DNA of 35,813 nucleotides, filler included, from an uncultured virus (IMG/VR IMGVR_UViG_2061766007_001539) (taxonomy: Duplodnaviria; Heunggongvirae; Uroviricota; Caudoviricetes). It is 2 parts of one record of this genome, joined end to end, with 100 filler letters (N's around TTAATTAATTAA, not from the genome) between each part and the next. Parts side by side here need not be neighbours in the genome. Positions count along the whole stretch, not along the records: positions 1 to 18,864 come from IMGVR_UViG_2061766007_001539; 1 more part is not named here. The stretch is one strand, 5' to 3'. Below are positions 1 through 35,813 of this stretch, piece after piece. Within the stretch, counting starts at the first letter, position 1. Each line of letters begins with the position of its first letter. A model generated the notes under the pieces. That model had not been told where the DNA came from and searched no databases. It saw only the letters and a list, made by a program, of their open reading frames with translations. The position numbers were made by a program, and so were the translations under genes.

Positions 1-152
1 TTCTCAGCTCTACGAGAATGAACGAGAACGAGGGTGTAATATAAAATCCGTAAAATTACCCCTCAAAAATCAGACACGGCAAAATAAGCCGTACAGACGG
101 CAAAATGAACGTGTTCCAAAATGGAACAGGTTGAAATGAAAGGGTGACCAGT

Positions 153-440
153 ATGAAATATATTATACACGGCTTTTACAAAGTCCTCAGGTTTGAAACT
201 CATTACTGTGTGGATGTGTATTCCAGTGAGTGGAGCTTTTATTTCATTGTTATGGACGACGACACACACACAGAACTCAGCAGGCTGAACGTTTCTGATG
301 AGAAAAGCCGTTCAATTCACACGTACATCACTGATGATGAAGTGACGATATTCGTTACATCGAATACAGCGGATGAAGACGTTGAACAGATCAGAGAAAC
401 GCTTATAAAAGCAGGAATTGATGTGAAACAAACACGATGA
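153..440 (+). CDS. Hypothetical phage protein
   Basis: ORF with RBS GAAAGGGTG before ATG 153. Confidence 0.7.
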   Translation: MKYIIHGFYKVLRFETHYCVDVYSSEWSFYFIVMDDDTHTELSRLNVSDEKSRSIHTYITDDEVTIFVTSNTADEDVEQIRETLIKAGIDVKQTR

Positions 441-453
441 AAGGGTGACCAGT

Positions 454-750
454 ATGACAACGATAAAAGAAGAACTCGCAGCAACGGCAAGATGGGTCGG
501 AGATCCGTCAACATGTGAACGATGCAAGAAAAACGAAAACAGCGTGCTTTTTACATATACCAACGAAGAAAACATGATTATTGCCGGAATGGTAGGCAAG
601 GGAGACGTCGAACCGTTGACGAAACACATCATCAAAACTCTGATGGAGCCGCTTACTCAGAAATCAAAGGAAAAATATCTCCTGTGGCTTGCGGAGAATA
701 TTTTTATTATGCTTAGTGAAATCGCAAAAAAGCAGGAGCACGACGAATGA
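454..750 (+). CDS. Hypothetical phage protein
   Basis: Same RBS block; 3' part recurs on - strand at about 31075-31171. Confidence 0.7.
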   Translation: MTTIKEELAATARWVGDPSTCERCKKNENSVLFTYTNEENMIIAGMVGKGDVEPLTKHIIKTLMEPLTQKSKEKYLLWLAENIFIMLSEIAKKQEHDE

Positions 751-792
751 TGTTTAAAGATTATAAAAGTTGACAAAGGAGCTGATGTAGGA

Positions 793-1814
793 ATGCCAAC
801 AAAAGAAGATTTAAAATATTTTCAGTCAATGCCTTTGGATATCAAAGTCGCAATGACGAAAACGAGAATAAGAGAATGGGTAAACCATTTCGGTGAGAGC
901 GGGGTATATATAAGCTTTTCAGGTGGCAAGGACAGCACCGTATTACTTCACTTAGTACGTGAATTATACCCTGATATTCCGGCCGTATTCGTCAATACCG
1001 GCCTTGAATATCCTGAGATTCAGAGATTTGTGCAGCAGTTCGATAATACTGTTGTTCTTTATCCGCGGATCAGATTTAAGGAAGTTATTTCGACATATGG
1101 ATATCCGGTCATAAGCAAAGAAGTTTGTTGTAAGATAGGAAATGCACGTAAAGGCGCAAAGTTTGCTATGAAAGCAGTGAACGGTGAATTAAAAACTGCA
1201 AACGGCGAAAAGTCGAGGTTCAATGTAGATAGATACAAAGACCTTATGACAACAGACTTCTTAGTATCTGATAAGTGCTGCAACATCATGAAGAAAGATC
1301 CAGTACACAGATACGCAAAGAGTACCGGCAGACATCCAATAACAGCACAGATGGCCTCCGAGAGTATGCTTAGAACTCAGAAATGGATTCAGAATGGCTG
1401 CAATGCATTTGATATAGCAAGACCAATTTCAAATCCTATGTCTTTTTGGACTGAAAACGACGTTCTCCAGTATATCAGTGAAAACAATATTCGTATTGCC
1501 GCAGTGTACGGCGATATCATAAAGAACGACGGACAGCTGAGTTTCGATGATGATACACCGTGCAAATACTGCACAACAGGCTGTGAACGTACTGGCTGCA
1601 TGTTCTGTGGTTTCGGAGCACATCTTGAAAAGGAAAGCAGGTTTGTCAGACTAAAGGAAACTCACCCTAAACAATACAATTTTTGTATCGGGGGGGATTT
1701 TATGACAGTGACGGCCTTTGGAAGCCGGACGAACGCGGCTTAGGTTTAGGACATGTTTTTGATGTTCTTAATGAATTATACAGTAAGAACGGAAAACTGT
1801 TTATCGAATATTAA
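793..1814 (+). CDS. Phosphoadenosine phosphosulfate (PAPS) reductase family protein; ORF stops at 1743, probable true C-terminus (to 1814) lies past a frameshift in a G7 run
   Basis: SFSGGKDS PP-loop, NTGLEYPE, KCC..MKK, RTGCMFC motifs. Confidence 0.9.
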
Positions 1815-1835
1815 GATGAAAAGGATGAAAGGGGA

Positions 1836-2296
1836 ATGAGAAAAATGTCAATTGATTACAACATGATTAAGTCCGNNNNNNNNNNNNNNNNNNNNNNNNN
1901 NNNNNNNNNNNNNNNNNNNNNNNNNNNNNNNNNNNNNNNNNNNNNNNNNNNNNNNNNNNNNNNNNNNNNNNNNNNNNNNNNNNNNNNNNNNNNNNNNNNN
2001 NNNNNNNNNNNNNNNNNNNNNNNNNNNNCTGGAAAGAAGGCGTGTGGATCGAGAATACGCCGGGATGGTACATGTGCAGCGAATGCAAAAACGTGCAGAC
2101 GACTGACAGAAGCAGATTCTGCCCGAACTGCGGNNNNNNNNNNCAGGGTATCGGGTTACATGATCTGCTTAGCTGGAAAGAGGCTGAATGGATCGAGAAC
2201 ACGCCGGGATGGTACATATGCAGCGAGTGCAAAAACGTGCAGACGACTGACAGAAGCAGATTCTGCCCGAACTGCGGCCGACGAATGAAAGTGTGA
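1836..2296 (+). CDS. Gapped/duplicated fragments of a phage protein with C-terminal zinc ribbon (CxxC...CPNCG)
   Basis: Homologous to intact copies at 24817-25173 and 30498-30857. Confidence 0.7.
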
Positions 2297-2508
2297 AGTC
2301 AATGACAGAAAAACTTGTGATGATAGGTATGATCGCATTCTATGCAATCATGATGGTGATATGCCTCTGGTGCTTATGGTGCATATACAAGGCAGTACTG
2401 GAGATCATACGCGAAACGATCATAGATTTTGAGGAGGGGAAAGGGAAATATGAAGAAGAAACAGAAGAAATCATGCGCTCCGGTGAGACTGAGAGAGGAA
2501 CCGTCCTT
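2293..2508 (+). CDS. Small membrane protein (runs into gap)
   Basis: Hydrophobic N-terminus; homologues at 24656-24820 and 30215-30493. Confidence 0.65.
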
Positions 2509-2605
2509 NNNNNNNNNNAAAGCTTCCGGAACGTGAGATAAACGAAATGAAGCAGACCGTTTCATGCTTTTACTGGAAGGCTGAAAAGAGATTATCGGAG
2601 GGAAT

Positions 2606-2971
2606 ATGAGAAGAGCGAAATACGGAAACAAAAAGTGCCAGTACATGGGCATTGTGTTCGACTCCAAGCATGAAATGGAGCGGTACCGGGAGCTGTACCT
2701 TCTGGAGCGGGCCGGTGAGATCAGCGACCTGCAGACACAGGTTCCATACCTGCTTATTCCGCCACAGTTCGACGACGCTGTTGCGGATCATGATAAAAAG
2801 AAAAAGCCGAAACTCCTTGAACGCAAGTGCGAGTATATCGCTGACTTTGTATACAGGGACAGCGAAGGCAGGCTGGTGGTAGAGGACGCCAAGGGAACGA
2901 AAACGAAGGAGTACATCATCAAGCGAAAGCTGATGCTGCACGTGCATAAAATCAGGGTGGTGGAAGTATGA
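2606..2971 (+). CDS. DUF1064 family protein (predicted PD-(D/E)xK nuclease)
   Basis: KYGNKK..FDSKHE..Y.ADFVY..VVEDAKG..Y.IKRKL signature. Confidence 0.9.
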   Translation: MRRAKYGNKKCQYMGIVFDSKHEMERYRELYLLERAGEISDLQTQVPYLLIPPQFDDAVADHDKKKKPKLLERKCEYIADFVYRDSEGRLVVEDAKGTKTKEYIIKRKLMLHVHKIRVVEV

Positions 2972-3183
2972 AAGATAATCCATGTAATATTTGTGAACAC
3001 AAAACTAAATGCTTAACCTTAGACTGTGTGTTCAGTACGCTTACACACACAGGTAGTTCCCAGTGTTGCAATTACGACTGCATGAATAATACTGAATTCG
3101 GCTGTATTTTTTCTTTTGAAGAGAAATGCGCCGCAAGTACGTGCTATGTTGAGGATGAAGACGACATGGAGGAGGAAGTATGA
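2968..3183 (+). CDS. Cys-rich hypothetical protein
   Basis: Start overlaps upstream stop; multiple Cys. Confidence 0.6.
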   Translation: MKDNPCNICEHKTKCLTLDCVFSTLTHTGSSQCCNYDCMNNTEFGCIFSFEEKCAASTCYVEDEDDMEEEV

Positions 3184-3464
3184 TCGTACTTGATAACAAA
3201 AATCAGAAAATTAAACAAAGAAGCTATCGTTGGTGGTGTGGAAGAAAAAAACGTGTGAAGAAAAAATATACACTTTTTCTTTCCGGGTATCTATCACCGA
3301 AAAATATGAGGTTGTTAATAAAAACATATAATCTATCGAGGTGAACCATGGAACGCTACACAGAGGATTTTTTAAAGCACGCTTACGTCAGGTGTGCGAG
3401 GTGTGAAAAAGAGCTGAAATACGGTTTGAATCTTCCGCGGAACTGTGANNNNNNNNNNTGAGGT

Positions 3465-3735
3465 ATGAACATACTGGTCGCCTGCGAAGAATCACAGAGG
3501 GTGTGTATGGCGTTCAGAGAAAAAGGACACAGAGCCTTTTCAGCTGACATACAGGAATGCTCCGGTGGTCATCCTGAATGGCATATACACGGTGATGTTC
3601 TCCCCTTGATTAACGGCAATTGTAACTTTACGTTACAAAATAGAGAGAGAGAGACAGGATGGCAAATGGGACATGATTATTTCCTTTCCGCCCTGCACTC
3701 ACTTAGCGGTTTCAGGAGCGGCTCATTTTGAGAAA
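3465..3735 (+). CDS. Phage C5 DNA cytosine methyltransferase-like protein, 5' part; frameshift at (AG)n, truncated by gap
   Basis: MNILVACEES..AFSADI..GDVL, then KWDMIISFPPCTHL in the +1 frame. Confidence 0.8.
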
Positions 3736-3751
3736 NNNNNNNNNNGGAAGT

Positions 3752-3994
3752 ATGAAACTGGATGATTTTCTGAACACTATTGCTTCCGGCTGGAAGTACA
3801 CGATTTTTCTTAATATTACTAACGACGGAAAAGATAAGTTCTCCTGCGAACTGTGCAGAGATATGAGAAGAGGTGAAGAATCTCCTGAATTTTTAGGGTG
3901 GCTCCGGGACCTTGATCTTGAAGTTGCTGATATATTCGGCGATAATGCAATCTGCATTAATACTAAACTTGTGACGGTGGAGAAGTGGATTTAA
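3752..3994 (+). CDS. Hypothetical protein
   Basis: ORF; stop abuts next start. Confidence 0.6.
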   Translation: MKLDDFLNTIASGWKYTIFLNITNDGKDKFSCELCRDMRRGEESPEFLGWLRDLDLEVADIFGDNAICINTKLVTVEKWI

Positions 3995-4143
3995 ATGGAA
4001 CGCTACACAGAGGACTTTTTAAAGCACGCTTATGTCAGGTGTGCGAAATGCGGAAAAGAGCTGAAATACGGTTTGAATCTTCCGCGGAACTGTGAATTTC
4101 TGCNNNNNNNNNNTTAGACGAGCTTACGAACGAGGAAGAATAA

Positions 4144-4353
4144 ATGGAACGCTACACAGAGGACTTTTTAAAGCACGCTTACGTCAGGTGTGCAAGATGC
4201 GAGAAGGAGCTGAAATACGGTTTGAATCTTCCGCGGAACTGTGAATTTCTGCATTTGTGCGACGATGGCAAGCTCCGCGTTGATCCGCAGGAAAACGAAC
4301 CGTATTGCTGTGACTGTATTATCGAACTACAGGGAGGCGGAAACAATGTCTGA
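4144..4353 (+). CDS. Small Cys-containing (putative Zn-binding) protein; partial copies at 3348-3448 and 3995-4103
   Basis: CxxC..CxDC; related to the C-terminal half of 22252-22653. Confidence 0.7.
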   Translation: MERYTEDFLKHAYVRCARCEKELKYGLNLPRNCEFLHLCDDGKLRVDPQENEPYCCDCIIELQGGGNNV

Positions 4354-4439
4354 CACGGCGATTATGTGCATTTTATCTTGTATTTCTTGTTTGCTCGGAA
4401 TCGTTGTAGGATTTTTTCTTCATGAAATGAGGTGAAAAA

Positions 4440-4742
4440 ATGAACGAAAAACAAAATCCTGATGGATCATGGAGCAAGGCAGAACCCATAAAGGCTTCAT
4501 GGGAACTTAAAACAAAGAAGAAAAAGACAATAAGGTTTGCCGTTCTCCAGTGGAGACAGCTTACAGCGGCATTATTCTTTCTCGTTTCCAATATGGTTTA
4601 CAGGCATGATCATGAAAGCAGACTGACAAATATGTTTTATATATTAGCTTTTGTTGTGTTCCTTGTGGTATCGATTCAGAACCTTACAATCGCAATGAAA
4701 GCTTATGAAGAGGTGATGAAAGACGATGAAGGAAGTAGCTAA
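4440..4742 (+). CDS. Putative membrane protein
   Basis: RBS GAGGTG; two hydrophobic segments. Confidence 0.7.
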   Translation: MNEKQNPDGSWSKAEPIKASWELKTKKKKTIRFAVLQWRQLTAALFFLVSNMVYRHDHESRLTNMFYILAFVVFLVVSIQNLTIAMKAYEEVMKDDEGSS

Positions 4743-4920
4743 ACTGGTGGCGGTACAGGTCACAGATGATCTGACTTGTTACGGTTATCTGATGAATAAT
4801 GATAAAAAAATACTGGTTGACACGCTTTTAGACTCCCTTAAGGCGGGTGAGAAGGCAAAAGGCAGAAAGACTGGTATTACAAGAAAAGATATTGAAAAGA
4901 TTGTTGAGAGGGAATTGAAA
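4726..4920 (+). CDS. Hypothetical protein (runs into gap)
   Basis: Overlapping ORF in the operon. Confidence 0.55.
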
Positions 4921-5138
4921 NNNNNNNNNNAACGTGAAGACGATCAGGCAGAAAAAGACCCCCGTCAGTGAAACGAGGGTTTATTTAAATGAAAAATCAG
5001 GGGGAAAAGACTTATGTTAAAAAGGGAATTAGAGATCCTGCTTAATGATGCGAACCTTGCCATTAAGGATCTTGAACAGGAAAACACGAACTTAAAATCA
5101 CGTAACGAAGCACTCACAAAGTTTATNNNNNNNNNNAA

Positions 5139-5357
5139 ATGATAAAAGTAAATGAATTTATTGGCTTTATCCTGGTATATCAGATCTGGGGACAGGCTCC
5201 GATGGCAGTGCATTATGAAAAATACGACGAAGCGCTTGCCGGACTGAAAGGACACACACGCGTTCCGTACAGAATACCGAATGAAAAAGCGATCGCCTGT
5301 ATACTTAACCACAAGATGGAAGTAGTTTTTAAAACGGAGGTTGGACCTGATGCTTAA
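5139..5357 (+). CDS. Hypothetical protein
   Basis: C-terminus ILNHKMEVV recurs at 20324-20380 (-). Confidence 0.65.
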   Translation: MIKVNEFIGFILVYQIWGQAPMAVHYEKYDEALAGLKGHTRVPYRIPNEKAIACILNHKMEVVFKTEVGPDA

Positions 5358-5556
5358 ACTTGAAATCTCAGACAAAAAATGTGAAACAACTGTCGAAGGA
5401 AAAACACACGAATGCATTGATGAAATGGCAATTGCGGTTAATGCGCTTGTTAATATGGCTGCAGAGGCGGCAGGAATAAGCTATAAAGAAGCGGAGGAAA
5501 TGCTGTGTGAAGGCGCGAATCAAGTTAATGAGGTGAGATCAAGAGATGGAGAATGA
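5350..5556 (+). CDS. Hypothetical protein
   Basis: RBS GGAGG; homologue at 20113-20331. Confidence 0.7.
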   Translation: MLKLEISDKKCETTVEGKTHECIDEMAIAVNALVNMAAEAAGISYKEAEEMLCEGANQVNEVRSRDGE

Positions 5557-6076
5557 AGAAAAATTCCTGCTCTTTACCACAGACGGATGTTTCAACGAGT
5601 TTGTGCCGGAAGCGGAAGCAGAAACGGCGGAACGTATTCTCGGCGAGTATGCCAAGCACTCGAAGGAGAATAAATATGTACAGTACATGATCCTGTGTCC
5701 GGACGGAATCGTGAGATCACAGTATGAGGTTTATAAACATTATCTCGTCACGCATGAAAAACAGCTGTTTGAAGAAATACCTGGAAGCAAAAGAATTTAT
5801 CAGTTTGACGGTATTAATTCGGCAGCGATTTATATGGGCGGATTTACATGGCTGACTCCGATCGAAGTTAAATGGCGCACTGACGATGAAAGTTATGAGA
5901 CCGCGGAGATCTGCGACGGTGATCCGGATTTTATTACCCTTGACGAGATAGTCGAACAGTTCCCGGAGGCCACGCTGACAGTGATCATCGACAGCCCTCT
6001 GCACGGCGAGATCTACAATTACGGGAACCACGGCAAGAAGTGGCTGCGTGTCGGGTTTACAGGCGGTTACGCATAA
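5546..6076 (+). CDS. Hypothetical phage protein
   Basis: 176 aa ORF with RBS GAGGTG. Confidence 0.75.
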   Translation: MENEEKFLLFTTDGCFNEFVPEAEAETAERILGEYAKHSKENKYVQYMILCPDGIVRSQYEVYKHYLVTHEKQLFEEIPGSKRIYQFDGINSAAIYMGGFTWLTPIEVKWRTDDESYETAEICDGDPDFITLDEIVEQFPEATLTVIIDSPLHGEIYNYGNHGKKWLRVGFTGGYA

Positions 6077-6101
6077 GCTTGATTTAGGAAGGGGAAAAGT
6101 T

Positions 6102-6326
6102 ATGACATGGAGAGATATTGAGCGGCTTATAAAGCACAGCAGCTTTATCCTCATTGTGGAGCCGAGGAGAACAAGGAACAGGTACTGGATCAGTCAGGGG
6201 CACGCATATTTTGAGATCACGTCTTTACAGTTTGACAGACTGCTTGAAGGCGGGTATATCGACCCTGATTACAAGGTCACGCGGCACATGGACGGTACTG
6301 AACAATTGCTTTACAACGGGAGATGA
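6102..6326 (+). CDS. Hypothetical protein
   Basis: Homologue at 19565-19804. Confidence 0.7.
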   Translation: MTWRDIERLIKHSSFILIVEPRRTRNRYWISQGHAYFEITSLQFDRLLEGGYIDPDYKVTRHMDGTEQLLYNGR

Positions 6327-6330
6327 TACG

Positions 6331-6597
6331 ATGCTGAAAGTCGGAGATATTGTGAGAATCAGAGAGAGCGCCTTTAAACCATGGGCGCTGGAACAGACAC
6401 AGCGCGGTGATATGGTGGTAGTGAAGAGAGAACTGGTGCATTTCAGCGATACACCGGAGCCGCCTGAACCTCTTCTTACAGTCGAGAGGGTGGATAACGA
6501 CTGTTTCACCGGAGCGTTGAACGGTGTGGTTTTCGATTACATGAGAGAAAAGTATTATGAGAGTGAACTTGAACTGGTGGAGGGGAGGAGATTTTAA
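6331..6597 (+). CDS. Hypothetical protein (LKVGDIVRI, SH3/KOW-like start)
   Basis: Homologue at 19285-19563. Confidence 0.7.
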   Translation: MLKVGDIVRIRESAFKPWALEQTQRGDMVVVKRELVHFSDTPEPPEPLLTVERVDNDCFTGALNGVVFDYMREKYYESELELVEGRRF

Positions 6598-6870
6598 ATG
6601 AAGGTATTACAGACACAAAGGGTTCCGTTCGGATCACGTCTGAACATCGTCCTGCGGGCAAAGAAAATGCAGAAGAAAGACTTAGCAAAGATGGTCGGTG
6701 TATCTGAATCGAATGTGAGCAAATATCTGTACGAGAAAACATATCCGAGTCTGCCGGCACTGGTTCAGATTGCAAAGACGCTGAACGTCAGCACGGACTA
6801 CTTGCTTGGTATTACGAGCGGGAAGATCGAGGAAAGCATACCGAAGGAGCAGAACGATGAAGAAATTTGA
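6598..6870 (+). CDS. XRE-family helix-turn-helix regulator
   Basis: KKDLAKMVGVSESNVSKY..PS...LVQIAKTLNVSTDYLLG. Confidence 0.9.
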   Translation: MKVLQTQRVPFGSRLNIVLRAKKMQKKDLAKMVGVSESNVSKYLYEKTYPSLPALVQIAKTLNVSTDYLLGITSGKIEESIPKEQNDEEI

Positions 6871-7407
6871 AGTCACGTTTGAAGGAAAGCTTTATGATTA
6901 CGTATCAAAGAAGATGATGCTGGAATACATGAACAGCATATTTCCGAGAGCGGAAGTGNNNNNNNNNNNNNNNNNNNNNNNNNNNNNNNNNNNNNNNNNN
7001 NNNNNNNNNNNNNNNNNNNNNNNNNNNNNNNNNNNNNNNNNNNNNNNNNNNNNNNNNNNNNNNNNNNTATAAGAGATCTCGAACAGGAAAACACGAACTT
7101 AAAATCACGTAACGAAGCACTGACAAAGTTTATCGCGGCTATAAGCGTCAATATGACGGGTGAAGTCGAACCCATAAAGAAAGCCGTGGCAGACATCAGA
7201 GCGGCTTTAACGGGCATCACAGGAGACGACAGGGCTATCTTAGGAGTGATAAAGAAAATTATCAGCGATCTGCCGGAGGGGAAATCATGATAAAGTGGAT
7301 CCTGTTACTCACTGCGGCAGTCCTGCTGTGGATGCATGAATACAGGCAGGAAATGAACGATATCAGAGCGGAATTCGGTCTGCCGCCGGTAAAGCTTCTG
7401 CGAAAGG

Positions 7408-7617
7408 ATGATGGGGAAAATGGCTAAAGAGCCGGTCAACAAATTTTACTGCTTGGAAAAAGACAAAGCCGACTGCATTAAAAACATGGTCGGCGATCCG
7501 GAATGTGAATTTTGTCAGCATTATCTGGTATGCACCAAATGCGGGCATTTTGATACAACCTACTGCGACGGTTGCATGATCGCAGCGCTCAATCAGAGCT
7601 TCGATATGAGCGATTAA
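7408..7617 (+). CDS. Cys-rich hypothetical protein
   Basis: Three CxxC pairs. Confidence 0.6.
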   Translation: MMGKMAKEPVNKFYCLEKDKADCIKNMVGDPECEFCQHYLVCTKCGHFDTTYCDGCMIAALNQSFDMSD

Positions 7618-8129
7618 TGACAAGGAAAGAGGGGTTTTACATGGTAAGCAGAGTAGATTCAGGCCTGTATCGCAGAGAGATCGGGCGAGTTGAGCAGGAA
7701 GTATATGCGAATACTGTTGAAGCGTGCGAGGATAACAATGCTTTTTTTCTCCTGGCACTCAATCAGGAATTCGGTTTCGGGCCGGAACGCCTTAAGCGCG
7801 TGATCCATCGGTATAACGAATTGTCGGAAGAATATTCCGTCATGCGAAACGACGGATTTACTTATGATGAAATAAATCAGAAAATGCGTGAGGCGCTGGC
7901 GTCCATCGGTATAGATCCGGATGATGTTTACGTCGGAAAGAATGACTTCTACGACGCAAAACGCCGGAAAAGATATATCGACAAAGGACAGGAAGTAAAC
8001 AGGAAAGAAGCTGAGGAAGTCAGAAAGAAGTTTGAACAGTTCAGATCTTTGTCTGAATCAGCTTACGAGAAAAGAGATCTTAATGAGCTTATCGCACAGA
8101 AGATCAGAAAGGGGCTCACGACTCCTTGA
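7617..8129 (+). CDS. Hypothetical phage protein (EFGFGPERLKR motif)
   Basis: Near-identical partial allele at 8302-8689; distant relative at 25500-25832. Confidence 0.75.
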   Translation: MTRKEGFYMVSRVDSGLYRREIGRVEQEVYANTVEACEDNNAFFLLALNQEFGFGPERLKRVIHRYNELSEEYSVMRNDGFTYDEINQKMREALASIGIDPDDVYVGKNDFYDAKRRKRYIDKGQEVNRKEAEEVRKKFEQFRSLSESAYEKRDLNELIAQKIRKGLTTP

Positions 8130-8301
8130 CGAAACGTCAGGAAGTTCTGAGAAATAAGCTATTGGAAGGAACAAGTCTCTTCAAAACAGTTGAGGCTTTA
8201 CGCCTTTACATACAGGAAAATGAGAANNNNNNNNNNGAACCGGAAAGAAGCTGAGGAAGTCAGAAAGAAGTTTGAACAGTTCAGATCTTTGNNNNNNNNN
8301 N

Positions 8302-8689
8302 ATTTTTTCTCCTGGCCTTAAATCAGGAATTCGGTTTCGGGCCGGAACGCCTTAAGCGCGTGATTCATCGGTACAACGAATTGACGGAAGAATACTCCGT
8401 AATGAGAAACGACGGATTCACCTACGACGAAATCAATCAGAAAATGCGTGAGGCGCTGGCGTCTATCGGTATAGATCCGGATGATGTTTACGTCGGAAAG
8501 AATGATTTCTACGACGCAAAACGCCGGAAAAGATATATCGACAAAGGACAGGAAGTAAGCAGAAAAGAAGCTGAGGAGGTCAAAAAGAAGTTTGAACAGT
8601 TCAGGTCTTTATCCGAATCAGCTTACGAGAAAAGAGATCTTAATCAGCTTATTGCAGCGAAGATCAGAAAGGGACTCACGAACGCTTGA
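8302..8689 (+). CDS. Second allele (partial) of 7617-8129
   Basis: Near-identical protein with synonymous changes. Confidence 0.7.
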
Positions 8690-9021
8690 CCAAGCGTCAG
8701 GAGGTTCTGAGAAATAAGCTATTGGAAGGAACAAGCCTCTTCAAAACAGTTGAGGCTTTACGCCTTTACATACAGGAAAATGAGAANNNNNNNNNNNNNN
8801 NNNNNNNNNNNNNNNNNNNNNNNNNNNNNNNNNNNNNNNNNNNNNNNNNNNNNNNNNNNNNNNNNNNNNNNNNNNNNNNNNNNNNNNNNNNNNNNNNNNN
8901 NNNNNNNNNNNNNNNNNNNNNNNNNNNNNNNNNNNNNNNNNNNNNNNNNNNNCTACGGTCGCAACAGCATCAACAGAAAACACAAGGCGGCGCTTGACAG
9001 AATCATCGAGATCGGCGCTGA
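8686..9021 (+). CDS. Possible RinA/ArpU-like (sigma region-4-like) late activator, gapped
   Basis: Last gene of the early operon; C-terminus YGRNSINRKHKAALDRI resembles the terminal HTH helix; middle missing. Confidence 0.5.
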
Positions 9022-9115
9022 NNNNNNNNNNGTTATCCTACTTGTCACCCGACGCGCAGGAAACGAAAAGTAGATCCCCGTCCCTGAAACGGGGGTTTAT
9101 TTTTTTTAGGAATTG

Positions 9116-9262
9116 TGCTATAATATATCTGTCAGATAGGCATTAGCCGCACTGAAAGTTATTACATGTTGTGATTAAGTTATAGAGGCTGATGTCTGTC
9201 TGTCTGTCGTAGAAAGTTATCAGGAATGTTTTCATCAAAATAGACTCCTTTTATTTGATTTT
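9116..9262 (+). ncRNA. Candidate structured sRNA (copy 1)
   Basis: TGCTATAAT, 16-bp stem CAGATAGGCATTAGCC/GGCTGATGTCTGTCTG, terminal hairpin + T run; second allele at 10395-10561. Confidence 0.55.
9143..9235 (-). CDS. 30-aa small ORF MKTFLITFYDRQTDISLYNLITTCNNFQCG, antisense to the sRNA
   Basis: AAGGAG RBS; frame intact in the second copy, 10442-10534. Confidence 0.4.
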   Translation of the reverse strand: MKTFLITFYDRQTDISLYNLITTCNNFQCG

Positions 9263-9342
9263 NNNNNNNNNNNNNNNNNNNNNNNNNNNNNNNNNNNNNN
9301 NNNNNNNNNNNNNNNNNNNNNNNNNNNNNNNNNNNNNNNNNN

Positions 9343-9606
9343 AGAAAGTGAATCAGGATCAATGCCCTCTTCTTCTGCCTGCTCAATAATAGCGGCCTTA
9401 AGTTCTTCGTATAATGCATCTTCGTCTGTTTCGTCAGATTCTGCATATAATCTTATCTGTGTCTTAGTCGAAAAACGGCCGCCGTCTGAATTATAGCGAT
9501 CCATGTCGCTTACGCTTCTAAGTACCGTCCATTCTTCTTCGTCACGATCTTTACTGAGAATCAGCTGCATCCAGTTTCCCTGGAAATCAACGTTGTACTT
9601 TTTCAT
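9343..9606 (-). CDS. Small acidic hypothetical protein (3' end at gap)
   Basis: RBS GGAGGGTG; D/E-rich. Confidence 0.7.
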
Positions 9607-9627
9607 AAAATCACCCTCCTGATTATC

Positions 9628-9870
9628 TTAGATATACATGCTATATCCTGCTATCGGATTTTCGTAACTTACATTGTCGTATTCGTCAGCTGAACTATAC
9701 ACAGTAATTGATACGTCGCCGTGAGCGCTTGCCTTAACACGCACTGGATTATCTGCATAATCACGCTTGGCAAACTCTTTTGCTGCTTCGAGGTTGTCGA
9801 AGTATACCGGTGTTGCGCCGTAACCATTGCCATTGTAATTTACTTTCCAAACGTTTAACCATTTTTCCAT
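9628..9870 (-). CDS. Small hypothetical protein
   Basis: RBS GAAAGGATGG; shares N.W.V....PVYFD.LE.A.EF with 14121-14366. Confidence 0.75.
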   Translation of the reverse strand: MEKWLNVWKVNYNGNGYGATPVYFDNLEAAKEFAKRDYADNPVRVKASAHGDVSITVYSSADEYDNVSYENPIAGYSMYI

Positions 9871-9939
9871 AATAACCATCCTTTCAATTATACCCCCGTG
9901 CCTGAAACGAGGATTTACCCCCGTCGGAAAAACACGGAT

Positions 9940-10024
9940 TTATTTTTCTTCAACTTTCTCCGGAGCTTCTTCTACTTCCGGAACTGTAAACCCGTCAGCT
10001 TCGATGCATCCGCGCATGTATTCT
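9940..10024 (-). CDS. 3' fragment of the RHH regulator gene (allele of 12451-12690)
   Basis: Near-identical to 12451-12535. Confidence 0.7.
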
Positions 10025-10040
10025 NNNNNNNNNNAATTCG

Positions 10041-10561
10041 TGTTATACTGGAATTGTAATGGTTCGGGTAGAGCTATTCATCAATTAAATTGTACATATG
10101 GGAGAAAGCATCTGTTGGCGCAGGTGCTTTTTTCTTGACATGAGCACCTGACTGCATTATAATATAACCGAAGACTGGATCTGCAAACAAGTTTTCAAAG
10201 TTCATTTTTGAGAGAGACATCTGACCCCCGTCAGGTGTTTTTCTTTTTCGCTTGCATTGCCGGCAGAGATGTGATATAATATACATGTCATTACCGGATA
10301 ATGACGATAAAAGCAGAATACTGCCCAAGGTCACCCGATCATAGGGTAGAAAATGAGTCCCCGTCCCTGAAACGGGGATTTATTTTTTTAGGAATTGCGC
10401 TGAATAAGGAAATATGCTATAATATATCTATCAGACAGGCATTAGCCGCACTGAAAGTTATTACATGTTGTGATTAGTTTATTGAGGTTGGTGTCTGTCT
10501 GTCTGTCGTAAAAAGTTATCAGGAATGTTTTCATCAAAATAGACTCCTTTTATTTGATTTT
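10041..10561 (+). ncRNA. Cluster of four promoter-short transcript-terminator units (candidate sRNAs)
   Basis: TGTTATACT 10041; TTGACA-17-TATAAT 10135-10163; TTGCAT-17-TATAAT 10252-10280; TTGCGC-17-TATAAT 10395-10423; each followed by hairpin + T run. Confidence 0.65.
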
Positions 10562-10611
10562 NNNNNNNNNNCAAAAACTTTTATATTTTTCTAATCTGAC
10601 AGACTTATAAA

Positions 10612-10666
10612 ATTATAACCACGGCGCAAGCTCTATATTTTGTGCCGTGGTTATAGTGTTATAATA
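10612..10666 (+). promoter_or_regulatory. Hairpin/TATAAT leader of 68-bp array A
   Basis: TATAACCACGGC..GCCGTGGTTATA inverted repeat then TGTTATAAT; reverse-complement copy at 14050-14118. Confidence 0.6.
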
Positions 10667-10672
10667 ACGCTG

Positions 10673-11152
10673 TCAGCGTTCCGGCTCTTGCTCTCTCTCC
10701 CTCTGTGGCTGTCTCAGCACGTGAGACGATGTGCAGCCGGTCAGCGTTCCGGCTCTTGCTCTCTCTCCCTCTGTGGCTGTCTCAGCACGTGAGACGATGT
10801 GCAGCTGGTCAGCGTTCCGGCTCTCGCTCTCCGTCCCTCTGTGGCCGTCTCAGAGCNNNNNNNNNNNNNNNNNNNNNNNNNNNNNNNNNNNNNNNNNNNN
10901 NNNNNNNNNNNNNNNNNNNNNNNNNNNNNNNNNNNNNNCACGTGAAACGCTGTGCAGCCGGTCAGCGTTCCGGCTGTCGTGCTCCGTCCCTCTGTGGCTC
11001 TCTCAGGACGTGAGACGCTGTGCAGCCGGTCAGCGTTCCGGCTCTTGTTCTCTCTCCCTCTGTGGCCGTCTCAGAGCGTGAGACGATGTGCAGCCGGTCA
11101 GTGTTCCGGCTGTCGTGCTCCGTCCCTCTGTGGCCGTCTCAGAGCGTGAGAC
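10673..11152 (+). repeat. 68-bp tandem array, type A (about 6 visible units, gapped)
   Basis: CCGGCTC at 10681, 10749, 10817; unit contains GTCTCA-N5-TGAGAC and AGCCGG-N8-CCGGCT. Confidence 0.95.
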
Positions 11153-11162
11153 NNNNNNNNNN

Positions 11163-11375
11163 TGTGCCGGAATGTGTCCGACTGTATCGGCTCACGCTCT
11201 CAGGCTCTGCCCTGCTGTACGCTTCCACAGCGTGCCGGATCATGTCCGGCTGTATCGGTTCATGCTGTCCGGTTCTCTCCGGCTGTACGCTTCCACAGCG
11301 TGCCGGAACGTGTCCGGCTGTATCAGCTCACGCTCTCAGGCTCTGCCCTGCTGTACGCTCTCACAGCGTGCCGGA
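11163..11375 (+). repeat. 68-bp tandem array, type B (about 3 units, gap-flanked)
   Basis: Reverse complement of the units at 13508-14040. Confidence 0.95.
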
Positions 11376-11387
11376 NNNNNNNNNNGG

Positions 11388-11421
11388 AAAGCGGCACTCG
11401 AGGTTTTCGGGTGCCGTTTTT
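11388..11421. terminator. Intrinsic terminator, probably bidirectional
   Basis: AAAGCGGCACTCGA/TCGGGTGCCGTTTT stem. Confidence 0.7.
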
Positions 11422-11470
11422 CTATTCACCGATACCGGCAGAAGATAACCCCCTGCCGGCAAACCGGAGT

Positions 11471-11776
11471 TTATTTAGTTAGTGCAATATTATGATTACT
11501 TTCCTGCTCGATTTTTGATTTATAAATAAAGCATGATTCTTCTATTTCATCAATTATTGCTTTATCGTCTGTTAATTTTTTTAAAGTGCTGCAAATATCA
11601 TCAATATACTGGCAATACCTATTTGCTATTCTCGAAAAAGAACTGCACTTACTTTCTTTTGTGAAATCTTCGTTGTTGGAATAGACATCATTCATTAAAG
11701 CTTTTGCAGCTTCTACATTAGCGCCCATGGAAATGGCGGTAAGTTCTCTGAATTCTGATCGACTTACTTTCTCCAT
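11471..11776 (-). CDS. Small hypothetical protein
   Basis: RBS AGGAGG. Confidence 0.75.
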   Translation of the reverse strand: MEKVSRSEFRELTAISMGANVEAAKALMNDVYSNNEDFTKESKCSSFSRIANRYCQYIDDICSTLKKLTDDKAIIDEIEESCFIYKSKIEQESNHNIALTK

Positions 11777-11806
11777 AAAAACCATCCTCCTATATTTCGT
11801 CAGGTT

Positions 11807-12115
11807 CTAAAGTTTCTTCACTTCTTCGTTGTCCTTATAGCTTATATATCTACCGCGTATATAGTTGTCATCGTCACAATCTTCTGGAGTTTGTGCAACA
11901 ATGCATTTACTCCAAGCGTCATAGAAAAAGTTGCCTTTTTTAAGCAGTCCGATAATTTCAGAATTATTCATGAATAATTCTCGATCATCGAGGCAAACTA
12001 AAACAGTGTCATTGGACGGCAGTTCACGAAGGAACGGGATAGAATCTGCGTTATTATCGAATGTTTTTGTGTAATAATTATCGGCTTTTCGGTTGAAATA
12101 TTCAACTTTAATCAT
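11807..12115 (-). CDS. Small acidic hypothetical protein flanked by 38-bp direct repeats
   Basis: RBS AGGAGG; repeats at 11783-11820 and 12121-12158. Confidence 0.75.
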   Translation of the reverse strand: MIKVEYFNRKADNYYTKTFDNNADSIPFLRELPSNDTVLVCLDDRELFMNNSEIIGLLKKGNFFYDAWSKCIVAQTPEDCDDDNYIRGRYISYKDNEEVKKL

Positions 12116-12127
12116 AAAATCATCCTC

Positions 12128-12382
12128 CTATATTTCGTCAGGTTCTAAAGTTTCTTCATTAATGAAGATAAGTTTATTGTTTCTTGCTTCGACATAAAAC
12201 TGTGACCCATCACTGCGAAAAATTATATAGGGTTCAACTATGGATGCAAAGTCCAGGTCATATTCTTTCATGTCGTCTTCAATCATTTTATTAAGCGCAC
12301 TGAGAAGTTCGTCTTTACTGTCGTAAGTACCCTGACGGGAGGCGCGGCCGTCTCCCATTTCATATCCGATTTCATATGTCAT
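12128..12382 (-). CDS. Small acidic hypothetical protein
   Basis: RBS GAAAGGGTGG; D/E-rich. Confidence 0.75.
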   Translation of the reverse strand: MTYEIGYEMGDGRASRQGTYDSKDELLSALNKMIEDDMKEYDLDFASIVEPYIIFRSDGSQFYVEARNNKLIFINEETLEPDEI

Positions 12383-12450
12383 GAAAACCACCCTTTCATT
12401 ATACCCCCGTGCCGAAAACGAGGATTTACCCCCGCCGGAAAAACACGGAT

Positions 12451-12690
12451 TTATTTTTCTTCAACTTTCTCCGGAGCTTCTTCTGCTTCCGGAACTGTAA
12501 ACCCGTCAGCTTCGATGCATCCGCGCATGTATTCTTTGATCATTGTTACAATCTTTGTACCTTTGGATTCTGCGTATGCTTTCCAGACGGCTTTTTCACC
12601 TTTTGGAAGGTCCACGCTTAGAGTTTCTATTTTCTCCCTTCGGTACTTCATCTGACAATGATTGTACTTTGAATCATATTTATAAGCCAT
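12451..12690 (-). CDS. Ribbon-helix-helix (Arc/CopG-like) regulator, allele 1
   Basis: KY..EK.E.LSVDLPKGEK..WKAYAESKG..I..MIKEYM pattern; palindromes in own promoter. Confidence 0.7.
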   Translation of the reverse strand: MAYKYDSKYNHCQMKYRREKIETLSVDLPKGEKAVWKAYAESKGTKIVTMIKEYMRGCIEADGFTVPEAEEAPEKVEEK

Positions 12691-12710
12691 GTTTTCACCT
12701 CTTTTCCGTG

Positions 12711-12763
12711 TACCATGGTTTATTTGCTATCTTTATTATATACCATGGTATAATGAATGTCAA
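12711..12763 (-). promoter_or_regulatory. Sigma-A promoter with two ACCATGGT operators
   Basis: TTGACA-17-TATAAT (12763-12735); TATACCATGGTATA 12739-12752; ACCATGGT 12712-12719. Confidence 0.85.
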
Positions 12764-13162
12764 TACTTTTTTCAGTATTATTTTAAAAAAATTTTCTGAG
12801 AGCTGCAAGTCGCTTCAAATGCCGGATTTTCGGCGTTCAACGGAGCGGCTTTTTTGTTTTGTTTAGTTTTTTCGATTCGATTTTTCGGAGTTCGGCGAGT
12901 TTGTTTAGTTTTTTCCATTTAGAAATTCAAGAAAAATTCTGAAAAGTTTTTTCGATCCGAGCGGGAAGCGGTCATTTTTTTATATTTCCAGATAATGAGA
13001 AATCAAAATCAGCCGAAAAGTCACATTTTCAGACCTGACCGTGCAACCGAGTTGAAAGCGTCTGAATGATAGCAAAATCAAAATCAGTTGAAAAGTCGCA
13101 AAATGCGACGCTCAAAAAACGCCCATTGAAGCGGCCGCGGTTCCTGATCTCAGCGGATCTGA

Positions 13163-13212
13163 GGAGAGCGAGAGCCGGAACGCTGACCGGCTGCACATCG
13201 TCTCACGCTCTG
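13163..13212 (-). repeat. Distal end of a type A 68-bp array
   Basis: Reverse complement of the type A unit, next to a gap. Confidence 0.85.
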
Positions 13213-13507
13213 NNNNNNNNNNNNNNNNNNNNNNNNNNNNNNNNNNNNNNNNNNNNNNNNNNNNNNNNNNNNNNNNNNNNNNNNNNNNNNNNNNNNNNNN
13301 NNNNNNNNNNNNNNNNNNNNNNNNNNNNNNNNNNNNAATCCGAGCGGGAAGCGGTCATTTTTTTATAATTCCAGATAAAGGGAAATCAAAATCAGCCGAA
13401 AAGTCGCATTTTCAGACCTGACCATGCAACCTCGGGTTGACCAGTTGACCGGATCCGAGACCGGCACGGCCCGCCGGAGATCTCCGGAGCATTGGAACCG
13501 GTCCAGT

Positions 13508-14040
13508 TACAGCCGGACACGTTCCGGCACGCTGTGGAAGCGTACAGCAGGGCAGAGCCTGAGAGCGTGAGCCGATACAGTCGGACACATTCCGGCACGC
13601 TGTGGAAGCGTACAGCAGGGCAGAGCCTGAGAGCGTGAACCGATACAGCCGGACACGTTCCGGCACGCTGTGAGAGCGTACAGCAGGGCAGAGCCTGAGA
13701 GCGTGAACCGATACAGCCGGACACGTTCCGGCACGCTGTGAAAGCGTACAGCCGGAGAGATCCGGACGGCGTGAGCCGATACAGCCGGACATGATCCGGC
13801 ACGCTGTGAGAGCGTACAGCAGGGCAGAGCCTGAGAGCGTGAGCCGATACAGTCGGACACATTCCGGCACGCTGTGGAAGCGTACAGCAGGGCAGAGCCT
13901 GAGAGCGTGAACCGATACAGCCGGACACGTTCCGGCACGCTGTGAGAGCGTACAGCAGGGCAGAGCCTGAGAGCGTGAGCCGATACAGTCGGACACATTC
14001 CGGCACGCTGTGGAAGCGTACAACAGGGCAGAGCCTGAGA
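13508..14040 (-). repeat. 68-bp tandem array, type B (about 8 units, complete)
   Basis: CGGCAC at 13525, 13593, 13661, 13729, 13797, 13865, 13933, 14001. Confidence 0.97.
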
Positions 14041-14049
14041 ACCTGGACA

Positions 14050-14118
14050 GCGTTATTATAATACTATAACCACGGCACAAAATACGAAGCTTGCGCCGTG
14101 GTTATAATTTTATAAGTC
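14050..14118 (-). promoter_or_regulatory. Hairpin/TATAAT leader of array B
   Basis: Same element as 10612-10666. Confidence 0.6.
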
Positions 14119-14120
14119 CC

Positions 14121-14366
14121 TTAGATCAGAAAAATATAAAAGTTTTTCTTTTCCCAGTCTTCTATTGTTTTATACACTCGAATTTCAATTAAAAGGCTTT
14201 TATTATCAGTGACGATTGTCTTTTTTCTTTCCGGCGTGGTTGCTCCTTTTAATTTGCTGAATTCCTCGGCAACTTCCAAAGAATCAAAATAGACAGGTTC
14301 ATATTTATTATTGTTATTTGGTGAGAAATGAACGCACCATATATTCATATACTTAAACGGGCGCAT
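14121..14366 (-). CDS. Small hypothetical protein
   Basis: RBS AAGGAGG; paralogue of 9628-9870. Confidence 0.7.
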   Translation of the reverse strand: MRPFKYMNIWCVHFSPNNNNKYEPVYFDSLEVAEEFSKLKGATTPERKKTIVTDNKSLLIEIRVYKTIEDWEKKNFYIFLI

Positions 14367-14579
14367 GTTTGCCCCTCCTTTCATTCTGAAATAAAATTGT
14401 TTAGNNNNNNNNNNNNNNNNNNNNNNNNNNNNNNNNNNNNNNNNNNNNNNNNNNNNNNNNNNNNNNNNNNNNNNNNNNNNNNTGATTGCGAATGATGCGA
14501 TAAAAGCAATAATTTTTTTCATAGTAAAAACCCCTTTCAAATGTCCGCACGAGCTGAACCCGTGCGGACTGGTTTATTA

Positions 14580-15371
14580 TTAATCAATAACTTTCAGACT
14601 GTAATGGTCATAAAATGCGCGGTCGAAATAATCAACCATTGAATTTGAACAGTCGCGGTTATAGCTTGTTACTATCTTTTTTAAAAGCTGTCTGCGCTGT
14701 TCTGCTTCGTCGGTGAGTGCGTCGAGTGCGTCGAGTCTTCCGGCATCGTGTTTTATTTCGCGCTGATATTCGTATTTCATGAAACCAATACGTATTTTTT
14801 CGGCTTCGTCGGGATTTTCTGACTTGATTTTATAATATTGATCGTCGGAGATCTGGCGAAAGTCGCCGTTTTCGTCTAAGTAGCTAACCCAACCATAAAC
14901 GCTTATTCGTGCGTTTTGGTGCTTCTCGCAGTAAGTCGAGAATGGAACAATATCCTTTGACCTTGAAATCGTCCATGTAAAATATAGCGATGTCATCCAC
15001 GTTCCGCCGCCTTCTCTGATTGTGACCTTAAGACCGCACTTTTTAAAAGCGGCTTTTAACTGCTCTTTCAGTTCTTTTGTGCTGCTCCAGTTGTTATGGT
15101 TGCCGCCCTCCCAACCATCATAAAGCCCGCCGCCGTCGACAAATGAAGCCTCAGGAATTACAACCGCGTTTTCTTCCGGCTTCTTGCCGGTTGCGTTTTC
15201 GAGAGTTTCGGACAGTGTGGCGAGATCGGCGAAGCCGTACCAACAAGATTTTTTTGGATTCCAACGGAATCTGAGACCCTTTAAAGCGTCACGGGTTGCG
15301 GTGTCCGGCTTATCTGTGAAATAGATTTCAAGGCTTTTAAACTGGTCATTAGGTTTAATTTCGTACATCAT
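14580..15371 (-). CDS. LPD29-like (large polyvalent protein-associated domain) protein
   Basis: C-terminal SYNRDCSNSMVDYFD..FY motif; N-terminal LEIYF..KP...RDALK..FRW......WY domain. Confidence 0.65.
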   Translation of the reverse strand: MMYEIKPNDQFKSLEIYFTDKPDTATRDALKGLRFRWNPKKSCWYGFADLATLSETLENATGKKPEENAVVIPEASFVDGGGLYDGWEGGNHNNWSSTKELKEQLKAAFKKCGLKVTIREGGGTWMTSLYFTWTISRSKDIVPFSTYCEKHQNARISVYGWVSYLDENGDFRQISDDQYYKIKSENPDEAEKIRIGFMKYEYQREIKHDAGRLDALDALTDEAEQRRQLLKKIVTSYNRDCSNSMVDYFDRAFYDHYSLKVID

Positions 15372-15500
15372 AAATATTACCCCCTGAAAGTAATAGAATT
15401 GATTGGTTTATTTCGTATGATGGCCGGCGCGGAGCTTTGCACCCCGCCGCCGCTGTGATCGGTTCCGGCCCCCTCAGATGAAATGAGGATTTATTTTTTA

Positions 15501-16061
15501 TTAAAAAATGTTTATGTAGGTATCGAAGCCGGCAAGCTGATAAAAACCGGTTGTTTCAAGTGTGTTTGCGTATGCTTCATAATCGAAGTAGTCGCGGAGG
15601 TGTTCCGGCATTTCATCTATATATCCCATTTCCCACGCGACAACCTCAGCAACTGCGCGCATTGTGGGACAGTCGGAAAAAACGCGGAAACGTTCATTTT
15701 CTATTATTTCGATTGCGCTTGAAATATCCCCGCCGGAGTAATCAAGTGCAGCCGTGAAAATCTTTGTTGCGTCATCGCCGTAATTGCGGAACAGCTCCGC
15801 GATAACGTCAACGGCGTTCTTTAATTCGCTGATGTTCTCATAATTGCTGAGGCGTGAAGTGTCGATTGTTGCGTCATAGTCAGCGATGAAAAGCTCATCG
15901 AAGCACGCGCACGGATTAAACGCAATCTTTTCTGTTGCTTTTTCGATTTCGTCGGCGTCCATGTTTACAAGGTCGATCCATTCACCACAGAGGCGGCCCT
16001 CTGTATATTTTCTGAGGTTGCCCACCCAGATCTTAAACTCAAAAACGTTTGTATTTGTCAT
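15501..16061 (-). CDS. ardA: Antirestriction protein ArdA
   Basis: IWVGNL.KY.EG.L.GEWI.L, E.FIADYD, YENISEL, PEHL.DYFDYEAYA..L motifs; acidic. Confidence 0.9.
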   Translation of the reverse strand: MTNTNVFEFKIWVGNLRKYTEGRLCGEWIDLVNMDADEIEKATEKIAFNPCACFDELFIADYDATIDTSRLSNYENISELKNAVDVIAELFRNYGDDATKIFTAALDYSGGDISSAIEIIENERFRVFSDCPTMRAVAEVVAWEMGYIDEMPEHLRDYFDYEAYANTLETTGFYQLAGFDTYINIF

Positions 16062-16158
16062 AAATATTACCCCCTGAAAGCAAATGACGATTTATTTTTA
16101 TCTGATTTTTGTTTTGAACTCCAGCCGGGCCGAAGTCCGGCCGGAGCTTGTTGTCTGA

Positions 16159-17298
16159 TTAAGAAAAATTATATTCGGATATGATTTCTTCTATTGTTCT
16201 TTCGTCGCCGTACTCGAATTTCTGCATTATTTCCTCAAAACATTCTGAAAGGCTGTCAAAATCGTTCTTAAGCTTGTAGTAAGGTTCTTTACCCTGAGAT
16301 TTTAAAAGAACATTAACGAAGCTAAGAATTATACTACATTCATGAGCGCCCCAGAAGTCGCCGGAAATATCTCTTTCGGATCTTGTGCCGCCTTCGGCCT
16401 CTGTATAATTCCATAAAACGCGCTTGAAGTAGTCGAGCGCTGCGAACATTTCAGTTATAAAAACGCTGTTGGTTTCGTTCTCTGCCGGCTTTTCTTCTTT
16501 CGGTTCCTGATCTGCTGCTGTCTGTTCTTTCATCATGTTTTCGGCTTCTTCGATCATCTGGTCAGCTTCTTTGCTGCTTTTATCTATTCTTTCACAAAGG
16601 TTTTCTACTGCTTCAATGAGTTCTTCGGCTGTCTGGTCTTCGCGGTAGTCTTCGCGGTCAACTTCTTTGAGTTCACAACTTATTGTTGTTTTTCCGTCGT
16701 CAGAAGGTCCAACAACTCCGTATTCGTTGATGTAGTAGGCGCCGTATACTTCCGTATCGCTTTCGTTGCTGTAAACTATGCTTACTGCGTTGATGATGTC
16801 GGATTTTTTAAGATTCCAGAAGTTTGTGCAGTCGTAGTAAAAAAACTTGCCGTTTTTTGTGTATCCGCTGAGTGTGTCGTCATTGCTGAAATTAAAAGCC
16901 GCCTCTTTTTTGAGCATTTCAGCGATTGAAAGAAGCTCTTTTTTTGTTGATTCTATAACGGTTGATGTGCTGTTGATGTCTGACATGTAGAAATATCTTT
17001 TTTTCATAGGCTTGTCCTCCTTCTTGGTTTTCGGTTCTTCCTGCTGTTCCTTTTCTTCGTCGCCCCAGTTCCAATTGCTGCAACCGATTGTTGCCTCGAA
17101 GAAGTAACGCTTATCAAGAGCATTTGCGAGCTTTACAAGGTCCATGTTGTCGGCGTTCTCTACATCTTCGAGGAGTGCGCCCTCATGAGCGTAGAATGTG
17201 AAAGTATTCTTTCTGCGGTTGTAGCTGATTGTGTCGCACTTGTTCAGAACTTCGAGAAGTTCAGCGCTGTTCTGCTTTTCGTCTCTGTAAAGTTTCAT
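16159..17298 (-). CDS. Acidic multi-domain hypothetical protein; second in-frame start at 17007
   Basis: AGGAGG RBS before both ATG 17298 and ATG 17007; homologue starts at 21211. Confidence 0.75.
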   Translation of the reverse strand: MKLYRDEKQNSAELLEVLNKCDTISYNRRKNTFTFYAHEGALLEDVENADNMDLVKLANALDKRYFFEATIGCSNWNWGDEEKEQQEEPKTKKEDKPMKKRYFYMSDINSTSTVIESTKKELLSIAEMLKKEAAFNFSNDDTLSGYTKNGKFFYYDCTNFWNLKKSDIINAVSIVYSNESDTEVYGAYYINEYGVVGPSDDGKTTISCELKEVDREDYREDQTAEELIEAVENLCERIDKSSKEADQMIEEAENMMKEQTAADQEPKEEKPAENETNSVFITEMFAALDYFKRVLWNYTEAEGGTRSERDISGDFWGAHECSIILSFVNVLLKSQGKEPYYKLKNDFDSLSECFEEIMQKFEYGDERTIEEIISEYNFS

Positions 17299-17376
17299 AT
17301 TTTCGTCCTCCTGTGGTTCTTCTTCGTTGTTTGTGGGTTGCTGGTTTTCGTCGGGGGGCATATCCCCTCGCTTTTT

Positions 17377-17405
17377 ATTATAAACCATGGTTTATACAAA
17401 GTCAA
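17377..17405 (-). promoter_or_regulatory. Sigma-A promoter of the ardA operon with palindromic operator
   Basis: TTGACT-17-TATAAT; TATAAACCATGGTTTATA 17379-17396. Confidence 0.85.
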
Positions 17406-17469
17406 GCATTTTTTTCTGATCTCGAAAAAATATTTTTTCGGCAGCAATACATTATAATGCAAAAGAAAA

Positions 17470-17780
17470 GTGCAGGAGATCAGGAGCACAGCAAGGAGCA
17501 GAGGAGCAACGACACGACAGCAGCAGAGGAGCGACGGCGGAACGCTGGAGGAGATCGGCGGCGGAACTGGTCAGGCGTCGAGAAAATGAGCAGAGGAGCG
17601 ACGGCAGGAGATCAGCGGCGGAGCTGGTCGAAGCTGAGGAGGTGACCAAGAACGACGGCGGACGAGATCCGGAACGCTTCCGGCTGTGGTCCTGAGGTGC
17701 GGCAGGATCCCGCCGGAACTGGTGCGGATTATGTGCGAACGCTCCGAAGCTTCGGTGCAGCTGGTCGGCTGATGCTGTCG
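17470..17780 (+). repeat. Purine-rich degenerate repeats (GAGCGACGGCGG / GAGATCAGCGGC)
   Basis: Low-complexity, strand-skewed; allele at 21505-21900. Confidence 0.7.
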
Positions 17781-17857
17781 GAAGTGTGCACAAAGTACGC
17801 AAATACGCGGATTACGGGCGGTTGCTGAGTGCTAACAAGTGCTGTGACATCGTGTCA

Positions 17858-17935
17858 CTTGCAACCTTGCAACCGATCGGCCCGAAGCGGCCGAAGGGTT
17901 GCAAGGCTCCCCGGGGTCAAAATGTCTAATTTTTA
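17858..17935 (+). other. Conserved hairpin block ending CCCCGGGGTCAAAATGTC; possible packaging-proximal site
   Basis: Near-identical at 21901-21975; TTGCAACC/GGTTGCA stem with inner TCGGC/GCCGA. Confidence 0.4.
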
Positions 17936-18242
17936 AACGAACCCGTACGCATNNNNNNNNNNNNNNNNNNNNNNNNNNNNNNNNNNNNNNNNNNNNNNNN
18001 NNNNNNNNNNNNNNNNNNNNNNNNNNNNNNNNNNNNNNNNNNNNNNNNNNNNNNNNNNNNNNNNNNNNNNNNNNNNNNNNNNNNNNNNNNNNNNNNNNNN
18101 NNNNNNNNNNNNNNNNNNNNNNNNNNNNNNNNNNNNNNNNNNNNNNNNNNNNNNNNNNNNNNNNNNNNNNNNNNNNNNNNNNNNNNNNNNNNNNNNNNNN
18201 NNNNNNNNNNNNNNNNNNNNNNNNNNNNNNNNNNNNNNNNNN

Positions 18243-18451
18243 TTCGTATGTTTCGAGATCCCAATAATTCAAAAGTTCGTTGTCATTCACCGGATCAAGT
18301 AAAAGTATATATGTTTCGCCGATGCTCAGGCGGTCGCCGTTATACAGCCGGATCTGCTCGCCGTCGTCCAGTGTGAGAACGTCCGCAGCTGTTGCCACGG
18401 CTTCGGCTTCTCTGTATTCGTCACTTGTTGCCGGTGCTGTGTGCGCTGTCA
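18243..18451 (-). CDS. Hypothetical protein fragment
   Basis: Open frame between gaps. Confidence 0.5.
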
Positions 18452-18461
18452 NNNNNNNNNN

Positions 18462-18607
18462 GTAACTGTACTGTCTTTACTCGCAGCATATGCCATCCAT
18501 ACGGCTTTTTCACCCTTCGGAAGCTCGAACTTGAACTGTTCAAGCTTTTCCTTGTGGTATTTCAGCGAGTTCTTGTTGTACTTCGGATTGTATTTGCTGG
18601 ATCCCAT
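18462..18607 (-). CDS. RHH regulator allele 2, 5' part (MGSSKYNPKYNKNSLKYHKEKLEQFKFELPKGEKAVWMAYAASKDSTV)
   Basis: Manual translation; homologous to 12451-12690; RBS GAGGGTG; absent from the ORF track. Confidence 0.75.
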
Positions 18608-18625
18608 TGAATCACCCTCTTTCAT

Positions 18626-18683
18626 TATGTGCGTACATATCTTTTACTGTCTTTATTATACACGTACGCACATACTTTGTCAA
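18626..18683 (-). promoter_or_regulatory. Sigma-A promoter with two ATGTGCGTAC operators
   Basis: TTGACA-17-TATAAT (18683-18655); boxes at 18627-18636 and 18664-18673. Confidence 0.85.
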
Positions 18684-18964
18684 TACCTTTTCAGAAATTT
18701 TTTTAAAATCTTTTCAAAGTCGCTTCAAATGCCGGATTATTTCGGCATTTAATGGAGCGGCTTTTTGTTTTGTTTAGTTTTTTCGATTAGATTTTTCGGA
18801 GTTCGGCGAGTTTGTTTAGTTTTTTTCATTTAGAAATTCAAGAAAAATTCTGAAAAGTTTTTTCNNNNNNNNNNNNNNNNNNNNNNNNNNNNNNNNNNNN
18901 NNNNNNNNTTAATTAATTAANNNNNNNNNNNNNNNNNNNNNNNNNNNNNNNNNNNNNNNNNNNN

Positions 18965-20380
18965 CCGTATTGACGCTTATAGCCACAATAAACTTTGTGA
19001 GTGCTTCGTTACGTGATTTTAAGTTCGTGTTTTCCTGCTCGAGATCTCTTATAGCAAGGTTCGCATCGTTAAGCAGGATCTCTAATTCTCTTTTTAACAT
19101 TGATCTTTTCCCCCAGAATTTCTATCTAAATAAACCCTCGTTTCGCTGACGGGGGTCTTTTTCTGCCTGATCGTCTTCACATTGACTTCCGCTCTCGGAA
19201 ATATGCTGTTCATGTATTCCAGCATCATCTTCTGAGTGATGTAGTCGTAAAGCTTTCCTTCAAAAGTGACTTCAAATTTCTTCATCAAAACCGTCTCCCT
19301 TCCACAAGTTCGAGGTCGCTTTCGTAAAAGCCCTCCTGCTGATAATCAAATACTTCTCCGGCATATACCGCCGTGAAACACTCACCGTCCGCCCGCTCAA
19401 TAATGATCGAACGTTCAAGGTTTTCCGGCGGGTCCTTAAAAGGACAGTCCTCGATCTTCACAACCACCATATCGCCTTCCATCGTCTGCGATAAAGTCCA
19501 CGGCCGGTAGGCGCTCTCTTTTATGCGCACAATATCTCCGACCTTTAATTCTCGCTCCATCATATCACCTTCCCTGATAGACCAGAACATCCGCTCCCCA
19601 CAGGCCGACGTTATGCTCGACTCTATAATCCGGAGCGATGTATCCACCCTCAAGAAGCCAGTCAAACTGCACCGCGGTTATCGGATAATGTACCGGACCA
19701 CATTCCTCCGAGTGTCTTATCCAGAACTTGGTCTTGTCCCGCCTTGGTTCAACTATCACGTCAAAGCTGTCTCTGATAAGCTTTTCGATTTCTCTTCTTG
19801 TCATAACTTTTCCCCTTCCCTCATGATTACTTCCAGCTAAACGGACTGCTGTTGTGATCTCTCAGCCAATGTCTCGCTTTGTTGCGTTCTTCCGGAGTAA
19901 ATGTTGTTATCTTCGGAATGCACTTGTAAGCCATCCGCCGCATAACATCCGCGATCCTTTCAGGCTTGTCACTGTTCCAGTCTTGCAGATTTGCCTTTAC
20001 CTCCGGGCAGTACCGGTCGATATACTTTTCCATCAGTGATAAATCGTCTTTTTCGAGAACCGCTCTGAAAGCCTGATCTCTCATTCTGACGCATTCCTCG
20101 ATAAATTCATCGTTAATCCTTGCTTTCATCTCTCGTTTTCACCTCACGCACCTTATCAGCACCATAACACAGCATTTCCTTCGCTTTTTCATAGGTCATT
20201 CCGTTTCCTGCCGCCTCGGCCGCAGTCTCAATAAGTGCTTCAAATGCAATTGTCATTTCTGCAATGCATTCAGGTCTTTTTCCGTTGATATCTATTTCGC
20301 ATTTTTTGTCTATGAGTTTAAGTTCAAGCATCTATTCCCGCCTCCGTCTTGTATACGACTTCCATTTTGTGATTCAGAAT
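18965..20380 (-). CDS. Run of small early genes (18965-19100 partial, 19094-19285, 19285-19563, 19565-19804, 19827-20129, 20113-20331)
   Basis: Coupled ORFs, mostly homologous to 4930-7200 on +. Confidence 0.7.
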
Positions 20381-20749
20381 NNNNNNNNNNNNNNNNNNNN
20401 NNNNNNNNNNNNNNNNNNNNNNNNNNNNNNNNNNNNNNNNNNNNNNNNNNNNNNNNNNNNNNNNNNNNNNNNNNNNNNNNNNNNNNNNNNNNNNNNNNNN
20501 NNNNNNNNNNNNNNNNNNNNNNNNNNNNNNNNNNNNNNNNNNNNNNNNNNNNNNNNNNNNNNNNNNNNNNNNNNNNNNNNNNNNNNNNNNNNNNNNNNNN
20601 NNNNNNNNNNNNNNNNNNNNNNNNNNNNNNNNNNNNNNNNNNNNNNNNNNNNNNNNNNNNNNNNNNNNNNNNNNNNNNNNNNNNNNNNNNNNNNNNNNNN
20701 NNNNNNNNNNNNNNNNNNNNNNNNNNNNNNNNNNNNNNNNNNNNNNNNN

Positions 20750-21211
20750 AATAAAAGCGCTGTCGATTGGGTTCTCTGCTGGCTTTTCTGCTGCTGGTTC
20801 TTCTGCCTGAACTTCTGCCGGTTCTTCTGCTGTTTCTTCTGATTCTGTATAGTCGGCGCTTTCAACTTCCTTGATGTTTCCGCCGGTCCAGATTAAAGTG
20901 TCATTGTCTTCTGTTGGATTTACAACGCCGTACATGTTCACGGTATAGTTGCCATATACGTAGTAACCAGATTCTGAGGAGTAAACAACGCTTATTGCGT
21001 TGACAATGTCGGACTTTTTGAAGTTCCAGAAGTTCGTGCAATCGTAATAAAAGAATTTTCCGCCTTTTGTGTATCCGCTGATTACGTCGTCATGTTCGCA
21101 GAAAGTATAACTTTTTAAGCTTTCTGCTGTGCTGATAAGATCTTTTTTAGTCATTGTCTCGACTGTTTCAACTGTGTTGATGTCTTCAAGGTAAAAGAAT
21201 CGTTTTTTCAT
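20750..21211 (-). CDS. Homologue of 16159-17007 (5' part)
   Basis: MKKR.FY..DIN..; SGYTK.GKFFYYDCTNFWN.KKSDI.NA shared. Confidence 0.8.
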
Positions 21212-21259
21212 AGTTCATAACCTCTTTTCAATATTGTTTCGTCGGTTGTTTCTTGTGGT

Positions 21260-21375
21260 GCCGTGCTCCGGACTTGCACCGGATTAAGAAGTATCTTCTA
21301 TCAAGCTTCTGTTTAAACTGTCGCCGCCTCTTGTGCGGTCCATGGGTTCTTTACACTCGCAGATCATACACGGCT
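21260..21375 (-). ncRNA. Candidate structured 5' leader RNA with T-loop-like hairpin
   Basis: GCCGUG/CACGGC closing stem, inner stems, UCCGG-UGCAAGU-CCGGA. Confidence 0.4.
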
Positions 21376-21405
21376 TATGTCGGGGACTGTTTCCCCTTGC
21401 TTATT

Positions 21406-21434
21406 ATTATATGCGTACGCACATAAAAAGTCAA
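21406..21434 (-). promoter_or_regulatory. Sigma-A promoter with TGCGTACGCA operator
   Basis: TTGACT-17-TATAAT; palindrome 21412-21421. Confidence 0.85.
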
Positions 21435-21504
21435 TACCTTTTTTGAATTTTTTTAAAAATTTTTTTCGGACCGGCTTTTTATACTATTATATGCAAAAGA
21501 AAAA

Positions 21505-21975
21505 ACGCAGCAGCAGCAGAGGAGCGACGACGGCGAGGAGTGACCAGGAACGACGGCGGAAGAGATCAGCAGCAGAAGAGGAGCGACGGCGGAAGAGATC
21601 AGCGGCGCGGAGCTGGTCGAGGTCCTGAAGTGCTGACCAGTGACGACGGCGGAAGAGATCAGCAGCAGGAGAGGAGCGCGGAAGAGATCAGCAGCGACGG
21701 GCGGAAGAGTTCCGGCACGGATCCGGAGCGCGGGCGACTGGTCCGAAGGTCTCCGGCCGGACTTTGTGCGGTATTATCTGCGGAAGAGATCAGCGCGGCG
21801 CGGCACTGGCCGGAAGGGTCCGAAGAGATCAGCAGGAGCGCGCGGCGACTGGTGCCGGCAGAGGGCGGAAGATGTCGAGGAACTGCAGCAGGTCCGAGCG
21901 CTTGCAACCTTGCAACCGATCGGCACGAAGCGGCCGAAGGGTTGCAGCACTCCCCGGGGTCAAAATGTCTAATTT
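21505..21975 (+). repeat. Purine-rich degenerate repeats (GACGGCGGAAGAGATCAGC) plus conserved terminal block
   Basis: GAAGAGATCAGC about 6 times; allele of 17470-17935. Confidence 0.75.
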
Positions 21976-21985
21976 NNNNNNNNNN

Positions 21986-23325
21986 ACACACGATCACTCT
22001 TGAATCGTAGTTAAGCTTATCCCTTGTTATTTCTTCGGCCATATTCAGCGCATCTCCGTAAGTGTCGTACTGCATTGCAACCGGCACATAGCCGGTGCGC
22101 TTATATACCAGAAGAAAACCTTTGAATCTGCCTTCATTCGTCGCCATTGCCTCTATCCCTTTCCTCTTCATATTCACGGTCCGGATCACGTTCGTCCTCG
22201 TCGTCAGATCTCCGGCCGCATCGTCCGCAGTTCTCGCACGGGTTATAAATATCATACCTGCACCGCTCCATTGCTTTCACCTCTCTGAATCTCAAAGAAA
22301 CAGTCAACGCAATAGCACTCCGACTGTTTCGGGTCATAGTGTAGCTTTTGATCTTCTCCCATGTGCAGAAATTCATAATTCCTCGGAAGCTCACTGCGAT
22401 ATGTCATTTCCTTTTCACATCTGCTGCACTTCACATATGCGTGACTTAAGAAATCCCGTGTTGAATTGCAGAGACGTTCTTCAAGGCTCACCAGTAATTC
22501 GTTTTTATGCTCCTTAAGGATGTTAATGAACTCGTTCGGGGTGTATTCAATACGATCTCCCCATGAGAACTTAGGATCTTTCTGACTGTGCTCTATGATG
22601 ATGTTAAATATATGGTCAATTAAGTAATTTGTGTTATCCATATTGCACCTCATCCTAATGCAAAGAATACGTCCCGCTCATATGGCTTTTCAGTGTAGAA
22701 TTCGCATTTTTCGGCTTCTTTCCTGTGTCCTGTGCTTCCACACTGTCTGTGCCATTTCTGACCATCTTCATCCGTGTAGTTGTATGAGTAATGGCATGAA
22801 CGCATGAAACCATGAATTGCATCACAGTTAAAACAATCTTTGCAGTCTTTTGTACAGCCTTTCATAACAGGCTCCTTTCGTCTTTCCAGACACAGTCAGA
22901 ACAGTATTCGTCTTTGATAAGCTCAATTGCCTTGTCATTTGTCATCTTCATTCACCTTAATTGTAGCAAATTCATAACGGCATTTCAGTCCAGCAAAACC
23001 TTTACTTTGACCTCTTGGAACCTGAATCTTTGGAAAGCTTTCAATCTGCTTTATCACTTCTTCACCGACTACTTTCGGAATAGTGCCTTTTCCGATGTAA
23101 TATAAAACATCTTCTTTGGTTGGAATGTTTTTCATTTCCTTGTCATTTGTCATCGTCTTCATCCTCCAGTTCGTCTTTGTGCTGTTCAAGAATCTTTCTA
23201 ACCTCATACGGTTTATATGTGATCCAATCGCCTAATTTGAATTGCGGATCACTCTGACCGACTTCAACAAGAATACTTTCAATCTTATCAAGCAAATTAT
23301 CAATGTCTGTTATTATCATAGCCAC
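21986..23325 (-). CDS. Run of small early genes (incl. 22252-22653, 22650-22865, 22935-23134, 23143-23325)
   Basis: Coupled ORFs; 23143-23325 resembles the N-terminal half of 22252-22653 (DP.F..GD.I.Y.P.E...IL.. HK.EL). Confidence 0.65.
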
Positions 23326-23328
23326 ACC

Positions 23329-24031
23329 TCATAAAATAAAAGGGTTCTCTCCCCATTGCTCTGCCATTGCTTTGGCAATACCTTCAAATGTTTTACTTCT
23401 GATTTTTGCTCTGTCTTTTCCACCTACAGATTCTTCCCAAGTTGCTACTTTGCCGCTCGGATGTCTTCCAAACAACTTTTCGTTATCAGGTTTCGGAAGG
23501 TTGTTCGTAATAAGTGGAACAAGTCCTTTTAACCACAAACAAGTTCTTTTGGTTACATAGTTCTCTTTGTCTTTTTCCGATTCTGCAAACTGATAAGGTT
23601 CAATTATCTGATCTGGCTTTCTGTATGCTGTATTCATGATGCACACAGGGTTCTCAATCGCTATTCGTTCACAATCAGCTTTCGCAAAATTCATAAAAAA
23701 AGCCATTGATTCAATTCTCTTGTCAGTTCTCTCATTAATTTTTTCAAGAGGAGTACATTTCAGACTATGATGCTTTGTTGCAACCATTGTCAGATAAGTG
23801 CAAGGAGGATGTGCTATTATTAAATCCCATTTGCCATTTACTCTCTCTCTCTCCATTTTGTAAAACAAATTCACAATTTCCGTTCAGTATCGGAAGTACA
23901 TCACCGTGTATATGCCATTCAGGATGACCTCCGGAGCATTCCTGTATGTCAGCTGAAAAAGCTCTGTGCCCGATTCTTCTGAATTCCATACATACTCTCT
24001 GTGATTCTTCACAAGCAATTAAAACATTCAT
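23329..24031 (-). CDS. Phage C5 DNA cytosine methyltransferase-like protein, split by frameshift at (AG)n 23841-23853
   Basis: MNVLIACEES..; WDLIIAHPPCTYL (PC), IAIENPV, TKRTCLWLKGL, RSKTF.GIA.AMAEQWG. Confidence 0.85.
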
Positions 24032-24054
24032 CCCTAATTCTCCTTTTGTTTTTC

Positions 24055-24318
24055 TTATACTTCCACTATCTTGATCTTGTGCATATACAGCATCAGTTTT
24101 CGCTTTATCAGATACTCTTTTGTGTGCATTCCCTTTGCGTCCTCGACCACACAATCGCCGTCTTTGGTCATATACACAAAGTCGGCGATATATTCGCACT
24201 TTCGCTCTAACAATTTACCTGGTTTCTTTTCTCCTTTATGCGGGCCGGCTTTATAAAGCTCGTGACTCGGTTCGCGCTGTTCAGGTATGAGCATAAAGGC
24301 AACCTGTGTCCGGAGATT
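24055..24318 (-). CDS. DUF1064 family protein, 3' part
   Basis: YIADFVY..VVEDAKG. Confidence 0.85.
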   Translation of the reverse strand, partial: NLRTQVAFMLIPEQREPSHELYKAGPHKGEKKPGKLLERKCEYIADFVYMTKDGDCVVEDAKGMHTKEYLIKRKLMLYMHKIKIVEV

Positions 24319-24816
24319 NNNNNNNNNNNNNNNNNNNNNNNNNNNNNNNNNNNNNNNNNNNNNNNNNNNNNNNNNNNNNNNNNNNNNNNNNNNNNNNNNN
24401 NNNNNNNNNNNNNNNNNNNNNNNNNNNNNNNNNNNNNNNNNNNNNNNNNNNNNNNNNNNNNNNNNNNNNNNNNNNNNNNNNNNNNNNNNNNNNNNNNNNN
24501 NNNNNNNNNNNNNNNNNNNNNNNNNNNNNNNNNNNNNNNNNNNNNNNNNNNNNNNNNNNNNNNNNNNNNNNNNNNNNNNNNNNNNNNNNNNNNNNNNNNN
24601 NNNNNNNNNNNNNNNNNNNNNNNNNNNNNNNNNNNNNNNNNNNNNNNNNNNNNNTTGTTTTTTCTTCATATTTCCCCTCCTCAAAATCAAAAAGCACTTC
24701 ACGTATGATCTCCATGAATGCATTATAGATGCACCATAAGCACCACAGACATATCAGCATGAGCACCACATAGAGTGCGAACAGACCAATCATCACAAGT
24801 TTTTCTGTCATTGATC

Positions 24817-25173
24817 TCACACTTTCATTCTGCGGCCGCAGTTCGGGCAGAACCTGCTTCTGTCAGTCGTCTGCACGTTTTCGCACTCGCTGCACATATA
24901 CCATCCCGGCGTGTTCTCGATCCACTCGCCTTCTTTCCACCTAAGCAGTTCATGTAACCCGATGCCCTCAATTGCTTTTTCCTCGGAAACCATGTAGTAA
25001 AGCGTCGTGATCCTGTATTTCTTCCGGATCATGTATACCGTTTCCGCAAGCAGATCACTTACCGCTATCATGTCGTTGTGACTCAGATCGTTATCTCTGT
25101 GTCTGTTCAGCTCTCTTGCAAGGTTCTCGACCTCAGACTTAATCATGTTAAAATCAATTGACATTTTTCTCAT
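24817..25173 (-). CDS. Phage protein with C-terminal zinc ribbon
   Basis: CSEC..FCPNCGRRM. Confidence 0.8.
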   Translation of the reverse strand: MRKMSIDFNMIKSEVENLARELNRHRDNDLSHNDMIAVSDLLAETVYMIRKKYRITTLYYMVSEEKAIEGIGLHELLRWKEGEWIENTPGWYMCSECENVQTTDRSRFCPNCGRRMKV

Positions 25174-25373
25174 TCCTCCTCAATATCTCCCTTAAAAATC
25201 TCGAATAGCTGCCATGCCGGATAACCCGTAGCAAGCCGGAATTTACATGCACCGTAACCGCCGTCCATCTGTTTCTCAAACGGGCAGTGCAGGCATTCGT
25301 GATATGTGTTGCACTGTTCGACAAGTATCTTAAACACTTCTCTGATACACTCTATCTGCGCTTCCTCGGACAT
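25170..25373 (-). CDS. Small Cys-containing protein
   Basis: Homologue at 30854-31057; partial allele at 25384-25498. Confidence 0.7.
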   Translation of the reverse strand: MSEEAQIECIREVFKILVEQCNTYHECLHCPFEKQMDGGYGACKFRLATGYPAWQLFEIFKGDIEEE

Positions 25374-25499
25374 NNNNNNNNNNCGTCGTCCATATGCTTT
25401 GCAAACGGGCAGTTCAGGCAGTCGCTGTATCTGTTGCACTGGTCAACGAGTATCTTAAACACTTCTCTGATACACTCTATCTGCGCTTCCTCGGACATA

Positions 25500-25832
25500 T
25501 CACAACAGCTCCTTCATCGCAGCCAGCATCTCGGCGGCCTTCCGGCTTTCTACAATGCTTGTCACCGCTTCGTTCTTCCTGTTCATCCTGTCACGGTAAG
25601 TCAGGTCATAATAGGCATTACCCGTGCCGCCGCCTGTCTTATACGGGATTCCGAGCCGCTCCAGTTCCTCGTTCAGCTCCTTCATCGAGTATTCGTAATC
25701 GTTATACCCGTTGAACCTTTCCATTTCGTTCTTGATCTCGAAAAACAGCCTGTTAGCGCGTTCCTTTCCAAGTCCTAAGTGCCGGCAGACAGTGACGAAC
25801 GTGATGCACCAGTTCAGCTCCATCCACTTGAT
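25500..25832 (-). CDS. Hypothetical protein, 3' part
   Basis: LGLGKERA.R motif, similar to 7617-8129. Confidence 0.6.
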   Translation of the reverse strand: MKWMELNWCITFVTVCRHLGLGKERANRLFFEIKNEMERFNGYNDYEYSMKELNEELERLGIPYKTGGGTGNAYYDLTYRDRMNRKNEAVTSIVESRKAAEMLAAMKELL

Positions 25833-26589
25833 NNNNNNNNNNNNNNNNNNNNNNNNNNNNNNNNNNNNNNNNNNNNNNNNNNNNNNNNNNNNNNNNNNNN
25901 NNNNNNNNNNNNNNNNNNNNNNNNNNNNNNNNNNNNNNNNNNNNNNNNNNNNNNNNNNNNNNNNNNNNNNNNNNNNNNNNNNNNNNNNNNNNNNNNNNNN
26001 NNNNNNNNNNNNNNNNNNNNNNNNNNNNNNNNNNNNNNNNNNNNNNNNNNNNNNNNNNNNNNNNNNNNNNNNNNNNNNNNNNNNNNNNNNNNNNNNNNNN
26101 NNNNNNNNNNNNNNNNNNNNNNNNNNNNNNNNNNNNNNNNNNNNNNNNNNNNNNNNNNNNNNNNNNNNNNNNNNNNNNNNNNNNNNNNNNNNNNNNNNNN
26201 NNNNNNNNNNNNNNNNNNNNNNNNNNNNNNNNNNNNNNNNNNNNNNNNNNNNNNNNNNNNNNNNNNNNNNNNNNNNNNNNNNNNNNNNNNNNNNNNNNNN
26301 NNNNNNNNNNNNNNNNNNNNNNNNNNNNNNNNNNNNNNNNNNNNNNNNNNNNNNNNNNNNNNNNNNNNNNNNNNNNNNNNNNNNNNNNNNNNNNNNNNNN
26401 NNNNNNNNNNNNNNNNNNNNNNNNNNNNNNNNNNNNNNNNNNNNNNNNNNNNNNNNNNNNNNNNNNNNNNNNNNNNNNNNNNNNNNNNNNNNNNNNNNNN
26501 NNNNNNNNNNNNNNNNNNNNNNNNNNNNNNNNNNNNNNNNNNNNNNNNNNNNNNNNNNNNNNNNNNNNNNNNNNNNNNNNNNNNNNNNN

Positions 26590-27430
26590 CGTCTTGTGTA
26601 AATATTTCAATTTGCTTCCGTGTTTCATCCCTCAGCCTTGCAGCTGATTCTGAACGTTTATCCATTCCTGAGAAGTTTACCGGAATAGATCTGCTGTTGA
26701 TCCGGCTCCATATTCTCGCCCAGTCGTCATTTCTCGGATTTTTAATATCCTCATACGGAATATTTGTTGTCACGATAAGAGGTTTCATGCTCTTGTCCCT
26801 GTCGGATATCACTCTGTTGGTGATCTCCATCATGTATTCCGTCTCCCTTGCCGTTCCGAGATCGTCAAGAATAAGCAGAGGAATGTTCATGAGGTCGTCA
26901 AAGTATTCGCCTTTACCTTCAAATCCTGCTTCCTCAGCCTGTTCAGCTATTTTCTCAATGCTTATCATCAGAGCGCGATAACCCTGATTCAGTACCGAAT
27001 TGAGTATGCAGGCCGCTCCGAATGATTTACCCGTTCCGCACGGTCCGAGCAGTATCAGACCTGAACCGCGTTTCAGCTTGTCCGGAAAGTTTTTCGCATA
27101 TTCACGGCAGAACGACAGCTTCGGCTGCGATCCGTTGTCTTTCTCGAACGTTGCATCGGTTATCCACGGATTAAGTCTCCTGTTGATATCCGTGTACCGC
27201 ATTATCTGTAATCCCGTTTCATCCGTCTTAAGCGCAGCCATATCAGCGTTGTATGTATCTCTCTGACACTTGCACATGCAGGCCTCTTTTTTCACTCCCC
27301 ACGGCCACCTGACGACCGTTTCAAGAGCTTCGTCACAGACCTTACAGTGCTTAATGCCTTCGTCGCCGATATAATAACTGCCTTCGTCGGTTTTAATTCT
27401 CGGAATATCACCGACAAGTTTCTCGATCAT
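26590..27430 (-). CDS. DnaC/IstB-like AAA+ helicase loader, allele 1
   Basis: Walker A GPCGTGKS, Walker B LLILDDLG, IVTTN, N-terminal Zn motif. Confidence 0.92.
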
Positions 27431-27444
27431 TTAATCACCTGTTC

Positions 27445-28038
27445 TTAAAAAGGCTCAGAGTCCATAAACTCCTGTGATTTGTTGTTTCCGCAGGTTGAAG
27501 GCTTATTTTTTTCTTTTCTTTCAGCTTCAAGTCTTTTCTCCCATGTGATAACTGCCATCTTCCAGTTTTTCATTGGCTTTTTGCCTACTATCCATCCGAC
27601 GCTTTCGTAATAAGCGTAAAACCTCTCTGAGTCTATCGGACTTTTCCGCTCCTGAATATATGCAGTGACTTCTTCAAGAGTCGGCTTTTTAAAAGGCTCA
27701 GTTTTTCTTTTTTTATTTTCTTTTTTATCTGCTATATTATAATCTATATTATCTTCTATATTATTATAGGAACTTTGTTCCCATCTGATAGGAACTTTGT
27801 TCCCATCTGGATAGGAACTTTGTTCCGGTCTGATAGGAACTTTGTTCCCATCTGATTCCTGATCTTCCGCACTCGGTCTGATTGCTCTGTACTTGCTCTC
27901 AAGACCTTTTTTGCAGGTGGTTGTTTCTTTGATAAGAAGACCTTTTTCTTCGAGCTTGTCAAGGATCTTTCTCAGACCTCTTGTTGAAATGTTCGCCCAC
28001 CTTGCAATGTATGCCTGGCTTGCTGTACACCACTGGTT
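27445..28038 (-). CDS. Phage replication initiator, allele 1 (5' end in gap)
   Basis: Manual translation: wHTH near-identical to 31991-32767; C-terminal FKKPTLEEV.AY..ERFYAYYESVGW.VGKKPMKNWK. Confidence 0.85.
   Translation of the reverse strand, partial: NQWCTASQAYIARWANISTRGLRKILDKLEEKGLLIKETTTCKKGLESKYRAIRPSAEDQESDGNKVPIRPEQSSYPDGNKVPIRWEQSSYNNIEDNIDYNIADKKENKKRKTEPFKKPTLEEVTAYIQERKSPIDSERFYAYYESVGWIVGKKPMKNWKMAVITWEKRLEAERKEKNKPSTCGNNKSQEFMDSEPF
27766..27855. repeat. Iterons (putative origin): 4x GGAACTTTGTTCC
   Basis: At 27769, 27791, 27814, 27836, next to an AT-rich tract inside the initiator gene. Confidence 0.85.
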
Positions 28039-28048
28039 NNNNNNNNNN

Positions 28049-28303
28049 GCCTATTTCAATGAAATGACCTGTTGCCATAAGCTTGGTTATTGCGTAATCA
28101 AGATCATAGGCGTCAAAATTGTAAAATGCGACTAAAACACGTCTTAAACAATCGGTTGCATTTATTACGTCAACATCAGTTACGAGTAAGCTTCTGTTCT
28201 TGGACAGGTCGTAAAAGTAAGCGTAAACAATGAGATCTGAACCGGAAAGGTTGAGTTCGTTGATCATCCATCCAAATATAGTAAAATCGTTGTAATTGGT
28301 CAT
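28049..28303 (-). CDS. Protein sharing the initiator N-terminal motif (allele at 32785-33075)
   Basis: FTIFGWMINELNLSGSDLIVYA. Confidence 0.7.
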
Positions 28304-28320
28304 ATAATAAAATCCCCCTG

Positions 28321-28650
28321 TTATCTTAAAAAACTGCTGTATTTATCGTAATTGATTATTTTATATTCTGAGTAATTCCGGTTTGGAAATACGTGTATCA
28401 GATTTTCTTCCTGCAATTCAATGCAATGGTGCGCAAGTTTCTTAACATCACAGCCTAAAAGCTGAGTTAAGTATTCGTCTTCAATCTTAACCCCTTTATC
28501 CTCAGGGTAACCGCTCGTTATCAACTCAAAATCCGTGGAATACGCTTTGAGAAGTGCCGCATACAGCAACAGGTTAAGACCTGAAAGTTTTAAGTTTCTG
28601 ACCATGAAATCAGCTATAACAAAACCGTAAAACATTAAATCTTTTTCCAA
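28321..28650 (-). CDS. wHTH-like protein, distant paralogue of the initiator N-terminus
   Basis: FVIADFMVRNLKLSGLNLLLYA; RBS AGGAGG with TTG start. Confidence 0.65.
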   Translation of the reverse strand: MEKDLMFYGFVIADFMVRNLKLSGLNLLLYAALLKAYSTDFELITSGYPEDKGVKIEDEYLTQLLGCDVKKLAHHCIELQEENLIHVFPNRNYSEYKIINYDKYSSFLR

Positions 28651-28681
28651 AAAATTTACCTCCTAAAATATGCGTAAAACC

Positions 28682-28790
28682 TTGTATCCCCGTGAGTTTT
28701 ATGATATAATAGAAGAGGTGTTTTAACTTCTATTAAATCATTTTGTTTTCATCAGGGAACCCGTCATTCGCAGTGGCGGGTTTTCGCTTT
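28682..28790 (+). ncRNA. Antisense promoter with candidate about 75-nt RNA and terminator
   Basis: TTGTAT-17-TATAAT 28682-28710; stem AACCCGTCAT/GTGGCGGGTT then TTTC. Confidence 0.5.
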
Positions 28791-28973
28791 CATTGTGGAC
28801 TTAACCAGTTCGATAGCCGCCTTTTCAATAGCCATGCGTCGTGTTTCGTACTCCTCCGGAGTAAGTACCGGACGGATAAGGTTAATTGTCGTAGTGCCGC
28901 TCATGAGCTTCTGACGTGTATACTGCTGTCCCTCACGTTCAAATGTCTCCGGCTCGGTTATTGCTGTCAGCAT
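28764..28973 (-). CDS. Small phage protein
   Basis: RBS AAGGAGG; allele at 33242-33385. Confidence 0.7.
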   Translation of the reverse strand: MLTAITEPETFEREGQQYTRQKLMSGTTTINLIRPVLTPEEYETRRMAIEKAAIELVKSTMKAKTRHCE

Positions 28974-29253
28974 TGGTTTCCTCCTTTCGGCTTTCATTGT
29001 CCCATACGGCTTTTAATTTTTCACGTAATACAAGGTTTTCAAGTTCTAAATCTTTAAGTCTCTGGTCACGGATCTTAGCTGCTTCCTTCTGCCTTTCACG
29101 GAAGCGCTTAAGTCTCGCGGCCGTTTTTTCTCTTTCGACGATCGGACGGCATTCGTCACAGTATTTTATCCTGATGTGACTGTACCAGTCCGCACGATCT
29201 ACCCACGAGATCGGCCGATAGCATCTTTCACAGCGCTTTATATCCGGCGTCAT
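28939..29253 (-). CDS. Phage protein with CxxC pairs and coiled coil
   Basis: CERC..KYCDEC; allele at about 33350-33645. Confidence 0.7.
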   Translation of the reverse strand: MTPDIKRCERCYRPISWVDRADWYSHIRIKYCDECRPIVEREKTAARLKRFRERQKEAAKIRDQRLKDLELENLVLREKLKAVWDNESRKEETNADSNNRAGDI

Positions 29254-29296
29254 TCCACTTCCNNNNNNNNNNAAAAACTGAAACCGTTACAGGGTC

Positions 29297-29493
29297 TCAG
29301 GAGATTTTCTTAATTCTGCTACGCAGGGAAGTGTTCAGATCATCTCGTTCGGAATTGAGCATTTCAAGCAAGAGCTCTGATGCCAGGTCTTCACCATTGA
29401 GTAAGAAATCATACTCACGGCCGCTCTCGAGTATCTTGACTGATACTGTCTTAGCAACCTTACCCGGTGAACAGCTTGTGATATCGGCGATCA
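29297..29493 (-). CDS. Small hypothetical protein
   Basis: Allele at 33781-33928. Confidence 0.6.
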
Positions 29494-29516
29494 TCTCACT
29501 GATTTCNNNNNNNNNN

Positions 29517-30021
29517 CTCGACCACACAATCACCGTCCTTGGTCATATAGACAAAGTCGGCGATATATTCGCACTTTCGCTCTAACAGTTTACCTGGTTT
29601 CTTTTCTCCTTTGTGCGGGCCGGCTTTGTAAAGTTCGTGACTTGGTTCGCGCTGTTCAGGTATAAGCATAAAGGCAACCTGTGTCCGGAGATTTCTAATC
29701 TCTCCGGCTTTCTGNNNNNNNNNNTTCGACCACACAATCGCCGTCTTTGGTCATGTAGACAAAGTCGGCGATGTATTCACATTTTCGCTCTAACAGTTTA
29801 CCTGGTTTCTTTTCTCCTTTGTGCGGACCGGCTTTATAAAGCTCGTGACTTGGTTCGCGCTGTTCAGGTATGAGCATAAAGGCAACCTGTGTCCGGAGAT
29901 TTCTAATCTCTCCGGCTTTCTGTAGGAGATACAGGTCTCTGTATCTCTGCATTTCGTGCTTTGAGTCAAAGGTAAGTCCGTCATACTGGCATTTCTTGTT
30001 TCCATATTTCGCTCTTTTCAT
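29517..30021 (-). CDS. Two further DUF1064 fragments (29517-29714; 29726-30021)
   Basis: KYGNKK..FDSKHE; near-identical to each other and to 24055-24318. Confidence 0.8.
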
Positions 30022-31057
30022 AATCCCTCCGACAGACGTTTCTCTGCTTTCCAGTAAAAGCATGATACCGTCTGTTTCATTTCGTTGATTTCCCGCTCGG
30101 ACAGCTTCACTGACAGCATCGTGATGACGTTATCAGCTATGTTTCGTGCCGTTTCCGCTTCTATCGGATTTCTTGCCACTGCCAGTTCGTGCAGCATTCT
30201 GTGATAATCGTCCATCAGCTTTTCTTTTTCTGCCATTCGTCGCCTTCCTCCTCTTCCGCATCTCGGCCATAACTTCCTGAAAACTCGGTTCCTGTCTGAG
30301 ATGTACCGGCCGCATTTCTTTCCTGTTTTTCTTTTTCTCTCGCATATTTCCTCCCGTCTTCAAATGCATCAGCAAGCATTTCCCTAAGAAGTTCCATGAT
30401 CGCGTTGTATATCTGGTAAAGCATAAATAAGCAAATGCCTATCAGAACCGCATAAAACACGATCATTCCCACCATAACTGCTTTTTCTGTCATGACTTCA
30501 CACTTTCATCCGTCGGCCGCATGAAGGGCAGAACTTTTCTTTGTTCATCGTTTTTCCGCCACATCCGCTGCATAAGTACCAGCCCGGCTCTGTGTAGTCG
30601 TCAAGCCACTCGCCTTCCCTGTACTCGTGAGTTTCATCCGGCCCGATACCTTCAGCCGCCTTCATTTCCGATATCAGATAATACATTGTCGTGATACCGT
30701 ACTTCTTGCGGATCATTCTCACCGTTTCTGCAAGAAGATCACTGACAACGATCTTGTCTTTATGCGACAATTCGTTATCCCTGTACCTGTTAAGCTCCCT
30801 TGCAAGGTTCTCGACCTCGGATTTAATCATGTTGAAATCAATTGACATTTTTCTCATTCCTCCTCAAAATCTCCCTTAAACATATCAAATATCTGCCACG
30901 CCGGATAGCCTGTCGCAAGCCGGAACTTGCAGGCACCATATCCGCCGTCAAGCTGCTTCTCAAACGGGCAGTGAAGGCAGTCAGTGTATGAATTGCACTG
31001 ATCAACCAGTATCTTCAGCACTGCCCTGATTTTCTCCACCTGCTCTTTCTCGGACAT
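30018..31057 (-). CDS. Four small early genes (30018-30236, 30215-30493, 30498-30857, 30854-31057)
   Basis: Syntenic with 1836-2605 and 24656-25373. Confidence 0.75.
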
Positions 31058-31185
31058 TTACATCAGCTCCTTGTCATCCTGCTTTTTTTTGATTTCACTA
31101 AGCATAATAAAAATATTCTCAGCAAGCCACAGGAGATATTTTTCCTTTGATTTCTGAGTAAGCGGCTCCATNNNNNNNNNNTGTT

Positions 31186-32037
31186 TTAATCATTATTCTT
31201 TCTTTTGTACCTGTAATTTCTGTTTGGATCCTGTTTGATCTGATAGCAGTAATTTTCGGACCGCTGTCTGATACGACCTGCTGTTGCTTCGTCCATGTTC
31301 CTGATAGCGTCAAGGTTCATTTCGGTCGATATGATCGTAGGTCTGTTACTCCTCGCCGTGTATCTGGCATTGATAACGTCGAATGCAATGTACGGATCTC
31401 TGTAGGTTTTCAGAAAGTCGTCAATGTAAAGGACCTCTGCAGAAACGATCTTACTGAAAAATTCGTCGTATTCTGCTTCTTTGAACTTAAGCGCTGTCAG
31501 CCTTCGTGCTATATCTCCCCACAGCATGTATTTAACTTCATGCCCCTGTGCAAGAAGATGTTTCGCAACTGCCGTGCATAAATGCGTTTTACCGCATCCG
31601 CTCTGGCCGCTGAGTACAAGCCATTCGCTTAAGTCAGACTTTGCATATTCCATGGCCTTGAATTTCATGTCTTTCTGCCACAGTTCAGTATCTTCAAAGT
31701 TCTGAAACGTAAAGCGCTTAAGCACCTCAGGGTTGATCCCTGACCGCTCCATCATCCTGTAACATTCACGCTTTCTTTTGCATTCACAGTCTTTGTAGGA
31801 AAGGAACCCGTGTTCGTTCATGAATGCTATCATACCCTTGTTTTTGCATATAGGGCAGTCGAAGTATTTGCTCTCTGCAGCTTCGGCATTAAGGAGATCG
31901 ATTTTTCTTAATTCCGATTCCATGTTTCTTTTCTGCCGGTCAGCTTCGTATTCTTCACTTGATACCTCGGTCATTCGCTGTGTTATTTCCTTAATGAACT
32001 GTTGGGTCGTTTTCGTCCCAGTATTGATTTCTGACAT
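31186..32037 (-). CDS. DnaC/IstB-like AAA+ helicase loader, allele 2
   Basis: CPIC.NKG..CEC, Walker A GQSGCGKT, VLYIDDFLK, TIISTE. Confidence 0.92.
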   Translation of the reverse strand: MSEINTGTKTTQQFIKEITQRMTEVSSEEYEADRQKRNMESELRKIDLLNAEAAESKYFDCPICKNKGMIAFMNEHGFLSYKDCECKRKRECYRMMERSGINPEVLKRFTFQNFEDTELWQKDMKFKAMEYAKSDLSEWLVLSGQSGCGKTHLCTAVAKHLLAQGHEVKYMLWGDIARRLTALKFKEAEYDEFFSKIVSAEVLYIDDFLKTYRDPYIAFDVINARYTARSNRPTIISTEMNLDAIRNMDEATAGRIRQRSENYCYQIKQDPNRNYRYKRKNND

Positions 32038-32767
32038 CGAAAGGATCACCTCTGTTTACATGTGTCAGGTCGTAATCATCGTTCCACGCTTCCTTACTGA
32101 AAAACGTGCTGCCGTGTTTTATATACTCTGTCTCGTTCTTTGCCTTAAGCCATGCATTATAATTCTCTATGCCTTGTCTTATCTGTTCGTTTGTCGTTCC
32201 GTTCTTTATTGCTGCCTTGTAATGCTTAAACGCATCTTTCTTTCCGACTTTTCTCGGATAGATCTTCCACAGCTCTTCAAAATCGCTTTCAAGCTCCGAT
32301 TCAGACTTTCTTTTTTTATTTTCTTTATCTGCTATATTATTATCTATATTATCTTCTATATTATTATGTGAACTTTGTTCACATCTGATATGAACTTTGT
32401 TCACCTCTGAATATGAACTTTGTTCACATCTGATATGAACTTTGTTCACATCTGAATTTTGTTCCTCGATACTCGGTCTGACCGCTCTGTACTTGCATTC
32501 ATAGCCTTTTTTGCAGGTGTTTTTTTCTCTGATCAGAAAACCTTTTTCTTCAAGCCTGTTAAGGATCTTGATTAATCCTCTTGTCGTGATGTTCGCCCAC
32601 CTTGCAATGTATGCCTGGCTTGCTGTACACCACTGGTTTTCTGTCTGAGAAAAACCCCATATAAGACCGTAGACTATGAGCTCACTTCCGGACAGCTCCA
32701 GTTCATTTATCATCCATCCGTCAATTGTAACGTGGTTGTCTGATCTGACAATTGTTTTCTTTTCCAT
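31991..32767 (-). CDS. Phage replication initiator, allele 2
   Basis: N-terminal wHTH, internal repeats, C-terminal FEELWKIYPRKVGKKDAF..YIKHGSTFF. Confidence 0.9.
   Translation of the reverse strand: MEKKTIVRSDNHVTIDGWMINELELSGSELIVYGLIWGFSQTENQWCTASQAYIARWANITTRGLIKILNRLEEKGFLIREKNTCKKGYECKYRAVRPSIEEQNSDVNKVHIRCEQSSYSEVNKVHIRCEQSSHNNIEDNIDNNIADKENKKRKSESELESDFEELWKIYPRKVGKKDAFKHYKAAIKNGTTNEQIRQGIENYNAWLKAKNETEYIKHGSTFFSKEAWNDDYDLTHVNRGDPFDVRNQYWDENDPTVH
32366..32455. repeat. Iterons (putative origin): 4x TGAACTTTGTTCA
   Basis: At 32369, 32391, 32414, 32436. Confidence 0.85.
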
Positions 32768-34020
32768 ATTCCCTATGCCCCTTATCAATTTTCTTTGTAT
32801 TCTGTTGGTAAAACTACTCTGAAAGCAAAGTCAGGCTCCCTTATTTCAACGAAATGACCTGTTGCCATAAGCTTAGTTATTGCGTAATCAAGATCATAGG
32901 CGTCAAAACTGTAAAATGCGACTAAAACACGTCTTAAACAATCGGTTGCATTTATTACGNNNNNNNNNNNNNNNNNNNNNNNNNNNNNNNNNNNNNNNNN
33001 NNNNNNNNNNNNNNNNNNNNNNNCGAGTTCGTTGATCATCCATCCAAATATAGTAAAATCGTTGTAATTGGTCATAAAAAATTCCTCCTAAAATATGCGT
33101 AAAACCTTGTATCCCCGTGAGTTTTATGATATANNNNNNNNNNNNNNNNNNNNNNNNNNNNNNNNNNNNNNNNNNNNNNNNNNNNNNNNNNNNNNNNNNN
33201 NNNNNNNNNNNNNNNNNNNNNNNNNNNNNNNNNNNNNNNNNTGCCATGCGTCGTGTTTCGTATTCCTCCGGAGTAAGTACCGGACGGATAAGGTTTATCG
33301 TTGTAGTGCCGCTCATAAGTTTCTGACGTGTAAACTGTTTGCCTTCACGTTCAAATGTCTCCGGCTCTGTTATCGCTGTCAGCATTGGTTTCCTCCTTTC
33401 GACTTTCATTGTCCCATACGGCTTTTAATTTTTCACGTAATACAAGGTTTTCNNNNNNNNNNNNNNNNNNNNNNNNNNNNNNNNNNNNNNNNNNNNNNNN
33501 NNNNNNNNNNNNNNNNNNNNNNNNNNNNNNNNNNNNNNNNNNNNNNNATCACAGTATTTAATCCTGATGTGACTGTACCAGTCCGCACGATCTACCCACG
33601 AGATAGGCCGATAGCATCTTTCACAGCGCTTTATATCCGGCGTCATTCCACTTCCNNNNNNNNNNNNNNNNNNNNNNNNNNNNNNNNNNNNNNNNNNNNN
33701 NNNNNNNNNNNNNNNNNNNNNNNNNNNNNNNNNNNNNNNNNNNNNNNNNNNNNNNNNNNNNNNNNNNNNNNNNNNNNNNNTTTCGGAATTGAGCATTTCA
33801 AGCATAAGCTCTGATGCCAGGTCTTCACCATTGAGTAAGAAATCATACTCACGGCCGCTTTCGAGTATCTTTACTGATACTGTCTTAGCCACCTTACCCG
33901 GTGAACAGCTTGTGATATCGGCGATCATCTCACTGATTTCNNNNNNNNNNNNNNNNNNNNNNNNNNNNNNNNNNNNNNNNNNNNNNNNNNNNNNNNNNNN
34001 NNNNNNNNNNNNNNNNNNNN

Positions 34021-34212
34021 ACCAATTATCTTTTCAGAGTCCTGTCGTATTCTTTCAAGTTTTGGTCTGGCTAAGCCGCTCAGTGCCATGCTCATTTCTG
34101 TAACAGTTACCTGATAGCCTAAGTCTCTGCTGTTGATCGTCTTAACAAGATCGACCTGTTTCTTACCAAGTTTCATAAGTTCAAGCCTGTACTCCATTAG
34201 ATCACGCTCCAT
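34021..34212 (-). CDS. Cro-like HTH protein (3' end in gap)
   Basis: First early gene, divergent from the repressor; KQVDLV...TEMSMALSG. Confidence 0.65.
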
Positions 34213-34268
34213 CCATTCATATCGAAAAAAGCTTTTTTTACATCTGACACATTTTTCGACCTCCCATC

Positions 34269-34365
34269 TTGTATTTTTTCAGTAAGAATGTTATAATAAA
34301 AACTGCTAATAAATAACTTGTTCATACTGTATTTTTATTATATCTCATACTTGTAAGAAAGTCAA
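34269..34365. promoter_or_regulatory. Genetic-switch promoters, face to face
   Basis: + TTGTAT-17-TATAAT 34269-34297; - TTGACT-17-TATAAT 34365-34337. Confidence 0.7.
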
Positions 34366-34462
34366 CGCCGAAAGAAGAATTTGTCTTATGTTTGTTGCAT
34401 ATTCCTAAAATACAGTATAAATCTATTTCACATTTGTAAACTATCCACAAAGGAGAGATTGT

Positions 34463-34822
34463 ATGTTTTGGGATCAGTTCATTAAACTCTGCGACGACAA
34501 CCACACCAGACCAAACCCAGTGGCAAAAGCGCTCGGCTATTCATCAGGCGTTGTTACGAAATGGAAAAACGGATCTCTGCCACAAACAGAGGCACTAATA
34601 AAAATCTCACAGTATTTCAAAGTGTCGCTCGATTATCTAATTAACGGTGAGAACTTTACTTCTGAGGTTGACACACAGCATGATCCGGATCAAATCATAA
34701 TTACAGATAAAAACGAACGTCTGCTTATTCAGAGTTTTCGTGAGCTTCATTATACAAGGCAGATACAATTTTTGTCTTCGTTGATTACCGAAGCAGAGAA
34801 TACCGAAAACTCACCAAAGTAA
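34463..34822 (+). CDS. CI-like XRE HTH repressor
   Basis: VAKALGYSSGVVTKWKNG..P....LIKISQYFKVSLDYL. Confidence 0.9.
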   Translation: MFWDQFIKLCDDNHTRPNPVAKALGYSSGVVTKWKNGSLPQTEALIKISQYFKVSLDYLINGENFTSEVDTQHDPDQIIITDKNERLLIQSFRELHYTRQIQFLSSLITEAENTENSPK

Positions 34823-35112
34823 GATTTCGTTATGAAACGAAATCTTATAAAACACACAAAAACCGTTTCCGTTACATCATCCCCTGAAACGGAAACTACC
34901 GTTTCAGTTATGAACGGAAACGGCAGAGATATCACCAAATATCAATAAATATCAACAGGACGGGCAGCTGAATTGCATGGTCAGTAGAATGTACGGAGAG
35001 TAGTACGATAGCCTGTCCTGCTGACTGTTATCAGTATATCATACTAAAACGGTCGGTTTAAAGAGATAAAAAGGTCAACTTTAGGTCAAAAATAGGATGA
35101 AAAGAGGTATTT

Positions 35113-35547
35113 ATGTTGCAGAAAAAGATAGCCGAGGTTATACGAAACCTGAAACGCGTCAGACAGGAGAACGGACTGACTATCAGTGAGATAGTAAATC
35201 TTTGCGAAAAGAACGGCGAAGCTGTATCAGAGACGACAATCAAGAAGGTTTTCTCGGACGGATCCGAGACGTTCGGTTTCAATTACGAGAATACACTTAA
35301 GCCGATAATTAATGCACTGCTTGGTGATCATGAGGAAACGGCCGAGACTGACATGATGATCAGCGTTGCACAGTACAAGGAAATCAAGATAAAGCATCTT
35401 GAAGAGCAGATGTCCCGTATGGAGGAATCATACAAGCGCCGCATTGAGTTTCTTAAGCAGCAGATAGAGATCAAGGATGACCGAATTGACAAGCGTGATG
35501 AAATGATATCTAAACTGATCGACTCAATAATCAAAGGAGAAGGATAA
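35113..35547 (+). CDS. HTH protein with C-terminal coiled coil
   Basis: LK.VRQENGLTISEI..VSETTIKKVFS; heptad-rich tail. Confidence 0.75.
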   Translation: MLQKKIAEVIRNLKRVRQENGLTISEIVNLCEKNGEAVSETTIKKVFSDGSETFGFNYENTLKPIINALLGDHEETAETDMMISVAQYKEIKIKHLEEQMSRMEESYKRRIEFLKQQIEIKDDRIDKRDEMISKLIDSIIKGEG

Positions 35548-35813
35548 ATGTTTGAACTTCCTGAATTAAAACCCGAGGAAATCTTAATATATCTCCGAAA
35601 AAGCCGGACCGACGACCCGGCTTTAACTGTGTCCGAAACACTTTCAAAGCACGAGCAGATGCTTGACGACTTCTGCCGCCGTACATGGGACGCACTCGTT
35701 CCGGAGCAGAACCGTTTTCGTGAAGTTGTGTCCGGTGAGACAATCGAAGCAAGACCGGAGATAAAAAAAGTCCTGCGTCTTATCGAGCAGGACAGGTACA
35801 AAGCTATTCTTAT
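35548..35813 (+). CDS. Serine recombinase (probable large serine integrase), 5' part
   Basis: Manual translation MFELPELKPEEILIYLRKSRTDD..EVVSGETIEARPEI; catalytic YLRKS; AAGGAG RBS. Confidence 0.92.
   Translation, partial: MFELPELKPEEILIYLRKSRTDDPALTVSETLSKHEQMLDDFCRRTWDALVPEQNRFREVVSGETIEARPEIKKVLRLIEQDRYKAIL

Follow-up and report, generated by a model that had tools for sequence, protein, structure and literature searches.

In lambdoid prophages, small RNAs (sRNAs) are encoded in the slot 3′ of Q/PR′, as described in the accessible parts of two studies (PMC4104026, PMC7547250). Among these, AsxR and AgvB (EcOnc01-03) form convergent pairs in E. coli; they are Hfq-bound, 51–60 nt long, have shown targets, and combine related 3′ ends with variable 5′ bodies (PMC4104026, accessible part). 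In Shiga-toxin phages, StxS is a short RNA made in the lysogen from PR′-tR′, a constitutive promoter and terminator located after the late regulator (PMC7547250, accessible part). The promoters described for the Ltr superfamily of late activators, which includes the LtrB (DUF1492) family, require direct repeats and are silent without the activator, and the accessible part of that study describes no sRNA (PMC3753634). Stand-alone structured RNAs with an intrinsic terminator, namely skipping-rope, drum, FuFi-1, and DUF3800-I, have been found comparatively (PMC5737381, accessible part). Most of the phage sRNAs described so far appear to be proteobacterial, and a term search of the main text of a 2025 review returned no occurrence of Gram-positive, Firmicutes, Clostridi-, or Bacillus (PMC12197685).

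Here, we analyze a stretch of 35,813 nucleotides from an uncultured virus (IMG/VR IMGVR_UViG_2061766007_001539), hereafter the window, which contains a 527-base array (10035–10561) of four tandem units. Like AsxR and AgvB, the array places predicted short prophage RNA genes at a conserved position behind a late regulator, and a CRTCTG/CAGRYG terminator stem is common to different bodies. Unlike them, it occurs in a Clostridia phage as 2–4 co-directional, interlocked units with predicted RNAs of about 60–180 nt, and it has no sequence similarity to them. Since host phylum, regulator, orientation, and sequence all differ, the array is not a member of the lambdoid sRNA families. As in the LtrB family, the gene upstream is DUF1492/sigma4-like and ends the early cluster, whereas the array promoters differ from described Ltr promoters in having consensus −35 boxes and no room for repeats between units. 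The units share a stand-alone, terminator-ended architecture with skipping-rope, drum, FuFi-1, and DUF3800-I, but have no Rfam match at gathering score.

Results

As assembled, the window combines sequence from several strains of one phage in a scaffold full of gaps, with many 75–97% repeats across N runs. The unit junctions of the array are backed piecewise by contigs from other sequencing runs and by a related locus, L009. Where labelled, the runs containing the array region are gut or bovine-gut metagenomes, and 14 runs carry at least half of the sampled words. Since the window includes genes for a replication initiator, a DnaC-like protein, and a resolvase, as well as integrase and cI-like genes at its end, the phage is taken to be temperate. 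Its closest late-activator relatives lie in metagenome-assembled genomes (MAGs) named Ruminococcus sp. (L024) and Clostridia bacterium (L025), and the link to a Ruminococcus/Clostridia host comes from MAG binning.

The array of promoter-to-terminator cassettes is real, conserved, and modular. In agreement with the original prediction, it contains one extended −10 promoter and three −35/17/−10 promoters, at 10041, 10135, 10252, and 10395, and each later −35 sits directly after the preceding terminator, beginning 1–6 bases past its U run. All promoters face the plus strand. That of unit 1 has its extended −10 at 10041–10049 and its −35 position inside an N gap, so that it cannot be told whether it is an extended −10 only; the others read TTGACA-17-TATAAT (unit 2), TTGCAT-17-TATAAT (unit 3), and TTGCGC-17-TATAAT (unit 4). 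The strict pattern TTG-N20-TAYAAT, picked after the region had been inspected, matches three times in the array, compared with a shuffle mean of 0.014, and none of 5,000 shuffles reaches three. A looser promoter scan over 8–12 kb found no excess (5 found vs 5.5 expected) and listed only the promoter at 10135 inside the array.

The folding z-scores of units 1 to 4 are −5.1, −3.4, −4.5, and −3.5, respectively. Units 1–3 are predicted to form small 5′ hairpins followed by a 15–17-pair terminator, that is, a strong hairpin with a U run. The CATCTG/CAGGTG terminator stems of units 1 and 2 and the three further small hairpins of unit 3 are present as described earlier. Two earlier statements hold in part. 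A terminating hairpin and T run was described for every unit and is found in units 1–3, but unit 4 has no canonical terminator inside the array. Likewise, there is no sense ORF of 31 aa or more, as claimed, but a minus-strand ORF of 30 aa with a good ribosome-binding site (RBS) lies under unit 4.

Related loci were collected by a metagenome scan with a neighboring 162-aa protein (11 loci) and by a genome scan with the activator (4 loci). Seven of the 15 (L005, L006, L007, L009, L011, L024, and L025) continue beyond a close homologue of the activator, and 2–3 interlocked units are present in each of them; of the others, L001–L004 stop short of this point, such a gene is missing downstream in L008, and L010, L026, and L027 are distant relatives. 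A blastn search of INPHARED phages gave no match. Across 10 related loci (50 kb), 16 of the 17 matches to TTG-17-TGnTATAAT fall inside arrays. Promoters, whose loss among relatives had been named as a point of refutation, are kept while the bodies diverge, and so are the intrinsic terminators, that of unit 4 being found in relatives only.

Among these relatives, unit 2 is retained, while units 1, 3, and 4 are gained, lost, or replaced. The order is 1-2-3-4 in the window, 2-3-4 in L009, and 2-3 in L025, where the contig ends; in L024, a different body precedes 2-3 and the hairpin of unit 4 is deleted, and L005, L006, L007, and L011 have unit 2 together with a “type D” body. The accessory unit 1 (10041–10134, plus strand) comprises the extended −10, a predicted RNA of about 80 nt, and the terminator with the CATCTG/CAGGTG stem. 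It is missing from L009 and from a contig of run X17, is replaced by the other body in L024, and occurs as a 90–95% variant in run X18. Type D is a fifth body type, which the window does not contain (L005 2915–3016, L006 2700–2801, L007 1956–2050, L011 7540–7636); it has a conserved AAGTCGTCTA at its 5′ end and AAGACTCCG ahead of a CATCTGA/TCAGRTG terminator.

In a pattern scan, tandem pairs of such promoters also turned up in 14 viral contigs. In one of these, from an unrelated phage (L109, about 2340–2840, minus strand), four tandem promoter-RNA-terminator units with C-rich bodies lie between genes that, from a reading of their translations, are cI-like and integrase-like. The tandem architecture therefore recurs and is not unique to the window.

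The gene upstream of the array (8686–9022, plus strand) is late-activator-like (DUF1492/LtrB, RinA-like); it is interrupted by scaffold gaps in the window and full-length in L009 and L024. The full-length protein matches Pfam DUF1492 (E 1.3e-3), sigma70 r4 (E 1.2e-3), and TIGR01636 (E 2.3e-3), all below the curated cut-offs of Pfam and NCBIfam, and among PHROGs phrog_36 (E 1.2e-13) and phrog_248 (E 1.8e-8). Judged from these sequence matches, the gene probably belongs with the LtrB family of late activators (PMC3753634, accessible part). Right after the activator stop, some relatives carry a conserved inverted repeat around GTGCA-A5/6-TGCAC (L005 1645–1675, L007 1752–1785, L011 6808–6835, L024 6133–6155), with compensating changes in its flanks; it could be an operator or an RNA hairpin.

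Unit 2, the core or “type A” unit (10135–10246, plus strand), has a 5′ hairpin that exposes GGATCTGCAA at 10177–10186 and a terminator at 10210–10245. This 10-base loop is invariant in 10 loci, namely the window, seven clade loci, and two more distant prophages: C288 of genome G002, whose activator is 61% identical and which was noticed through the motif list, and L139, which was found by a pattern that included the loop motif itself. The loop lies 13 bases after the −10 in nine of the ten loci and 15 bases after it in one. It is present in all eight loci that have a close activator homologue and downstream DNA (L005, L006, L007, L009, L011, L024, L025, and L135).

The hairpin that carries the loop covaries. 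In sets of 7–8 related sequences from about five lineages, from which the structure itself was derived, two-sided changes affect 7 of 10 pairs of the 5′ stem (8 sequences, with L006 and L025 omitted as near-duplicates and L139 out of register by a 3-base insertion) and 8 of 15 pairs of the terminator (7 sequences). None of 500 shuffles is as good as the 5′ stem, whose cells pair in 81% of cases, compared with 69% in shuffles and 29–58% in slid controls. The bases CUGCA are predicted to be unpaired (probability 0.8–1.0) in all eight folded 5′ ends; in the minimum-energy fold of the full-length C288 RNA, the loop instead forms a longer helix with sequence further downstream. Since the loop motif lies in different reading frames or in none, it is not coding and specifies no peptide. 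A peptide reading of units 1 and 2 was rejected because their frames are not conserved. With its covarying stem and differing frames, the unit 2 structure appears to be under selection without a conserved peptide, and so does that of unit 4, in which allele changes leave the plus-strand pairs intact.

Covariation across related phages, which the original prediction had proposed as a check, is therefore seen in both the stem and the terminator of unit 2. Together with the DUF1492/RinA-like gene upstream, the kept promoters, and the swapped units, it supports the central claim of that prediction, a phage-encoded modular sRNA cluster after a late activator. We consider it probable that the units are transcribed, selected RNAs.

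Within the searches given here, the type A RNA motif appears to be undescribed; it has no Rfam match and is linked to one late-activator subfamily. No match to its loop was found near 33 more distant Ltr genes. In IMG/VR, the promoter-plus-loop pattern gave 12 matches, all judged to be chance, and the strict pattern gave none. The loose pattern occurs in 6 of 401 family genomes, where the five non-self matches lack the unit anatomy, and the strict pattern in 1 of 401 class genomes, which is the self match; 2 of 32 genus genomes have the pattern, one of them as a chance coding match. A covariance model, R2, matched in 2 of 150 genomes, which were self and a bare terminator. Altogether, these searches found no chromosomal host copy of unit 2 in the genomes covered. 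Neither the type A motif nor arrays of this kind in Ruminococcus phages came up in a literature search, to which most subscription papers were closed.

C288 and L139 each have one long type A unit, followed on the same strand by holin, terS, and HNH genes, a layout that matches the StxS leader. This keeps alive the main rival explanation, in which unit 2 serves in cis as a late leader of the lambda PR′-tR′ kind: from a constant promoter, an RNA would be made and halted at the terminator, and an LtrB-type protein would enable read-through by way of the loop or its DNA, the other units being duplicated leaders or barriers. Such a leader would fit a motif that tracks with one activator subfamily at a nearly fixed distance from the −10, and ordinary Ltr loci, as shown below, carry one such module. 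In the window's clade, however, the genes after the array all face the opposite strand for at least 2–4.7 kb, so that the co-directional late genes that follow the terminator in PR′-tR′ and in C288 and L139 are absent there; the regulator, being of the DUF1492 type, also differs from that of StxS. Characterized Ltr proteins, moreover, are DNA-binding activators acting at direct repeats (PMC3753634, accessible part), and a literature search on ArpU and antitermination found, by the titles listed, no paper on such a mechanism.

The cis leader also has to be set against a separate conserved element in C288 and L139. There, a nearly identical element of about 50 bases stands after the type A terminator and just before the holin gene (L135, the C288 locus, 13712–13760; L139 2141–2095, minus strand), and it looks like a regulated, activator-dependent late promoter, for which we regard it as a candidate. 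A search of the window and of 10 clade loci did not turn it up. On balance, we judge the cis-leader explanation of unit 2 to be unlikely.

We are more doubtful still that the unit 2 loop is an RNA signal for the DUF1492/LtrB subfamily, the protein being a Q/N-like antiterminator loaded via the nascent hairpin rather than an ordinary DNA-binding activator, and would expect this to be wrong. If it were true, the holin and terminase genes would be opened in the conventional relatives, whereas in the window's clade, polymerase would read through the convergent anti-defence block, and the resulting antisense RNA would shut that block off en route to the late genes; the extra cassettes would then be a swappable RNA toolkit.

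The origin of the cassettes may lie in ordinary Ruminococcus prophages. There, a short leader with one extended −10, and in most cases a terminator, separates the Ltr gene from the first late gene: of 22 loci, 19 have the extended −10 within 70 bases, and 15 have the terminator within 130 bases (the counts leave aside 11 of 33 loci not re-found by tblastn), and the start regions of these modules resemble that of unit 1. We infer that the cassettes are copies of this post-Ltr promoter-leader-terminator module, which would have gained consensus −35 boxes and new bodies.

Unit 3, an accessory “type C” unit (10252–10390, plus strand), consists of a promoter, small hairpins, a C-rich tract GGTCACCC (10329–10336), and a terminator (10359–10389) built on a dispersed phage repeat. 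It has homologues in L009, L024, and L025 (truncated) and at window position 9032; its exact hairpin has no match in IMG/VR. The homologue at 9032 is part of a second strain allele (9032–9262, plus strand), in which the 3′ portion of a diverged unit 3 and its terminator are followed by a unit 4 with the extended −10 kept and the −35 deleted. The stretch 9032–9075 had been taken for a different sequence preceding the same terminator. Since it shares both GTCACCCGA and the terminator with unit 3, we correct this to a diverged, gap-truncated unit 3.

The membership of the unit 3 terminator in a dispersed repeat family is one of the points that suggest a transcription barrier, with the array insulating the convergent junction, the remaining cassettes being leftover and empty, and the short RNAs being by-products. 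The array is indeed placed where rightward early genes meet the leftward gene block, and a near-identical duplication of an Ltr promoter-terminator module exists at L041. Such a barrier does not, however, need consensus promoters, an invariant 10-base loop, or a covarying 5′ stem, and we find this explanation very unlikely.

Unit 4, also accessory (10395–10561, plus strand), has a promoter and a long G-U-rich hairpin (10432–10501), followed by about 60 bases without a terminator before a gap cuts off its 3′ end. It folds on the plus strand only (z −3.5, compared with −0.3 for the minus strand). A homologue in L009 ends at a strong terminator about 25 bases past the point where the window gap begins, and the hairpin is deleted in L024 and in X17, where the deletion spans 127 bases. 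The same terminator hairpin follows unit 4 in L009, in L024, and at the loose end of the X17 contig; its copy at 11388–11424 (plus strand) in the window has, as the sequence comparison indicates, been displaced by scaffolding.

The small ORF beneath unit 4 (10442–10534, minus strand) has an AAGGAG RBS; its length is 30 aa in the two alleles of the window but 18 aa in L009 and 5 aa in L024. The tail of unit 4 is an exact antisense of the RBS and start codon of this decaying ORF. The unit could be read as the antisense antitoxin of a type I toxin-antitoxin pair whose toxin is the small ORF, for it covers the whole ORF with its RBS, and the RBS and first codons are kept in all four loci. The varying length of the ORF and the lack of a hydrophobic helix in its peptide nevertheless speak against a toxin, the allele changes preserve the plus-strand pairs of the hairpin while altering the protein, and only one unit would be accounted for. 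We regard a type I pair as highly improbable and the ORF as a likely gene remnant.

Three RNA-labelled runs contain contigs at depth 2–3 that cross terminators and promoters (10044–10185 and 10300–10546); contigs cannot give ends or strand. Since they cross unit borders, these contigs fit DNA carry-over or read-through, and neither the RNA runs (X18–X20) nor small word shares are counted as expression evidence.

The original prediction had named host-gene regulators, antitoxin mimics, or RNA anti-defence as possible functions, and here our comparisons with Rfam, CRISPR repeats, and host sequences bring up no antitoxin or sRNA family, no CRISPR-repeat likeness, and no conserved host target. In Rfam 15, no unit reaches the gathering score; 11 weak partial matches at E up to 10 are not credible, the best being RAGATH-25 at 20.6 bits, compared with a cut-off of 49, on the opposite strand of the terminator. 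Against the repeats of 15 CRISPR arrays (20 cas2 loci in related genomes), no unit beats shuffles: in the best case 6 of 100 shuffles are as good, and for the window units 40–77 of 100. Read by eye, most of these repeats resemble those of types I-C and II; repeats of types V and VI were not knowingly among them. Within these repeat types, an RNA anti-CRISPR (Cracr) was rejected by this test of 15 arrays, and the Cracr lists of 10.1101/2024.10.29.618823 may bear on the question.

These results also bear on the possibility that the RNAs are protein decoys or anti-defence RNAs, such as solitary CRISPR repeats, CsrA sponges, or antitoxin or tRNA-loop mimics. A short invariant loop on a freely changing stem does resemble a protein ligand, and the array abuts a leftward block with an anti-restriction gene (15504–16061, minus strand; phrog_2059, E 1e-21). 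Phage CRISPR-like RNAs with their own terminator have, in addition, been reported for a Ruminococcus Cas12a system (10.1101/2024.10.29.618823, accessible part). On the other side stand the CRISPR and Rfam comparisons, within the repeat types given above, and the finding that CsrA (PF02599) occurs in none of three linked genomes, all incomplete. There is also at most one GGA loop per unit, where a CsrA sponge would have several per RNA. The decoy explanation is therefore, in our judgment, unlikely. Mimicry of a tRNA anticodon loop by unit 2 was rejected by eye, since such a loop has 7 bases and that of unit 2 has 5.

The leftward block differs in content among relatives; in L007 (3106–4659, minus strand), it includes amidoligase and gamma-glutamyl cyclotransferase (GGCT) genes.

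With regard to base-pairing targets, the invariant loop has 14 exact complements or copies in two host-bin genomes (G001 and G002), mostly inside unrelated coding regions and with no gene in common, and none of its wobble-tolerant sites in the phage loci is conserved. Of the four units, each scored on 64 phage and 60 host translation starts, unit 3 alone gave an outlier: its pairing with the start regions of genes 153 and 454 of the window spans 8+4 bases and reaches −13.4 kcal/mol, compared with −5.9 for the next start in the window, −7.6 for the best of 60 host starts, and −8.1 for the best of 150 other starts. Before correction for four units, this pairing is equaled by 6 of 120 shuffled bodies. 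The two genes are adjacent and unrelated and have an identical 19-base translation-start region (134–152 and 435–453). The L009 allele of unit 3 pairs more weakly with these starts (−8.5), and genes 153 and 454 were not found in G001, G002, or IMG/VR, their only distant homologue (L011) having a differing start. Given the shuffles that do as well, the single shared start sequence, and the lack of the genes in relatives, this antisense match to two phage ribosome-binding sites is no more than a suggestive lead.

Discussion

Our best explanation, to which we give an even chance, is that the four self-contained cassettes are stand-alone sRNA genes, expressed by the housekeeping polymerase in the lysogen and acting in trans by base pairing. 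Under this explanation, the promoter, short leader, and terminator module found after the Ltr genes of ordinary Ruminococcus prophages would be the source of the cassettes, and the host RNA polymerase would transcribe each of them into an RNA of 60–180 nt. The loop of unit 2 would be the seed that pairs with a putative target. Units 3 and 4 would block translation, plausibly that of early genes of the phage itself, through C-rich tracts that are complementary to ribosome-binding sites. The array would thus place stand-alone sRNA genes in a late-gene “moron” slot, as a Gram-positive parallel of StxS and the anti-sRNAs of lambdoid phages.

If so, the slot behind Ltr genes collects swappable RNA-only cassettes in the way the moron slot of lambdoid phages does. 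The locus provides an RNA motif that Rfam lacks, which combines an invariant loop of 10 bases with a covarying stem and is tied to one late-activator subfamily. It also offers a specific and testable way to ask how rumen prophages control themselves or their hosts, and whether any Ltr protein acts through RNA.

Several other repeats were observed along the way. The dispersed repeat of 25–30 bases occurs at window positions 4959, 9076, 9893, 9918, 10359, 11449, 12404, 12429, 15469, and 19155, as well as in L005, L006, L007, L009, L011, and L024. It is made up of a C run, 12–13 bases, GG, and TTTA with a T run, and mostly stands just upstream of leftward genes. Copies with a disrupted hairpin still preserve the spacing, and the minus-strand G run sometimes doubles as an RBS; the repeat may act at the DNA level, as a promoter or a recombination site of the leftward block. 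Tandem repeats of 68 bases, of two kinds and in both orientations, occupy 10660–11375 and 13487–14048 in different strains, and GC-rich repeats related to them occur in L005, L006, and L011. Finally, at 17905–17953 and 21952–21975, in two strains, GC-rich repeats end in a CCCCGGGG-containing motif just before gaps, a region that we take, by analogy, to be a candidate packaging site.
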